A stretch of 64,000 nt of DNA from Hyalangium minutum. GTDB taxonomy: Bacteria; Myxococcota; Myxococcia; Myxococcales; Myxococcaceae. Both the position numbers and the translations under genes were made by a program. Below, one piece after another: positions 1 through 64,000 of the stretch; the stretch's first letter is position 1; the number at the start of each line of letters is the position of its first letter. The stretch spans positions 62,001 through 126,000 of the forward strand of contig NZ_JMCB01000022.1 in assembly GCF_000737315.1 (NCBI RefSeq). Reading direction: 5' to 3'. Under the pieces are notes generated by a model. That model saw only the letters and a list, made by a program, of their open reading frames with translations. It searched no databases and was not told the DNA's origin.

Positions 1-240
1 GGTGGGCTCGAAGGCGAGCGCACGCACGCTGCACCCGGAGATCCACACGAACGTCTCGGTGGGGAGCTGCACGCCGGGCGCGGCCACCTCCTCCGAGAAA
101 GAGAAGCGGCCCTGCTTGATGGGGGTGCACAGCCGGGTGTCGAAGAACGACTCCAGTGAGTCCTGCAGCGCCTCGCGTGTGTCCAGCTGGTGGATCACCT
201 TGTACGAGCCCCGCTCCGAAGCACCGGAAGCAGGCGACAC
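1..240 (-). CDS. Hypothetical protein, N-terminal part (runs off window start)
   Basis: Open minus-strand frame from GTG at 240 (VSPASGASERGSYKVIHQLDTREAL...) with GC-rich third positions; not in the ORF track; divergent from 323..1135. Confidence 0.45.
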   Translation of the reverse strand, partial: MSPASGASERGSYKVIHQLDTREALQDSLESFFDTRLCTPIKQGRFSFSEEVAAPGVQLPTETFVWISGCSVRALAFEPT

Positions 241-322
241 GGTGAGACTCAACAGGGCTACCAGTCCGAAGGACTTCATCTAAGAGTGAACCCTAGCACA
301 CTTCCGCTCTATCCTTGGATCC

Positions 323-1135
323 ATGAGCGACCCCAGGCGTCTTCTGCCCGTATGGCTGGTTGCGGGACTGCTGGCCGTTGGAGTGCTGCCGCGTCCCGCC
401 GATGCACAAGGAGCACGAAGCAAGTTCGAGCGTCACCTCACCGCGGCAGCCCGGCTCTACGAAGCCCTGGAGTACGAGCGCGCCCTCACGCAGATCGAGC
501 TCGCGCGCAAGCAGCCGCACAGCTCGGATCAAGAGGTGGAGCTGTCCCTCTACGAGGGCATCATCCTCGCCGAGTCCGGCAAGCAGGAGTCCAGCACCGC
601 CGCGTTCAAGTCGGCGCTCCTCGTGCAGCCGGACGCGAAGCTGCCCGTGAAGGTCTCTCCGAAGGTGAACACCTTCTTCGAGTCCGTCCGCGAACAGGTG
701 AAGCGCGAGCTGGCCGCCTTGGCTCCCAAGGAGCCGCCCAAGGCCGAGCCGCCGCCACCGCAACCCGTGGCCGCGCCCCCTGCAGCCGTGGCCACCCAGA
801 GCCCCGTGCTGAAGGGTCTGCGCAGCGCCGCGCCCGTCACCGCCATCGCTGGGGGCACCCTGTTCGTGGCGGGTGGAATCACCTACGCGCTCTCTCGGAG
901 CGAGCTGGGGCGCCTGCGCGACAATGACGCGGCCCTCGACAGCCAGGAGGCCGTGGACAAGACGGTGTCGAAGGGCCGCACCTTGCAGACGGTGGGCGTG
1001 GGGCTCGCGGTCGCAGGCACCGCGGGGCTGCTCGCCGCGGCGGGAGGCTTCCTGCTGGGCTCGCCAGAAGCGCCCGTGGCGGTGGGGCTGGGGACGGACG
1101 GGACATCCGCATTCGTGTTCGGGAGGTGGCCATGA
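323..1135 (+). CDS. Secreted TPR-like helical protein with Pro linker and hydrophobic C-terminus
   Basis: Signal peptide, helical repeat-like region ([15 protein letters not shown]), PPP linker, Gly-rich hydrophobic C-terminal segments; ATGA overlap with next gene. Confidence 0.75.
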
Positions 1136-3696
1136 GCGCCGTGAATCAGCGTAGGAGCATTCAAGCCGTGCGGTTCGCGGCAGGGCTCCTGCTCGCCAGT
1201 GTCCTCGGGTGCGCGGACTTCGATGCGGAGGGCAAGGCCTACTGCGAGCGCAACCCCGCCAACTGCAACCCGGACAAGACGCCTCCCACCTTCACCGGGA
1301 GCGAGCAGTCCGCCGCCCGCGTCCTCGGGCCGCAAACGGTGACCTTGAGCGTCACGGCGCAGGATGCGGAGACCCAGCAGCTCCACTTCACGTGGACGGC
1401 CAGCGCGGGCACGCTCGGGGAGCCGGCCCATACGAACACGGCGAGCCAGATCACCTGGACCTCTCCCCCCTGTCTGCCTTCCGGCAACTCCGTGACCCTC
1501 TCCGTGACCGTGACGGATGACGGCGGCTTCACGGCCCAGAAGGACTTCACCCTCTCCATCAACCCCTGCCCCACCCCCACCGTGTCCGCAGGCGACAGCC
1601 ACTCGCTGGCCCTGCGCGCCGATGGCACGCTCCTGGCCTGGGGATCCAACGACTCTGGCCGGCTGGGGCTGGGCTCGCCCATCGCCCTCTCCGCCACCCC
1701 GACGAAGGTCCCCGGGCTGAACGCGCTCACGGCCGTGTCAGCGGGCGACCTCTTCTCGCTGGCCCTGCGTGCCGATGGCACCGTCTGGGCCTGGGGCTAC
1801 AACTTCAGCGGTATCCTTGGCGTGGGGGCCACCTCCGACTTCGTCGCGACCCCGACGATGGTGCCCAACCTGACGGACGTGAAGGCAGTGGACGCAGGCG
1901 CGACCCACTCTCTGGCCCTGGCCAGCGACGGCACCGTCTGGGCCTGGGGCTTCAACGATTACGGCCAGCTCGGGGACGGCACCACCACCCTCCGCAGTGC
2001 TCCGGTCAAGGTGAACAACCTGACGGGGGTCATCGCTGTCAAGGCCGGTGGCTACCACTCGCTGGCCCTGCGGGACGACGGCACCGTCTGGGCCTGGGGT
2101 GCCAACTACTATGGCCAGCTTGGAGATGGGACGACCGTGAGCCAGTCCGCGCCGGTGCAGGTGGCGAGCCTCTCCGGCGTGACCCAGTTGGTAGCGGGCA
2201 CCGATTACGCGCTGGCCCTGCGCGACAGTGACAAGACCGTCTGGGCCTGGGGCGCCAACTACTCCGGCCAGCTCGGGGATGGGACGACCACTGAGCGCTC
2301 CCAGCCCGTCTCCCTGTCCTCCCTGGGCAGCGTCACCGCGCTCTCGGCGGGAAGCGACTTCGCGCTGGCCCTGCGCGACGATGGCACGGTCTTGTCGTGG
2401 GGAGGCAACTACTCCGGCCAGCTCGGAGATGGGACGACCACCCAGCGCAGCCAGCCCGCCCCTGTCAATGGACTGTCCCCCGTGGCAGCCATCGCCGCGG
2501 GCGGCAGCTTCTCCCTGGCGCTCCACAAGGATGGAACGCTGTCATCTTGGGGAGTGACGACGGTGGGCCAGTTGGGAGACGGCGTCTCCAGCCTGCGCGT
2601 CTCCGCCGTGCAGTCCGCCGTGCCGCCCGGCACCACCATCACCACCGTCAGCGCGGGGGGCTACCACTCGCTGGCCACGGACAACGGCGGCGGCGTCTGG
2701 AGCTGGGGCTACAACCGGTACGGGCAGCTCGGAAACGGGACGACGGCCCAGAGCACCGTGCCCACCCGGGTGAACAGCCTGTCCAGCGTGCTGGCCGTGG
2801 CCGGAGGGGCGTACCACTCCCTGGCGATGCGCAATACGGGCGACGTGCGCGCCTGGGGACGGAACGCCTTGGGCCAGCTCGGCAACGGCACGACCGCCGA
2901 TAGCACCACGCCCGTCGCGGTGACGGGGCTGATCGGAGCCATGACGGCCATCGCCTGCGGCGACAACCACTCGCTGGCTTTGCGAGACAGTGACAAGACC
3001 GTCTGGGCCTGGGGCTACAACGTCTACGGCCAGCTCGGAGACACCACCACCGCGAACCGCACCGCGGCCGTGCAGGTGTCCGGACTGACGGGCATCACCG
3101 CCATCGCGGCGGGCAGCGCGCACTCCGTGGCGCGGAGGAGTGATGGCACCGTCTGGGCCTGGGGCTACAACATCTACGGCCAGCTCGGAAACACCACCAC
3201 CGCGAACAGCAGCTCGCCGGTGCAGGTGTCCGGGTTGACCAATGTCACCGCCATCTCCTGCGGGACCTACCACTGCCTGGCGCGCCACGGGAGCGGCACG
3301 GTCTCGGCCTGGGGCTACAACGCCTACGGCCAGCTCGGGAACGGGTCGACCGTCAACCGCCTCTCCCCCATCCCAGTGACGGGGCTGACCGGCATCGTCG
3401 CCATCGCCACCGGCCGGTACAGTTCCCTGGCCATTGGCAGTGAAGGCACCATCTGGGTCTGGGGGGATAACAGCTCCGGGCAGCTCGGGGATGGGACACT
3501 CACCAACCGCCTTGCTCCCGTACAACTGACGGGCCTCTCCAACTTCACGTCCCTCTCGGGAGGCGCCAACCACATCCTGGCCCTGCGCGGCGACAACACC
3601 GTCTGGTCCTGGGGCTCCAGCCAGTACGGGCAGCTCGGGGACAACTCGCCCACCTCGCGCCTCACGCCCGTGAAGACCACGCTTCCCCCTCCTTGA
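1132..3696 (+). CDS. Lipoprotein with Ig/PKD-like domain and 14 RCC1 repeats (two 7-bladed propellers)
   Basis: Lipobox LASVLGC; 14 countable (H/F)[17 protein letters not shown] repeats; start taken at ATG 1132, which overlaps the upstream stop. Confidence 0.9.
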
Positions 3697-3714
3697 GGCA
3701 GAGGCCGCGCGGGC

Positions 3715-4743
3715 TCAGCGCTTGCGGTGCAGCGCGAGCGCCGTGGCCAGCGTCTCGCGCACCTGCCGCGCCTGGAAGAGGCGGTCCGCCGTGTCCACCA
3801 GGTTGTCCAAGTAGAGCACCTGCTTGCGCAGCCGCGCGGGCAGGGCTCGCGTGCCCAGGTGTGCGCCCAGCAGCGCGCCCGTCACCGCCGCCGCCACGTC
3901 CACCTCGCCGCCACAGCGGAGCACCAGCGCCACGGCCTCACGGAAGTCGTGCGGCACCTTCAGCGCCGCGTACAGCGACGTGAGCAGCACCGGCACCACG
4001 TGCGCGGGCAGCCCATCCACGCCCTGCAGCTCGGAGCGGGGCACGCCGATCTTCCGCAGCGCCGTCAGCGCCCGCGCTGTGTCCCACGTGAGCAGCCGAG
4101 GCAGGTGCCGCAGCTCCTCCGCCAGGTCCGTGTCGTGCACGGCCGCCGCCAGCGCCAGCTTCTCGCAGAAGGCCGCCGCCGTGAGCGCCTCCTCCTCCAT
4201 GCCCAGCGCCACGGCCTGGGCGAAGGCCGCCGCCGCCGCCGAGCACGTGGGGTCCTTGTGCGTGACGATGGTGAGCACGCCCGCGTCATGGGGCAGGCGC
4301 TTGTGGCCCGCCTTCTCGAAGAGGCCCACCACCATGGCGCGGCTGAGCACCGAGGGGCACTTCACCCCGAGCGGCGCGCCCGCACTCATCCACGGTGCGC
4401 CTCCGGCCAGCCGCTGGAGCGACTCAGCGAGTCCGCGGGGCGGCTGGAGGATGACGCCCTCCTGCCAGAGCCAGGCGAAGTGGGCGGCGGCGCTGCGCCC
4501 GTCCACCTTGCCCTCGCGGATGATGCTCTCGCTGGCGGCCATCATCAGCTGGGTGTCGTCCGAGAACTGTCCCTTGGCGAACTTGCCGCGCGGGCGCGGG
4601 GCGAAGTCATCCGCCAGGTGGGTGAGCCGCGTGAGGCTGGCCGGAGGGATGCCCCGGAGCGGGAAGCCGAGGGCATCCCCGATGGCAAGGCCCAGGAATG
4701 CCGCATGGAACCTGTCCTGGCGCTCAGCGGGAGTCAGCGGCAT
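3715..4743 (-). CDS. ADP-ribosylglycohydrolase (DraG/ARH) family protein
   Basis: GLAIGDALG, FSDDTQ, THKDP and GGEVDV motifs. Confidence 0.88.
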   Translation of the reverse strand: MPLTPAERQDRFHAAFLGLAIGDALGFPLRGIPPASLTRLTHLADDFAPRPRGKFAKGQFSDDTQLMMAASESIIREGKVDGRSAAAHFAWLWQEGVILQPPRGLAESLQRLAGGAPWMSAGAPLGVKCPSVLSRAMVVGLFEKAGHKRLPHDAGVLTIVTHKDPTCSAAAAAFAQAVALGMEEEALTAAAFCEKLALAAAVHDTDLAEELRHLPRLLTWDTARALTALRKIGVPRSELQGVDGLPAHVVPVLLTSLYAALKVPHDFREAVALVLRCGGEVDVAAAVTGALLGAHLGTRALPARLRKQVLYLDNLVDTADRLFQARQVRETLATALALHRKR

Positions 4744-4800
4744 CGGAGGGGCGCAGATTAACCGAGCGTCCCGCCAGCACCAGAGGAGAAATCTGCGGGC

Positions 4801-5055
4801 CTAGTCCCGGCCCAGGTTCACCACCGCTTGCAAGCGCGCGACCACGGCCTCCGCCCCCTGGTGCAGGTGGGTCCCATCCCACAGGGCGGGCGTCGTCGTT
4901 CCCCCCAGGCGGTGGAAGTCCGCCTCCACCTCCGGGTAGGTGAGGTTGCGGAAGCGCACCCGGTCCTCGAGTGCATGGTCCACGACATAGCGCCGGGCCG
5001 CGGCGGAGGGCGGATCCGCAATGCGGTGGAAGAGTTCCAGCAAAGGCGAGTCCAT
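4801..5055 (-). CDS. Small glutaredoxin/thioredoxin-like fold protein lacking CxxC
   Basis: 84 aa from ATG 5055; LELFHRIADPPSAAARRY...TTPALWDG pattern resembles a Grx/GST-N fold. Confidence 0.6.
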   Translation of the reverse strand: MDSPLLELFHRIADPPSAAARRYVVDHALEDRVRFRNLTYPEVEADFHRLGGTTTPALWDGTHLHQGAEAVVARLQAVVNLGRD

Positions 5056-5066
5056 GTTGAGTGAGT

Positions 5067-5522
5067 TCACCCTTCGCGCGCCGAGGGGGTGGGGAAGAAG
5101 AGGGTGAGCAGATCCGGGCGCGAGCGCTTCGTGAGATCCGCCAGCGTGTACTTGTCCAGCACCCCGAGGAACGCCTCGCGGGCCTCGAAGAGCACGCCCT
5201 TGAGGCCGCACGCGGGCGAGATGGGGCATGTGTTGTGCTCCCGGTCGAAGCACTCGGCCAGGTGGAAGTCCGGCTCGGTGGCCCGGAACACCTTGCCCAG
5301 GGAAATCTCCGAGGGCGCCCGCGCCAGCATCACGCCCCCCGAGCGCCCGGGGCGCACCTCCACGAAGCCGTGCTTCCCCAGCGCTTGCATCACCCGCACC
5401 AGGTGGTTCTTGGAGATGCCGTACGCCTCGCTCACCTCTTGGGTGGAGACGAGGCGATCCGGGCGTGCGGCCAGGTACAGCAGGACGCGCAGCGAGTAGT
5501 CAGCGTGAAGCGTCAGATGCAC
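5067..5522 (-). CDS. nsrR: Rrf2-family NO-sensing repressor NsrR
   Basis: HLTLHADYSLRVLLYL, GRSGG wing, three-Cys motif ECF..NTC....AC; GTG start 5522; matching operator upstream of the operon. Confidence 0.85.
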   Translation of the reverse strand: MHLTLHADYSLRVLLYLAARPDRLVSTQEVSEAYGISKNHLVRVMQALGKHGFVEVRPGRSGGVMLARAPSEISLGKVFRATEPDFHLAECFDREHNTCPISPACGLKGVLFEAREAFLGVLDKYTLADLTKRSRPDLLTLFFPTPSAREG

Positions 5523-6519
5523 GAGCCGTCGCCCCCAAGCCCTCGGGAGGGCGGGCACTCGGCAGGAAGGCATCCGCGTGAATGGCCTTCAGGGAGAGTC
5601 CCGCCAGGAAGAGCTTCTTCCGAAGGGATATCACCCGCTCCGGGTTCCCGCAGAGGAATGCGCGCCACCCCGCGGGCTTGGGGCACTCGGCGCGGATGAG
5701 GGTGTCCAGCTCTCCCACGGCGATTCCCTCGCCCAGACGGCCTTCGAGGACGCTGGGGCGGTAGTGCAGGTTCGGGTGGCGCGCGGCCAGCTCGCGCAGC
5801 GCCTCGATAAGGTAGAGCCCGCTCCGCTCCCGGGCGCCGTGGAAGAGCCAGATGGGACCGGTGTGGCCTTCGGCGAGCGCGTCCCGCACCACGCCGTACA
5901 GCGGCGCGAGCCCCGTGCCCGTGCCCGCGAGCAGCAGCGGCTGCTCGGGCTGGCCCGGGACATAGAAGCACTCGCCCACGGGGCCTTGAATGCGCACCGT
6001 GTCCCCTGGCCGGGCCTGTGTGCCGAGCCAGCCACTCATCGCCCCGCCCGGCAACAGGCGCACGTGCAGCTCCAGCGCCTCTTCCCCCGGCAGGCTCGCC
6101 AGCGAGTAGCTGCGCGCCAGGCCATCCCCGCGCAGCAGCGTGAGGTACTGCCCGGCTCGGTAGTCGAACGGAGCCTCCGGACGGAGGCGAACGCGCAGCA
6201 CCTCCTCGCTCAGGAGCTCCAGCGACTCGAGCCGCGCGGGCACCTGCAGTTCCTCGGCGCCCCCGGAGAGCTCCAACTCCGAGCCCGGCTCGGGCCGGCA
6301 GGAGCACGCGAGGAAGTAGTTGCGCGCCTTGAGCGTCTCCTTGAGCCCCACCTGGGCCTGCGCTGGCACCGCGCCGCTCACCGCGCGCACGAGGCAGGAC
6401 TGGCACACTCCCGCCTTGCACGCATGAGGCACGGAGACGCCCTGGCGCAACAGCCCCTCCAGGACGGACTCTTGAGGCTCCAGCGGGTACCACTGCGCCG
6501 CGTATCGGATCCGGGACAT
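5500..6519 (-). CDS. 2Fe-2S ferredoxin / FAD-NAD(P)H oxidoreductase (probable globin reductase)
   Basis: CKAGVCQSC...C 2Fe-2S motif, RSYSLAS FAD motif, GTGTGLAP NAD motif, FLCGNP. Confidence 0.9.
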   Translation of the reverse strand: MSRIRYAAQWYPLEPQESVLEGLLRQGVSVPHACKAGVCQSCLVRAVSGAVPAQAQVGLKETLKARNYFLACSCRPEPGSELELSGGAEELQVPARLESLELLSEEVLRVRLRPEAPFDYRAGQYLTLLRGDGLARSYSLASLPGEEALELHVRLLPGGAMSGWLGTQARPGDTVRIQGPVGECFYVPGQPEQPLLLAGTGTGLAPLYGVVRDALAEGHTGPIWLFHGARERSGLYLIEALRELAARHPNLHYRPSVLEGRLGEGIAVGELDTLIRAECPKPAGWRAFLCGNPERVISLRKKLFLAGLSLKAIHADAFLPSARPPEGLGATARASDASR

Positions 6520-6533
6520 GGCCGCTCCTCCCG

Positions 6534-6962
6534 TTACCGGTTCAGCACATCCGCCCGCATGCTCTCGGCCGCCTTCAGCACTTGCTCGATGAGCAGCCGG
6601 GCCACACCCAGTTCCTCCAGCGTGCCGCCCAGGTGCTCCGCCACCGCGTCGAAGTGCGCGTCATTCAGCCCGCGCTTCACCAGATGCGCGTGGCCCTTGC
6701 GCATGTCCATGCCCGTGTAGTTGTGGGGCCCGCCACACACCATGGTGAGGAACGCCTGCTGCTTGGCCGCCTGGCGCTCCATATCCACTCCCTCGAAGAA
6801 GGGGCTGATGCGCTCGTCCATCAGCACGCGCCGGTAGAAGAGCTCCACCGCCGCCTCCATCGCCTTCGGCCCGCCGATCTGCTCGAAGAGGCTCCCCTTC
6901 TGCTCCCCACCCACCGGCTGCACCGCCTGCACTCCACCGCGCTGCTCAAACGCTCGCTCCAT
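6534..6962 (-). CDS. glbN: Group I truncated hemoglobin (trHbN)
   Basis: SLFEQIGG, FY..VL.D, GGPHNYTG, AH, HFDAV motifs; AGGAGG RBS before ATG 6962. Confidence 0.9.
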   Translation of the reverse strand: MERAFEQRGGVQAVQPVGGEQKGSLFEQIGGPKAMEAAVELFYRRVLMDERISPFFEGVDMERQAAKQQAFLTMVCGGPHNYTGMDMRKGHAHLVKRGLNDAHFDAVAEHLGGTLEELGVARLLIEQVLKAAESMRADVLNR

Positions 6963-6989
6963 GTGCGCCTCCTGGCCCTTCTGGACCGA

Positions 6990-7016
6990 AAAGATGCATA
7001 TAAAATGCATCTTTTA
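6990..7016. promoter_or_regulatory. NsrR operator
   Basis: AAAAGATGCAT-ATAAA-ATGCATCTTTT perfect inverted repeat; fits the known NsrR GATGCAT-N5-ATGCATC box; 28 nt upstream of glbN. Confidence 0.85.
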
Positions 7017-7097
7017 GAGCGCGCCCGCAAATACCCGAAAGTTCAGGGTCAGAAGAGGGGGTTGCGGGAGGGAGAAGGCGGGGTGAGAGGACGGGGA

Positions 7098-7508
7098 CTA
7101 CGGGGCGCGCATGGTGGCGGCGTTCATCCGCGCGGCCTCGCGGCGCACCGAGGCCTGCTCCACCTCATAGCGGGCGTCCTCGGGCTTCAGGTCCTTCAGG
7201 CGCTGCTGGGCCTCGCCCATGCGGCGGCGCGCAGCCTCCACGTCGATGCCCGACACGGGCTCGGCGCCATCGGCCAGCACCAGCACCTTGTCGTTGCTCA
7301 CCTCGACGAAGCCACCGGCCACGAAGAAGGACTCGCGGCGGCCGCCATCGATCAGCGTGAGCACGCCGGGCTCCATCAGCGACAGGAAGGGGGTGTGGCC
7401 TGGGCGCACGCCGAACAGACCCTGGCCGCCGGGAACGATGGCCTCGTCCGCCTGCACCGAGAGGATGCGCTTCTCCGGGGTGACAATCTCCACGCTCAGC
7501 TTGGCCAT
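7098..7508 (-). CDS. atpC: F1-ATP synthase epsilon subunit
   Basis: LSVEIVTPE, GVRPGHTP, GGFVEV motifs. Confidence 0.96.
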   Translation of the reverse strand: MAKLSVEIVTPEKRILSVQADEAIVPGGQGLFGVRPGHTPFLSLMEPGVLTLIDGGRRESFFVAGGFVEVSNDKVLVLADGAEPVSGIDVEAARRRMGEAQQRLKDLKPEDARYEVEQASVRREAARMNAATMRAP

Positions 7509-7547
7509 GTGCTCCTCGCGTCCTGCTGCTGCTTCCGCTGCGTCAGT

Positions 7548-8102
7548 TCAGAATGTCAGCTGGTAGGTCTTCGCACCCACCGCCTCGAACTCCACCTTGG
7601 CTTCGTCCGTGAGGCGGGGGCCCTTGCCGGGGATGCCCAGCGTGCCCTCCAGCCACTTGAAGTGGGCCTTCATCTGCCGCACTTCGCCCAGCTCCTTCGA
7701 GCCGAACAGGAAGTCTTGCAGGCGTCTCTCCTGCAGCTTCTGCCCGTTGCGGTCGTACAGCTCCGCGACGACGGCGTTGGCCCAGCCGGGCACCGTCACC
7801 TTCTTCTTGCCCCGCTTCTCCACCGTGGACTTCGTGCCCTTCTCCACCAGCGGGCGCAGCAGCCAGAAGCGCTCGCCATCATTGGAGGCGAAGTAGAAGT
7901 CGTCCACCGTGCCGACGCAGCCGTTGAACTGCCAGGCGGGTCCGCTCTCCTTGAGCATCTCCACCCGGCACTGGCCCGGCTTCTCCTGCACGAGCCGCAC
8001 GCTGAACTGGCCATTGGCGCTCACGTGCACCCTGCTCTTGCGCTCCTGGGCGAGACCCGGGAGCGCCACCAGCAAGGCCAGGGCGAGAAGCGTGCGGCGC
8101 AT
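7548..8102 (-). CDS. Hypothetical secreted protein between atpD and atpC
   Basis: Signal peptide MRRTLLALALLVALPGLA; two Cys; beta-rich. Confidence 0.75.
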   Translation of the reverse strand: MRRTLLALALLVALPGLAQERKSRVHVSANGQFSVRLVQEKPGQCRVEMLKESGPAWQFNGCVGTVDDFYFASNDGERFWLLRPLVEKGTKSTVEKRGKKKVTVPGWANAVVAELYDRNGQKLQERRLQDFLFGSKELGEVRQMKAHFKWLEGTLGIPGKGPRLTDEAKVEFEAVGAKTYQLTF

Positions 8103-8132
8103 AGGGTGCACCTACGGGACAGCGGGAAGGGG

Positions 8133-9617
<1,485 letters not shown>

Positions 9618-9812
9618 TCACGTCTAAATCGGCCCGAGGGTGGGAGGGCGGGCCCCCTTTACCGGGGGGGCCCATCCGGGTCAAGCCTCGTGGCGCACAG
9701 GGTCAGAAGTGGGGCTTCAGAACCACCCCTGAACGCCGAGGGGCCTGCCTTCCTGGTTCGGAAGAGCAGGCCCCGGGGGCTGTACGGCGAAGTACGTCTG
9801 GAGAGCGCTGGG

Positions 9813-10706
9813 CTACTTGAGGGCCTCGGCGCCGGAGACGATCTCCATGAGCTCCTTGGTGATGACGGCCTGGCGCGTGCGGTTGTAGTGCAGCGACAGG
9901 GCGGCGATCATGTCCGTGGCGTTGCTGGTGGCGTTCTCCATGGCCGCCATGCGGGCGCTGTGCTCGCTGGCCACGCTCTCCAGCAGGGCGCGGTAGAGCT
10001 TGATGGAGACGGCCTGCGGCACCAGCCGGTCCAGCACCGCCTGCCGATCCGGCTCGTACTTGAAGTCCACCAGGGCGGTGCCCGCCGGAGCCTTGGCGGC
10101 GCCCGGAGCGGGCTCGGCGCCGAAGGTCTGCAGCGGGAGGATCTGCGAGACGACGACCTTCTGGCTGATGGCGGAGACGAACTCGTTGTAGATGACGTAG
10201 ACGGCATCCACCTCGCCATTGAGGAAGCCGGCGGTGAGCTCCTCGGCCACGGCCTTGGCGGAGAGGTAGTTGAGCTGCTGGTAGAGGTAGCCGAAGTCCT
10301 TGCGGATGTTCTGGCGCCGGTTGCGGAAGAAGTCGTGGCCCTTGCGGCCCACCGTGGAGAACTGGATGCGCTCCAGGGCGCTGTTCTCATAGAGGAAGCG
10401 GCTGGCGCGGCGAATCACGTTGGAGTTGAAGCCGCCAGCGAGGCCGCGGTCCGAGGTGAGCAGCACCAGCTCGGCCTTCTTGATGGGGCGGGGCGTCAGC
10501 AGCGGATGGGCGACTTCCTGATCCGCCGAGCGGGACGCGAGATCCGCGATGATCTGATCCAGCATCTGCGCGTAGGGACGCGCGGCGATGATGGCGTCCT
10601 GCGCCTTGCGCAGCTTGGCGGCGGACATCATCTTCATCGCCTTGGTGATCTGCCGCGTGTTCTTCACGGAGCGGATGCGCTTGCGAATGTCGCGAAGAGA
10701 CGCCAT
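9813..10706 (-). CDS. atpG: F1-ATP synthase gamma subunit
   Basis: [44 protein letters not shown]; true start ATG 10706. Confidence 0.98.
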
Positions 10707-10930
10707 GGGGCCTGTAGCTCCTGTTCGGACGCGGGCCTTGGCTCCCAGAGGGGGGCCAGGCACCGGGCGGCGCCCCCTATATAAGCGGTGCGTCAGCCGG
10801 TCAACCGTGGAAGCGGGGCAGCGCGGGTCCGGGCCAGGCGGCCAAGCGGAGAGGCTCCCCGCCTCGGATGCCGGGTCACTCCGGGGGGCATAGCCTTCCA
10901 GGGCAGGCTCCCCGTGCCGGAGGTGTCCCC

Positions 10931-11356
10931 ATGGCCTCGCTGCTGAGCGGTCCCATCCTCGTGGTCGAGGATGACCCAGACATCCGGGAGCCACTGCTGA
11001 GCTACCTGGCGCTCAACGGGTACGAGACCGTCCATGCCACCAATGGCCGCGAGGCCGTGGAGCAGCTTCAGCGCACGCCCCGGCCGTCCCTCATCCTGCT
11101 GGACATGGCCATGCCGGTGATGGGGGGCCACCGGGTGCTGACGTTCCGCAAGGAGGCTTATGGCTACCAGGCGATCCCGGTCATCATCATCTCGGCGGGC
11201 ATGGCGGCCATGAACCCGAGGGACCGGGCGCTCTACGCCTCCAACTACAACGTGGCGGCTTTCCTGAGGAAGCCGGCGGAACCGGAGCAGCTGCTGGAGT
11301 TGATTGAGCTCCACGCCCAGCGCCTGGAAGGTGGCTCGCTGGGTGCCCCGGCTTGA
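10931..11356 (+). CDS. Single-domain response regulator
   Basis: [19 protein letters not shown]; start ATG 10931. Confidence 0.88.
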
Positions 11357-11404
11357 ACGAGCACCCGCTCCACCCCCTTCCCGGCCTGAGCGGGAGGGGA
11401 GACA

Positions 11405-12085
11405 ATGCCCTGTCTCTCAACGGTGTTTCCTGGCCCATGGGGGCGTCGCGGCGTGCTCGGAGTGTGGTTGCGCAGAGGGCTCCTCGGGAGCGCGCTGGCA
11501 TTGGCGGCCCTGGTGGCCGTGTCGCACTTTGTGAAGGTGCGGTACGAGGACCGCATCGTCCCCCTGAGCGCGGCTCCCGAGGCCCCCGTGGTGCTCGTCT
11601 TTGGAGCGGGCCTGGCGCCGGGAGGGGTGCCCTCGCCGGTGCTGGCCCAGCGGCTGGACACGGCGATTGCCCTCTGGAAGAGCGGCAAGGCCCAGGCGGT
11701 GCTCGTCAGCGGGGACAACTCGGACCGCTTCCATGACGAGACCCGGGCCATGCGCCGCTACATGGTGCAGCACGGGCTGCCCGAGCAGGCGGTACTGGGA
11801 GACGACTCGGGGCTGTCCACCTATGACAGTTGCGTGCGCGCCTTCACCGTCTTCCATGTCCGCAAGGCGCTGCTGGTGACCCAGCGCTTCCACCTGCCTC
11901 GAGCGCTCTACATCGCCAACTCGGTGGGCATGGACGCGTGGGGCGTGGCGGCGGATGAGGGCCGGCCCTCCACCCGGCGCTACGCGGTGCGCGAGACACT
12001 CTCCCGGGTGCTGGCGCTGGTGATGGTGGCCCTGGAGAGGGAGCCTGCCTACCCGGCGGGCCGGGCGCCGAGCGTGGCCCGCTGA
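11405..12085 (+). CDS. SanA/YdcF (DUF218) family protein
   Basis: N-terminal TM, VFGAG, RLDTA, VSGDN, GLSTYDS, TQRFHLPRA. Confidence 0.85.
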   Translation: MPCLSTVFPGPWGRRGVLGVWLRRGLLGSALALAALVAVSHFVKVRYEDRIVPLSAAPEAPVVLVFGAGLAPGGVPSPVLAQRLDTAIALWKSGKAQAVLVSGDNSDRFHDETRAMRRYMVQHGLPEQAVLGDDSGLSTYDSCVRAFTVFHVRKALLVTQRFHLPRALYIANSVGMDAWGVAADEGRPSTRRYAVRETLSRVLALVMVALEREPAYPAGRAPSVAR

Positions 12086-12215
12086 AGGGCCGCCGAGGGC
12101 TTCAAAAGGAAGAGGGCAGGCAGGCGGGCAGCGCTCGTTGCCGCGCCCCCCAGGGCTCCGCACTGTTAGCGCGAAAGCAGCCGACCCACCGAGTTCCTCG
12201 GAAGGAGGAAGGATC

Positions 12216-12488
12216 ATGCGCTTCAAGAAGCTGGGTTCGGAGGATGTGGGCGAGGCAACCTCGCGGCGCCATGTGGACCCGGTGACGGGACAGGAAGAGG
12301 TGAACATCACCGACCAGGACCTGGCCGCCACCCCGCCGCTGGAAGAGGAGCCTGACTTCCGCGACATCCTCCCAGATCAGATTCACGAGTTCCGCCGCAG
12401 CGATGAGGAAGAGGAAGAGCGCGAGCTGACGGCGCGGCCCAGCGAGCAGCTGCGTCCGATCCAGAAGAACGAGCTGCCCGAGGGGTAG
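12216..12488 (+). CDS. Small acidic hypothetical protein
   Basis: GGAGGAAGG RBS before ATG 12216; 90 aa, Glu/Asp-rich. Confidence 0.65.
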   Translation: MRFKKLGSEDVGEATSRRHVDPVTGQEEVNITDQDLAATPPLEEEPDFRDILPDQIHEFRRSDEEEEERELTARPSEQLRPIQKNELPEG

Positions 12489-12492
12489 CCGC

Positions 12493-13614
12493 GTGACTCC
12501 GGCGTCGCGGCCGCGCTCCCAGGTGTCGCCCCGCACGGTGTGGACCGTGGGGCTCAACGTGGTGGCGCTCCTGGCGGTGCTCAGCGTGGTGCGAGCGGCC
12601 AGCAATGCCCTCTCGTGGGTGCTGCTGGCGCTCTTCCTGGCGCTGGCGGCCCATCCGCTGGTGGCGAGGCTCGAGCGCCTGGGCCTGCGCCGGGGGCTGG
12701 CGGTCGCGCTCATCTTCGTGGCCACCCTGAGTGGGGTGGCGGCCCTGCTGACGACGTTCGTGCCCATGCTGGTGGACCAGGCGCGGGCACTGGTGGAAGC
12801 GGGCCCGGGTCTCATCGAGTCCCTGCGCCACCAGGGGTGGTTGGCACGGCTGGACGCGCGTCACCACCTCTTCGACCGGCTCTCGGACGAGGCACGCCAG
12901 CGCCTCCCGAGCGCGGCCATGCCCGTGCTGGGCGTGGTGGGAGGCATCCTTCATCACCTGGCCGCATTCATCACGGTCATCGTGCTGGCAGCCTTCTTCC
13001 TCGCCTTCGGCAAGGACCTGTTCGAGAAGGCGCTGCTCTGGCTGCCTCCGGGCCAGCGAGGACATTGGGAGGAGCTGGGCCTGCGGATGCACCGCACCGT
13101 GGGCCGCTACGTGGCCGGCTCGGTCTCCATCTCGCTCATTGGCGGCGTGGTGACGACCGTGACGCTGCTGCTGCTGGGAGTGCCCTACTTCCTGCCGCTG
13201 GGCCTCATCATGGCGGTGCTGGGGCTCATCCCCTTCATTGGAGCGTTCCTCGGCGGCGTGCTCATCATCGGGACGACGTTCGCCTCGGCCGGGACGCATG
13301 CGGGCTTCATCTCGCTGGCGGTGTTCCTGGCGTACCAGCAGGTGGAGAACCACTTGCTCCAGCCCTTCATCCAGCAGCGCACCCTGCGCATGAACCCGCT
13401 GCTCATCGCGCTGGCGATGCTGGCGGGCACCGCGTTCGCGGGCATCCTCGGAGCGCTGCTGGCCCTGCCTGTGGCGGGCGCCCTGCAGATCCTCGCGCAG
13501 GACATCCTCACGCATCGCCAGGCACGGTGGGCCCTGGAGGGGAAGGACGACACCCTCACGCTTCCGCCTCGGCCTCCGCTCCCTGAAAAGGAGGGGACCG
13601 AGGCACGGCACTGA
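12493..13614 (+). CDS. AI-2E (PerM) family transporter
   Basis: Multiple TMs, LIPFIG, YQQVENHLLQP, GILGALLALP. Confidence 0.9.
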   Translation: MTPASRPRSQVSPRTVWTVGLNVVALLAVLSVVRAASNALSWVLLALFLALAAHPLVARLERLGLRRGLAVALIFVATLSGVAALLTTFVPMLVDQARALVEAGPGLIESLRHQGWLARLDARHHLFDRLSDEARQRLPSAAMPVLGVVGGILHHLAAFITVIVLAAFFLAFGKDLFEKALLWLPPGQRGHWEELGLRMHRTVGRYVAGSVSISLIGGVVTTVTLLLLGVPYFLPLGLIMAVLGLIPFIGAFLGGVLIIGTTFASAGTHAGFISLAVFLAYQQVENHLLQPFIQQRTLRMNPLLIALAMLAGTAFAGILGALLALPVAGALQILAQDILTHRQARWALEGKDDTLTLPPRPPLPEKEGTEARH

Positions 13615-13674
13615 GCGCCCCGGGCAGAAGCTTCGCGCTTCTCTCCCCCGGGGAACTTCACAGGCCCCAAAGGC

Positions 13675-14775
13675 TCAGCGCCTGCGCGCCGCAGCCTTCT
13701 TCGCGGGAGCCTTCTTGGCTGCTGCCTTCTTCGCGGGAGCCTTCTTGGCTGCCACCTTCTTCGCGGGAGCCTTCTTGGCTGCTGCCTTCTTCGCAGGCGC
13801 CTTCTTGGCTGCTGCCTTCTTCGCAGGCGCCTTCTTGGCTGCCGCCTTCTTCGCGGGAGCCTTCTTCGATGCCGTCCGAGCCGCGGCCTTCTTGGCAGGC
13901 GCAGCAGGCTTCTCCGCAGGAGCAGCCTTGAGGTTCTCGATGCGCCGCTCGGCGGCAATCACCGCGGCAGTCTCCAGCCCTGCCTCCGCCTTGGCCGGTT
14001 CCTTCTTGGCCGGTTCCTTGGCCGCAGGCTCCTTCTTCACCGGCTCCTTCTTGGCGGGCTTGCTCGTGAGGCTCTTCACACGCCGCTCGGCGGCAATCAC
14101 CGCAGGCGTGTCCAGCTTCACACCGACCCCGGCCTTGGGAGCCTTCCCGCTCTTGGGAGCGCGCGGCCCCTCCTCATACTCGTACTGGAGCTCCTGGACC
14201 TCGGCCTTCTCTTCCTCGGCCTCCTCGTCACCGGCGAGCTCGGTCAGCGCACCCTCCACGGCAGCAATGGCTCGGGCGAAGGTGCGCTCGCCGAACTCCT
14301 CCTGCTCCACCGGAGGCACCAGCACATTCAGCATGTTCGCCAGCGAGCGGTAGAAGCGCATCTCCCGCTTCTCCTCGTCCCAGCTGCCGTAAATCCAGTC
14401 CTCGGCCCCGAGCGCCTGCACCCACTCTGGCAGCGGCCCGCCCCCATCGCCCTGCTCCACCATGGCGGACTTGCGCGCCGTATACAGGTGGCGGTGCGGG
14501 CCCTTCACCCCGAAGCGCCACACCCCCGCCACCGGCAGCCCGACGATCGCCTTGCGCGTCTTCTCCAGCACGCTGGCCTGCTCGCCCTCACCGTGCAGGG
14601 GGAAGAGCATCACTTCCCCCTCGAACGAACCGCCATTGAAGGCCGCATACAAGTCGCCCAGCTCGCCCGGCAGCGGCACCCCGGCCTCCGTCTCGGCCCG
14701 CCGCAACTCCTCTGCGGCCACCCCGGGGGACTTCGTCTTCGCTGACTTCTGCAGTGCCTCCAACCACTCGTGCAT
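13675..14775 (-). CDS. SMI1/KNR4 domain protein with histone-H1-like Lys/Ala tail
   Basis: EELRRAETEAGVPLPGELGDLYAAFNGG (SMI1/KNR4-like); C-terminal (KKAPAKKAAA)x6. Confidence 0.75.
   Translation of the reverse strand: MHEWLEALQKSAKTKSPGVAAEELRRAETEAGVPLPGELGDLYAAFNGGSFEGEVMLFPLHGEGEQASVLEKTRKAIVGLPVAGVWRFGVKGPHRHLYTARKSAMVEQGDGGGPLPEWVQALGAEDWIYGSWDEEKREMRFYRSLANMLNVLVPPVEQEEFGERTFARAIAAVEGALTELAGDEEAEEEKAEVQELQYEYEEGPRAPKSGKAPKAGVGVKLDTPAVIAAERRVKSLTSKPAKKEPVKKEPAAKEPAKKEPAKAEAGLETAAVIAAERRIENLKAAPAEKPAAPAKKAAARTASKKAPAKKAAAKKAPAKKAAAKKAPAKKAAAKKAPAKKVAAKKAPAKKAAAKKAPAKKAAARRR
13691..13870 (-). repeat. Six tandem 30-bp coding repeats (KKAPAKKAAA)
   Basis: Unit GC(A/T/C)GCCTTCTTCGC(G/A)GG(A/C)GCCTTCTTGGCT repeated six times, in frame. 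Confidence 0.92.
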
Positions 14776-15087
14776 GGCCCCTCCACGATTCAGCGACGCC
14801 ACGTTCAGGCGTCCAGGCCTCGCTGCGCAGTGACAATGTCGGTATTCGTGCGCAGACTGGCCAGGGAAAGCGTGATGTCAGGCGGAGTTCTACACCGCTC
14901 TGCCCCTCTCCCAGCGAATCTTCACGCATCCGGGTGACGTTTCTGCTCGCCAGGGAGGGCACGGCACCTGCCCGCCCATGCCCTCGGATTGCCCACGGTG
15001 GGAAATTCTTTCCCCATTTGGAGGGCTTGCCTTTTCGCTCGCCTGATCGCCTGGGCACCCCAGCTTCCACCAGCGGACACCTGGCCA

Positions 15088-15103
15088 GGCACGTGGCCTG
15101 CAC
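15088..15103 (+). promoter_or_regulatory. Candidate sigma54 promoter for the CotH-like gene
   Basis: AGGCACG-TGGC-CTGCA with correct GG/GC 12-nt spacing, 27 nt before ATG 15131. Confidence 0.4.
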
Positions 15104-15130
15104 GGTCTACGGCCTTGGAACGGAGGGGCT

Positions 15131-16945
15131 ATGGGGCGTTGGGGTTGGCTGCTGGTGTTGAGCGTGGCAGGACTGGTGGCATGTGGGCCTGAGACCCCAA
15201 TGCCCCCGAAAAACGACCCGGGGAGTACAGGAACGGACGTTCTGCCCTCGCTGCCGGATGCGGGGCCGGGGGATGGCGGAGACGTGGACACCCCGCCGCT
15301 TCCACCGGACAACGGCCTCCCGGATGCGGGACCGCCGGATGCGGGGCCGCCGGATGCGGGCCCACGCTGGGGGGAGTACCCCCCGGTGCAGACGCGGGTG
15401 CCCGTCTTCGAGCTGCAGATTGCCCAGGCGGACCTGGACTGGCTGGACGCGAACCCCACCTCGGACAGGGAGGTGCCGGTGGTGGTGGTGCTCGACGGGG
15501 AGCGCGCTCCCGGCCTGGTGCGCTACCGCGGCGCGAGCACCCGGACGCTGCCTCAGAAGAGCTTCAAGATCGAGCTGGATCCTGGCTACGAGCTGGAGGA
15601 CCGCGACCACTTCGAGCTGCTGGCCGAGTGGTACGACAGCGCCAAGCTGACGGAGAAGTTCGCGGTGGACCTCTATACCGCCATGGGGCTGCCGGTGCCG
15701 CGCGCCCGCTTCACCCGGGTGAAGCTCAACGGCCAGGACAACGGCCTGTACCTGGACATGGAGCACGTGGGGAAGGACTACCTCAAGCACCACGCCATGG
15801 AGCGCAATGCCTCCATCTACCGGTGCGGGGCTCGCAACTGCGAGATGACGCTCCGCTACAACTCCGCCTACCAGCAGGACTTCGAGAAGAAGACCAACGA
15901 GGACACGGGCCGCGAGGACCTCGACCAGTTCCTCACGCGGCTGAACCGCACGGATGACGCGGACTTCGAGACGAAGGTGGACCGCTACATGAACCTCGAG
16001 TCCTACCTGGGCAACATGGTCGCGGACGCGCTCATCTCCAACAACGTCATCGAGGACTCGAAGAGCTACTGGATCCACGAGCACACGAAGGACCGCTGGG
16101 AGTACGTGCCCTGGGACTTGAACAACGCGCAGATGCTCTTCTGGCGCACGTGGAACCCGGACGATCCGCCCATCACCAACCGCTGGCCGCAGACCTTCAG
16201 TGCGTATGACCCGTGGGTGCAGCGCATCTACGAGGAGCGCCTGGTGGACCGTCCCGGCCAGCAGCCGACGTGGAATGTCATCAACACGCGCATCTGGGAC
16301 CATCCCGCGCTGCGCGCCCGCCTGCTGGCGAAGCTCGAGGCGGCGCTGGCGGGCCCCTTCTCGGAGGCGAAGGCGAACGCGCACATCGACAAGCTGTGGG
16401 CCGTGGTAGAGCCGCAGCTGGCCGCGGACCCGTACGTCTCCCGCGAGCACGTGGCGCGGGCCCGGAACTTCCTGAAGCAGTACGTGCGCAACCGCGCCAT
16501 CTTCCTCCGCGGCCTGATGAGCACGCTGAGGGCCCACGGGAGCGGTCCCCTGGTCATCCGGGAGATCAACGCGGGCAGCGCGGGCTACATCGAGCTCGTC
16601 AACCGGGACACCCTGCCGATGATGCTGGAGGGCTACGAGCTGACGAACGACCTGCGCGCCACCACGCGCTACCGGCTGCCCACCGTGAACCTGGCCCCTG
16701 GACAGACGGTGCGCTTCATGGCCACCGGGAACACGGCGCTGGGCCCCATGCACCTGCCGTTCACCCTCTCCCGCTCGGGCGGCGAGGTGGGCCTGTTCGA
16801 CGGCAAGTGCGTGTCGGCCGCCGGGAAGCAGCTCGTGTACTCGCCGGTGGACACCCTCTATTACGGGCCCATTCCGTACGGGACCGTGTACGGGCGCAAG
16901 ACGCCCCAGAGCGAGGACTTCGAGCGAAGGCCGCTGGCGCAGTAA
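15131..16945 (+). CDS. CotH kinase family lipoprotein with C-terminal lamin-tail-like domain
   Basis: Lipobox LVAC; RYRGAST..KSFKI, NGLYLDME, YVPWDLNN; LVIREINA..YIELVN C-terminal domain. Confidence 0.85.
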   Translation: MGRWGWLLVLSVAGLVACGPETPMPPKNDPGSTGTDVLPSLPDAGPGDGGDVDTPPLPPDNGLPDAGPPDAGPPDAGPRWGEYPPVQTRVPVFELQIAQADLDWLDANPTSDREVPVVVVLDGERAPGLVRYRGASTRTLPQKSFKIELDPGYELEDRDHFELLAEWYDSAKLTEKFAVDLYTAMGLPVPRARFTRVKLNGQDNGLYLDMEHVGKDYLKHHAMERNASIYRCGARNCEMTLRYNSAYQQDFEKKTNEDTGREDLDQFLTRLNRTDDADFETKVDRYMNLESYLGNMVADALISNNVIEDSKSYWIHEHTKDRWEYVPWDLNNAQMLFWRTWNPDDPPITNRWPQTFSAYDPWVQRIYEERLVDRPGQQPTWNVINTRIWDHPALRARLLAKLEAALAGPFSEAKANAHIDKLWAVVEPQLAADPYVSREHVARARNFLKQYVRNRAIFLRGLMSTLRAHGSGPLVIREINAGSAGYIELVNRDTLPMMLEGYELTNDLRATTRYRLPTVNLAPGQTVRFMATGNTALGPMHLPFTLSRSGGEVGLFDGKCVSAAGKQLVYSPVDTLYYGPIPYGTVYGRKTPQSEDFERRPLAQ

Positions 16946-16972
16946 CGGCCCGGCCGTTAAGCAAGAGGGACC

Positions 16973-17320
16973 ATGGCGCACCCTCAGACATATGAAGCCA
17001 CCACTGAGACCTTCGACGCCCTGGTGCTGGAGCCTCGGGGCGAGCTGGTGGTGGTGGACTTCTGGGGCGAGGGCTGCCCGAACTGCGACATCTACGCGGC
17101 GGCCGAGCCCGCGCTGCTCGACGAGCTGCAGGATGCGCCCATGCGCGTGGTGAAGGTGAACGCCTACGTGCACGAGGAGCTGGCCAGGCGCTTCGGCCTC
17201 TACGGCATCCCCACCTTCCTGCTGTTCCGGGATGGGCAGCGAATCGGGAAGATGAGCCAGTACTACGGCAAGGAGTACTGGCTCGGCGTCATCCGCGACC
17301 ACCTGCCTCCCAAAGCCTGA
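16973..17320 (+). CDS. Thioredoxin family protein (CPNC)
   Basis: VVVDFWGEGCPNC, GIPTFLLF. Confidence 0.88.
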   Translation: MAHPQTYEATTETFDALVLEPRGELVVVDFWGEGCPNCDIYAAAEPALLDELQDAPMRVVKVNAYVHEELARRFGLYGIPTFLLFRDGQRIGKMSQYYGKEYWLGVIRDHLPPKA

Positions 17321-17338
17321 ACGACGGCCTGAGCCGGC

Positions 17339-19201
17339 TCAGGCGCTCTGGAGCTCGCCGTTGGACGGGGGCTGTCCGCCGTCGTCCAGCGGCGCCACCG
17401 TCTCGAACGACGTCTCCGCGGAGGGAGGGCCTCCCGGCTCGGGGGGCAGCGGAGAGGGCCCGCTCAAGTCAATGCCCTCCAGGCTGCCGACGCGGAAGAA
17501 GGACGTGAGCCGCCGCAGCGCGTCCGCCTGCACGGCCAGGGCCTCGGCCTCACGCGCCAGGCCCTCCGCGGACGTCGCGTTGGCCGTCGTGGAGCCCTCC
17601 ACGGCCGCCATGGCCTCGCTCATCATGCCCACGGCGGTGGACTGCTCTCGGGTGGAGGCCGCCACCTCGTGCACCAGGTCCGCCGTGCGGCGGATGGAGG
17701 GCACCAGCTCCTTCAGCTGACGGCCGGACTCCTCCGCCACGGCGCGGCTCTGGATGGCCAGCTCGCCAATCTCGCGCGCGGCGGACTTGCTGCGCTCGGC
17801 CAGCCGGCGGACCTCTCCGGCCACCACGCTGAAGCCCTTGCCGTGCTCGCCAGCACGGATGGCCTCGATGGCGGCGTTGAGGGCCAGCATGTTCGTCTGG
17901 TGCGCGAACTCCTCGATGTGCGACACGTTCGTGGAGATGCGGCGCATGGCGTCCACCGTCTCGCCCACCGCCTTGCCGCTCTTCTCGGCGTTGAGGGCGC
18001 CCACGCGGGCCTCCTCCTCCATCTTCCGGCAGCTGTCGGTGTTGCGCAGCACCGCTGCGTTGATCTCCTTGAGCGTGTGCGCGTTCTCCTCGGTGATGGC
18101 GGCCTGGTCCCTCGCGCCATGCGCCAGCGCCTGCGAGGAGGCCGCCAGCAGCGCGGAGGCCGAGGCGAGCGAGGCGGCTCCGGCGCGCACCTCGGCGACA
18201 ATCTTGGTCAGCCGGCCCACCGCCTCTCCCAGCGCCTTGCCCAGCGCATCCTGCTCCGAGCGCGGCATCATCCGCACCGTCAGGTCGCCGTGGGCCAGGC
18301 CCACCGCCATGGCCACCATCTGTTGCATCGAGCGCGCCATGTCCAACGTGGAGCGCAGCAGCAGGGCGATCTCATCCTGGGTGTCCGCCTCCAAGTCCAA
18401 GGCCTGCTCGCCCTCCTCCAGCAGCTCCAGCTCGCCGCGCGACAGGCGCATCGTCATGCGGGTGAGCCGCGCCACCGGCTCGATGATGATGCGAGAAATC
18501 CACCACGCCAGCGCGAGCCCCAGGGCGCTCAGCACCAGCCCGAGCAAGGGCAGCAGCACGCGCAGCCAGAGGAAGGAGCTCTCAGCGCTGTGGTGAGACA
18601 GCTCGGCGAAGCGGCGGTTGAGGGCCTGCAGCCAGCCCGTGGCCTCCGCCAGCCGCGTCAGGGCGGAGTCGAGCTGCTGCTCGTCCACGTGCACCTCGCC
18701 CAGGAGGATCTGCTCCTTCAGGGGCTGGTAGCCCGCGGCGCCCACCTCGAACAGCTCCAGGGCGGAGGCCTCGTCCATCTCCAGCTTCTGCTCGCTCGTG
18801 CTGGACAGGATGTCCATGAAGACGGAGCGCTTGGAGACCACCCACTCCTTCTTGTACCGGGCCACGAAGTCCAGCAGCGCGTCCTGGTGCTCCTTCACCC
18901 GGGCCGCGCGCACGGTGCGCTCTTTCTGAAGGCGCTTGGCTTGCTCTGGGGGGAGGTTGGCCTCGTCCTTCTTGAGGGGGAGTCGCGCCATGAGCCGCAG
19001 CTCACCCGAGAGCGCCTCGCGGTGCGAGTTGGCCTCCTCGAGCGCGACGATGGGCATGAGCATGAAGCCGTACAGGTTGTCGTGGTCGGACTGGAGCGCC
19101 CACGTGCCTCGCAGTGCCACCAGCACCACGAAGACCACCGACACCGGGATGAGTACGGCGATGAGGGCCAGCTTCCAGAACAGCTTGAGACGACGGACCA
19201 T
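17339..19201 (-). CDS. Orphan methyl-accepting chemotaxis protein
   Basis: Two TMs, [41 protein letters not shown]. Confidence 0.93.
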
Positions 19202-19393
19202 GAGTGAGTCCCCCCGGGCGGGACAGGGCCGTCCCGGAGAAGGAGGCCGGAGTATAGAAATTCTGTACCCCCTACAGACAGTCCCTCGTGTGGGGAAAGC
19301 GTCAATGGGCAGGGCGGCCAGGCGTTCCCAGGAGGGGACAGCCCCCTCCCCCTCTCCCGGCGCGCGGTGGACAGTGCGAGAGTGAGGGCTCGC

Positions 19394-22300
19394 ATGCGTC
19401 TCGTTCTTGCCGTCCTGCTTGCCTCCTTGCCGGCCTTCGCGGCTGAGCCCTGGGATGCGCCGCCGTTCACGGCGGATCCGTCCGCTCTTGCTGGAGCCGC
19501 CGCGGCGCTCCCCACCCCTCCGGGGGCCGAAGTCGAAGTGCTGCTGGAAGAGGGCACCTTCTCCTATGACGCGAAGGGCCGGGAGACCTCCACCTCACGG
19601 CTCGTCTACCGCGTGGTGACACAGGAGGGGGCCAAGAACTGGGCGACCATCGGGGTGGGGTATGCCCCGTGGCACGAGGAGCGCCCCGAGGTGCGCGCCC
19701 GCGTCATCACCCCGGATGGGAAGGCGCATGAGCTGGATCCCTCCACGCTGGCGGACACCAGCCCGGCGGACCGGGAGCCGGAGACGCTGTCGGATCAACG
19801 GCTGCTGCGCGGCCCGCTGCCGGCCATCGTGCCGGGAGCGGTGGTGGAGCAGCTGATCACCACGCGCGAGACGGAGAGCGTGTTCGCCAGTGGGGTGGCG
19901 CGGCGCTTCTTCCTCGGCAAGGAGGTGCCGGTGCGGCGGGTGCGGCTGACGCTGGATGCGCCCCAGGGCCAGCCGCTGAACTTCGTGACGCGGGGCCTGC
20001 GCACCAAGCCTCGGAGGGTGGAGGCGAACGGACGCACCCGGCTCGTCTTCGAGCAAGGCCCGCTGGAGCCCTTGGCCATGCCCGAGCCGTTCCTGCCCGC
20101 GGACGCGGTGACGTGGCCGCACATCGCCTTCTCGACGGGCCGGGCCTGGAATGACCTGGCGCGCCGCTACCACGAGACGGTGGAGGCGCAGCTGGCCGGG
20201 GCGAACCTGGAGCGCACCGCGCAGGAGATTCTGGGTGAGGAGAAGCGCCGGGAGGTGGTGGCGGCGAAGCTGACGAAGTGGATCCACTCGCAGGTGCGCT
20301 ACACGAGCCTCCAGTTTGGCGAGGCCGCCGTGGTGCCGCGCCAGCCCGCCGAGGTGCTCGTGCGGCGCTATGGCGATTGCAAGGACCTGTCCACGCTGCT
20401 GGTGGGGCTGCTGCGGGCGTCGGGGGTACCGGCCTCGGTGGCGCTGCTGCGCACGGGGCTGGAGGACGTGCAGGAGTCACTGCCCGGCTTTGGGCTCTTT
20501 GATCACGCCATCGTCTATATACCGGGGACTCCGGCGCTGTGGATCGACGCGACGGACGCCTTTAGCCCGCCGGGGGTGCTGCCTGCGATGGTGCAGGGGC
20601 GGCTGGCGCTGTTGGCGCACCCGGACACGAAGAGCCTGGTGCGCACGCCCGAGCTGCCGGCCTCGGCCAACCTGACTACCACGACGCGCGAGGTGTTCCT
20701 GTCCGAGCGCGGCCCCTCGCGCATCACCGAGGTGAAGGAGTCCATGGGCACGGTGGCCTCCGCGTACCGCGAGCACTTCGCGCTCACCGAGTCCGCCCGG
20801 GTGCGCGAGGGCTACGTGGACTATGTGAAGAGCGCCTTCTCGGCCTCGGACGTGAAGAAGCTGAACCCGGTGGAGCTGGAGTCCCTGGAGAAGCCGTTCC
20901 GCGTGGAGCTGGAGGTGGAGGAGGCCAGCCGAGGCTACACGGACGACAAGGAGGCGGCGGTGGGGCTCGGCGGGGCGTACCTGCTGGGGCGACTGCCGGA
21001 CTACCTGCTGGAGGAGACCTCGGACGAGCAGCCGAGGGGCAAGCGCCGGGGGGAGCTGGTGCTGCTGGAGCCGTACGTGGCCGAGCTGCGCTACCGGGTG
21101 GCGTCTCCGGCGGGCTACACGCCGAAGCCGCTGCCGAAGAACTTCACGCGCAAGATGGGGCCGGCGACGTACTCGGGCGAGTACGCGCTGATGGGGCGCG
21201 AGGTGAACGTCACCTTCCGCTTCGACACGGGCAAGCGCCGCTGGTCCGCGGCCGAGGTGGAGGCCTTCCGCACGTCGTTCGATGCGATGAGCCAGGAGGA
21301 GGAGTCACTGCTCGGGTTCGAGCATGACGGGGCCTCGCTGCTGGCCGAGGGCCACGTGCCCGAGGCGCTCGAGGTGTACCGCCGCATGGTGGAGCTGCAC
21401 CCGAAGGAGGCGCTGCACCGAGGGCAGCTGGCGCTCGCGCTGCTGGAGGCGGGCGCGGGCGAGGAGGCGCGCACCGAGGCCCGCCGGGGCACCGAGGTGG
21501 AGCCGTCCTCGGCGCTGGGCTGGCGCACGCTGGGGTGGGTGCTGCAGCACGACACGCTGGGGCGCCGCTTCAAGCCGGGCTTCGACCACGCGGGGGCGGT
21601 GGCGGCCTACCGGAAGGCGCGGACGCTGGATCCGACGGACTTCGAGACGCGCGGCGACCTGGGCATCCTGCTGGAGTACGGGCCTCAGGGGGATCGCTAT
21701 GGCGAGGACTCACGCCTGGAAGACGCGGTGGCCGAGTACCTGGCGCTGCGGCAGGACCTGAACCGGAAGGACATGGACGACCACCTGCTGCTCGACCTGT
21801 TCCTGCTGGAGGAGTACGCGGAGCTGCTGAAGCGAGCCAGCGGGATGGAGCCTTCGCCGCTGCGCAACAGCGTGCGGCTGAGCGCGTCGGCGATGGTGGA
21901 CGGGGCGGCGGTGGCGGTGAAGAACGCGGCGAAGTGGGTGCCAACCATGGATGCGCGGCGAGAGGCGCTGGAGGATGCGGCGAACCGGCTGATGCGCCTG
22001 CGCCGCTACCCGGAGGCGCACGCGCTGCTGACCGAGGCTGCCAAGGGAGCGCCGGACGCGGTGGAGAAGCAGCGGCGGCTGATTCCACTGGCGAAGGCAG
22101 TGCGCTTCGAGCCCAAGTCATTGAAGGGGGATGATCCGCGCTCGGTGGTGCAGCGGCTCTTCCTGGCGATGCTGGACGACGAGGGCGGCCAGGCCCAGGT
22201 GGAGAGGCTCCTGCACAAGCCATCGCTGGCAGCGGAGCCGGAGCTGGCGGATGAGGTGATGCGGACGGTGCGGGTGCTGCTGAACCGAGGGGTGCTGGCG

Positions 22301-23476
22301 GAGGTGCCGCAGGCGAGCGCGGTGGACATGGCGCTGTCGCTGATGGAGCTGCGAGTGGAGGGGGATGCGAAGCGGGGCTTCCGCGTCCAGTCGCGCCTGC
22401 CGTTCGAGACCTCCAGCGGGAGCGGCACGGAGAACTGGTTCATCGTGCGAGCGGGCACGGAGCTGCGGCTGTTGGGGACGGGGTACGACTACGGAGTGCT
22501 CGGGCAGGAGGCGATGCGGCGGGTGGAGGCGGGGGACCTGGAGGGAGCGCGCCAGTGGCTGGACTGGGCGCGGGACTCGATGCCTTCGACGCTGACGGAG
22601 CAACAGGCAGGGGCCAACTTCCTGCGGCTGTGGAAGAAGGAAGCAACGGCGGGGAAGGAAGAGCTGCGGGTGGCGGCGGCAAGCCTGATGGCGTTCGGCA
22701 AACAGGCGGTGCGAGCGATTCCGTACCTGAGCCTGGCGCGAGAGCGAGCGGCGACGGACACAGAGCGGCGCGGGTTCGATCGGGACTTGCTGGCGGCGTA
22801 CTACCACCTGAAGCGGCTGCCCGAGATGCTGGAGACGGCGGACCGGCTGCTGGAGGTGGCACCGGTGGATGAGTCCGCGTACTACCAGGCGACGTACGCG
22901 CTGCGGCAACTGGACCGGCCGGACGAGCTGACGAAGCGGGCGGAGGCGCGGCTGAAGCTGCTGCCAGACGACGACAAGGCGCTGGAGACGCTGGCGAGCG
23001 TAGCAACGATGCGAGGCGAGCTGGCGAAGGCGCAGGAGTACCGGAGGCGCATCGTCGAGGCGGGCAAGGCAACAGCGCACACGTACAACGAGCTGGCGTG
23101 GAACACGCTGTTCTTGGGGAAAGTGGACGAAGGAGCGGTGGAGGACGCGCTGAAGGCGAACACGCTCACGAGCTACGGGAACGCGTCCTACGTGCACACG
23201 CTGGCAACCATCTACGCGGAGCTGGGCAAAGGACAGGAGGCGCGGCAGCTGCTGCTCAAGTCGCTGGAGTTGCAGGGAGCAAGCGCACTGCAGGCCTACG
23301 ATTGGTACGTGGTGGGGCGAATTGCGGAGACCAACGGACTGCTGGAGGAGGCCCGAGCGGCCTACCAGCGAGCGAAGAGCCCCAAACCGGATATCAACAG
23401 CGTGGACGCGCTAGCGAACTCACGGCTCAAGGTGCTGGAGAAGGGCCCAAGGACGGTGGCGAAGCCCACGCCGTAA
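19394..23476 (+). CDS. DUF3857 / transglutaminase-like / TPR secreted protein
   Basis: Signal peptide; GDCKD (Cys), FDHAI (His), WIDAT (Asp) triad; long TPR-like C-terminal region. Confidence 0.88.
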
Positions 23477-23529
23477 CGTCAGCGCCCTCAAGGCTTCGAG
23501 GCCTTGGGACGCCCAAAGCGCCTAGTCGC

Positions 23530-23835
23530 CTACCGGGCGGCGGGCCCGGAAACAGGAGCAGGCTCGAAGATCTCCGAGACGGACTCAGCAATCGCAGCCC
23601 TGCGCACCCAGACCTTGAGCTGTGAGAGTTCCGAACAAGCCATGATGCGCTGGCGCGCAGTCTCATCCACCGTGAGCCCCCGGGCATCGAGCACCTCCAA
23701 GAGGGCTGCCTGCTCGCCTTGATGGAGCCCCTTCTCAAGCCCTTCTTTCAAGCCCTCTTGCAAGCCCTCCTTGCGTCCCTGGGCGACATACCTGCGGGCG
23801 AACTCGCTCTGGTACTCGTACTTTCCTTGTTGCAT
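23530..23835 (-). CDS. Candidate in-frame internal product (RpnS-like antitoxin, 101 aa)
   Basis: GGAGG-cactg-ATG inside the rpn frame (SD 23845-23841, ATG 23835), just before the EG-repeat helix. Confidence 0.6.
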   Translation of the reverse strand: MQQGKYEYQSEFARRYVAQGRKEGLQEGLKEGLEKGLHQGEQAALLEVLDARGLTVDETARQRIMACSELSQLKVWVRRAAIAESVSEIFEPAPVSGPAAR

Positions 23836-24462
23836 CAGTGCCTCCAGGGCGTTTCGAACCGCCTCGCTGAGCGAGGACACGATCAAGTCAACGTAGAGGG
23901 TGCTGCGCTCTTCATCAAGGCCCCGCACCACTTCAATCACGGTCTGGGCAATCGACACTCCCACCTCCTCATGCCCATGTGCCATGGCGGACAACACTGC
24001 TAGCTCCGGATCCTTCTGAGCGGCCTGTTTGTCTTGAATGACCGGGATGGCGTTGGGCCCTATGACGAGGGGCCGGAGCACGAAATCCGGATGGCCCATC
24101 TCGATGGGCTCTGCGCACCAACGAGCCACGGAAGCATCTGGAGCGACGACGAAGAGCGCCGCGGGACATTTCTCACGCGAGCGCACGCTGGCGAGATACA
24201 GCGGCCACGTCTTCCGCTTGCCCTCGTCACGTGACAACTGCACCTCCACCACGATGGCGAAGATGGGCTTGTCGTCCAGCAGGAGTACCACCAAGTCTGC
24301 TCGATACGCAGTGGGTACGACCTCGGTGAGCTCCGCAGACTGCACCCGCGCCTGAGTCCAGACCGGAAGGTGGAGACCGAGCGCATCACGCAGCAACTCA
24401 GGCGCCAGTTCTGGGCGATTGCGGAACAGGAGCAGGAGACCTTCGTGCTGCATCGAAACCAT
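23530..24462 (-). CDS. Rpn (recombination-promoting nuclease / RpnC-YadD-like) PD-(D/E)xK protein
   Basis: RADLVVLL..IVVEVQLSRD nuclease core; C-terminal GRKEGLQEGLKEGLEKG repeats. Confidence 0.85.
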   Translation of the reverse strand: MVSMQHEGLLLLFRNRPELAPELLRDALGLHLPVWTQARVQSAELTEVVPTAYRADLVVLLLDDKPIFAIVVEVQLSRDEGKRKTWPLYLASVRSREKCPAALFVVAPDASVARWCAEPIEMGHPDFVLRPLVIGPNAIPVIQDKQAAQKDPELAVLSAMAHGHEEVGVSIAQTVIEVVRGLDEERSTLYVDLIVSSLSEAVRNALEALMQQGKYEYQSEFARRYVAQGRKEGLQEGLKEGLEKGLHQGEQAALLEVLDARGLTVDETARQRIMACSELSQLKVWVRRAAIAESVSEIFEPAPVSGPAAR

Positions 24463-25340
24463 GGCGCAGCAAGCTACCTGCTGGGTCTGACAGATCCTGA
24501 CCTACTAGGTTCTGCGACTCACGCTCTACTCACGAGACCATAACCTTGGAGCAAGCACGGTGAGCCCCAACATCGTTGCAAGTAGAGCCCCCCACAGTCC
24601 CACGGTAGCGATGGCCCTCTGGCGTCGGTTCGTCTGAAGGCAAGGGCCCACCCCCTGCCTGTTACCAGCGCTCAGCAATAGGGAGTAAGTGCCAACGACC
24701 GAGCAGTGGTCCGATGCCGCCCAGGCCACAGATGTCATCTGTGGGGCCTAAGCCCTTACCCGTCAGCCCGCCTCCGGTAACAGACGACTCCCCATGCGGT
24801 CTGACGGGCTGACTAGACTTCCTGCCCTCTATGGTGGGTGGGACCCCGATCACTCAGAGCGAATAGGGCCAATTGTCGTTTTCCAATAAATACGGTCACT
24901 TAGCCTTTAAATAAAATGGCTGGCAGCCACTTTTCCTACTTGCAGTATGGGGGAGCAGGCGGTAGATCCCCCAACTGTCCGCAGCACCTGCGGCCGAGTT
25001 CTTTGACAACTACATCCGCATAGCTCAACCAAGCGAGTCAGTGGTCCGTTGTACCCAGTCCGGACTCAAAGTCCGGGCACTGATCGCGGTCCCGAGAGTA
25101 ACGGGATCGTTGTGGGCGAGAAGTCAGCGCCCACATACCTCGAAGCATGCGCATCCTGGTCCTGTGGTCTGGCAAGGTGTGCACTGCGACGGAGCAAGGG
25201 CAGCAATGCTCCGTCGGGGCAGCAGGCAAGGCAGAGTGGTTCCAGTTTCCCCTCACATCGAGACAAGCGCGGCTGGGCAGCACGTGCGAGTTAGGTGGCA
25301 AATTCAAACCCGCCACCCTCGACGTGTGAGGAGAAGCAAA

Positions 25341-25541
25341 ATGCGGAAAAACAAGTTGAAGAAGAAACTCGCCTCCATCCACAACTTCCTGCGAGCGGAG
25401 GTGGAGGCAGGGGAACTGGAATTGGGCTTCATGCAGGAGGTCGAGCGAAGCTTGGTCGAGTTGAGCCTCGCGGTTGAGGCCGACGACTATCAGATGGTGA
25501 AAGTCGCCATCAATGAGGCCGCCAAGAAGTTTCGGCGGTGA
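25341..25541 (+). CDS. Retron-associated small protein (SP, 66 aa), putative toxic effector
   Basis: GAGGAG RBS (25328-25333), ATG 25341; MRKNKLKKKLASIHNFLRAEVEAGELELGFMQEVERSLVELSLAVEADDYQMVKVAINEAAKKFRR; position matches type VI retron SP. Confidence 0.75.
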   Translation: MRKNKLKKKLASIHNFLRAEVEAGELELGFMQEVERSLVELSLAVEADDYQMVKVAINEAAKKFRR

Positions 25542-25578
25542 TCCGGCGAAGCGGAAGTAATGACCGAGAGCCCTAACA

Positions 25579-25640
25579 CACTGTCGTTTGTCTTGATGGG
25601 CCAACCGTGAACGTTGGCCCATCAAGACAGACTGATAGTG
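25579..25640 (+). other. Long hairpin, candidate msd (RT-DNA template)
   Basis: Perfect 17-bp IR TGTCTTGATGGGCCAAC (25589-25605) / GTTGGCCCATCAAGACA (25613-25629), extendable to ~27 bp with two G-U pairs and one bulge. Confidence 0.7.
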
Positions 25641-25648
25641 GGCACACG

Positions 25649-25942
25649 ATGAACTATGGCAGGGCATTGAAGAAGCTGCGAGAGAAACGCAATCTCAAGC
25701 AGAAAGAACTGGCTGAAAAGGCTGCCTTAGACGCTAGTTACGTCTCTCAGATTGAGAATGGGAAACGCGTGCCAAGCACTGCCGCTGTTGAGGCCATTGC
25801 CAAAGCACTCGATGTTCCACTCTATCTACTCATGCTGTTCGCATCTGACGCGGAAGATCTGCGAGGCATTTCGGAAGAGCAGGCTCGCCGCCTCGAAAAT
25901 CAGTTCCTAGACCTGGTCATGAAGGCTGAGCAAGGTGATTGA
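25649..25942 (+). CDS. XRE/Cro-CI family HTH protein (retron accessory)
   Basis: ALKKLREKRNLKQKELAEKAALDASYVSQIENGKRVPS; start ATG 25649 preferred over GTG 25607, which lies in the hairpin loop. Confidence 0.9.
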   Translation: MNYGRALKKLREKRNLKQKELAEKAALDASYVSQIENGKRVPSTAAVEAIAKALDVPLYLLMLFASDAEDLRGISEEQARRLENQFLDLVMKAEQGD

Positions 25943-27016
25943 GTGAGCGAGGCAACGGCACGAACCTTTTACTCCAAGGCTGGGCTTGGCTTTCACTTGA
26001 AGCGTGATTGGTCCACCCTGGAGTCATTAGCAGAACATGCTGGGGCCCACTACCGCTCTTTCGATGAATGGATGGGCAACAAGTGGCGGCATTTTGATGT
26101 GCCCAGTAAGCGACTCGCAGATGTTCAGAGGGAGATCGCTCGTTTCCTCAAGGCCAGAGTAAAATTTCCTGACACCATGCTCGGTGGCCTCAAAGGCGGG
26201 TCTCCCAAGAAAAATGCGGAGGCCCATCGTGGGCAGGGACTTGTGTTCAAACTAGACATCCGGGATTGCTTTCCTAGCATCGGCCACCGAAGGGTCTTCC
26301 GGATGTTCCGTGAGCAATTGAAATTCTCTGATCCGATTTCAAATCTGCTCACAAAACTAACAACCTTCCAGAATCGGCTTCCTCAGGGTTCTCCAGCCAG
26401 TTCTGTTATCGCCAATCTCGTCTTGATGGAACTCCACGAGTCCATCCAGTTGGAATGTGAAGCACTAGGACTGAAATGTACTTTTTTTGTTGATGACATC
26501 ACCCTCTCTGGAGAACGCGTTCGAGAGGTCATTGCACCGGTCGTGAGGTTGGTGCAGCGCCATGGCTTCTCGATGCGCCCATGCAAAGTCCGCCTACTAG
26601 CCGCTCACCGAGAAAAGCTTTCTGTCACTGGTGTTTTAGTGAATAGGAGGCGATTGTCAGTTGGACGGACGCGCAAGAACAAGCTCCGAGCGAGAATCCA
26701 TCAACTCTCACGAGGCGAACGCGTAACCGATTCGGATTTACGCTCTATCCAATCCTCGGTTGTACAGGTAAAACACATCTCAAACCACCAAGGTGAGACG
26801 CTAGAGAGGCTTGTGCAGGAAAAGCTACCGAAGCGCGGTGTCCAGACGCCTAAGGAGCGCGCGAAGAAGATTCGGCGAGTTTGCAAATGTACGCACAAGC
26901 ACCGTCATAAGCGGAATGAGGAATCAGTAACTGCTACTCATCAGCCGGCAAGCAGCGTGGCCGCCGGTCTTCCACGCCAACACTTCGTTCATACTCTAGA
27001 AGCTGGCCTCAGATAA
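25943..27016 (+). CDS. Retron-type reverse transcriptase
   Basis: Region X NAEAH (26213), KLDIRDCFPSI, LPQGSPAS, catalytic FVDD (26486), region Y VTG (26624); abuts the HTH stop. Confidence 0.93.
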   Translation: MSEATARTFYSKAGLGFHLKRDWSTLESLAEHAGAHYRSFDEWMGNKWRHFDVPSKRLADVQREIARFLKARVKFPDTMLGGLKGGSPKKNAEAHRGQGLVFKLDIRDCFPSIGHRRVFRMFREQLKFSDPISNLLTKLTTFQNRLPQGSPASSVIANLVLMELHESIQLECEALGLKCTFFVDDITLSGERVREVIAPVVRLVQRHGFSMRPCKVRLLAAHREKLSVTGVLVNRRRLSVGRTRKNKLRARIHQLSRGERVTDSDLRSIQSSVVQVKHISNHQGETLERLVQEKLPKRGVQTPKERAKKIRRVCKCTHKHRHKRNEESVTATHQPASSVAAGLPRQHFVHTLEAGLR

Positions 27017-27033
27017 CGCGCAGCCCTTGAAGA

Positions 27034-27071
27034 GTGAACGCAGCCTGCTCTCGAAAGCAGGCTGCGTTCAC
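27034..27071. terminator. Bidirectional intrinsic terminator closing the retron operon
   Basis: Perfect 16-bp IR GTGAACGCAGCCTGCT / AGCAGGCTGCGTTCAC between convergent genes, followed by CTTTCC. Confidence 0.85.
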
Positions 27072-27087
27072 CTTTCCTCAATGGACC

Positions 27088-27525
27088 TCAGTTCTCCGCG
27101 AGGACCGCAGGCGCGAAGCCGCCCGGACCGTAGCCCTTGAGCAGATGCACCGACCCGTCGGCCGCACCGGTCACCGACAGGTCCATCCAGCCGTCCGCGT
27201 CGAAGTCACGGGCCACCACCGCACTGCCCCCCCCCACCGGGAAGGACACCCGCGACGCGAGCGCCCCGTCCTGCCCCAGGAACACGCTCACCTCACGGCT
27301 GCCAGGGCTCGCCACCGCGAGGTCCATCTCGCCGTCCCCGTTGAAGTCCGCGCACGCCATCGCTGACGGGAACTCGCCCGTCGCGCTCAGGATGGCCGAC
27401 ACATCGAATGCCGCGTTGTCCATGCACCCACTGGCCCCAGCCGACTCCGAAGCCCCACCGCACCCGATGCTGAAGAGAACCACCACGACAGCCCCGGCCC
27501 ACGACGTCTTGCTCACTGCGGACAT
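27088..27525 (-). CDS. FG-GAP/VCBS-repeat lipoprotein
   Basis: Lipobox FSIGC; ADFNGDGEMDLAVA and RDFDADGWMDLSV repeats. Confidence 0.8.
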   Translation of the reverse strand: MSAVSKTSWAGAVVVVLFSIGCGGASESAGASGCMDNAAFDVSAILSATGEFPSAMACADFNGDGEMDLAVASPGSREVSVFLGQDGALASRVSFPVGGGSAVVARDFDADGWMDLSVTGAADGSVHLLKGYGPGGFAPAVLAEN

Positions 27526-27619
27526 AGCTCCACTCCTGGCGTTGGTATCCGCCCCTCCTCAAGAGGGGCGTGGCAGGTATGGAGAATACGGATCGGTCTG
27601 ACATACCCGGCAGGGAGGC

Positions 27620-28858
27620 TCAGGCCCCCGGCGCCGCCCCTGCCGCTTCCGCTGCATCCGACCGGTAGCGCCAGAACGCAGGCAGCAGGAGCCCACACAG
27701 CAACACCCCCACCACGCACAGCACGCCCCCTGAGATGATCGACACCCGCGTCGTGCTCACCGTCGCCACCCAGCCCGCCCTCGCGTTCCCAATCAGCGGG
27801 CCTGTCATGTAGCTGATCATCTCGATGCCCGACATGCGGCCTCGCATGTGGTTGGGGATCGTCTCGTTCCAGATGACGCCTCGGAACAGGCCGCTCACCA
27901 TGTCCGCCGCCCCCGACAACCCCAGGAACAGCAGCGCCACCGGCAGGCTCGGCGCCAGCCCGAACCCCACCGTCATCACTCCCCACACCCCCGCCGCCAC
28001 CACCACCGCCGCGCCTCGGCGCTTCACCCGCCCCGTCCACCCGCTCAGCGCCGTCATCACCAGGCTCCCCACCGACATCGCCGAGAACAGCGCCCCCGCT
28101 GCCGCCGCTCCGCCCCACGCGTCCCCCATCGCCGGGAACAACGCCGTGCAGAACGCGAACGTCATCGCCACGATGTCCACCACGTACGTCCCAATCAGCT
28201 CCGGCCGCTTCACCGCGTACTGCAGGCCCTCGTAGATGCTCCGCAGCCCCGGCGCGTGCGTTTGCTCGGGCGCGGGCATCTCCCGCATCATCCACAGCAT
28301 CGTCAGCGCGAACAGGAACGTCCCGAAGTCCACCAGGTACGCCACCTTCGCCCCCGCCGCCGCGATGAGCAGCCCTCCCAGCGCCGGCCCCGCCACCGCT
28401 CCCGCGCTGTAGCGCAGCGAGCCCAGCGCTGAAATCGACGCCAGGTCCTCCACCGCCACCAGCTTCTGCGTCATCGCGTCCATCGCCGGCCGGTGGAACC
28501 CGCTCGCCCCCTGCATCAACGCCGCGATGATGAAGATGACCCACAGGCTCGGCTCCGGCAGCGCCGAGTTGATCGCCAGCCCCAGCGCCCCCAGGCTCAT
28601 GATGGCCTCGGACACCAGCAGCAGCTTGCGCCGGTCCATCGTGTCCGCCACCGAGCCGCCAATCAGCCCGAACACCAGCACCGGCACCAGCTGCACTGTC
28701 CCCAGCAACCCCACCATCAGGTTCGACTTCGTCAGCCCGTACACCTGATACGGCACGGCCACGTACGTGATCATGCTCCCCAGGAACGAGACCACTTGCC
28801 CCAGGAACAGCAGCCGGAAGTCCCGGTACTTCTTCAGCGGTGACAGATCGAGCAGCAT
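27620..28858 (-). CDS. MFS transporter (EntS/DUF894-like)
   Basis: RDFRLLFLGQ, ADTMDRRKL, ~12 TMs. Confidence 0.9.
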   Translation of the reverse strand: MLLDLSPLKKYRDFRLLFLGQVVSFLGSMITYVAVPYQVYGLTKSNLMVGLLGTVQLVPVLVFGLIGGSVADTMDRRKLLLVSEAIMSLGALGLAINSALPEPSLWVIFIIAALMQGASGFHRPAMDAMTQKLVAVEDLASISALGSLRYSAGAVAGPALGGLLIAAAGAKVAYLVDFGTFLFALTMLWMMREMPAPEQTHAPGLRSIYEGLQYAVKRPELIGTYVVDIVAMTFAFCTALFPAMGDAWGGAAAAGALFSAMSVGSLVMTALSGWTGRVKRRGAAVVVAAGVWGVMTVGFGLAPSLPVALLFLGLSGAADMVSGLFRGVIWNETIPNHMRGRMSGIEMISYMTGPLIGNARAGWVATVSTTRVSIISGGVLCVVGVLLCGLLLPAFWRYRSDAAEAAGAAPGA

Positions 28859-28900
28859 GCGCGCCCTGTGTACCAGACCGCGCCCCGCCCCGTGGCCCTG

Positions 28901-30784
28901 TTACGCGTCCGGGGCGGACGGCTCGGCGCCCAGCGGCAGCCGGACCGTGAAGGTGGTGCCCTTGCCGGGCTCGCTCTCCACCTCGATGCGCCCGTTGTGC
29001 CGCTGGATGATGACGTCGCAGATGGACAACCCCAGCCCCGTCCCCTGCCCCGCCGGCTTCGTGGTGAAGAAGGGCGTGAAGAGCTTCGCCACCGTCTCAG
29101 GCCCCATCCCCTTCCCCGTATCCTTGATCCGCACCACCGCCTCGTCCCCCTCCTGCCGCGAGCTGATGTAGATCTCCCCGCGCTGCTCCACCGCGTGCCC
29201 CGCGTTCACCAGCAGGTTCATGAACACCTGGTTCAGCTGCGTCGGGAAGCAGCGCACCTCCGGCAGCGGAGCGAACTCCGTCTGCACCTCGCACTTGTAC
29301 TTGAACTCGTGCCGCACCATGCGCAGTGACATCTGCAGCACCTGCGTCAGGTCCGCCCGCTGCGGCGTCCCCGACTCCTCCCGCACGAACGTCTTCAGGC
29401 TGTGCACGAACTCCCGGATGCGGCTGAGCCCCTCGCGCGAGTCTCCCAGCAGCTCCTTCATGTCCATGACCAGCAGCGCCACCCGCTCGCGCTCGCGCAG
29501 CTCCCGCGTCTGCTCCAGTAGCTCCACCACGGCCTCGGGAGGCGCCGCCCCCAGGCGCTGCTCCACCTGCTCGTGCAGCCCGTTCAACTGCAGCAACACC
29601 GCGATGTACTCGTCCAGCGTCGCCACGTTGCTGAACACGTAGCTCACCGGGTTGTTGAGCTCGTGCGCGATGCTCGCCGCCATCTGCCCCAGCGAGGCCA
29701 GCTTCTCCGCCTGGATGAGCTGCGCCTGGCGGGCCTCCAGCTCGCGCGTCACCTGCCGTACCCGCTCCTCGAGCTCCTCCTGCTGGCGGCGCCGCTGATC
29801 CTCCGCCCGCTTCCGCTCGGTGACGTTGCGGACAATGGCCATCGCCTCGTCCAGGCCGCTGCGCACCAGGCGTGCCTCGTAGTGCTGCAGTCCCGAGGGC
29901 AGCTCCAGCGCATACTCGAAGATCGCCAGCGAGCCGCCTTCGCGCAGCTGCCTCAGGTTCTCGGCCAAGGGGTCCTGCAGCGCCGGCGGCAGCGGCATCG
30001 AGAGCAGGTTCTTGCCCACGAACTCGTGCACGGCCATCAGCGGCGCATCCAGCGCGGACGCCTTGAAGGCCAGGCACACCCCATCCAGCCGGAGCCGGAA
30101 GATCATGTCCGGGATGGCTTCGATGAACGCCTGCAGCTGCTCCTGCTGCGTCCTCAGCGCCTGCTCCGTGTCGCGCCGCCGCGCCTCTCCGCGCGCGGCA
30201 TACGTGATGATGCCGCACGTGGTGAGCAGCGGCTTCAAGAAGCTGATCAGCCCCTCGTCGTAACCCCCGGGCCGGTTGGCGATCCCCACCATGCCCACCT
30301 GCTCTCCGCGGACGTGGAACGGCACGCCCAGGAAGGCGCGCAGCGGAGGATGGCCCGGAGGAAGCCCCCCCGAGGCCGGGTGCTTGAAGGGCTCATTGGT
30401 GAGCAGCGGCTCGCCCGACGTCAGCACCTTGCCGAAGAGCGTCTTCAGGTTGCGGAACTCGATGCCCCGCCCACCGCTCTTCTCGTAGTACTCGTTCAGT
30501 TCCTCCGTCCAGGTGATGTTGGTGACGGAGTAGCTGCGCAAGAACGGAGCCCCCTGCGCGTCGTGGACGATCTCCGCGATGAAGCCGTACTCGCTGCGCG
30601 TCTCCCGGAGCATCAGCCTCAGCAGCCGATCGAACAGCGCGGGGTAGTCGCCTTGGGTCACCAGGTCCGCGTGCACCTGGGTCAGCTCGTCCATCAGCCG
30701 GTGGCTGGCCGCCAGGCGCTCTTCCAGGTCCTTCTGCTCCAAACATGCTCCCGTGGGAGTGCGGCCCCAACGGGGCGGTTCCAC
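28901..30784 (-). CDS. GAF-PAS sensor histidine kinase
   Basis: GAF (GLPPGHPPLRAFLGVP), PAS, AHELNNP H-box, QVFMNLLVNA, GTGLGL; start may be TTG 30742. Confidence 0.92.
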   Translation of the reverse strand: MEPPRWGRTPTGACLEQKDLEERLAASHRLMDELTQVHADLVTQGDYPALFDRLLRLMLRETRSEYGFIAEIVHDAQGAPFLRSYSVTNITWTEELNEYYEKSGGRGIEFRNLKTLFGKVLTSGEPLLTNEPFKHPASGGLPPGHPPLRAFLGVPFHVRGEQVGMVGIANRPGGYDEGLISFLKPLLTTCGIITYAARGEARRRDTEQALRTQQEQLQAFIEAIPDMIFRLRLDGVCLAFKASALDAPLMAVHEFVGKNLLSMPLPPALQDPLAENLRQLREGGSLAIFEYALELPSGLQHYEARLVRSGLDEAMAIVRNVTERKRAEDQRRRQQEELEERVRQVTRELEARQAQLIQAEKLASLGQMAASIAHELNNPVSYVFSNVATLDEYIAVLLQLNGLHEQVEQRLGAAPPEAVVELLEQTRELRERERVALLVMDMKELLGDSREGLSRIREFVHSLKTFVREESGTPQRADLTQVLQMSLRMVRHEFKYKCEVQTEFAPLPEVRCFPTQLNQVFMNLLVNAGHAVEQRGEIYISSRQEGDEAVVRIKDTGKGMGPETVAKLFTPFFTTKPAGQGTGLGLSICDVIIQRHNGRIEVESEPGKGTTFTVRLPLGAEPSAPDA

Positions 30785-30888
30785 CGTCTGATCATCTAGG
30801 GCTTTTTCCAGTGTTTTTCAAACATCACACCGGGATGGAACAAATGGGCCGTGACATGTCTCACACTTGGTTTCAGCAGACTACACGC

Positions 30889-32745
30889 TCAGTCTCGATA
30901 GCCCCGAGCCTGGAGGTGAAACAGGTGGGCGTAGCGCCCGTCCTTGGCGATCAACGCGTCGTGGCTGCCCAGCTCCTCCACCTGCCCGTTGTGGAGCACG
31001 GCGATCTGATCCGCCATGCGCACCGTGGAGAAGCGGTGGGAGATGACGATGGCGATGCGGTCGGCCGCCAGCGCCTGGAAGCGCTCGAAGAGGGCGTGCT
31101 CGGCCTCGGCGTCGATGCTGGCGGTGGGCTCGTCGAGGATGAGCACCTCCGCGTCCTCGCGCATGAAGGCGCGTGACACGGCCAGCTTCTGCCACTGGCC
31201 GGCGCTGAGCTCCTGGCCCTTCTCGAACCAGCCGCCGAGCATGGTGTCGTACTGCTGCGGCAGCGCGGAGATGACGGGGCTGGCGCCTCCGAGGTCCGCC
31301 GCGCGGGCGATGCGGTTGCGGTCCTCCAACCCGGGCAGGTGCCCCAGGCCGATGTTCTCCGCCACGCTGAACTGATAGCGCACGAAGTCCTGGAACACCG
31401 CCCCGAAGCGGCTGCGCAGATCCTCCACGTCCATGTCCCGCACGTCCACGCCGCCGTAGAGGATGGAGCCCTCGGTGGGCTCGTACAGGCGCAGCAGCAG
31501 CTTCACCAGCGTGCTCTTGCCCGCGCCGTTCTCGCCCACCAGCGCCAGCTTCTCGCCCGGCTTCAGCGTGAGGTTCACGTGCCGCAGCGCCCAGGCCTCC
31601 TTGCCCGGGTACTTGAAGGACACGTTCCTCAGCTCGATGGCGTTGTTGCGGCCCCGCGGCGGCTTGAGCGGCGGCAGCACCCGAGGCTGCTCGGCGCCCG
31701 TGGGGATGTCCAGGTACGCGAAGAGGTTGCTCATGAAGAGCGCGTCCTCGTACATGGAGCCCAGGCTCGACAGGATGCCCTGGAACGCCGCCTGCCCCTG
31801 CCGGAACACGGACAGGTACAGCACCATGTCGCCCACCGTGATGCTCCCCGAGGCGGCCCGGTTCGCCACGAAGGCATAGCAGCCATAGAAGGCCGCTAGC
31901 GAGAGCACCCCCAGCCCCAGCCCCCACGCCATGCGCCGCACCGCCAGCGCCCGATCCTCGTTGAAGAACTTCTGGAAGAGCGTCCGGTAGCGCCCCATCA
32001 CCAGCGGCCCCAGCCCGAACAGCTTCACCTCCTTCACGTGGTTGTCCCGCGTGAGGATCCACTCCAGGTAGTTCAGCTTGCGGCCCTCGGGCGCTCGCCA
32101 CGAGTAGAGGCGGAAGCCCTCGGCCGCCAGCCGCGCCTCGGCGATGAAGGCCGGGATGGAGGCCACCACCAGCACCCCCACGCTCCACGGCGACAAGGAC
32201 ACCAGCAGCACCGCGTACGTGGACAGCGTCACCACGTTGCGGACGATGGTGAACACCTGCATCACCAGCGACAGCGGACGGCTGTTGGCCTCGCGCCGCG
32301 CGTTCTGCATCTTGTCGTAGGTGTCCGAGTCCTCGAAGTGCCGCAGCTCCAGCTGCAGCGCCTTGTCGAGAATCCTCTGGTTCAACAGGATGCCCAGGTT
32401 GGCGCGCAGCAGCTCGCGGATGAGCCCCAAGCTGCGGTCCACCAGCGCCGAGCCCAGCATCAGCCCGAACTCCAGCCCCACCAGCTGCATCACATGCGAG
32501 CGCAGCGTCAGCTCCCCGCCGCCCTTGGCCGCCGCCACCACCCCGTCGACGATGAGCTTGCCTACGTAGGCGATGGCCGCCGGGAGCACTGCCGCCACCA
32601 GCGTCAGCAGCCCAAGCACCACCGCGAGCTGGGGACTGGCCTGCCAGAAGAGCCGGAAGGTGCCCGGGAGCTGCTTGAACAGGCTGCCCGCGTTCTTCAG
32701 GCGGGTGGTGAGCGGGACCGGAGGGGGTGCGAGGGGTGGAGCCAC
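30889..32745 (-). CDS. ABC transporter, fused permease/ATPase
   Basis: GENGAGKS, LSAGQWQK, LILDEPT. Confidence 0.93.
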   Translation of the reverse strand: MAPPLAPPPVPLTTRLKNAGSLFKQLPGTFRLFWQASPQLAVVLGLLTLVAAVLPAAIAYVGKLIVDGVVAAAKGGGELTLRSHVMQLVGLEFGLMLGSALVDRSLGLIRELLRANLGILLNQRILDKALQLELRHFEDSDTYDKMQNARREANSRPLSLVMQVFTIVRNVVTLSTYAVLLVSLSPWSVGVLVVASIPAFIAEARLAAEGFRLYSWRAPEGRKLNYLEWILTRDNHVKEVKLFGLGPLVMGRYRTLFQKFFNEDRALAVRRMAWGLGLGVLSLAAFYGCYAFVANRAASGSITVGDMVLYLSVFRQGQAAFQGILSSLGSMYEDALFMSNLFAYLDIPTGAEQPRVLPPLKPPRGRNNAIELRNVSFKYPGKEAWALRHVNLTLKPGEKLALVGENGAGKSTLVKLLLRLYEPTEGSILYGGVDVRDMDVEDLRSRFGAVFQDFVRYQFSVAENIGLGHLPGLEDRNRIARAADLGGASPVISALPQQYDTMLGGWFEKGQELSAGQWQKLAVSRAFMREDAEVLILDEPTASIDAEAEHALFERFQALAADRIAIVISHRFSTVRMADQIAVLHNGQVEELGSHDALIAKDGRYAHLFHLQARGYRD

Positions 32746-32757
32746 AATTCCCTGTTA

Positions 32758-33747
32758 CTAATCGATCCGGTTGCCGCCCGCTTGCTCCGCGAGCCCATGG
32801 GCCTTCGCCACCAGCACGTCACACGGGGCTCGCATGACAGTATGCTCGGCCAGCTCCCTGGGAGGTACCTCCCCGTCCGGGGCGGCCATCCCCAGCGCCA
32901 GCAGGTCCGCGCCCTGCTCGGCCGCCTCCGCCAGCAGCGCCTCCTCCAGCGGCTCGCTGCACCGGATGCAGACCTCGCATTCGCGGCCGACCTCCCGGTA
33001 CGGCGCCAGGAAGCGGCTCACGGCCTTGCGCGCCGCGGCTTCAATCTCGTGCCGCACCACCAGCCAGTGCTCCACGGACGTCATCCCCGCGTGCCACAGC
33101 TCCGGGCGGGTGCAGGGCTCGGGCACGTGCAGCACCGTCACCTTCACCGGCGGCGGGCACAGCCTCAGCGTGAGCTCCAGCGCCCGGCGAGAGTCCTCCG
33201 AGAGATCCACCGCCACCAGCGGATGGTGGTACGGCCTGGCCGGGTGCGCGCTCACCACCAGCAAGGGCGCCTCCACCTGCCGCACCAGGCCTCGCACGGT
33301 GGCCCCCCGCTGCGTCACGTCGTGGTGGCGCATCACATGAGGGCGGCCCGCGATGAGCAGCTCCACGTCCAGCCGGCGCGCCGCCCGGGCGGCCTCCTGG
33401 ACCACGTCTCCCGCGCGCAGCTCCTCATTCACCTCCACGGGCTCTCGGGCCCGGAGCCTGCGGCGCGCGGCTCCCGCCACCCGGCTCAGGCAGCGCGCCT
33501 CGAGGGACATGTCTCCCGGTGCGCCCCGCCCCGGCACGGGCCTCGAAGCATGGAAGAGGGTGAGCGAGGCCCCGTCTCCCACCGGCAGCCGCAGCGCCCG
33601 GGCCAGCGCCAGGTCCGCGCACATGGAGAAGTCAGTCGCCACCATCACCCGCGTCAGCCGGCCCTTCTGGCTGGCGGTCAAGAGCGGCTTCATGAATTGG
33701 GGCGGCGTGACCATGGGCCCCAAATCCAGCTGGGATGTGCTCGCCAT
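32758..33747 (-). CDS. Tandem universal stress protein
   Basis: VMVATDFS and LVAVDLS USP motifs; start ATG 33747. Confidence 0.82.
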   Translation of the reverse strand: MASTSQLDLGPMVTPPQFMKPLLTASQKGRLTRVMVATDFSMCADLALARALRLPVGDGASLTLFHASRPVPGRGAPGDMSLEARCLSRVAGAARRRLRAREPVEVNEELRAGDVVQEAARAARRLDVELLIAGRPHVMRHHDVTQRGATVRGLVRQVEAPLLVVSAHPARPYHHPLVAVDLSEDSRRALELTLRLCPPPVKVTVLHVPEPCTRPELWHAGMTSVEHWLVVRHEIEAAARKAVSRFLAPYREVGRECEVCIRCSEPLEEALLAEAAEQGADLLALGMAAPDGEVPPRELAEHTVMRAPCDVLVAKAHGLAEQAGGNRID

Positions 33748-34110
33748 CACGACACCTCCTTTCCCCCTCCTCAAGCTTCCGACTCCTCCGGGCTCCGTGC
33801 CACACAATCGCGGGAGCCGCGCCCGGCTGCCTGCCCAGCCGCGTGCGGACCTCTGCCCACAAGCGGGGCCCTCCGTCCGCCAGTCCACGGCCTGCCTGGA
33901 GGAATTACAGGAGCGAGCGCAGGTGTCCGCACTTGCACGCAGAGAGGCGTGCACTCAGCAACGCTGAATCGCTCCCTTGGCATGTCCGCTCACCAACAGG
34001 CTGTCGCCCCGCAAGTACGGAGGCGACGGCCAGCTCTTTGCAGAGGAAGGGCTGCGTCAGTCTCGGAGCACCGGGAGTGACAGAGCGGGAGCGTAGAAGG
34101 GGGAGCAGCC

Positions 34111-34266
34111 ATGCGCGGAGTCATCACAGGACGAGAGGTGGTCGCCAACCTGGGTCTCATCTACCGGGAGTTCGGCGCGAGCTGCCTGGTGCGCTGTCTG
34201 TGGGCGCTCGTCAGCGGCAAGTCCACCACCTTCCTCGAGGTGGCTTGCCGGTGCGAGCGGCACTGA
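34111..34266 (+). CDS. Small 51-aa Cys-containing hypothetical protein
   Basis: AGGGGAG RBS, ATG 34111; MRGVITGREVVANLGLIYREFGASCLVRCLWALVSGKSTTFLEVACRCERH; below the track length cut-off. Confidence 0.55.
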   Translation: MRGVITGREVVANLGLIYREFGASCLVRCLWALVSGKSTTFLEVACRCERH

Positions 34267-34333
34267 GAGAAACGAAGGGCCGCAGGGCAGCAGCGCCCCA
34301 CGGCCCCGAAGTCCCTCCCCCTCTGGGGCAGGG

Positions 34334-34525
34334 TTACGGCTCGCGGCGGCTCGGACGATCCGGATCCACCGCGTCCTTGATGGCCCGCTTGGCGTCCTCG
34401 ACCTTCTCCTTCACGTTGCCCTTCAACGTGTCGGCCTTGCCCTCGGCCTCCAGCTCACGGTTGCCCGTGGCCACTCCGGCGGTCTCCTTGATCTTTCCCT
34501 TGGCTTTATCAATCCACTCACCCAT
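34334..34525 (-). CDS. CsbD family stress protein
   Basis: DKAKGKIKETAGVATGNRELEAEGKAD; AAGGAGG RBS. Confidence 0.9.
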   Translation of the reverse strand: MGEWIDKAKGKIKETAGVATGNRELEAEGKADTLKGNVKEKVEDAKRAIKDAVDPDRPSRREP

Positions 34526-34647
34526 GACGCTTCCTCCTTCGCCGTGCGCGGTGTTGCGCCCTGAACCGAAGGTGGACACGCGCTGACGGGGTGGCAGGTA
34601 TCCCACCCTCGTCCGCCCGCCTGCCCTCCAGAGGAGGAGGCCCCGCT

Positions 34648-36855
34648 TCACCTCATCCAGCGCGTGAGCACCTCGTGGAGGGCCTGGCGCTTGAAGGGCT
34701 TCGCCAGGTAGTCGTCCATCCCGCTCTCCAGGCAGCGCGTGCGGTCTCCCGCCAGCGCGTTGGCCGTCATCGCGATGATGGGGAGCCGGCCGCCCGCGGG
34801 GGCCGAGGCCTCGTGGGCGCGGATGCGGCGGGTGGCCTCGAAGCCATCCAGCTCCGGCATCAGGCAGTCCATCAGCACGGCGTGGAAGGAGCCCCGGCGG
34901 CAGGCCTCCACGGCCTCGACGCCGTTCTGCGCCAGGACGACCTCCAGGCCGAACGACTGCAGCATGTGCTGGGCGACCATCTGGTTCGTCTCGTTGTCCT
35001 CGACCAGCAGCACGCGGCCCGAGAGCGCCGCGAGCGCCTCGCCCTTCGAGGGAGGCCCGACGCTGCCCGGAGCCCGGGCGAGCACCTGGAAGGGCACCTG
35101 GAACCAGAAGTACGCGCCCTGGCCCTGCTCGCTCTCCACGCCGATCGTCCCGCCCATCAGCTCCACCAGGTGCTTGGAGATGGCGAGCCCCAGGCCCGTT
35201 CCGCCGTACTCGCGCGTGGTCGAGGAGTCCGCCTGCATGAAGGCCTGGAAGAGGCGCGGCTGGGCCTCCCTGGAAATGCCCATGCCCGTGTCCTTCACCC
35301 CGAACAGCAAAGTCATGGGGGCGCCTGGGGCCTCCGGCTCGCGCTCCACCTTCACCGTCACGCGGACCTCGCCGGTACGCGTGAACTTGATGGCGTTGGA
35401 CACCAGGTTGGTGAGGATCTGCTGGAAGCGGGCGGCGTCCCCGACCACGTACCGCGGCAGGGAGGGGGCCAGGTCGAGCGACAGCGCCAGCCCCTTCTTC
35501 TTCGCCTGCGCGGCCAACACGTCGAGGGGCTTCTCCACGTGCTTGCGCAGCTCGAAGGGGACCTTCTCCAGCTCCACCTTGCCCGCGTCGATCTTCGCCA
35601 GATCGAGCACCTTGTTGATGATGTCGAGCAGGTTCTCACCCGTCTGCTGGAGCGTGACGAGGTACTGCCGCTGCTCGTCATCCAACGAGGTGTTCTCGAG
35701 CAGCTGGGCGAAGCCGAGCACCCCGTTCATCGGCGTGCGCAGCTCGTGGCTCATGGCCGCGAGGAAGAGGGACTTGGCCTCGTTGGCGCTCTCCGCCTCG
35801 GCCTTGGCCTCCTCCAGCGCGAGCGTGCGCTCTCGCACACGCTGCTCCAGCAGGGTGTTGAGCTGCTCCACCTCGCCCTGGCTGTGCTTGAGCCGCTCGC
35901 TGCGGTCCTTCAGCTCCCGCGAGAGCTTCACCTGCCGGGCGTAGGCGCCCATCGTCACCACCAGGGCCGCCAGCAGGGGCCACAGGTAGGGCGCGGCGAT
36001 CTTCACCGCCGCCAGGAGCGTCATCTCCTTGGGCTCCAGCACGCCGAACCACTTTTCGTAGATGGCGTCATAGGTGCCGTTGGCCTTGGTGATGGCCAGA
36101 CCCTCGTTGATCTCCGCCAGCGTCTCCGCGTCGCCCTTGTGCACGGCGAAGCCGAACTTTTGGAAGAACGGCAGCTGCACGGGCACGGGCTTGATGTCCT
36201 TGAAGCCCAGCTCCCGCAGCGTCTGCAGGCCCACCAGCTTGTTGACCAGCATGGCGTCGTGCCCGCCCGCGCGCAGCAGCCTCAGGCCCTCGGCCGTGTC
36301 CTTCACCAGCGTCAGGTTGGGCTCCCAGCCCTTGGACACCGCGTAGTCATGGGGCAGATCCGCTCGGATCACGATGAGAGACTTGCCCTGCAGGTCCTCC
36401 TCGGAGGAGATGTCCGAGTCCCCCGCGCGCACGAAGATGGCGCCGTATGCCTTCACGTGCAGCACGGAGAAGTCCGCGAAGCCCTTGCGCTCGACGGACT
36501 CCGCCAGGTTGATGAGGACGTCGATGCGGCCTTCCTTGAAGCCTCCGAGCACCTCGTGGAAGGGCGCCACCTGGATGGTGTAGGGCAGCCCCACTTCCTT
36601 GGCCACGGCCCGCCAGAGCTCCACGGTGAAGCCCGAGGCCTCGCCGCCCTTCTGCCCCAGCGCGAACGGGGGATAGTCCACCTCGCTGCCGACCTGGAGC
36701 ACGCGCTGCTCGGGCGCTCCCTGGGCAAACGCGGCCGCGCCGGCCAGGAGCAGCCACAGCGGCACGAGCGCCCGCTGGGCGAGCCAGGCCCGCCCTCCAC
36801 GTTGGAAGAAGCTCCGCTCAACTCGAGGCATCCGTGCCCCCCACCGGACGCTCAT
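34648..36855 (-). CDS. Hybrid histidine kinase with periplasmic solute-binding sensor domain
   Basis: SBP family-3 domain (DYPPF), [20 protein letters not shown] (MDCLMP). Confidence 0.93.
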
Positions 36856-36898
36856 ACCACCATTCGCTTCGCACTGAGGAGTGACCCCAGGGACTGTC

Positions 36899-38470
36899 TC
36901 AGCCGGCCCTCACCTGGGAGGAAGGCAATCCTTCGAGAGGCGGCACATACGGCCACTGCGGCAATGGCCCCTTGCCCGCCTCGCGCGTGAGGTAGTCTGC
37001 GGCGATGTTGGCGCTCTCCATGATGGTGAGCAGCCCGCTGCCCGGGTGCGTGCCTCCGCCGACCCAGTAGAGGCCCTCGACGTTCGGGTTCTTCACCTTC
37101 GGCCGCAGCGGCCCGAGCTGCAGCCACGTGTGCGAGAGGTTGAACACCGCGCCTCGGAAGACGTGGAAGTCATCCCGCCACGTCTCCGCCGTGAAGTAGC
37201 GCTCCGCGCGGAGGTGCTGGCGCACGTTCCTCATCCCCACCTTCTCCAGCATGGCGGGGATGCGCTCACGCAAGGTGCGCTCGGCGGTGGCCCAGTCCAC
37301 CTTCTGCGAGGTGTTGGGCGTGGGCACCAGCACATACAGCGTGGAGTGGCCCTTGGGCGCGCCGGACGGATCCGTCACGCACGGGTTGCATACGTAGAAG
37401 GGCGGATCCTCCACATCGAGGACGCGGTCCTCCAGCGCATCCCGGTCCGTGCGCCGCGCGCTCTCCGACAGATAGATGAGGTGGTGCGGCAAGTCTGCGT
37501 ACACCGTGTCCAGCCCGTAGTAGGCCATGAAGGTGCTGCACGAGTACTTGGCCTTCTCCAGCGCCGCGTCCGTCAGCCGCGAGCCCTCGCGCGCCTCGGC
37601 GGGGATGAGCTTCTGCGCCGCGTAGGCCAGGTCCGCGTTCACCACCACCGCGTCCGCGTCCAGCTTCTCGCCACTGGCCAGCCGGACGCCCACCGCGCGC
37701 CCCGCGTCCACGAGCACCTGGGCCACGGGCTCGCCCAGGCGGAAGGTGGCGCCCAAATCCTGCGCGCACTTCATCATCCCCCGGGCCAGCGCCCGGAAGC
37801 CGCCGTCCACGTGCCACACGCCGAAGGCCAGCTCCAGGTACGGGATGACGCTGAACACCGAGGAGCACGTGGTGGGGTGCAACCCCAGGTACTTGGACGG
37901 GTAGGACAGCGCGTAGGTGATGCGGTCGTCGTGGAAGAACGAGTCCAGGTGCCGGTACAGCGTCTGCCACGGCTTGAAGCGCGCCGCGGGCGCCAGCCGC
38001 CACGGCGCGTAGTACCCCAGGCTCCCCGCGTGGGTGGCGATGAACTTCTCGTAGGCGATGCCGTACTTCTCCCGGCCCTCCTCCAGCCAGGCCCGCAGAG
38101 CGCGCGGCTTGTCGGGGCCGAACTTGGCCACCTCCTGCTCCATGCGCGCCACGTCCTTCGTGGTGTCCAGGTAGGTGCCGTCCCAGAAGTGCACCCGGGT
38201 GTTCGGGTCCACCGGCACCAGCTTCACGTAGTCCTCGATGCGCTTGCCCGAGCGCACGAAGATGCGCTCCAGCACCCCGGGGAGCTGGAGGATGGAGGGC
38301 CCGGTGTCCAGCGCGTACTCCCCGCGCTCGCCCAGCGTGAGTCCCTTCATGCGGCCGCCTGGAAGGGCGTCCTTCTCCACCACGGTGACCTTCAGCCCCT
38401 GGCCCGCCAGGTTGATGGCCACCGACAGCCCTCCGGGTCCGGCCCCTACGACAATCACATGTCGCACCAT
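36899..38470 (-). CDS. crtI: Phytoene desaturase (CrtI) family oxidoreductase
   Basis: [32 protein letters not shown]. Confidence 0.85.
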
Positions 38471-38627
38471 GCGGCCTAGGATGCCCGGACCCGGTTCACG
38501 TTGCAGCAGGCCAGGAGACCCGGGGGCCCTCCTTTCTTCCGGTGCACACCTGCTCCACGCGGAGGTTTCCGGCCTTGCGCGGCCCTGTTAAGCCAGGGGG
38601 TCCGGACACCCGGCACTCTCTTCTCGA

Positions 38628-39101
38628 ATGACACCCACTCCCTACGAGGTGCTCCTCTTCACCCTGGAAGGCCAGCGCTATGCGCTGCCTCTGGGGGATG
38701 TGCGAGAGCTGGTCCGCGCCGCGCGCCTCACCCCCCTGCCCCGTGCGCCCGACGTGGTGGAGGGCCTGATGAACCTGCGCGGCGAGCTGCTGCCCGTGCT
38801 CAGCCTCCGCCGCCGCTTCCGGCTGCCGCCCCGCCCCCTGTCCCCCGAGGACCACTTCATCGTCGCCCAGGCGGGCCCGCGCCGCGTGGTGCTGCACGTG
38901 GACCGGACCGAGGAGGTGCTCACGCTCCCCGCGGGCACCCTGGACGAGACGCCGCGCGAGCTGCCCGGTGTGGGCTACGTGGCGGGCGCCGTGAAGCTGC
39001 CCGAGGGCCTGGTGCTCGTCCATGACCTCCGGAGCTTCCTATCCGAGGCCGAGGGACTGGCCCTCGACACGGCGCTCGCGGGCACCTCGGGGGGCACGTG
39101 A
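38628..39101 (+). CDS. cheW: CheW
   Basis: LFTLEGQRYAL, GLMNLRGELLPV. Confidence 0.9.
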   Translation: MTPTPYEVLLFTLEGQRYALPLGDVRELVRAARLTPLPRAPDVVEGLMNLRGELLPVLSLRRRFRLPPRPLSPEDHFIVAQAGPRRVVLHVDRTEEVLTLPAGTLDETPRELPGVGYVAGAVKLPEGLVLVHDLRSFLSEAEGLALDTALAGTSGGT

Positions 39102-40615
39102 GCCTGGAGGAGTTGCCCTGGAGCGACACTGGCTATGCCCGGGTCTTCGAGCGGGTGCAGGAGCGCGCCGGCCTGCTGCCCCCCACGTGCGTGCCCGCCG
39201 CTGAGGACGGCATCAACCGGGCCATGGCCCGCTCGGGCACGCAGGACTTCTCCTCTTATGTCGCGCTCATTTCCTCGGACCCGGCGGCGCTCGATGACCT
39301 GCTCACCGAGCTGACCATTGGGGAGACGTACTTCTTCCGCACGCACGAGCACTTCAATTTCCTCAGCCATCAAGCGCTCCCGGAGCTGCGGCGGCTGCGC
39401 GGCCCGGAGCACACCCTGCGCGTGTGGAGCGCGGGCTGTGCCTCCGGCGAGGAGCCCTACTCGCTGGCCGTGCTGTTGATGGAGGAGGGCTTCGGAGACC
39501 GGATGGAGGTGCTCGCCACGGACATCTCCCGCGCGGCGCTCGCCCGGGCGCAGGTGGCCCGCTATGGCCCCTGGTCCCTCCGGGGCATCCAAGCCGAGCG
39601 GATGCGGCCCTTCCTGCACATGGGGACGCCGCGCTACGAGCTCGCTCCCGAGGTGCGCCAGCGCGTTCACTTCAGCTACTTGAACCTCGCGCTGGAGACG
39701 TGGCCCTCGCGCAGCAGCGGCATCCACGACCTGGACATCATCTTCTGCCGCAACGTCCTCATCTACTTCACCCGCCCCACCATCGAGGCCGTGGCCCGCC
39801 GCCTCCACGCGAGCCTCGCGGATGGCGGCTTCCTCATCACCGGCCCTTCGGATCCCTCCCTCGTCGACCTGGCGCCACTGGAGCCCCTCCTCACCGAATG
39901 GGGCGTGGCCTACCGGCGTCCCACTGCGCGGCCTCCTCGGGCCCTGCCTCCTTCCAACTACCGCTCCTACCCGGCCCTGCCCACCGTGGCTCCCGCCCTG
40001 CCGGCGCTGGCTTCTGGGCCGCTCCCGCCTCTGCTCCCCGCGCCCCCCGCGCTGCTTCCCGCGCCCCCCGCGCCGCCTCCGCCACCAGCGGCTCCTCCTT
40101 TAGATACCGCCTCCGCTGGCCTGGCACCTGCCCGGGAGGCGATGGCCCGCGGGGACTGGCGCAAGGCCGCACAGCTGGCCGGAGCCCAGCAGCCCAGCCC
40201 CGAAGCCGCCGTCATCGAGGTCCGCGCGCTGGCCAATGTCGAACCCGAGGCGGCCGTGAAGGCCTGCGCCGAGGCGGCGGCCCGCCACCCGATGGACGTG
40301 GAGCTGCGCTACCTGGAGTCTCTGCTCCTCATGAGCGTGGGCCGGCTGGGCGAGGCCGAGCGCGCGGCCCGGCAGGCGCTCTACCTGGAGCCCTCGCTGG
40401 CCGTGGCTCACCTCACCCTGGGTTATGTGCTGCGGCGCTTGGGAGATACCTCGGGGGCGGTGCGGGCCTTCCGCGCCGCCGAGGCCCTCTGCTCCGCCCT
40501 GCAGCCAGAGGCCATCGTTCCCCTCTCCGAGGGTGAGAGCGCGGGCCGGCTGGCCAAGGTGGCCCAGAGCGAGCGCAAACGGCTCGAAGCGGCTGAGTCC
40601 CGGAGGGAGGGCTGA
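39098..40615 (+). CDS. cheR: CheR methyltransferase with TPR extension
   Basis: TIGETYFFR, VWSAGCASGEE, IIFCRNVLIYF; C-terminal TPRs. Confidence 0.93.
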   Translation: MSLEELPWSDTGYARVFERVQERAGLLPPTCVPAAEDGINRAMARSGTQDFSSYVALISSDPAALDDLLTELTIGETYFFRTHEHFNFLSHQALPELRRLRGPEHTLRVWSAGCASGEEPYSLAVLLMEEGFGDRMEVLATDISRAALARAQVARYGPWSLRGIQAERMRPFLHMGTPRYELAPEVRQRVHFSYLNLALETWPSRSSGIHDLDIIFCRNVLIYFTRPTIEAVARRLHASLADGGFLITGPSDPSLVDLAPLEPLLTEWGVAYRRPTARPPRALPPSNYRSYPALPTVAPALPALASGPLPPLLPAPPALLPAPPAPPPPPAAPPLDTASAGLAPAREAMARGDWRKAAQLAGAQQPSPEAAVIEVRALANVEPEAAVKACAEAAARHPMDVELRYLESLLLMSVGRLGEAERAARQALYLEPSLAVAHLTLGYVLRRLGDTSGAVRAFRAAEALCSALQPEAIVPLSEGESAGRLAKVAQSERKRLEAAESRREG

Positions 40616-41235
40616 TGGCGGAACGCAAGACAGGCCAGGGGTTGGACTGGGAGGAGGCCTATGCGCGGCTGGGCCGGCTGGCGAAGGCCACCGGGAGCGC
40701 CCTCACGCGGACACCCGAGGAGGCCCAGGCCCTGCTCGACGTGCGCGCCCGGGAGCTGGCCCGGCCCGTCGTTCCAGAGCGGGCCTCGGACACCCTGCTG
40801 GAGGTGGCGCGCTTCCGCTCCGGTGGCCAGGACTACGCGCTGGAGACCCGCTTCGTCCACGAGGTGCTGCGCACCGCGGAGCTCACGCCCCTACCCGGCG
40901 CCCCGCCCCTGCTCCGAGGCCTCACCCTGCTGCGCGGAGAGGTGCTCCCCGTGGTGGAGCTGGCGCCCCTCTTCGGACGCCCGGTGTCGGGCCGTGGCTC
41001 GGCGGTGCTCCTGATTGGGCTGGGCCGGGCGGACCTGGGCCTGTCCGTGGAGGAGGTGGAGGAAGTCGCCCTCATCTCCCGTGACGCCCTGCTGCCCCCT
41101 CCCGCCACACTCTCCGCCGAGGCCGCGCGGCTGGTGTCCGGCATCCATCGCGAGGGCACGCTGCTGCTGGAGGGCGAGGCCTTACTGGGCGACAGTCGCC
41201 TCGTCTTCGATCTCACCGACGAAGGGAAAGTATGA
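40615..41235 (+). CDS. cheW: CheW (second)
   Basis: [15 protein letters not shown]. Confidence 0.85.
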
Positions 41236-42875
41236 GCATCGGGAAGAAGATTGGCTCAGGCTTCGGCCTGTCCCTGCTGGTCCTGCTGACGATGGCCGCC
41301 ATGGCCTACCAGGTCCTCCAACACCTCGCGGTGACGACCGACACACTCCTGGAGACGCGGCGGGTGCTCAAGGACATCCGCGAGATGCGCCTGGCCATCC
41401 TAACCGCCGAGTCGGCCGAGCGCGGCTACCTGCTCTCGGGCAACGAGGCCCACCTGGTCCCCTACCGGGCGGCGCTCGACGTGGTGGACACCAGTCTCCA
41501 GAACCTGAAGACGGGCCTGAAGGATCCAGAACTGCAGCGCCGGCTCGTTCGGGTGGAGCCCCTCTTGAAGGCCCGGCTAGAGGAGCTGGAGACGGGGATC
41601 CGCTTGCGGCGCGGAGAAGGAGGCCTGGAGAAGGCCGTCGAGTTCGTCCGCAGCAACCGCGGGCTGGAGACCATGACCGTCATCCGCGAGCAGCTGGACG
41701 AGATGCAGGGCCTGAGGGAGCAGACCTGGAGTGAGCAGCAGAGCGAAGTGCAGCAGAGCGCGCAGCGGGGGCTCGTCATCCTCGTGCTGGGCGCCGCGCT
41801 GGGCCTGCTGGTGGTGGCCGTGGGCAGCATCGTCATCACCCGCGGCATCACCCACCCGCTGGACCGGCTGATGAAGGGCGTGAGCCGGTTCGCCCAGGGA
41901 GACCTGGCCCACCGCATCGAGGTCCACAACGAGGACGAGACCGGCCAGCTGGCCCGCGCTTTCAACGGCATGGCCGAGCGGCGCCAGGAGGCCGAGGCCC
42001 AGCTGGCGCGGCAGTCGGAGCAGCGGGAGAAGACCCTGCGCACCGTGGCCGAGTTCGTCAACCAGCTTGCGGGCGCCAGCGCGCAGATCCTCTCCAGCAC
42101 CACCGAGCAGGTGGCCAGCGCCCAGGAGCAGGGCAGCGCCGTCTCCGAGACGGTGAGCACGGTGGAGGAGATCGCCCAGACGTCCGAGGAGGCCGCGGGC
42201 CGGGCCCGCGCGGTGAGCGAGTCCGCCCGTCAGTCCGAGGAGCTGGGACGCACCGGGCGCCAGGCCGTGGACGAGGCCGTCTCCTCCATGGCCACCGTGC
42301 GCGAGCAGGTGGAGTCCATCGCCGCGCGCATCCTCGCCCTGGCCGAGCAGGCGCAGGCCATCGGAGACATCATTAGTACCGTCAATGACATCTCCGAGCA
42401 GACGCACATGCTGGCGCTCAACGCCTCCATCGAGGCCAGCCGTGCCGGAGAACAGGGACGGGGCTTCGCCGTCGTCGCCGCCGAGGTGAAGGCGCTGGCC
42501 GACCAGTCCAAGAAGGCCACCGCCCAGGTGCGGCAGATCCTGGGCCACATCCAGAAGGCCACGCACTCCGCGGTGATGACGACCGAGGAGGGCACCAAGA
42601 GCGTGGCCGTGGCGACGCGCGTGGTGGCCCAGGCGGGCACCACCATTCAGCGGCTGGGTGAGCTGCTGGTGCAGGCCTCGCTCACAGCCGCTCAAATTGC
42701 TGCCTCGGCCAACCAGCAAGCCACCGGCATCGGGCAGATCCGCCAGGCGATGCGGGATGTGAACCAGTCCTCCCAGCAGGCCCTCTCCTCCACCCGGCAG
42801 ACGGAGCGCGCCCTGCAGGACTTGAACGGCATGGGCCTGAAGCTCAAGAACCTCCTGAGCGAATACGGACGCTGA
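41232..42875 (+). CDS. Methyl-accepting chemotaxis protein (CHASE3-like sensor, HAMP)
   Basis: [42 protein letters not shown]. Confidence 0.94.
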
Positions 42876-45022
42876 TGGACAAGGATCGTCTGGCACAGGC
42901 GTTGATGGCCACGTTCCTCGAGGAGCTCGAGGGACACGTGGCCGCGCTCAACCGCGACCTGCTGGCCTGGGAGAAGACCCCCCAGCCCGGGCGCGTGCGG
43001 GAGCTGCTCTCCACGCTGCTGCGCACGGTGCACAGCGTGAAGGGGGCCTCGCGCGCCGTGAGCCTGGGGTTGGTGGAGCTGGTGTGCCACCGGCTGGAGG
43101 AGGTGCTGGCCACGGTGCAGCCCGGCCAGCCCGTGAACCCCGAGGTGTTCGAGCTGGGCTTCGCCGTGGCGGATGCCCTGGACGACGCGCGGCAGAGGCT
43201 GGGCCGGAAGCAAGAGCTGGCCGGCTCTCCTTTGGAGGCACTGCTGCCTCGGCTGGCCGCGGCGGCACAGGGACAAGGCACCGCCCCCGTCCCTCCAGCC
43301 CCTGCTGCTCCAGCTCCCACAGCTCAGGCTCCTCAGGCCCCCGAGTCTCGCCCCGAGCCCGTGGCCGAGGCGTCGAGCGCGGAGGCCCTGCCCGTCCGTG
43401 TGTCCGCGCAGAAGCTGGACGCGCTGCTGGCGCGCAGCGGGGAGCTCCGAGTGTCCAGCCTCCGGCTCGACGGACGCGCGGAGTGGGCCGAGTCCCTGCG
43501 GGAGGAGCTGTCCGTCCTGCGTGCGCGCTTGAGCGGCCCGGAGGAGGCCGCCGCGCGCCGGTTGGAGACCCGCCTCTCTCAGCTCTCCCGCGAGCTGCTG
43601 GCGGACCGGCTGGCGTTGTCCCAGACCGTGAGCGGCCTGGACGAGGAAGTGCGGCGCGCGAGGACGCTGCCCTTCGCGGAGGCCTGCGAGGGGCTGGAGC
43701 GCACCGCGCGGGACGTGGCACGGAGCGCGGGCAAGCAGGTCCGCCTGGAAATTCTTGGCGGCAGCTTGGAGCTGGACCGCTCGCTCCTGCAGGGCCTGCG
43801 AGAGCCGCTGCTCCACCTCGTGCGCAATGCCGTGGCCCATGGGCTGGAGCTGCCCGAGGAGCGCACCCGCGCGGGCAAGCCCGCCGAGGGCCATGTCCTC
43901 CTGGCCGCCCGGATCTCGGGAGGCCGTGTGCAGGTGTCCGTGGAGGACGACGGCCGGGGGTTGGACCTCGACGCCATCCGCGCGAAGGCCGAGGCCCAGG
44001 GCTGGGAGGTTCCCGAGGACGCCGCCGCCGTGGCCCGCCTCATCTTCCTCCAGGGCCTGTCCACCGCCTTGCAGGTGACGTCCGTCTCCGGGCGCGGCGT
44101 GGGGCTCGATGTGGTGCGCACCCAGGTGGAGGCGCTCCGGGGCAGCGTGGACGTGTCCTTCCGCCCGGGCGCTGGCACGCGCTTCGTGCTGGACGTGCCG
44201 CTCACCCTCAGCACGCTCCGGGTGCTCCTGGTGAACGCCGGCGGCCAGACCTTCGCCCTGCCCGCCGAGAACGTGGAGCGGCTCCTGCGGCTGGCGCCCT
44301 CCGAGGTGCGCGAAGTCGAGGGCCAGCAGGTGTGGGCCGCCGAGGACGCGCTGGTGCCGCTCACCTCGCTGGCCTCGGTGCTGGGCATGCCGCCGGGGGC
44401 TCCGCTCACGCGGCTCCCGACGGTGGTGCTCACCTCCGGTCCCCTGCACGTGGCCCTGGGGGTGGACGAGGTGCTGGCCGAGCAGGAGGTGCTCGTCCGC
44501 GGGCTGGGGCCCCGCATGCGCCGCACGCGCTACGTGTCCGGCGCCGCGGTGCTGCCCACCGGGAGGATGGCGCTGCTGCTCCACCCCGCCTCTCTGGTCC
44601 GCGCCGCGGAGGGTGTCCCCGCGGCCTCGCTCTTCCCCGCGCCCGCCGTTCAGCGCGCCCGCCAGCGCATCCTCCTGGCCGAGGACTCGCCGACCACCCG
44701 CGCCCTGGAGCAGAGCCTGCTGGAGGCCGCGGGCTACGAGGTGATGGCGTGCGCCGATGGCGCCGAGGCCTGGGAGCGCCTGCAGCGGATCGGCGCCGAT
44801 GCGCTGGTGTCGGACCTGGAGATGCCTCGCATGGATGGCTTCGAGCTCACCGAGGCCGTGAGGGCCTCTCCCCGCTTCTCCCGGCTGCCCGTGGTGCTGG
44901 TCACCGCGCGAGGCCGGCCCGAGGACAAGGCACGCGGCCTCCAGGTGGGCGCCAGTGCCTACCTGGTGAAGAGTGCCTTTGATCAGACGAACCTGCTGGA
45001 GACCCTGAGACGACTGCTATGA
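42875..45022 (+). CDS. cheA: CheA-REC hybrid kinase
   Basis: HPt HSVKGAS, HLVRNAVAHG, SGRGVGLDVV, CheW domain, C-terminal REC. Confidence 0.94.
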   Translation: MDKDRLAQALMATFLEELEGHVAALNRDLLAWEKTPQPGRVRELLSTLLRTVHSVKGASRAVSLGLVELVCHRLEEVLATVQPGQPVNPEVFELGFAVADALDDARQRLGRKQELAGSPLEALLPRLAAAAQGQGTAPVPPAPAAPAPTAQAPQAPESRPEPVAEASSAEALPVRVSAQKLDALLARSGELRVSSLRLDGRAEWAESLREELSVLRARLSGPEEAAARRLETRLSQLSRELLADRLALSQTVSGLDEEVRRARTLPFAEACEGLERTARDVARSAGKQVRLEILGGSLELDRSLLQGLREPLLHLVRNAVAHGLELPEERTRAGKPAEGHVLLAARISGGRVQVSVEDDGRGLDLDAIRAKAEAQGWEVPEDAAAVARLIFLQGLSTALQVTSVSGRGVGLDVVRTQVEALRGSVDVSFRPGAGTRFVLDVPLTLSTLRVLLVNAGGQTFALPAENVERLLRLAPSEVREVEGQQVWAAEDALVPLTSLASVLGMPPGAPLTRLPTVVLTSGPLHVALGVDEVLAEQEVLVRGLGPRMRRTRYVSGAAVLPTGRMALLLHPASLVRAAEGVPAASLFPAPAVQRARQRILLAEDSPTTRALEQSLLEAAGYEVMACADGAEAWERLQRIGADALVSDLEMPRMDGFELTEAVRASPRFSRLPVVLVTARGRPEDKARGLQVGASAYLVKSAFDQTNLLETLRRLL

Positions 45023-46077
45023 ACGCCAACCTGCCCAACCCCCTGCGCGTCGTGGTGGCGGAGGACTCACCCACGGCCCGCCGGCTCCTGGTGGAGATCA
45101 TCCGCGAGGACCCCACCTTGCAAGTGGTCGGCGAGGCGAAGGACGGACTGGAAGCGGTGGACCTCACCCAGCGCCTGCGCCCGCACCTGGTGACCATGGA
45201 CATCCAGATGCCGAACATGGATGGCCTGGAAGCCACCAAGCGCATCATGACGGAGGTGCCCACCCCCGTGGTGGTGGTGTCCACGCTGGTGGAGCGGGAC
45301 ATTCAAACCTCCATGTCCGCGCTGCGCGCGGGTGCGCTCGCCGTGCTGCAGAAGCTCGTGGGCCCGGAGTCTCCGGACTTCGAGCGGGAGAGCCGCCACC
45401 TGCGCGACACGCTCAAGGCCATGGCGGGAGTGAAGGTGGTGCGGCACTGGCCGGTCCGCGTGCCCTCGACGCCCTCGCGCCCCATGCCCACGGTGGGCAC
45501 CCGCTCGAAGCCCACGGTGGTGGCCATCGCCGCGTCCACGGGCGGCCCCGCGGCACTTCACCGCATCTTCTCGGAGCTGCCCGCGGACTTTCCCCTGCCC
45601 ATCCTCGTGGTGCAGCACATCGCCCTGGGCTTCGCGCAGGGGATGGCGGGGTGGCTGGACTCCGTCACACCGCTCACCGTCAAGGTCGCCGAGGAGGGCG
45701 AGCTGCTGAAGCGGGGCACCGTCTACATCGCCCCGGATGATCGGCACCTGGGTGTCTCCGCGGATGGCCTGGTGCAGGTGTCGAACACCGCGCCGGTGGG
45801 GGGCTTCCGGCCCTCGGGCACCTACCTCTTCCGCTCCGTGGCGCGCGCCTACGGCGCGGGCTGTGTCGCACTCATCCTCACAGGCATGGGTCAGGACGGC
45901 CTGGAGGGGCTGCGCGAGCTGCGCCAGGCCGGTGGGCGCGTGCTGGCCCAGGACGAGGCCACCTCCATCGTCTTCGGCATGCCCGGAGTGGCTGTGGCCG
46001 CAGGGCTCCCCGAGGCCGTGCTCCCCCTGGATTCCATCGCCTCCCACCTCAAGGAGCTGGCCACCTCCGCAGCCTGA
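45019..46077 (+). CDS. cheB: CheB methylesterase
   Basis: REC + ASTGG, VQHI, LTGMGQDG triad. Confidence 0.94.
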   Translation: MNANLPNPLRVVVAEDSPTARRLLVEIIREDPTLQVVGEAKDGLEAVDLTQRLRPHLVTMDIQMPNMDGLEATKRIMTEVPTPVVVVSTLVERDIQTSMSALRAGALAVLQKLVGPESPDFERESRHLRDTLKAMAGVKVVRHWPVRVPSTPSRPMPTVGTRSKPTVVAIAASTGGPAALHRIFSELPADFPLPILVVQHIALGFAQGMAGWLDSVTPLTVKVAEEGELLKRGTVYIAPDDRHLGVSADGLVQVSNTAPVGGFRPSGTYLFRSVARAYGAGCVALILTGMGQDGLEGLRELRQAGGRVLAQDEATSIVFGMPGVAVAAGLPEAVLPLDSIASHLKELATSAA

Positions 46078-46216
46078 GAATACGGGCCTCACCCGAAGTG
46101 TTGGCCAGATCATGTCCGAGCGCTGACCTGCAGGGATGCCCCCTGGACAGGGGGGGCAGTGAGGAACAAAACTGGGCCAGACTTCTTCTTCTTTGAGCGT
46201 GAGTTCGAACCGGGCC

Positions 46217-47914
46217 ATGAGCGAGCAGGCCGATAGCTGGGCGGGCGTCTTCGAGGCGCTTCCGGAGCCAGCCTACTTGCTCGATGAAGCGAGCCGCGTG
46301 CTGGCATGCAGCGCGGCGGGGGCTCGCGCCCTGGGCCTGGAAGCGGCCCAGCTGGTAGGCCGCCGCTGGGCCGAGCTCCCGGTGGACCTGCAGGTGCTGG
46401 CCCGCCTGGAGACCGAGCGCGGCCGGGCCCTCGCCATTGGCACCTCGCGCACCTTGGAGAGCACCTGGCCCACACCCGAGGGCCCCGCGCTCCACTCCTT
46501 CCAGCTCACGCCCCTGGCGGGCTCCCCGGAAGGCACTCGCGTCCTCATCACGCTCCGCTCCCTCTCCGAGGCCCAGGCCATGTACGTCAGGGCCCTGGAG
46601 CTGGAGCAAAACGCCCGCGCCGAGGTCGAGACCGCCGAGCGCCGCCGCTCCTTCCTCTATCAGGCGATGAGCACGCTCTTCGCCCACCCGCCGGATCCGC
46701 AGGGCATGTACACCCTGCTGGCTCACCTGGCCGTGCCGGACCTCGCGGACTGGTGCCTGGTGGATGCCGTGGAGCAGGACGGCTGGGTGAGCCGCGTGGC
46801 CTCGGCCTGCCTGGATCCCACGCAAGAGGAGAAGGCGCGCGCCCTGCCTCAGCGCCAGCAGCTGCGCCCCAGTGCGCCCATCGGCCTGCTGCGCGTGCTG
46901 CACACCGGCGAGCCCGAGCTGGTGCCCGCCGTGACGGACTCGCTGCTGCGCGCCGCCGCCGCCGAGCCCCTGCACCCCACGCTCCTCTCCCTGCTCCAGG
47001 CGCGCTCGTACATGATCATCCCGCTGCGCGCGCGCGGGCACACGCTGGGGGCCATCACCTTCGTGGCCTCGCACTCGGGGCGCTGCTACGGGCAGGAGGA
47101 CCTCGCGCTGGCGGAGGACCTGTGCCAGCGCGCCAGCCTCGCCATCGACAACGCGCGCCTCTTCGGCGAGTCCCGCCGCGCCACCCGCGCCCGCGAGGAC
47201 CTGCTGGCCGTCGTCTCGCATGATCTGCGCAACCCGCTGAACGTGGTGCAGATGGGCGCCGCGCTGCTGCTGCGCGAGCGCCCCGGTGTCCCCCGCGACG
47301 AGCATGTCTTCAAGCACGCGGGCCGCATCCGCGATGCCTCGGACCGGGCGCTGCGGCTCATCTCGGACCTGCTGGACTGGGGCCGCCTGGAGGAGGGCCG
47401 GCTGCCGCTGGAGCTGCGCGAGGAGGAGTCCGGCACGCTGCTGACGGACGCGGTGGACAGCATCCGCACCCTGGCGGAGAACCACCAGCTCTCCGTCATG
47501 ATGGATGTGCCGGACGATCTGCCCTGGGTGCGGTGCGACCGGACGCGGGTGCTCCAGGTGCTCGGCAACCTGCTGGGCAACGCGGTGAAGTTCACCGAGG
47601 CCGGCGGCCAGCTCACCGTGAGCGCGAGGGACCAGGGAGGCGAGGTCAGCTTCCACGTGCGCGACACGGGCAAGGGCATTGCCCCCGAGCAGTTGGCCTA
47701 CGTCTTCGATCGCTACTGGCAGGCCAAGGATGCGGCCAGCCGGGGGGCGGGGCTCGGACTGGCCATCGCCAAGGGGCTCGTGGAGGCGCACGGGGGCCGC
47801 ATCTGGGCGGAGAGCACGCCGGGCAAGGGCAGCACCTTCTCCTTCAGCCTGCCCTGCCTGCCAAGCTCCGAGACGCGCGCCCGCCCCCGCGCCCCCGGCG
47901 ATTCCCTCTCGTAG
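46217..47914 (+). CDS. PAS-GAF histidine kinase downstream of the che cluster (SocD-like position)
   Basis: VSHDLRNP, NLLGNAVKF, GAGLGL. Confidence 0.88.
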   Translation: MSEQADSWAGVFEALPEPAYLLDEASRVLACSAAGARALGLEAAQLVGRRWAELPVDLQVLARLETERGRALAIGTSRTLESTWPTPEGPALHSFQLTPLAGSPEGTRVLITLRSLSEAQAMYVRALELEQNARAEVETAERRRSFLYQAMSTLFAHPPDPQGMYTLLAHLAVPDLADWCLVDAVEQDGWVSRVASACLDPTQEEKARALPQRQQLRPSAPIGLLRVLHTGEPELVPAVTDSLLRAAAAEPLHPTLLSLLQARSYMIIPLRARGHTLGAITFVASHSGRCYGQEDLALAEDLCQRASLAIDNARLFGESRRATRAREDLLAVVSHDLRNPLNVVQMGAALLLRERPGVPRDEHVFKHAGRIRDASDRALRLISDLLDWGRLEEGRLPLELREEESGTLLTDAVDSIRTLAENHQLSVMMDVPDDLPWVRCDRTRVLQVLGNLLGNAVKFTEAGGQLTVSARDQGGEVSFHVRDTGKGIAPEQLAYVFDRYWQAKDAASRGAGLGLAIAKGLVEAHGGRIWAESTPGKGSTFSFSLPCLPSSETRARPRAPGDSLS

Positions 47915-48281
47915 GTCCCCTGGGACTCGGGCCACTTCCGCATCGGGTCATCGCTGGGCCAGTCACAGTGGGCGCGTGGCGAACGCCCCAGCAGGCAGGA
48001 CAGCCGCGGCAGCGCGTCTCTACGTGGGCAGGGAGCAGAGGCGAGGCAAGCGTCCAGGCGTCGGCGCTGGGCGGGAGCCTCCCCCGCAGGGAGGCCAGGA
48101 GTGAAGGACGGCGCCACCCGGCGGCTCCTCCTCTTCCCCGGAGCAGCCCTCTACGCTGATCACCTCCTCGGAAGACGGGGTGACGCATGCTGCTGTGGCG
48201 GAGTGTCTGGAAGGCCGAAGTGCTCTTCCGTGTGTTGCTCGTCGCCAGCGCCGGAGGAGCCGCCCTCAAAGGGGTTGCCGC

Positions 48282-50096
48282 ATGAGATGCCCGGGAGCGA
48301 GCCAGCCTCCGCGGTTCCATGCGGCTGTCAGCCTCTTGCTGCTCGCTGTGTTCGTCGCGCCCGGAGCATTCGCCTCTGACGAGACGAGCCCAGTGCGCGC
48401 CGTGGTGGGGGCGGGTGTCTCTCAGGGCACTGCGCTGGGCGGCCCCTGGGCGCCGCGCACCTCGTACAGCGTGAGCGTGTGGGGCCTGTGGGAGGCAGGC
48501 CAGGGCATAGGGGCGCGGTTGACCGTGCAGCCCCCGGTCACCTCCGCCGGAGCGTGGGAGCTGTCCACGGACGCGGTGGCGCGCTTCACGGGCGAGGGGC
48601 CGCTGTACTTCAAAGCCATGGGTGGAGCGGCCCTCTCTCCCCGCTCCTGGGGAGCTCCACGGCTGCGCGCTGGCGGCGAAGCCGGGGTGCACGCCATCCG
48701 CGGGAGCATTGGGTTGGAGGTGGGCGTTGCGGGCGTGTACGCGTTCCCGCCCTCCCGCTTCGCGCAAGGCGAAGGGGTGGTCTCCCTCGGAGTGGGCCTC
48801 CTCTTCGGCTTCGGCCCACCGTCCCGTGCGCCTGCCCTCGCCCCGTCTCAGCGCCCCTGGGCGCAGCAGTCCGCCCACAGTCCAGCAGGCGCCTTCCCGC
48901 AGCAGGGCCCAGGCCCCTCTTCCGCAGCGGAGATGAGCACGGCGGGGCCTGCGCCCGCTCCTTCGGAGGCGGCACCTGTCCCCTTCGGTGAGCGGGATGT
49001 GATTCAGCAGATTCTGCTGCTGCGAAGACCCCTGGACGTAGCGCTCTGGTGGGGCTCAGGCCCCGGTGAGCAGGACATGCAGCAGTGGACTCACCCGCTG
49101 TCCCAGTGGGAGCGCCAGTACACCGAGGCCATGAGCGCGGCGACGGTGCCCGAGCCCATCCGCATGTGGCCGCCGGTGACGCCCGAGCGCCTGACCCCCG
49201 CGCAGCGCGAGGACCTGGAGAAGCGGCTGAGCACAGGAGCCGCCGCCGCCGAGGGGTATGCCCACTGGGAAAACCGCCGACGCATCATCAAGCACTACAC
49301 GGTGACGCACCCGGTCACCCTTCAGCTCCTGCTGAAGCTGCATGGGGTGACCCGGGACGTCAATCCGCTGCACTTCGCGCTGGAGCGCGGCTGGCAGATG
49401 GCCAGTGGCCAGGAGATGTTCACCGGGCAGGAGGTGTCCCAGCTCGGAGCGGCCCAGGAGTTCTTCACGGCGCTGGCGGTGGGAGTGGCCGCTGGGAAGT
49501 TGATGACCGCCACGCGGCCAGTGCCCGGGTGGGGTGTCGCGGAGCCGGTGCAGCCGGTGGCTCCTGGCAAGGTGGAGGCTCCGCCTGCTCTACGGAGAGC
49601 CGCGGCGCCCGCTCTAGAACCCGCTCCGGTTCCAGCACCACCCTCTCCGGCGCCGGGCACCCTCGCGCCCTCAGCCGAACTGGTCCAAGCCCTCACGGGC
49701 AAGAACCCGACGCCGCAGGTGCCCGTCGGCCCACGCCTGCCTCAGGACGTCACCATCAAGCCGAAGGTGCCAAAGCTCCTCGATACGGACCGTCCCATTA
49801 GCCCTAGCCCCAGGCAAAATGCGCAACTTCAGAGGGACATCCAGTACCTGGAGAACGAGCTCGGCGCCGAGAACATTCGGGTGAACCAACAACAAGTGAC
49901 ATTCAGGGACGGCCAGCGCGTGGGAATCAATCGGCCGGATCTGCAATTCGACTACGATGGCCGCCGCTACCATGTGGAGTACGATTCACCCACTTCGGGC
50001 CGTGGCCCTGGCCACCAGTCGCGCCTCACCGCCAACGACCCAGAAGCCACCGTCATCCGGATCACCATCCCTGAGCCGCAAGACGTGACTCCATGA
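48282..50096 (+). CDS. Putative polymorphic toxin: signal peptide + 8-stranded OM barrel + PT-TG-like + PD-(D/E)xK-like tip
   Basis: SPI signal (..APGAFA-S), eight amphipathic strands ending GLLFGF, GQEMFTGQEVS, RPDLQ..VEYD; ATGA-coupled downstream gene. Confidence 0.65.
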   Translation: MRCPGASQPPRFHAAVSLLLLAVFVAPGAFASDETSPVRAVVGAGVSQGTALGGPWAPRTSYSVSVWGLWEAGQGIGARLTVQPPVTSAGAWELSTDAVARFTGEGPLYFKAMGGAALSPRSWGAPRLRAGGEAGVHAIRGSIGLEVGVAGVYAFPPSRFAQGEGVVSLGVGLLFGFGPPSRAPALAPSQRPWAQQSAHSPAGAFPQQGPGPSSAAEMSTAGPAPAPSEAAPVPFGERDVIQQILLLRRPLDVALWWGSGPGEQDMQQWTHPLSQWERQYTEAMSAATVPEPIRMWPPVTPERLTPAQREDLEKRLSTGAAAAEGYAHWENRRRIIKHYTVTHPVTLQLLLKLHGVTRDVNPLHFALERGWQMASGQEMFTGQEVSQLGAAQEFFTALAVGVAAGKLMTATRPVPGWGVAEPVQPVAPGKVEAPPALRRAAAPALEPAPVPAPPSPAPGTLAPSAELVQALTGKNPTPQVPVGPRLPQDVTIKPKVPKLLDTDRPISPSPRQNAQLQRDIQYLENELGAENIRVNQQQVTFRDGQRVGINRPDLQFDYDGRRYHVEYDSPTSGRGPGHQSRLTANDPEATVIRITIPEPQDVTP

Positions 50097-50830
50097 CGCA
50101 AGAAATGAAGGGGCTGCTGCTGGAGGACCGCTGGGCGCCTGTCACTTCTGAGATGGGCTTTCTGGCGGCGGGCGCCGAGCAGGCGGCGCAAGCCTTCGCT
50201 ACGTGGCAGAGAGGGCTGGCGACGTCCCATGGCTTCACCATTGAAGTGCTCTCCGTCTCGGGCCCCCTGGAGCAGGCCCTATCCCATTTGCTGCCCCTCA
50301 GTGGCGGAGAGACCCAACGGCGCCTGTTCATCCCCACGCGCAGCGCCTGGACCGCCTACGTCACCAACCAGTGGACTGGGACGGATGCCGCCAGCCCCAT
50401 GCGCGTCATGGCCCGGCAGCTGAGCATCCGGTGCTTGCGGGTGGTCGCCGTGCCCCACACCCTGCGCGGGGACCAAGGCCGCTATGGCGCAGTCATGCTG
50501 AGTGTGTACGGCCCGGAGCAGCCGGGAAAGATCAGCAACACGGTGCGCGCCCTGGCCGCTGCCAACGATGGGGGCCGCTGGGTCTTCGAGCAGTCGGGCG
50601 AGCCCTTCCCCTTCGAGCAGGTGGAGCAGTATCAAGCGCGCCGGGTGAGGGACCGCTTCTCCTTTGAGATGCTCAAGGACTACCTGCGCCACCTGGGGCT
50701 CTCCCCCTTCGAGGAGGACTTCTACCTGCCTCCGGGTTCCTGCGCGTGGCTCGTCCAAAAGACAGGCCCCTTTGCCCCTGGCTATAAGGAGTACACACTG
50801 GAGGAGGCCCGCCGCGAACGGGTGTTGTGA
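50093..50830 (+). CDS. Probable cognate immunity protein
   Basis: ATGA overlap with toxin stop; soluble 245 aa with no signal peptide. Confidence 0.6.
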   Translation: MTQEMKGLLLEDRWAPVTSEMGFLAAGAEQAAQAFATWQRGLATSHGFTIEVLSVSGPLEQALSHLLPLSGGETQRRLFIPTRSAWTAYVTNQWTGTDAASPMRVMARQLSIRCLRVVAVPHTLRGDQGRYGAVMLSVYGPEQPGKISNTVRALAAANDGGRWVFEQSGEPFPFEQVEQYQARRVRDRFSFEMLKDYLRHLGLSPFEEDFYLPPGSCAWLVQKTGPFAPGYKEYTLEEARRERVL

Positions 50831-50943
50831 CGCACCCGTGGCGGATGCCTGTCTTTGCTTGGCTCAACCCAACGCAGCGAGCCGAGCCAGCGCACCGTCA
50901 CCGTTACCAGCAGTGCGCCCTCGATTAGGCGAGCATCGGCGCT

Positions 50944-51378
50944 TCAGGCTCCGGGCGCGGCCGCGCAGAGGGTCACCACCGCGGACTTCAGCTCATCCAT
51001 GTCCACCGGCTTGTCCAGCAGCGCCTGCGCGCCGAGCCGCCGGGCCTCCTCGCGCGTGGGCTCGTCCGCGAACGCGCTGAGCAACAGCACCGGGCACGTC
51101 AGCCCTCGCGCCCGCACCTGCGCCAGCACCTCGAGACCCGTGCGTCCAGGCATCCGCACGTCCGAGAGGATGAGATCCGGAGGCCCCAGCCCTGTGTCCT
51201 GGCGGATCAGCTCCACGTAGTCCGCCAGCTCGAAGCCATCCTCCAACGGCACCACGGTGTGCCCCGCCCGCGTCAGCACCTGCTGGATCATGTTCCGCAT
51301 CGCGTCATCGTCCTCGGCCAGGAGGATGCGCAGCGCCCGCTTGGGCAGCGCGGAGGGCACAGGAGAATCCGCCACCAT
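50944..51378 (-). CDS. Single-domain response regulator
   Basis: LLAEDD, LSDVRMP, LDKP. Confidence 0.88.
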   Translation of the reverse strand: MVADSPVPSALPKRALRILLAEDDDAMRNMIQQVLTRAGHTVVPLEDGFELADYVELIRQDTGLGPPDLILSDVRMPGRTGLEVLAQVRARGLTCPVLLLSAFADEPTREEARRLGAQALLDKPVDMDELKSAVVTLCAAAPGA

Positions 51379-51420
51379 GGAGTCGTCTCACGGGAGAGAA
51401 GGAAACAACCCCTGAAGCAA

Positions 51421-51436
51421 AGCATGCCGCGTGCCA
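51421..51436 (-). promoter_or_regulatory. Sigma54 promoter for the response regulator gene
   Basis: Minus strand TGGCACG-CGGC-ATGCT, 42 nt upstream of ATG 51378. Confidence 0.6.
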
Positions 51437-51572
51437 TGAGGTTCTCCCCCGGCAGTGGCCCCATGAGGCCCGGGGCATTCTTCCTCGCGGGGCATTCTGC
51501 CCCGGGCTTCTCTGGGGCGAGGAGGGCCTCAGCGCGAGCGGCTCCCTTCGAGTCTCGTCGCTCGCGAACCGT

Positions 51573-51588
51573 TGGCACGGCGGCTGCT
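51573..51588 (+). promoter_or_regulatory. Sigma54 promoter for small secreted protein / TCS operon
   Basis: TGGCACG-GCGG-CTGCT, 50 nt upstream of ATG 51639. Confidence 0.65.
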
Positions 51589-51638
51589 TCGTCTGGCCGT
51601 GCCCGCATCCCGCGGGTCTCATGCTCAAGGATGTCTCC

Positions 51639-51851
51639 ATGAAGCGCACCACCTCGCTGCTGCTCGGCCTGACCCTCTCGTTCTCCTCGCTCGCCGCCTT
51701 TGCCGGCCAGCCGGCCGCCAAGCCTGCCGCTGAGAAGTCCACCACCGAGAAGAAGGCCGCCAAGCCGGCCAAGAGCACCAAGTCGACCAAGGCCAGCCCC
51801 AAGAAGGACGCCGCCTCGGCCGCTGATCAGGGCAACGCGCCGGCGAACTGA
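51639..51851 (+). CDS. Small secreted Lys/Ala-rich protein (70 aa)
   Basis: Signal peptide MKRTTSLLLGLTLSFSSLAAFA, low-complexity basic mature part. Confidence 0.75.
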   Translation: MKRTTSLLLGLTLSFSSLAAFAGQPAAKPAAEKSTTEKKAAKPAKSTKSTKASPKKDAASAADQGNAPAN

Positions 51852-51880
51852 GCTCCGCGGGGGAGCGCTCCGGACATCCC

Positions 51881-53334
51881 GTGAAGCTCGCACGAAAGCT
51901 CACCCTGGCCCTCGCCTTGCTCGCCGTCGGCGTCCTCGCGCTGATGGAGACGCTGGAGGTGAGGCGCGAGCTGGAGCGCTCCGCCGAGGACATGCGGCAC
52001 GACCATCGGCTGCTCGGCCACACGATTGCCGGCTCCATCGGCAAGGCCTGGCAGCAATCGGGAGAGGACGAAGCCCTCTCCCTGCTGGACCAAGCCAACC
52101 GCTTCCAGGATCAGGTCCGCCTGAGCTGGGTGTGGATCGATGGGCCCTCGGGGCACACGCTCCACCCTGCCCTGCCCCCGGAGCTGCTCACTCCCCTGCG
52201 CCTGGGCCAGGAGGCGGCGGTGACGGACATGCGCGTGCCTCCGGGCCTGCTGCGCTCGTACATCCCCGTGTCCGTCAGCGGCCGGCTGGGCGCCATCGAG
52301 ATCTCCGAGTCCCTCATTGATGAGCAGAAGCACGTGCGCAGCACCGTGCTGCGCACCACCCTGGCCACCCTGGCCCTCGCCGGAGGCTTCCTCGTGGCCG
52401 CCATGGCCATGGGACGCCAGTTGGTGGGACGCCCCATCGAGCAGCTGGTGCAGCTCGCCCGGCGCATCGGCGAGGGCCACCTGGACGCCCGCGTCCACCT
52501 CCACCAGCGCGACGAGCTGGACACGCTGGCCCTGGAGATGAACCAGATGGGCGAGCAGCTGCTGCGCGCACGGGAGACCATCGCCGCGGAGACGGCGGCC
52601 CGCCTCGCCGCGCTCGAGCACCTGCGGCACGCGGACCGGCTCACCACCGTGGGCAAGCTGGCCTCGGGCGTGGCCCATGAGCTGGGCACCCCGCTCAACG
52701 TGGTGCTGGGCCGCTCGAAGATGATCTCCTCGGGCGAGGCGGAGGGGGACGAGGTGCGCGAGTGCGCCCAGATCATCGCCCAGCAGGCCCAGCACATGAC
52801 GCGCATCATCCGACAGCTCTTGGACTTCGCGCGGCGCCGCTCCCCCCAGCGAGCCCCCGAGGAGCTCGCGCAGCTGGTCACCCGGACGCTGAGCCTGCTG
52901 CAGCCCATGGCCTCCAAGCGGGGCGTGCGCATCGTCTCCGAGGTGCCTGAGGCCATCACGCTGCAGGTGGACACCGGACAGCTCCAGCAGGTGCTCACCA
53001 ACCTGGTGATGAACGGCCTGCAGGCCATGAAGAACCCGGGCACCCTGCGCGTGGGAGCCGGACTCGCCCGCGTCACCGCTCCGGAGGAGGCGGGCGGGAA
53101 CGAGGCGGAGTGGGTGCGGGTGGATGTGGCGGACGAGGGCGAGGGCATTGCCCCCGAAGTCCTTCCCCACATCTTCGAGCCCTTCTTCACCACGAAGGAT
53201 GTAGGCGAGGGAACGGGGCTGGGCCTCTCCGTCTCCTATGGAATCATCCGGGACCACGGCGGTTGGATCGACGTGCGAAGCGAGCCCGAAAAGGGTAGCT
53301 GTTTCTCCATCTACCTCCCGAAGGAAGACAGCGC

Positions 53335-53353
<19 letters not shown>
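51881..53353 (+). CDS. HAMP sensor histidine kinase
   Basis: Two TMs, HAMP, VAHELGTP, GTGLGL. Confidence 0.93.
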
Positions 53354-54705
<1,352 letters not shown>

Positions 54706-54883
54706 GCCGGGAAGTCCGCGGGGGTGGCCTGGGCCACGAAGTTGCGGATGCCCTCGGGGTCTTACGTGCACCCCTCCCTGCGTGCCATGGTCGGGCCCCC
54801 GCCTCACCGCCCCCTCCCCTCCTTGATCGTGCCAGACTTTCCCAAGCCTAGGGTTTCAGTGCACGCCCCATAGGGTCGATCCC

Positions 54884-56239
54884 ATGCAAGACAAACCACC
54901 GCACCCGGAGGACCCGGCACGACAGACCTTGCCGCACGCCCAGCTGGGGGGGCAGGAACCGGGCCGCTTCCGCCGCTTCCGCCTCACGGTGGTGGAGGGC
55001 ACCATGGTGGGCGCCACCTGGGAGTCCTCGGCGGATCGGGGCTCGGTGGGCTCGCATCCCCGGAATGACTTCGTGCTGGATGAGCCCACCATCTCGCGCT
55101 TTCACTGCGAGCTGCAGGCGGGGCCCGAGGGCGTCACCGTCCGGGATATGAGCAGCCTCAACGGCGTCATCGTGGATGGGGTGAGGGTGAAGGAGGCGAT
55201 TCTGCGAGGAGGAAGCCTGCTGCACCTGGGCGCTCTCGTGGTGCGCTTCGACTTCAGCCCCGAGAGCAACCAGCTGCGCATCTCGGAGCAGACGCGCTTT
55301 GGCACGCTGGTGGGCACCTCGGTGGCCATGCGCGCGGCCTTCTATCTGCTGGAGAAGGCTGCGGCGAGCGACGCCACCGTGCTGCTGGAGGGCGAGACAG
55401 GCACGGGCAAGAGCCAGGCCGCGCAGGCGCTGCACGAGGCCAGCCCGCGCAAGGACAGACCCTTCCTCGTGGTGGACTGCACGGCCCTGCCGTCGCAGCT
55501 GTTGGAGAGCGAGCTGTTTGGTCACGAGCGGGGCGCCTTCACGGGCGCGGTGAGCCGCCGCGTGGGGGCCTTCGAGGAGGCAGCCGGCGGCACCATCTTC
55601 CTGGACGAGGTGGGAGAGCTGCCCGCGGAGCTTCAGCCCAAGCTGCTTCATGTGCTGCAGGACCGGCAGGTGCGGCGGGTGGGCTCCAACGTCTGGCAGA
55701 AGGTGAACGTCCGCATCATCGCGGCCACCCACCGCAACCTGCGCTGGCTGGTGAACACCGGCGGCTTCCGGGCGGATCTCTTCTATCGCCTCGCGGTGGT
55801 GCGCATCGTCATGCCGGGGCTGCGGCAGCGGCTGGAGGATCTCCGGGAGGTGGCGCTCGCGGTGCTGGCCTCGCTGGGGGCCTCGGAGGAGCAGCGGCAC
55901 GCGCTGCTCAGCCCCGAGGTGCTCACGCGGCTGCAGCAGTGGGCCTGGCCGGGCAACGTGCGGGAGCTGCGCAACTACCTGGAGCGCTGCATGGTGTTCG
56001 AGGAGGCGCCCTCCCCGTCCGGGGACACGAACTGGAGCCCCTCGGCCACGGGCTTCCCGGTGGACCTGAGCGTCCCGTTCACCGAGGCGCGGCGGCAGGC
56101 CCTGATGGACTTCGAGCACCGCTACCTCTCGCTGCTGATGGAGACGCATCAAGGCCACCAGACCCAGGCCGCCACCGCCGCGCGCATGGATCGGGTGTAC
56201 CTGTACCGGTTGCTGCGGCGTCACGGCATCAAGCGCTGA
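54884..56239 (+). CDS. FHA-domain sigma54 enhancer-binding protein
   Basis: FHA-like (GSHPRND..ISRFH), [22 protein letters not shown]. Confidence 0.93.
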
Positions 56240-57529
56240 TCAGGATCCGTCCGGGCCGTGCTCGCACCCTTCCCGTGCGGCCTCGGTGGCATGCACGCCG
56301 GGGCCGGAAAGGGCCCAGCGAGCCGGGGAGAGCAGCTCCGGACCTGATGCCTGGGAGACATGCAGGGTCAGCGTCACCTGGAGAGCCTCTCCCTGGCGCG
56401 CCGCCTCCAGGCCCTGCCCCAGCTTCCGCGCCAGCGCGAGCAGGCGGGTCCGCTCCAGGCGCTCTGGGTGAGGGAGCGCGGGCAACGGAGCCGTGGCGAG
56501 GATCATCCCCGCGCCCTGCGTCTTCACGCTGAACCCTCCCGCCTCCAGGGAGCGCAAGGCCTGCTCCCACAGCACATCCAGCCGCTCCAGCGCCTCGAAG
56601 CTGGCGCCAGGGGCGGCGACAAGCTCGAGGTAGAGCGCTGCGGCGCGCGAGGAAGCCACGGAGTGCGCGGCGGGCTGGAGCGCCTCGCGCAGCGCCTCCA
56701 GCACCTGGCCCGCGCTCTTGAAGCGTGCCTCGGGCAGCTTCTCCAGACAGCGCCGCACCACCGCCTCGACAGCAGGAGGCACCGGAGCCAAGGGGGCCAG
56801 GGGTGGGACAGGCGCCGAGAGGTGTTGATCCATCAGCTCGGCCACGTCGCCGGAGCGGAAGGGGGGCTGCCCGCAGAGCAGCTGGTACAGCAGCACGCCC
56901 AGGGCATACAGGTCCGTGCGGGCATCCACCGTGCCGCCGCGGATCTGCTCGGGGGCCAGCGCCAGCGGGGTGCCCAACACCCGGCCGGTGCTGGTGTCGG
57001 GCGAGCCCACGAGAGGCTCCAGGGAGCGGGCGATGCCAAAATCCACCAGGACCACCTGAGGGGGCCCCGAGCCCCGGCGCACCAGCACGTTGCGCGCATT
57101 GAGATCGCGGTGAACGAGCCCCGCGGCATGCACGGCCTCCAGCGCGCCGCAGAGCTGCTCGAGGAGCGGGAGTACCTCGGCGGCCTCCAGCCGGCCCCGA
57201 GCCTCCAGCCACTGGGCCAACGTGCTGCCCTCCACCCACGCCATGGCCAGCCAGGGGCGGCCATCCTCCAGCTCTCCCGAGCCATACAGCTCGACCACGT
57301 GCGGGTGGCGGACGCGCGCCAGGAGCGCCGCCTCCTGGTGGAAGCGGCGCAGCGCCGAGGCGGAGAAGCCATACTCGGCGCGCAGCACCTTGAGGGCCGC
57401 GGACTGGCCGCTGGTCGTGTGCCGCGCACGGTAGAGGATGCTCGAGCCCCCTTGCGCGGCGCGGCTCTCGATCTTCCACCGCTCCACCCAGGCCCCGGCG
57501 GCCAGCTCGGCGCCATACAGAGACGTCAT
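56240..57529 (-). CDS. Hanks-type protein kinase with atypical HRDLNARN loop and degenerate cyclase-like C-terminus
   Basis: ALKVL, HRDLNARN, DFG, GTP..APE. Confidence 0.88.
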   Translation of the reverse strand: MTSLYGAELAAGAWVERWKIESRAAQGGSSILYRARHTTSGQSAALKVLRAEYGFSASALRRFHQEAALLARVRHPHVVELYGSGELEDGRPWLAMAWVEGSTLAQWLEARGRLEAAEVLPLLEQLCGALEAVHAAGLVHRDLNARNVLVRRGSGPPQVVLVDFGIARSLEPLVGSPDTSTGRVLGTPLALAPEQIRGGTVDARTDLYALGVLLYQLLCGQPPFRSGDVAELMDQHLSAPVPPLAPLAPVPPAVEAVVRRCLEKLPEARFKSAGQVLEALREALQPAAHSVASSRAAALYLELVAAPGASFEALERLDVLWEQALRSLEAGGFSVKTQGAGMILATAPLPALPHPERLERTRLLALARKLGQGLEAARQGEALQVTLTLHVSQASGPELLSPARWALSGPGVHATEAAREGCEHGPDGS

Positions 57530-57565
57530 CCGCGAAGCCCCTCGCTCAAGCCGCGCCGCGCACTC

Positions 57566-58993
57566 TCAGGGAGGAGAGGGCATGAAGGTGGTGATGGGGT
57601 AATCCCATGTCTTCGACGGGTTGCCGCTCTCACACGGGGCATAGCTCCCATCATCATTCTCTTTGCAAACCTTCCTACACGAACCCTCGAGGTGAGCAGC
57701 ACAGTTGCCCTTTCCCTGGGGCAGCGCACAAACCCGGCCCGGCAGGTTCTCTCCATCTCCGCTCCAACCCGGAGCAGCGCAGACATAGGCGCGAAGGTAG
57801 ATGGGTTGCCCGCCTCCCACCACCGGCATGGCTGGGAGACAGGTGGCACCGGCTTTTTGGCACCACCCCTCATCTTGCCGGACATACACCGGCCCTTCCC
57901 TGCTCAAGCGCAGCCGTGTCTCCAGGGAGCCAGTGTCAAACCACACGCTGACCCCAGGCCGGATGGCCTCCGGATCAAACAGGTTCCCGTAGAAAGCACC
58001 TTCGCGCGCAGGGAAGGTCTCTGCTTCGCCTGGGAGCGCGCTGCTCGCCCCCTCGGTATGCACCGACTCCCAGGTCCCTGTGACCTGCTTCGGTTGCTCC
58101 TCCGGCGGCAGTCTGCTCATCACGCTGAAGCTGCCCCCGTCGGGACAGTCGAAAGCCACCTCCGCCTTGTCGCTGGTGTCAACGGGGCTCTCGACGATCA
58201 GCGCCTTGTCTCCTTTGGCGCACCCATGGAGCCCCTCGCATACCCGAAGCGAACCCTTGAGCTCTTGGCTGGTCATGGCGAAGAAATCCACCTCCTGCTG
58301 CGGCTCGCAAGTGCCAACCACCAAAGGAGACCAACCACACTCCCCACTGGAGTTCTCAGGGCATGGCAGGAAGCTGGGAATCAGCTGCGCGGGCAGGGGC
58401 ACGGCGTTGATCACCTGCGAGGGAATGGAGTTGTCCGGCACCACGGTCTCCATGGGCCTTAGCGAGTCGGCGCACCCCTCCACCGTGCAGCGCAGGGCCA
58501 CGCGCACCCGGAGGGCCATCGGGTTATTGCGCGCGAGGATGCAGGCCGACACCTGCTCGAGACACTCCTGCGTCGGAGCCTCCTTGCCCCAGTCGTTGCA
58601 GATCCCCCCGCCGCCCTTCCAGGTCTGCTGCGTCCCCGGCGTGTAGACGGGGCTCCAGGACACCTCCTCCCCGTTTTCGAGCGCGCAGCTGACCAGGTAC
58701 TTCATGAACTGCCGCGCGGCCGGATCATGCAGGGCCTCGTTGAGCTCGGGGACATTCTGGAAGGTGTCATCGTTCAGCGGGTTGTTGATCAACTGTGAGA
58801 CGGCGTCCTTGTTCGTCAGCATTGCGTTGAAGACCAAGTACTCTGTCCTCAGCCCATTGCCCCAGCGGATCCACAGCGGCTCCATGGGATAGACAGGCTT
58901 GCTTTCCTGCGCCTGGGCGCTGCCCAGCGAAGCCATCAGCAACCCCACGGCACCCGCCCGCTTGACTGCTTGAACCCATTGCTTCCATTCCAT
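57566..58993 (-). CDS. Cys-rich secreted hypothetical protein
   Basis: Signal peptide (..LGSAQA-QE) from ATG 58993; YLVSCAL..G..W..CLEQVSACILARNN segment. Confidence 0.75.
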   Translation of the reverse strand: MEWKQWVQAVKRAGAVGLLMASLGSAQAQESKPVYPMEPLWIRWGNGLRTEYLVFNAMLTNKDAVSQLINNPLNDDTFQNVPELNEALHDPAARQFMKYLVSCALENGEEVSWSPVYTPGTQQTWKGGGGICNDWGKEAPTQECLEQVSACILARNNPMALRVRVALRCTVEGCADSLRPMETVVPDNSIPSQVINAVPLPAQLIPSFLPCPENSSGECGWSPLVVGTCEPQQEVDFFAMTSQELKGSLRVCEGLHGCAKGDKALIVESPVDTSDKAEVAFDCPDGGSFSVMSRLPPEEQPKQVTGTWESVHTEGASSALPGEAETFPAREGAFYGNLFDPEAIRPGVSVWFDTGSLETRLRLSREGPVYVRQDEGWCQKAGATCLPAMPVVGGGQPIYLRAYVCAAPGWSGDGENLPGRVCALPQGKGNCAAHLEGSCRKVCKENDDGSYAPCESGNPSKTWDYPITTFMPSPP

Positions 58994-59063
58994 ACGGCAG
59001 CTCCTCGTTGAGAGTCCGGCGGGACCCTCAGCAAGAGCAATGCCAGACAACCGATACACGGGC

Positions 59064-62000
59064 TCACGTGCGCAGGGCGCGGGCCTTCATCGCCTCCAGC
59101 CTTACCTGGAGTGCGGGTGTTGCGGTGACAAGCTCACTGGCCTCGGCCAGCAACCGCTGGAGCGCTTCCCGGGCACCCGCGCGGAGCGCACAGCCACAGG
59201 CCTCCAGCAACACATCCACCAGCTCGAAGGGGGCACACCGCTGGCGAGCCTGGGCCAGCAGCGCCTCCCACTCCCCGTGGGCATATGCAGCGCCCTCGCC
59301 CTGCGCGAGCACCTGCCGCACCAGCGCCAGCAGCAGGGCGGGGGTGGACTCCGCAGGGGGCGCGGCGTGAGTCTCCACCCAGCGAACGTGCCGCAGCGCC
59401 TCCTGTGTCTCCGCGCGCTCCAGGCACAGCCTCGCCAGCAACAGCCGGTCTGGCCCCAGCGAGGACTCGGGGAAGTAGCGTTGCCCGAGCTCCAGGGCTC
59501 GCTGGGCCGCGGCCTCGGCCTCCTGGACGCGCCCCACCATGAGCAGGAGCACGGCGAGGTTGAAGCCGCTGAAGCGCTCCACCTGTGCATGCGCCAACCG
59601 GTGGGCCAGCGCCTGGGCCTGCTGGAGATCCTCCACGGCCCGGGAGAGATCCAACCGGGAGAGCCAGAGCGCGAAGCGGTTCATGTGGACGACGGCCAGG
59701 TGCAGCATGTCTCCACGGGCCTGGCAGTGCTCCAGCGCCCGGAGAAAGAGGGCCTCTGCCTCCTCCAAGCGCCCCAGGTAGGCCAGCCCCACGGGCCACA
59801 TGGTGAGCGCCACGGTGAGGACCTCGGTGTCCCCCGAGCGCTCGGCTTCGCGCGCGGCCTGCTCGAGCAGGAGCAGCGCGGGCTCCCAGCTCCCACGACG
59901 CGCCTCGGTGCGGCCTCGTGCCAGAGCGAGCCTCGGCGCCAGCGGCGGCCGCTCTTCCCATCCCCGCCCCGCCTCGGCGGCGCGCTCCACCAGCGCCTGT
60001 GCCCCCTCCCAGTCCTCCAGCCAGTCCAGCGCGGTGGCCTGCTCCAGCAGCAGCAGGGCCGCCTCGGCGTGGGCGCCCAGCTCCAGGGCCAGGGCGGCAG
60101 CGCGGGCGACGTCCTGGCAAGCCTCGCGGTAGCGGTGAGAGCGCAGACGCACCCGGCCCCGGGTGGCCAGGGCGCGCAGGCGCAGCGGCCCGTCTCCCGA
60201 AGCCACCCACTCCAGGGCTGCGGTGCAGGCCAGCTCCGCCTCCACGTCCCGGAAGGCGCGCCAGGCCTTCTCGGCGAGCAGCACCCAGCACTCGCACGCC
60301 AGCGCCCCCTCTCCCACGGCGGCCGCATGGCGGGCCCGCTGGCGCAAGAGCGCATTCGCCGTCTCCCCTTCCCTCGTGGTGGCCAGCGCGGCGCGGTGGA
60401 GCCGCTCCCGCAGCTGGGGTGGAGTGGCCGCCTCCAGCGCCTCACGCAGCAGCGGCTGGAGGAAGGCCGCACGGCCCGAGGCCTCCACGTGTAGCAACCC
60501 CGCGCGCTCCAGCCGCCGCAGCCCCGCGCCCGCATCCAGCGCGGCCAGCGCCTCCAGCTCCGGCTCCTGCTCCAGCGCGGCGAGCGCCAGGGCCAGCCGC
60601 TCCACGGAGAGCGCCTCGCCCAGCACCGCCCCCAGGCGTGCCAGGGTTTGGAGCGGCGAGGGCAACGCGGCCAGCGCCTGGGCTGCCAGCGGAGCCAGCA
60701 CCCTCCCCGCCGAGCCCAGCGGCACGGCCTCCAGGGCCAGCTCCCACGCCCCGCCAGGAGTGCGGCGCACGGCCCCCGTGGCCTGAAGCGCCCGCACCAG
60801 CTCCTCCAGGTGGCGCGGCACATCTCCGGCGAGGGCCGCGAGCTGCTCCAGCAGGGCCTGAGGCACGTACTCCACGGGCCACAGCAGGGCCCGCAGCAGT
60901 TGCTGAGAGTCCTCGGCCGTCAACGGCGGCAGCTCCCAGACTCCCTCAGGGCCCGCGCGCTCGGCCAAGGCGGGCCGCAGGGCCAGCAACCCGGGAGCGG
61001 ATGCCAGACAGATCCACAGGGGCACGACCTCCTCGGCGCTCGTGGCCTGCACCACCGCGTCCAGCGTGGCGGTGTCCATGTGCCCCGCATCATCCAGCAG
61101 CAGGGCCACAGGCCCCTGAGCCGCGCGCTGGCGGAGGGCCCTCGCCGCGAGCCGGGCCAGCGTCTGGCGCCGCGCATCCGGCGGGAGAGAGAGCGCGCGC
61201 GACAGCTCCTCCTCGGCAACAGGCTCGGGAGCCAGAGCCAGCAGGGCGCGGGGCAAGGTCTCCAGCGTCTCCGAGTCCGCGGGCCGGGCTCCCAGCCGCA
61301 CCACCTGCACCGGGGGACGAGAGACCAACCGCTGCGCGAGCGCCTCCAGCAAGCGCGAGCGCCCCAGCCCAGGGCCACTCTCGAGCACCACCAGTGCAGG
61401 CTGGCGGCGCCCGAGCGACGCCTGGGCCCGAGCCTCCAGCGCGGCGAGCAGGGGCTCCCGGCCCACGAGTGGGGCCGGGGGAGCTTCGCCCGCCCCTCCG
61501 CGAGCCCCGTCCACCTCTCGCAACCTGTGGAAGCCCGCCTCTCCGTCCAGCCACTCGCCCGGCTCCATCCAGGGGGCAGCCTCGGCCGAGATCCAGGGGT
61601 GCTCTCCAGGAGGAAGCCGCGCCCACCAGAGAGGGGCCTGCTCCAAGGCGGCGCCGGACAAGCGGGTGCCCGCGCGGCCCATGTGAACCTGCAGCTCGGC
61701 AAGATGAATGAGCCTGGGCCCACGCCCCCAACGCAGCGCGGCGTGGGCCGCAGCCTTGAGCCCAGCGGCGGGAGAGAGCGCCTCGGGGAAGGCCGCCACA
61801 TACAGCTCGCGATGGACCCGCGCCAGCACACCTCCCTCGGCGGCCAGCGCGGCGCTCACCTCGGGCAAAGGGGCCCCGGCCTGCACGGCGAGCAGCGCCA
61901 CAAGGCGCTCGCGCGGCCTCGACACCGGAGCGCTGCTCCCGGGGGCTGGCTCCGGAACGGCGCTCAGCCCCGGTACGGCAAGGCGGCGCAGCGCCTCCAG

Positions 62001-62879
62001 CGCCTCGGCAGCGTGGAGGTAGCGGTGAGCGGGCTCCTTGGCCAGACACCGGGCCACGAACGGCTCCCACGCCGCGGCCTCGGGACGGAGCGAGCCCAGC
62101 CGAGGCGCACGCAGGGAGGCGTGGCCGCGCAGCACCTCCGCCACGTCGCCGATGAAGGGCGGTCTCCCCGTGAGCAGCTCGAAGAAGACCACCCCCAGGG
62201 CATACACATCCGCGGAGGGCTCGGCGGGGACAGGGCCGGCGGACAGCTCCGGGGCCATGTACAGCAGCGTCCCAGGCCGCTCCTCCGGGAGCGTCTCCGG
62301 CTCGGACGAGGACGGCTCCGCGGCAGTGCCAACCTCCCGGGTCAGCCCGAGATCCACCAGCGCGACAGACCCCTGCTCGCGGAGAAAGAGGTTCTCGGGC
62401 TTGAGATCCCGGTGCACGAGCCCGGCCTCATGAAGGCGCGCCACGGCCTCGAGAATGAGGAGCATCCACCGCACAGCCTCCTCGGGGGGCAGCGCGGCCG
62501 GCTCGGGGTGCGTGGCCAGCAGCTCCGCGAGCGTTTGGCCCCGGAGCAGCTCGAGCACCAGGAACGGCCGGCCCTCATGCACCCCCTCTCCCAGCAGCAG
62601 AGGCACCGTGGGGGCGCCGAGCCGGCGCAGGGCCTGAGCCTCCCGGGCGAAGCGCCGATCTCCACGAGCGCGGGCCAGCTTGAGGGCCACCTCCCTGCCT
62701 TCCCGATCCAGGGCCGCAACCACCTGGGAGAAGCCTCCGCGGCCCACCAGCTCCCGCCTCTCGTAGCCGGGGGGCAGCGGCAGGAGCGCCTCTGGGGCCT
62801 CCTCGATGACTGGCGGTGTGCCATGAGCGGGGCAGGGCAGACCTGGAGGCAGGCGGCGATGGCAAGACAGACAACGCAT
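59064..62879 (-). CDS. Ser/Thr kinase - degenerate cyclase - AAA ATPase - TPR multidomain protein
   Basis: GRGGFS, HRDLKPEN, DLG, GTLLYMAPE; VGRE..GPGLGRS Walker-like; helical repeats. Confidence 0.88.
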   Translation of the reverse strand: MRCLSCHRRLPPGLPCPAHGTPPVIEEAPEALLPLPPGYERRELVGRGGFSQVVAALDREGREVALKLARARGDRRFAREAQALRRLGAPTVPLLLGEGVHEGRPFLVLELLRGQTLAELLATHPEPAALPPEEAVRWMLLILEAVARLHEAGLVHRDLKPENLFLREQGSVALVDLGLTREVGTAAEPSSSEPETLPEERPGTLLYMAPELSAGPVPAEPSADVYALGVVFFELLTGRPPFIGDVAEVLRGHASLRAPRLGSLRPEAAAWEPFVARCLAKEPAHRYLHAAEALEALRRLAVPGLSAVPEPAPGSSAPVSRPRERLVALLAVQAGAPLPEVSAALAAEGGVLARVHRELYVAAFPEALSPAAGLKAAAHAALRWGRGPRLIHLAELQVHMGRAGTRLSGAALEQAPLWWARLPPGEHPWISAEAAPWMEPGEWLDGEAGFHRLREVDGARGGAGEAPPAPLVGREPLLAALEARAQASLGRRQPALVVLESGPGLGRSRLLEALAQRLVSRPPVQVVRLGARPADSETLETLPRALLALAPEPVAEEELSRALSLPPDARRQTLARLAARALRQRAAQGPVALLLDDAGHMDTATLDAVVQATSAEEVVPLWICLASAPGLLALRPALAERAGPEGVWELPPLTAEDSQQLLRALLWPVEYVPQALLEQLAALAGDVPRHLEELVRALQATGAVRRTPGGAWELALEAVPLGSAGRVLAPLAAQALAALPSPLQTLARLGAVLGEALSVERLALALAALEQEPELEALAALDAGAGLRRLERAGLLHVEASGRAAFLQPLLREALEAATPPQLRERLHRAALATTREGETANALLRQRARHAAAVGEGALACECWVLLAEKAWRAFRDVEAELACTAALEWVASGDGPLRLRALATRGRVRLRSHRYREACQDVARAAALALELGAHAEAALLLLEQATALDWLEDWEGAQALVERAAEAGRGWEERPPLAPRLALARGRTEARRGSWEPALLLLEQAAREAERSGDTEVLTVALTMWPVGLAYLGRLEEAEALFLRALEHCQARGDMLHLAVVHMNRFALWLSRLDLSRAVEDLQQAQALAHRLAHAQVERFSGFNLAVLLLMVGRVQEAEAAAQRALELGQRYFPESSLGPDRLLLARLCLERAETQEALRHVRWVETHAAPPAESTPALLLALVRQVLAQGEGAAYAHGEWEALLAQARQRCAPFELVDVLLEACGCALRAGAREALQRLLAEASELVTATPALQVRLEAMKARALRT

Positions 62880-62893
62880 GGGTAAATGACGAC

Positions 62894-62940
62894 TCTACAC
62901 CTCGGGTGTTGCTTGGTTGGCAACACTCGGGGGGTAGAGA
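62894..62940. terminator. 20-bp hairpin between the VWD gene and kinase start
   Basis: CTCTACACCTCGGGTGTTGC / GCAACACTCGGGGGGTAGAG, one mismatch and two G-T pairs. Confidence 0.5.
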
Positions 62941-63014
62941 TGTTGTCACTCAAGCAACGCCCCGAGCCCGCGGAACAGCTTCCCCCCGGCCATTCCGCGG
63001 GCCCAAGGCGGCCG

Positions 63015-64000
63015 TTACCGCACCTGCACCTCGACACCATCCAGGCCCCAGGACTCGCCCGTGAGCCCGGAGAGCCCCTTCGCGTAGAAGTTCAGGGACA
63101 GGTCACGCGCTGTGTGCTCGAAGGTGAACTTCATCTTGTAGAGCGAGTCTCCGCTGGGGTACCCCAGCGCGTTGACGGACTCCGCCCCGCTGCCGTGCCT
63201 GCTCCCGGGCTTGGGGTAGGACTGGGTGCTGTTGGTGTTGGAGAACGTGGACTCGAACACCTCCTTGCCATCCACCGTGAACCCCCAGAGGTTGGGGCCG
63301 TAGGGGCCATCGCCGTCCCACCCCTGGAGAATGAGCAGATCAAAGCTCACGGTGATCTGGGTGTGCTCGGGCAGCCTGCTCAGGTGGAGAGCGGCCTCCT
63401 GCTCTCCGTACTCGCCCAGGAAGATCTTCTCTCCCTTGGGGGTCATGCTCAGGCTGCCGGGGGACCACTCCTCCCCCACCGTCTCGTTGAAGTGAGCGAA
63501 GTAGATCGTCTGGGGCCCCACCACGGGAGGAGGCAGGTGGCCACCGCCGGACTGGGACTCCCGGTTCTGCGCCAGCACCGCGCCTTGCGCGAACGCATGA
63601 TCCCCCGTGACCGCCACATCCAGGATGCAGCTGTCGAGCAGGAAGAAGCTCTCGACGCCCGCCTCCCTGCAGACGGCCTCAGCCGCCTCCCGCTCCTCGG
63701 GCGACAGGCTCGCCGTCGTGACGGGCATCAACGGGAAGTCCTCCAAGGTGAACGAGCTCGTGGTCATGTTCAGCGCATAGTCAAACAAGGACTCCGCCGT
63801 GGTGACGCGCCAGCTGGACGCAAGGCTGTTGGTGCCCGTGTAGAGCTGGGCGAACGTCAGGAAGGAGCCCAGAGACGTGCCATTCCTCAACCGGAAGTCA
63901 TCCGACGCGTTCCCGTTGAAGTTGCCCAGCAATCCTTGCAGCGTCCCCATGCGCGCCAGGGAGAGGCTGAAGTCGACGTTCATGTAGGAGCCCGAGACGT
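63015..64000 (-). CDS. C-terminal part of a von Willebrand type D (VWD) domain protein (5' end outside window)
   Basis: LQGLLGNFNGNASDDF VWD motif, C..AG..SC.LDV segment, beta-rich C-terminal domain. Confidence 0.75.
   Translation of the reverse strand, partial: VSGSYMNVDFSLSLARMGTLQGLLGNFNGNASDDFRLRNGTSLGSFLTFAQLYTGTNSLASSWRVTTAESLFDYALNMTTSSFTLEDFPLMPVTTASLSPEEREAAEAVCREAGVESFFLLDSCILDVAVTGDHAFAQGAVLAQNRESQSGGGHLPPPVVGPQTIYFAHFNETVGEEWSPGSLSMTPKGEKIFLGEYGEQEAALHLSRLPEHTQITVSFDLLILQGWDGDGPYGPNLWGFTVDGKEVFESTFSNTNSTQSYPKPGSRHGSGAESVNALGYPSGDSLYKMKFTFEHTARDLSLNFYAKGLSGLTGESWGLDGVEVQVR

What the first reader, a model, noticed from the sequence alone, without database searches (positions are those of the whole stretch)
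25041..27071. Type VI-like retron defence system (structured RNA - small protein - XRE HTH - RT) in a myxobacterium
Seen: retron RT hallmarks (NAEAH, FVDD, VTG), an abutting XRE gene, a 66-aa ORF, heavily structured flanks and a terminator, in AT-richer DNA. Established: retrons with HTH plus small-protein partners are the type VI class of anti-phage retrons. This architecture differs from the classical stand-alone myxobacterial msDNA retrons (Mx162/Mx65/Sa163). Inference: an intact, horizontally acquired abortive-infection system with an uncharacterised effector.
Basis: partly seen in the sequence, partly recalled or inferred. Interest (0 to 1): 0.9.

Follow-up and report, generated by a model that had tools for sequence, protein, structure and literature searches.

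The report
Type VI retron in a myxobacterium
This is an intact anti-phage retron of the known type VI class (structured RNA, small toxin-like protein, HTH regulator, reverse transcriptase), sitting in a 3.6-kb piece of foreign DNA in a Hyalangium-like myxobacterium. It is a correct call and a rare, divergent member of the class, but not a new kind of system.

Summary
Window 24910-27071 (+) carries a conserved structured non-coding RNA, a 66-aa ORF (SP, 25341-25541), an XRE-type HTH gene (25649-25942) and an abutting retron RT (25943-27016) with NAEAH, FVDD and VTG.

- **Classification.** PADLOC models call the RT RT_VI (1.4e-66; next best 3.9e-46) and the HTH HTH_VI (1.7e-25).
- **Relatives.** Five metagenomic relatives with DNA (RT 51-63% identical) keep the same SP-HTH-RT order. 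Their upstream RNA is also conserved: 180 consensus pairs, 92% paired, 37 with compensatory changes, none of 500 shuffles as good.
- **Direct repeat.** An 8-nt repeat changes in step in both copies. Repeats at the equivalent position occur in other type VI loci, matching the repeat reported for the Retron-Vpa2 hybrid RNA.
- **Host and acquisition.** The flanks are syntenic with Hyalangium versicolor, which lacks the 3.6-kb segment (GC 0.57 against 0.69). This supports horizontal acquisition.

Type VI retrons were defined in 2020, and two members (Vpa2, Sen3) have since been characterised, with SP shown to be the toxin. This is therefore a new, divergent member with a rare three-helix SP family, not a new architecture. 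Reverse-transcribed DNA, toxicity and defence remain untested. Interest is moderate to low.

The parts
23477..27087 (.). 3.6-kb insertion relative to Hyalangium versicolor. It holds a YhgA/Rpn-like gene (23530-24462, minus strand) and the retron. GC is 0.57 against 0.69 for the window.
   Evidence: Window 17438-23474 and 27112-27604 lie 145 bp apart in L009.
24912..25340 (+). Non-coding part of the putative hybrid RNA (msr-msd-like domain). It is a multi-branch fold closed by helix 25023-25039 / 25262-25278.
   Evidence: Conserved in 5 relatives, with homology starting sharply at 24907-24913. The consensus structure shows compensatory changes. The plus strand folds better than the minus strand, -173 against -141 kcal/mol.
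24917..24929 (+). Conserved 5-bp stem-loop (TGGCT-ggc-AGCCA) at the 5' edge of the element.
   Evidence: The stem is invariant in 6/6 sequences and the loop is variable. A 5-bp stem-loop at the same position is described for cl2075 type VI retrons.
24992..25004 (+). 5' arm of a 12-bp long-range helix. It is followed by an invariant G at 25005.
   Evidence: Pairs with 25362-25373. Cells are 94% paired, and the window shows a C-G to U-A double change.
25362..25373 (+). 3' arm of the long-range helix, lying inside SP codons 8-11.
25217..25224 (+). Direct repeat copy 1 (GGGCAGCA). The window has an extra copy at 25198-25205.
25275..25282 (+). Direct repeat copy 2 (GGGCAGCA), 66 nt upstream of the SP AUG.
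   Evidence: Both copies read GGGCGGCA in L003-L005, a concerted change. Repeats at the equivalent position occur in L008, L089, L091, L101 and L102.
25244..25262 (+). Candidate anti-RBS (GUUUCCCCUCACAUCGAGA); CACATCGAGAC is invariant.
   Evidence: Pairs with CUCGACGUGUGAGGAGAA (the SP RBS) in the window's minimum-energy fold. Pairing is inconsistent across relatives.
25341..25541 (+). SP: a 66-aa small protein and putative toxin/effector. RBS GAGGAG lies at 25328-25333.
   Evidence: The ORF is kept in all 6 loci with the same start and stop, and its indels are multiples of 3. AlphaFold2 predicts a three-helix bundle, pLDDT 84.9. The SP profile matches SPs of more distant type VI loci at hhalign probability 90.8%.
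25579..25640 (+). 28-bp hairpin between the SP stop and the HTH start. Its base reaches the HTH RBS region.
   Evidence: z = -9.8. 9 pairs show compensatory changes. The only Rfam matches are spurious sub-threshold miRNA hits.
25649..25942 (+). XRE/Cro-C1 HTH protein, 97 aa.
   Evidence: PADLOC HTH_VI 1.7e-25 and Pfam HTH_3 8.6e-17. Relatives are 97-98 aa.
25943..27016 (+). Retron reverse transcriptase, 357 aa, with NAEAH, FVDD and VTG.
   Evidence: PADLOC RT_VI 1.4e-66, covering profile positions 7-277 of 279. All the best PDB matches are retron RTs. NCBIfam retron St85 scores 4e-41 against 4e-7 for group II intron RT.
27034..27071 (.). 16-bp GC-rich hairpin between the convergent RT and FG-GAP genes. 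It is terminator-like but lacks a clear T-run.

Best explanation
This is an intact type VI retron acquired by horizontal transfer into an Archangiaceae (Hyalangium-like) chromosome.

**Proposed parts and roles.**
- One plus-strand transcript of about 730 nt (roughly 24912-25645) would combine a structured msr-msd-like RNA with the coding sequence of a 66-aa three-helix protein, SP. This is a 'hybrid RNA'.
- Downstream lie an XRE HTH protein and the retron RT.

**Mechanism, by analogy with Retron-Vpa2 and Retron-Sen3.**
- SP is the toxic effector.
- The HTH keeps the system silent, either by repressing reverse transcription or by neutralising SP.
- The RT copies part of the RNA into single-stranded DNA.
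- Phage interference with recombination or RecBCD functions lets this DNA accumulate or act, SP is released, and the infected cell stops growing.

**Which route is more likely here.** The covarying 8-nt direct repeat, the conserved anti-RBS sequence and the pairing of the start codon favour the Vpa2-type route. In that route the reverse-transcribed copy of repeat 1 pairs with repeat 2 and opens the SP translation start.

**Shown versus inferred.**
- Shown here: family assignment, gene order, conservation and covariation of the RNA, the repeats, and the insertion.
- Inferred: transcription, msDNA, toxicity, the trigger and defence.
- My probabilities: type VI retron about 0.93; anti-phage toxin-antitoxin-like function about 0.75; Vpa2-type translational control about 0.45.
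For: - **Classification:** the RT and HTH hit the type VI-specific models best. All 25 top PADLOC hits, and all PDB hits, are retron RTs.
- **Gene order:** SP(64-66 aa)-HTH(97-98 aa)-RT is kept in the relatives L001, L002, L004 and L005 and in the gene table of P0005. In L003 the SP lies inside a longer called ORF. The order is also kept in the more distant L008 and L089-L091.
- **RNA:** 180 pairs, 92% paired against 39-47% in slid controls; 37 pairs with double changes against 20.2 +/- 2.8 in shuffles, 0 of 500 shuffles as good. G-U outnumbers A-C 126 to 23, and the plus strand folds better.
- **Direct repeat:** it changes in step in both copies. Repeats of 7-11 nt at the equivalent position occur in five other RT_VI lineages, each reached by 0-6% of shuffles. 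The same feature is described for Vpa2.
- **Features shared with Sen3:** a 5' 5-bp stem-loop and a short stem between the following bases and the HTH RBS.
- **SP:** a three-helix bundle, as reported for type VI SPs.
- **Insertion and host:**
Against: - There are no expression, msDNA or phenotype data.
- Only six sequences in two subclades were available, so the covariation rests on few independent events. The structure was derived from the same alignment on which it was then scored.
- Predicted RBS sequestration is inconsistent: unpaired probability 0.11-0.88 across the six RNAs.
- The repeat-position test used limits chosen after looking at the data.
- The RT scores lower on RT_VI (223 bits) than core members do (299-346 bits), so it sits at the edge of the family.
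- SP is hydrophilic and unlike the hydrophobic SP-type ORFs of L101 and L102. It matches no PADLOC, Pfam or NCBIfam model.
- No promoter was found, and the 3' hairpin lacks a T-run.
Confidence: 0.8

Rival explanations
1. It is a type VI retron that works as Retron-Sen3 does. Single-stranded DNA and SP are made constitutively, HTH neutralises SP protein directly as a post-translational antitoxin, and defence fires when phage inhibits RecBCD. Translation control by msDNA plays no part.
For: - The 5' 5-bp stem-loop and the pairing of the HTH RBS with the bases just after it are features described for the Sen3 (cl2075) lineage.
- SP is a soluble amphipathic helical protein, more like the description of cl2075 SPs than like the hydrophobic L101/L102 SPs.
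- Thermodynamic folding leaves the SP RBS open in three of the six RNAs.
Against: - The covarying direct repeat and the conserved anti-RBS and start-codon pairings have no role in this model.
- The SP shows no detectable sequence link to cl2075, though this was not tested because no reference sequences were on hand.
- The two models are not mutually exclusive.
Confidence: 0.35
2. The locus is an inactive relic, or a retron domesticated for a function other than defence.
For: - No functional data exist.
- The family is tiny: 7 close RT relatives and 4 SP cluster representatives among 1.84 billion.
- No promoter was detected.
Against: - All three ORFs are full length against their profiles and their relatives.
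- The catalytic motifs are intact.
- The RNA and the ORFs are under visible constraint across relatives that share only 67-71% nucleotide identity.
Confidence: 0.07
3. The RT is not a retron RT. It would instead be a group II intron, DGR, Abi or DRT/UG enzyme, and the neighbouring genes are coincidental.
For: There are weak NCBIfam hits to group II RT (4e-7), Drt3a (7e-6) and Drt2 (3.5e-5).
Against: - Retron models score 30-60 orders of magnitude better.
- The retron-specific NAxxH and VTG motifs are present.
- The neighbours are conserved with the RT in every relative.
Confidence: 0.02
4. The 25579-25640 inverted repeat is a DNA operator for the HTH dimer (transcriptional autoregulation), not an RNA element.
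For: - It is a near-perfect palindrome directly upstream of the HTH gene, with conserved outer half-sites TGTCTTGA / TCAAGACA.
- G-U against A-C counts in this helix are only 11 to 6, so the strand is not decided.
Against: - The inner 10 bp covary freely, which suits a stem better than a recognition sequence.
- The arms are 20-28 bp long with a 7-nt loop, and the hairpin lies inside the region that Sen3 and Vpa2 transcripts cover.
- Both roles could coexist.
Confidence: 0.25

Closest known systems
Retron-Vpa2 (Vibrio parahaemolyticus; type VI, 'Large' lineage; bioRxiv 10.1101/2025.10.22.683967)
   Same: - The order is structured RNA, SP, HTH, RT.
- The SP coding sequence is embedded in a conserved folded RNA with long-range pairings.
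- A short direct repeat lies upstream of the SP start.
[quoted passage not shown]
   Different: - The RT is only distantly related. The Vpa2 RT itself was not compared; RT_VI scores 223 bits here against 299-346 for the core-type loci L101 and L102.
- SP here is 66 aa, hydrophilic and a three-helix bundle. The Vpa2 SP is 55 aa with a hydrophobic aromatic C-terminus.
- The repeat is 8 nt with a different sequence.
- The host is Myxococcota, and nothing has been tested experimentally.
Retron-Sen3 and the cl2075 lineage (Salmonella/Yersinia; bioRxiv 10.64898/2026.04.27.721009)
   Same: - SP-HTH-RT gene order.
- A conserved 5-bp stem-loop at the 5' edge of the ncRNA.
- A short stem between the bases after that stem-loop and the HTH RBS.
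- RNA structure running through the SP coding sequence.
- A helical, amphipathic SP.
   Different: - SP here is 66 aa, against 79 aa with an N-terminal extension in Sen3.
- No sequence similarity could be tested.
- The long-range helix here ends inside the SP coding sequence (codons 8-11) rather than after the SP stop.
- The host phylum differs.
Type VI retrons as defined by Mestre et al. 2020 (PMC7736814) and PADLOC retron_VI
   Same: - The RT matches RT_VI best.
- A Cro/C1 HTH of 91-110 aa lies upstream of the RT.
- There is a small helical accessory protein with a three-helix-bundle model.
   Different: SP is shorter (64-66 aa against 75-79 aa) and forms its own small family. It was not assigned to cl2075, cl2760, cl3272 or cl3897.
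Classical myxobacterial retrons (Mx162, Mx65, Sa163; vertically inherited; type XIII is the type linked to vertical inheritance in myxobacteria in PMC7736814)
   Same: The host phylum is the same, and all are retron RTs with the VTG and NAxxH motifs.
   Different: - RT_XIII scores 139 bits against 223 for RT_VI.
- This locus has SP and HTH partners.
- It lies in a low-GC insertion that a close relative lacks, so it was not inherited vertically.

Membership tests
Type VI retron | The RT belongs to the type VI RT clade | tested here: met
   PADLOC RT_VI scores 1.4e-66 (222.6 bits, profile positions 7-277 of 279); the next model, RT_II-A, scores 155.6 bits. The same ranking holds for relatives P0002 and P0008. 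This is HMM ranking only; no reference phylogeny was run.
Type VI retron | Retron RT signature motifs (NAxxH, catalytic YxDD-type, VTG) | tested here: met
   NAEAH, FVDD and VTG can be read in the translation. They are conserved across the clade: N91, A92, H95, D184, D185, T229 and G230 are invariant.
Type VI retron | A Cro/C1-type HTH protein (cluster 2_1, 91-110 aa) immediately upstream of, or overlapping, the RT | tested here: met
   HTH_VI scores 1.7e-25 over profile positions 1-90 of 92. The protein is 97 aa and its stop codon abuts the RT start.
Type VI retron | A small helical accessory protein (SP) upstream of the HTH | tested here: met
   The 66-aa ORF is conserved in all relatives. 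The model is a three-helix bundle with pLDDT 84.9. hhalign against SPs of L008 and L089-L091 gives probability 90.8%.
Type VI retron | SP belongs to a named SP cluster (cl2075, cl2760, cl3272, cl3897) | not tested
   No reference sequences of these clusters were available. PADLOC, Pfam and NCBIfam have no model that matches.
Type VI retron | A conserved structured ncRNA upstream of SP that extends over the SP coding sequence (hybrid RNA) | tested here: met
   Consensus structure: 92% of cells paired, 37 pairs with double changes, 0 of 500 shuffles as good. z = -9.1. Homology starts at 24910. The transcript itself was not observed.
Type VI retron | A short direct repeat, one copy in the msd-like part and one near the SP translation start region (Vpa2-type hybrid RNA) | tested here: met
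   GGGCAGCA occurs at 25217 and 25275. Both copies change in step in L003-L005. Repeats at the equivalent position occur in 5 other RT_VI lineages. The positional limits were chosen after looking at the data.
Type VI retron | RT-dependent single-stranded DNA, SP toxicity, protection against phage | not testable with these tools
   These need experiments.
Classical myxobacterial retron (Mx162 type / type XIII) | RT of the type XIII clade, with the type XIII partner gene and vertical inheritance | tested here: not met
   RT_XIII scores 139.4 bits against 222.6 for RT_VI. The partners are SP and HTH. The locus is absent from the syntenic site in Hyalangium versicolor.
Non-retron RTs (group II intron, DRT/UG, Abi, DGR) | Best match to those families | tested here: not met
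   NCBIfam: group II 4e-7, Drt3a 7e-6, Drt2 3.5e-5, against retron St85 at 4.3e-41.

The most novel reading that the evidence does not exclude
This rare clade is a distinct type VI sub-lineage, known so far from this myxobacterial genome and a few metagenome contigs of unknown host. Its effector is a soluble three-helix SP of a new family with a new cellular target. Its hybrid RNA is a two-state switch: cDNA made from repeat copy 1 invades the helix containing copy 2, flipping the RNA from the RBS/AUG-sequestered fold to the open fold. If so, comparative data from a distant lineage would independently support, and sharpen, the msDNA-riboregulator model that has so far been proposed for Vpa2 alone.
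Probability: 0.3. Interest if true: 0.5.

Novelty: new member of a known kind. Interest (0 to 1): 0.33.

Why it matters
**What it adds.**
- It adds a Myxococcota host to type VI retrons. Recent surveys that I read list them mainly in Pseudomonadota, Bacteroidota and Bacillota.
- It lies in the phylum where retrons were first discovered, yet it is of a different, horizontally acquired type.
- The conserved RNA with a direct repeat that changes in step offers a second, independent system for testing whether reverse-transcribed DNA switches on toxin translation.
- The SP is a hydrophilic three-helix protein, unlike the hydrophobic SP-type ORFs of the two core type VI loci compared here (L101, L102). 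Its target may therefore differ.

**What it does not add.** The class, its gene order and its general logic are already published, so this opens no new category.

Tried and rejected
- **Rfam** on 23-29 kb gave only sub-threshold miRNA matches to the 25581-25637 hairpin, on both strands (32.7 bits against a gathering score of 90). I treat these as spurious.
- **tRNA scan:** no tRNA in the window that could serve as an integration site.
- **Promoter and terminator scan:** nothing beyond chance. The only promoter-like site lies inside the RT gene.
- **The 166-aa ORF 25041-25541** was rejected. Its upstream part aligns as non-coding RNA with non-triplet indels in relatives.
- **Genome collection scan with the RT:** no relative found.
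- **Viral contigs:** the RT alignment found none. Two ncRNA motifs gave 10 matches, but these loci encode no RT, HTH or SP and show no RNA homology, so they are chance matches.
- **Metagenome scan:** only relatives at 30-40% identity.
- **Word-indexed protein search with SP:** found only the query itself. The full HMMER scan found 4 cluster representatives.
- **Foldseek of the SP model against the PDB:** nothing below E = 0.8, only generic helical bundles.
- **Exact 6-9-mers repeated in all six RNAs:** none. The repeat became visible only when the two copies were allowed to change together.
- **Mestre 2020 supplementary tables:** not held, so host lists and SP cluster sequences could not be checked.
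- **Low-GC loci L092-L099:** these look type VI-like in gene order, but the one RT tested (L092) scores best as RT_III-A. I left the group out of the type VI comparisons.
- **The 310-aa neighbour:** considered as a system component and rejected. It belongs to a large YhgA/Rpn-like family of Archangiaceae and is absent from the retron's relatives.
Full report
**1. Observation.** The reported features are all in the sequence.
- ORF 25943-27016 (357 aa, GTG start) contains NAEAH, FVDD and VTG. It matches Pfam RVT_1 (1.1e-15).
- Directly before it lies an XRE-type HTH gene. The longest ORF starts at 25607. However, the PADLOC HTH_VI profile begins at residue 16 of that ORF, and all relatives begin MNYG. 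The real start is therefore the ATG at 25649, giving 97 aa.
- The 66-aa ORF is 25341-25541, with GAGGAG 8 nt upstream of its ATG.
- The DNA is AT-richer. GC falls to 0.50-0.58 against 0.69 for the window, and this is the only such trough in the 64 kb.
- The flanks are strongly structured. RNA 24912-25648 folds at -331 kcal/mol, z = -9.1. The hairpin at 25579-25640 has z = -9.8, and the hairpin after the RT (27034-27071) has z = -5.8.
- That last hairpin has no proper T-run, and the consensus scan did not list it. 'Terminator' is plausible but not shown.
- The finding's start coordinate (25041) is the start of a spurious 166-aa ORF. The conserved element begins at about 24910.

**2. Classification.**
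- Against PADLOC, the RT scores best with RT_VI (1.4e-66, 222.6 bits, nearly the full profile). The next model, RT_II-A, reaches 155.6 bits and RT_XIII 139.4.
- The HTH scores best with HTH_VI (1.7e-25).
- NCBIfam gives retron St85 at 4e-41, against group II intron RT at 4e-7 and Drt2/Drt3a at about 1e-5.
- All PDB sequence matches are retron RTs: Ec86, Kva2, Ec67, Ec83 and Ec78.
- Core type VI loci score higher on the same model: 346 bits for the retron of Yersinia phage vB_YenM_56.17 and 299 for an Agrobacterium rubi plasmid locus. The window's RT thus sits towards the edge of the family.

**3. Relatives.**
- The RT family is small. Among 5.8 billion protein clusters there are only seven close relatives (51-63% identity), all from metagenome contigs. 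The next tier is at 30-42%.
- Five contigs with DNA (L001-L005), plus the gene table of a sixth relative, keep the same order: SP of 64-66 aa, HTH of 97-98 aa, then RT. In L003 the SP lies inside a longer called ORF. The more distant L008 and L089-L091 keep the order too.
- The SP ORF keeps its start, its stop and its length. Its only indel is two codons. Pairwise differences run 302/234/382 at codon positions 1/2/3.
- A full HMMER scan of 1.84 billion cluster representatives found only four SP relatives.
- A profile of this SP family matches the SPs of L008 and L089-L091 at hhalign probability 90.8% (E 1.2e-6).
- AlphaFold2 models SP as a three-helix bundle: H2-22, H28-46, H50-64, mean pLDDT 84.9. 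This is the fold reported for type VI accessory proteins. Foldseek found no informative match.
- Unlike the SP-type ORFs of L101 and L102, which have a basic N-terminus and a hydrophobic C-terminal helix, this SP is hydrophilic and amphipathic.

**4. The RNA.**
- Nucleotide homology between the window and its relatives starts sharply at 24907-24913. It runs through 430 nt of non-coding sequence into SP.
- The RNAalifold consensus has 180 pairs. 92% of cells are paired, against 39-47% when partners are slid by 1-3 columns. 37 pairs carry changes on both sides, against 20.2 +/- 2.8 in column shuffles; no shuffle of 500 reached the observed value on any measure.
- G-U cells outnumber A-C cells 126 to 23. 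The plus strand folds better than the minus strand, -173 against -141 kcal/mol. This fits an RNA co-oriented with the genes.
- Caveats: there are six sequences in two subclades, and the structure was derived from the same alignment.
- Notable elements:
  - a 5-bp stem-loop at 24917-24929;
  - a short stem between 24941-24944 and the HTH RBS region at 25641-25644;
  - a 12-bp long-range helix, 24992-25004 with 25362-25373 (inside SP codons 8-11), with a C-G to U-A double change in the window;
  - a multi-branch domain closed by 25023-25039 / 25262-25278;
  - a 28-bp hairpin at 25579-25640 with nine compensatory pairs.
- The first two elements match what Garcia-Rodriguez et al. describe for the Sen3 lineage. 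The overall layout, with the SP coding sequence embedded in a folded RNA, matches the Vpa2 'hybrid RNA'.

**5. Direct repeat and translation start.**
- An 8-nt repeat, GGGCAGCA, occurs at 25217 and 25275. In L003-L005 both copies read GGGCGGCA, which is a concerted change.
- Repeats of 7-11 nt at the equivalent place occur in L008 (11 nt), L089, L091, L101 and L102. 'Equivalent' means the second copy lies 44-76 nt before the SP AUG and the spacing is 55-67 nt. Each is reached by 0-6% of dinucleotide shuffles. L090 has none. These RTs all score best as RT_VI.
- The positional limits were set after seeing the data, so these numbers are indicative only.
- Zhang et al. report a conserved 7-nt direct repeat in type VI hybrid RNAs. 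They propose that the reverse-transcribed copy of one repeat pairs with the other to free the SP start.
- In the window's minimum-energy fold, the invariant UUUCCCCUCACAUCGAG (25244-25262) pairs with the SP RBS. In four of six RNAs the start codon AUGCG pairs with the invariant CGCAU (25017-25021).
- Partition-function folding gives two alternative states across the six RNAs. The sequestration claim is therefore suggestive, not settled.
- Which hairpin serves as template, and where the priming G lies, cannot be decided from sequence.

**6. Host and acquisition.**
- The neighbouring MFS transporter is 80% identical to that of Hyalangium versicolor and 79% to that of an Archangium MAG.
- Window 17438-23474 and 27112-27604 align to H. 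versicolor at 80% and 69% nucleotide identity, where they lie only 145 bp apart.
- The window thus carries a 3.6-kb insertion (23477-27087) with GC 0.57.
- The insertion holds the retron and a 310-aa gene on the other strand. That gene belongs to a very large YhgA/Rpn-like 'putative transposase' family of Archangiaceae. None of the retron's relatives has it, so I do not count it as part of the system.
- No tRNA, integrase or flanking repeat was found.
- No member of this clade was found in viral contigs, although L002 sits next to a Bro-N/P63C gene.

**7. Mechanism.**
- By homology, this is a toxin-antitoxin-like abortive-infection system. SP is the toxin, HTH is the silencer, and the RT with its RNA is the sensing and switching part.
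- Two published variants exist:
  - **Vpa2:** msDNA is kept low by HTH and by host nucleases. It accumulates when phage recombination proteins are present and derepresses SP translation.
  - **Sen3:** DNA and SP are made constitutively. HTH neutralises SP, and RecBCD inhibition is the trigger.
- The repeat and the anti-RBS and AUG pairings tilt this locus towards the Vpa2 route. The 5' stem-loop, the HTH-RBS stem and the soluble SP resemble Sen3. I put about 0.45 on Vpa2-type control and about 0.35 on Sen3-type control; the two may coexist.
- All of this is inference.

**8. Verdict.** The class has been known since 2020 (PMC7736814), and its effector was characterised in 2025-2026 preprints. 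'Uncharacterised effector' and an interest of 0.9 are therefore too high. This is a new, divergent and rare member of a known kind. Its modest added value is the host phylum, its own SP family, and a cleanly conserved RNA with a covarying repeat that could be used to test the msDNA-riboregulator idea.

Noticed in passing
window 23530-24462 (-): A 310-aa protein of a very large YhgA/Rpn-like 'putative transposase' family. It has more than 2340 homologs, with many paralogs in Hyalangium, Stigmatella and Pyxidicoccus. It lies in the same 3.6-kb insertion as the retron, but none of the retron's relatives has it.
   Followed up: partly
window 28901-30784 (-): A 627-aa histidine kinase gene is missing from the syntenic site of Hyalangium versicolor. 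Window 28863 and 30888 correspond to positions 37 bp apart in L009. This is a second indel close to the retron.
   Followed up: no
window 26798-27016 (RT residues 286-357): The RT has a C-terminal tail beyond the PADLOC RT_VI profile. It is poorly conserved except for an invariant Cys and His in a basic C-x-x-T-H-K-H-R-like motif shared by all eight clade members.
   Followed up: no
window 25198-25205: A third copy of the 8-nt repeat GGGCAGCA sits in the loop of the hairpin at 25187-25216. Only the window has it, not the relatives.
   Followed up: partly
L092-L099 (low-GC metagenome loci): These loci have a 103-aa small ORF, an HTH and an RT in the type VI order. The one RT tested (L092) scores best with PADLOC RT_III-A (222 bits) over RT_VI (203). 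The three loci tested (L092, L094, L095) lack the direct repeat at the equivalent position.
   Followed up: partly
L002 390-1193; L003 6960-7718; L004 2882-3508: One relative of the retron lies beside a Bro-N/P63C (phage-type) gene. Two others share a convergent glutathione S-transferase gene that overlaps the 3' end of the RT.
   Followed up: no
L101 1919-2110 (Agrobacterium rubi plasmid pW2_73_4): An unannotated 63-aa ORF with a basic N-terminus and a hydrophobic C-terminal helix lies just upstream of the annotated HTH-RT pair. It is probably the SP of that type VI retron and was missed by annotation.
   Followed up: partly
window 19367-23476 (+): A 1369-aa TPR-rich protein lies directly upstream of the insertion and is conserved in H. 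versicolor. It shows only weak family matches (PEP-CTERM TPR lipoprotein, C39-like peptidase).
   Followed up: no

Follow-up and report, generated by a model that had tools for sequence, protein, structure and literature searches.

A predicted three-way RNA junction over the ribosome-binding site of the small-protein gene in a type VI retron locus of Hyalangium minutum

Gene content of the retron locus

The window, by which we mean the whole 64,000-nucleotide stretch of DNA analyzed here, lies on contig JMCB01000022.1 (assembly GCA_000737315.1) of the myxobacterium Hyalangium minutum DSM 14724 (PMC5441343). Open reading frames for a small protein (SP), an HTH protein and a reverse transcriptase (RT) follow one another in this order downstream of a predicted RNA junction, and together with their leader they form a cassette of distinctly low GC content. 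The cassette and its genes are:

~24.9-27.08 kb: SP-HTH-RT cassette, 2.2 kb, GC ~0.51-0.59 compared with ~0.69-0.70 in the surrounding DNA
25341..25541, plus strand: SP, open reading frame for a 66-aa small protein, with its ATG at 25341-25343
25649..25942, plus strand: HTH, 97 aa, Cro/C1-type (PADLOC HTH_VI, 1.1e-25; Pfam HTH_3, 5.7e-17)
25943..27016, plus strand: retron reverse transcriptase type VI, 357 aa (PADLOC RT_VI, 1.4e-66; Pfam RVT_1)
27029..27076, no strand: 24-nt inverted repeat at the cassette end, where GC steps from ~0.52 to 0.69

The RT matches the PADLOC RT_VI profile with 222.6 bits over profile positions 7-277 of 279, the second-best PADLOC RT model being RT_II-A (3.9e-46), and its translation shows the retron hallmarks FVDD (the catalytic motif) and VTG, as well as a basic tail with Cys/His residues. 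The HTH_VI match spans 90 of the 92 PADLOC profile positions, and the HTH gene, which ends at 25942, directly abuts the RT start at 25943. The SP-HTH-RT arrangement is that of type VI retrons in the classification of Mestre et al. (2020), and judged from its sequence the locus is one of them. The inverted repeat at 27029..27076 is probably a bidirectional terminator. No tRNA gene was found near the cassette, and a sigma-70 promoter scan of the leader returned no site.

For SP, AlphaFold predicts a three-helix bundle (pLDDT 86). Family searches against Pfam, PADLOC and NCBIfam gave no match for SP, and a search of its predicted fold against the PDB returned nothing at an E-value of 0.001 or better. 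A single-sequence search recovered SP itself only; homologues required a profile built from six SPs, with which just seven metagenomic proteins, none of them with a name, were retrieved. By analogy with the SPs of Retron-Vpa2 and Retron-Sen3, SP is presumed to be a toxic effector.

Related loci

RT homologues were found at 53-63% identity and the SP-profile search added more. Nine loci (the window, L001, L002, L003, L004, L005, L026, L036, and L038) were compared; they share a common gene order and a ~430-nt leader, and the eight relatives of the window are all metagenomic, with unrelated flanking DNA. Every close RT homologue with readable upstream DNA (L001-L005 and L026) is preceded by the SP-HTH-RT arrangement and the leader, and in the six SP homologues the HTH gene always adjoins, as does the RT gene where the contig reaches that far. 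The apparent lack of an RT in L038 was traced to a gene-calling artefact. HTH is the most conserved component, with 70-80% identity. A metagenome scan also yielded more distant type VI loci (L008-L018), with 30-40% RT identity. No relative was found by the RT-alignment scan of GTDB representative genomes, viral contigs gave no match, and plasmid and phage collections contained only RTs of ≤39% identity. Six GTDB loci carrying the motif TCACATCGAGAC-N10-20-GCACGTGCG were rejected as chance occurrences, since none encodes an RT or HTH and approximately three are expected by our estimate.

The three-way junction in the window

The ribosome-binding region of SP was folded with RNAfold in local, 501-nt and 729-nt contexts, and the following elements were located:

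25245..25337, plus strand: three-way junction, riboregulator arm
25328..25333, plus strand: Shine-Dalgarno sequence (SD) GAGGAG of SP, 7 nt upstream of the ATG

A sequence-only reading of this DNA had described a stem between 25247-25262 and 25318-25335 that covers the SD GAGGAG and encloses two sub-hairpins at 25267-25287 and 25294-25317. Reading of the bases and RNAfold agree on this stem. The arms TTCCCCTCACATCGAG (25247-25262) and CTCGACGTGTGAGGAGAA (25318-25335) lie where described, the 3' arm having the layout CTCGA-cg-TGTGAGGAGAA, complementary to TTCCCCTCACATCGAG, and they form 15 Watson-Crick pairs, interrupted by a single C/A mismatch and by two bulged nucleotides, CG; in the fold the outer stem extends slightly further, pairing 25245-25262 with 25318-25337. 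Both sub-hairpins were returned as well, the first with GGGCAGCA (25275-25282) in its loop and the second with the stem 25294-25299/25312-25317. RNAfold of 25247-25343, the check proposed for the junction, gave the described structure as MFE and centroid alike, with an MFE of -39.6 kcal/mol compared with -25.9 ± 3.5 kcal/mol for 200 dinucleotide shuffles (z = -3.88), none of which matched its stability. The junction helices were kept in the 501-nt context (z = -5.8), and in the 729-nt leader-SP RNA (24912-25640) the outer-stem pair probabilities were 0.91-0.98.

In the window the unpaired probability of the SD is ~0, apart from the one A at the C/A mismatch, and the predicted cost of opening the SD is 9.6 kcal/mol; shuffling of the upstream sequence lowers this cost to 2.3 ± 1.7 kcal/mol, and none of 100 shuffles comes up to 9.6 kcal/mol. 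In the folding model, a three-way junction of very high stability thus holds the SD of the window in its outer stem. Two other roles considered for this region were ruled out: sub-hairpin 2 is not followed by the U-tract of a terminator, and the ORF at 25147-25329, a candidate leader peptide, has its frame broken by indels in the relatives.

Architecture of the leader-SP RNA

In the full-length fold of the window, a central node, formed by pairing of the 5' region with the SP start, carries arm 1 (25027-25241) and, as arm 2, the three-way junction (25245-25337); 3' of the two arms follow the SP coding region and then a 27-bp hairpin. The elements outside the junction are:

24917..24929, plus strand: 5' stem-loop or palindrome UGGCU-GGC-AGCCA, found in every relative with a full leader, MFE helix probability 0.62
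24996..25004, plus strand: 5' strand GAGUUCUUU of a long-range helix, pairing with SP codons 7-10 (25361-25370), probability 0.88
25015..25021, plus strand: anti-AUG element UCCGCAU, pairing with AUGCGGA (25341-25347), probability 0.97
25027..25241, plus strand: arm 1, putative msr-msd, with five hairpins and a variable center
25579..25640, plus strand: 27-bp hairpin between SP and HTH, probability 0.99, found in 9/9 loci

Homology between the loci starts at the 5' stem-loop, ~430 nt upstream of SP and with an A-tract on its 5' side, and runs into the RT gene. Because the stem-loop is invariant, a role in RNA cannot be told from a role in DNA (operator or promoter). The helix 24996-25004/25361-25370 closes the entire leader domain, and its pair 24999:25367 covaries: it is C-G in five loci (L001-L005) and U-A in four (the window, L026, L028, and L038), and it switches even between the near-identical L001 and L026. 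In addition, 25007-11 pairs with 25354-58 in the central node of the window fold. The anti-AUG element is the MFE partner of the AUG also in L001, L003, L005, and L026, and its helix has undergone two independent compensatory changes, to UGCAU/AUGCA in L005 and to CUCAU/AUGAG in L038, both of which alter SP codon 2. In the window the unpaired probability of the AUG is ~0, and the SD and AUG are therefore predicted to be doubly sequestered, by separate helices.

The five hairpins of arm 1 lie at 25058-78, 25086-25110, 25111-35, 25145-87, and 25188-25215, and by analogy with Retron-Vpa2 we infer that this arm is the template for reverse transcription. The 3' base of the hairpin at 25579-25640 abuts the HTH ribosome site, and its apical half contains many compensatory changes in addition to G.U pairs. 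No curated Rfam family, retron msr included, was matched; two Rfam mir-9424 matches on this hairpin were dismissed as spurious (32.7 bits, where the gathering score is 90). Three helices between leader and coding sequence (24996-25004/25361-70, 25015-21/25341-47, and 25240-51/25410-21) show compensatory changes across the relatives, which, judged comparatively, means that leader and SP coding sequence must belong to one structured RNA.

Conservation of SD burial

Local folds of six relatives showed a junction-like structure in which a C-rich leader is paired with the SD. SD burial was strong or moderate relative to shuffled sequences in five of the nine loci: no more than 1 of 100 shuffles reached the observed value in the window, L002 and L036, and 3-4 of 100 did so in L003 and L004. 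In the remaining four (L001, L026, L005, and L038), burial was no better than in shuffles, and the full-length folds of L001, L003, and L026 left the SD free with the AUG still paired. Across the relatives the SD, the AUG or both are paired, with varying strength. In the distant L008 (37% RT identity) the SD is buried with other bases, CCUCCAU pairing with AUGGAGG, and a covariance model of the family matches this locus at the expected position (17.5 bits, E ~0.02).

When 11 relatives were aligned, sub-hairpin 2 was 100% paired, with two compensatory pairs, and the inner part of the outer stem was 96% paired and nearly invariant; the distal, SD-covering stem was only 74% paired because its register shifts between relatives. 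Covariation of the stem is weak, with four pairs changing on both sides, a number equaled by 43 of 500 shuffles. RNAalifold gave an unstable consensus for six full-length RNAs, and averaged pair probabilities and hand-checked helices were used instead. An alignment with strong apparent covariation (A6) was set aside, as one of its rows (L002:429-523, E = 0.63) is probably spurious and that of L008 is weak.

Competing helices

Strands of the junction can also enter two alternative helices, B and C, built from the following elements:

25281..25290, plus strand: helix B strand CACGUGCGAG, alternative partner of CUCGACGUG (25318-25326)
25240..25251, plus strand: leader element UUCCAGUUUCCC, the 3' half of which is the anti-SD and the whole of which can form helix C
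25410..25421, plus strand: helix C partner GGGGAACUGGAA, inside SP at codons 24-27 (G-E-L-E)

Helix B is mutually exclusive with sub-hairpin 1 and with the inner outer stem. It is paired in 98.8% of cells of alignment A4 and is adopted in the full-length MFE structures of L001, L003, and L026; when it is forced in the window, the SD opens in part, at a cost of +7.1 kcal/mol. Helix C has a duplex energy of -17 to -25 kcal/mol and a pair probability of 0.56-1.0 in six of eight relatives, compared with 0.003 in the window, and one of its pairs covaries, the window having U-A, L001 A-U and L026 G.U. When helix C is forced in the window, at a cost of +5.0 kcal/mol, the SD core remains paired. The junction is best regarded as one among several states of the element; it dominates in the window and is expected to be the state first formed during transcription.

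Read as a three-state element, the C-rich leader (25240-25257) would alternate between the SD and the synonymous-site-constrained GGGGAACUGGAA (25410-21), and the strand CUCGxCGUG between CACAUCGAG and CACGUGCGAG.

The direct repeat GGGCRGCA

The motif in the loop of sub-hairpin 1 has a second copy upstream of the junction:

25217..25224, plus strand: direct repeat GGGCAGCA, upstream copy, 58 nt before the loop copy at 25275-25282

Only the window has a third copy of GGGCAGCA, which occupies 25198-25205 within the loop of hairpin 25188-25215. Each of the nine loci has GGGCRGCA at the loop position and at the upstream position, with a spacing of 57-59 nt, and the base R agrees between these two copies every time (A/A in five, G/G in four), which on an NJ tree of SP and HTH DNA corresponds to at least two independent joint changes of both copies. 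In L008, a different 8-mer, CAAGGACA, occupies the two homologous positions (-62 and -129 from the ATG), and in L009, CUGAUGGC(G) is found beside the anti-SD and at two upstream sites. No complement of the repeat motif was found in cis. A lone 8-nt repeat is not significant, as 35-47% of shuffles reach such a length between these zones; the signal lies in the positional conservation and in the joint change of the copies. As the comparison of the loci shows, the loop motif has co-evolved with its upstream copy.

Discussion

Two type VI retrons characterized in recent preprints provide the closest comparisons. In Retron-Vpa2 of Vibrio parahaemolyticus, the SP toxin is translationally repressed within a 'hybrid RNA' (hyRNA) and derepressed by msDNA, RT and HTH co-purify with the hyRNA, removal of the non-coding hyRNA unleashes toxicity, loss of HTH is toxic only with an active RT, and docking of msDNA on a repeat in the regulator loop has been proposed (Zhang et al. 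2025, bioRxiv 10.1101/2025.10.22.683967). The locus described here resembles Retron-Vpa2 in its SP-HTH-RT operon with a structured leader that continues directly into the SP coding sequence, in the placement within stems of the ribosome-binding site (RBS) as well as the start codon, in the inverted repeats tying the arms to a central node, and in the short direct repeat with copies in the regulator loop and upstream (in the msr-msd arm, which is putative here). It differs in having an SP of 66 aa with three helices (55 aa in Vpa2), an RBS placed in a three-way junction's outer stem (in Vpa2, 'two stem-loops'), a lineage-variable 8-nt repeat GGGCRGCA with a third copy in the window, a 27-bp hairpin after SP, and a myxobacterial host. 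The likeness is drawn from gene order and predicted RNA features.

In Retron-Sen3, a member of the beta- and gammaproteobacterial cl2075 lineage, the RBS of SP is likewise predicted to be sequestered, whereas SP is produced constitutively and neutralized by HTH; ssDNA is also made constitutively, defense requires an '18-nt stem-loop', and an 'extended transcript' joins the ncRNA and SP (Garcia-Rodriguez et al. 2026, bioRxiv 10.64898/2026.04.27.721009). Here too the likeness is considerable, comprising the gene order, a short conserved stem-loop on the ncRNA's 5' edge (24917-24929 in the window), an SP RBS for which a basal stem and also an alternative conformation are predicted, and an SP coding region within covarying RNA structure, whereas the SP of Sen3 has 79 aa compared with 66 aa here and the host here is a myxobacterium. 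Translational derepression of a type VI retron, which the sequence-only reading had invoked, corresponds to the report on Vpa2; the reading's further statement that this would operate rather than sequestration of the toxin in a complex was unjustified, as Sen3 combines predicted RBS burial with an HTH-neutralized SP. More generally, the element resembles toehold or anti-SD riboregulators and translational riboswitches, in which an upstream anti-SD sequesters the SD, mutually exclusive helices (here A, B, and C) share strands, and a seed displayed in a loop is open to a trans-acting nucleic acid. In contrast to these, the trans-activator proposed here is reverse-transcribed DNA with that RNA molecule itself as template, the seed has a length of only 8 nt, and there is no ligand or sRNA.

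Based on these comparisons, translational gating of SP is plausible here, and we lean, with limited confidence, toward reading the junction as the ribosome-site arm of a type VI retron 'hybrid RNA' that gates SP in the manner of Vpa2. By analogy with Vpa2, SP translation would be low in the uninfected cell through the double sequestration of SD and AUG; phage recombination functions would lead to accumulation of reverse-transcribed DNA, and this cDNA, carrying the complement of the repeat, would dock on the loop of sub-hairpin 1. Docking might then shift the arm to helix B (25281-90/25318-26) and helix C (25240-51/25410-21), by which the SD and AUG would be released and the toxin SP made. HTH would probably restrain reverse transcription and may also bind SP, as in Sen3. 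This more detailed version, in which the arm is a three-state strand-exchange switch and docking of cDNA on the GGGCRGCA loop selects the ON state, is tentative and rather doubtful. The SD stays buried when the loop repeat is forced unpaired in silico, and eight base pairs are thermodynamically too few to open a junction of -40 kcal/mol; if right, the docking model must therefore include a contribution from proteins or kinetics.

The most serious competitor of translational gating is control as reported for Sen3, with SP constitutively translated and neutralized post-translationally by HTH, and with a trigger (e.g., RecBCD inhibition) acting on the complex; the junction would then be an RT/HTH-binding scaffold or would merely tune the output of SP. 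Retron-Sen3 has the same gene order, an RBS predicted in a basal stem, a conserved 5' stem-loop and a coding region under RNA-structural selection, and nonetheless shows basal SP and HTH-dependent viability. The weak SD burial in four of the nine loci and the position of HTH as the most conserved component (70-80% identity) point in the same direction, whereas the near-zero unpaired probability of both SD and AUG in the window does not, and the co-evolving direct repeat is a prediction of the Vpa2 docking model. The SP family here, moreover, appears to be set apart from cl2075 by its lineage and by the profile search (7 proteins), and we consider Sen3-like control at this locus rather unlikely. 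The two models are not exclusive, and a translational layer and an HTH-protein layer may act together.

A role of the junction mainly in recognition by RT or HTH, or in RNA stability, with SD pairing as a by-product of a C-rich motif, appears less probable still. Such a role would fit the 5' arm CCUCACAUCGAGAC and sub-hairpin 1, which are almost invariant in a way more typical of protein or tertiary contacts, and the co-purification of the Vpa2 RT and HTH with the hyRNA; deletion of the non-coding hyRNA in that system, however, frees toxicity. In the relatives, furthermore, the register of the anti-SD moves while SD pairing is kept, and an independent helix hiding the AUG shows compensatory changes that alter codon 2, neither of which argues for a by-product. 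That the junction reflects no more than functionless chance complementarity in a GC-rich leader is very improbable: C-rich and G-rich tracts do pair readily and the SD-covering stem shows little covariation, yet no shuffle was equally stable (z = -3.9 and -5.8), the covariance model detects L008, whose RT identity is 37%, where a match is expected, and conservation of the element among metagenomic relatives with unrelated flanks effectively refutes this explanation.

In type VI retrons the toxin is turned on by the DNA product, the reverse of what is usual for retrons. How they are controlled is disputed between the two preprints of 2025-2026, one arguing for translational (Vpa2) and the other for post-translational control (Sen3). 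Control of the kind favored here was already reported in 2025 for a related retron, and what is new is a further example and not a new kind of system. The locus appears to represent a third, distant lineage, with a myxobacterial host and an otherwise orphan SP family, and it offers a clear in silico double lock on SD and AUG together with a co-evolving repeat, and therefore the msDNA-docking hypothesis is directly testable here. If that hypothesis is true, the joint evolution of the repeat copies (A/A, G/G, CAAGGACA) would be the first comparative evidence that pairing between retron DNA and mRNA activates a toxin.

Borders and surroundings of the retron cassette

The type VI retron lies in a cassette of ~2.2 kb (within 24800-27080) with a GC content of ~0.51-0.59, compared with ~0.69-0.70 in the surrounding DNA. 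Neither an integrase gene nor a tRNA was found adjacent to it, and its flanks hold the following features:

23530-24462, minus strand: gene upstream of the retron, with only a faint match to Rpn-family nucleases/transposases
27029-27076: 24-nt inverted repeat at the end of the cassette

The retron's genomic context is not the same in its metagenomic relatives of the same gene order. The neighbouring genes in three of them (L002, L004 and L005) are:

L002 390-1193: Bro-N/P63C gene of phage type, immediately upstream of the retron
L004 2882-3508 and L005 3960-4718: glutathione S-transferase gene, convergent with the RT gene and overlapping its 3' end in both loci

Two public gene calls among the relatives are wrong. 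In L005 (2189-2545) the SP open reading frame was lengthened by 54 codons across the structured leader, and in L038 (1284-1685) a minus-strand open reading frame was placed over the RT, which is present according to tblastn. The more distant loci L011-L018 from the metagenome scan are AT-rich type VI loci (RT identity 30-34%) with a different SP of 103 aa, which has a conserved hydrophobic C-terminus (…FNIPLSCIQYLRIQILYI) and whose gene ends 4 nt within the HTH gene. No direct repeat comparable to that of the window stood out in their leaders, except for an 11-mer in L018.

Elements of the RT, leader and SP-HTH region

The elements considered within the retron are:

24917-24929: palindrome UGGCU-GGC-AGCCA, after an A-tract
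within 25371-25408: anti-SD-like CCUCC tract, SP codons 11-12
25579-25640: near-perfect 27-bp hairpin between the SP and HTH genes
26870-26920: basic C-terminal tail of the RT, KKIRRVCKCTHKHRHKRNEE (residues about 310-325)

One Cys and one His in the RT tail are invariant among eight homologues. The tail is possibly an extension that binds nucleic acid or a metal.

Homology between the loci starts exactly at the palindrome, which resembles the short 5' stem-loop of the type VI Retron-Sen3 that is essential for defence (bioRxiv 10.64898/2026.04.27.721009). Because it never varies among the loci, it could equally be a DNA element, either an HTH operator or part of a promoter, as an RNA stem-loop; a consensus scan of the leader found no sigma-70 promoter. 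The hairpin between SP and HTH, kept in all nine loci, contains G.U pairs and shows many compensatory changes in its apical half, and no stem in the retron locus is longer. It could form the 3' end of a hybrid RNA (hyRNA, as in Retron-Vpa2) or stabilise it. Alternatively, it could control translation of HTH, whose weak ribosome site adjoins the hairpin base, or could even be the true msd.

Full-length folds pair the SP-internal CCUCC tract with the SD in some relatives (L002 and L004); in the window its hairpin partner is GGAGGUGGAGG. At 25410-21, within SP, the synonymous sites around GGGGAACUGGAA are frozen, a pattern that suggests selection at the RNA level within the SP gene.
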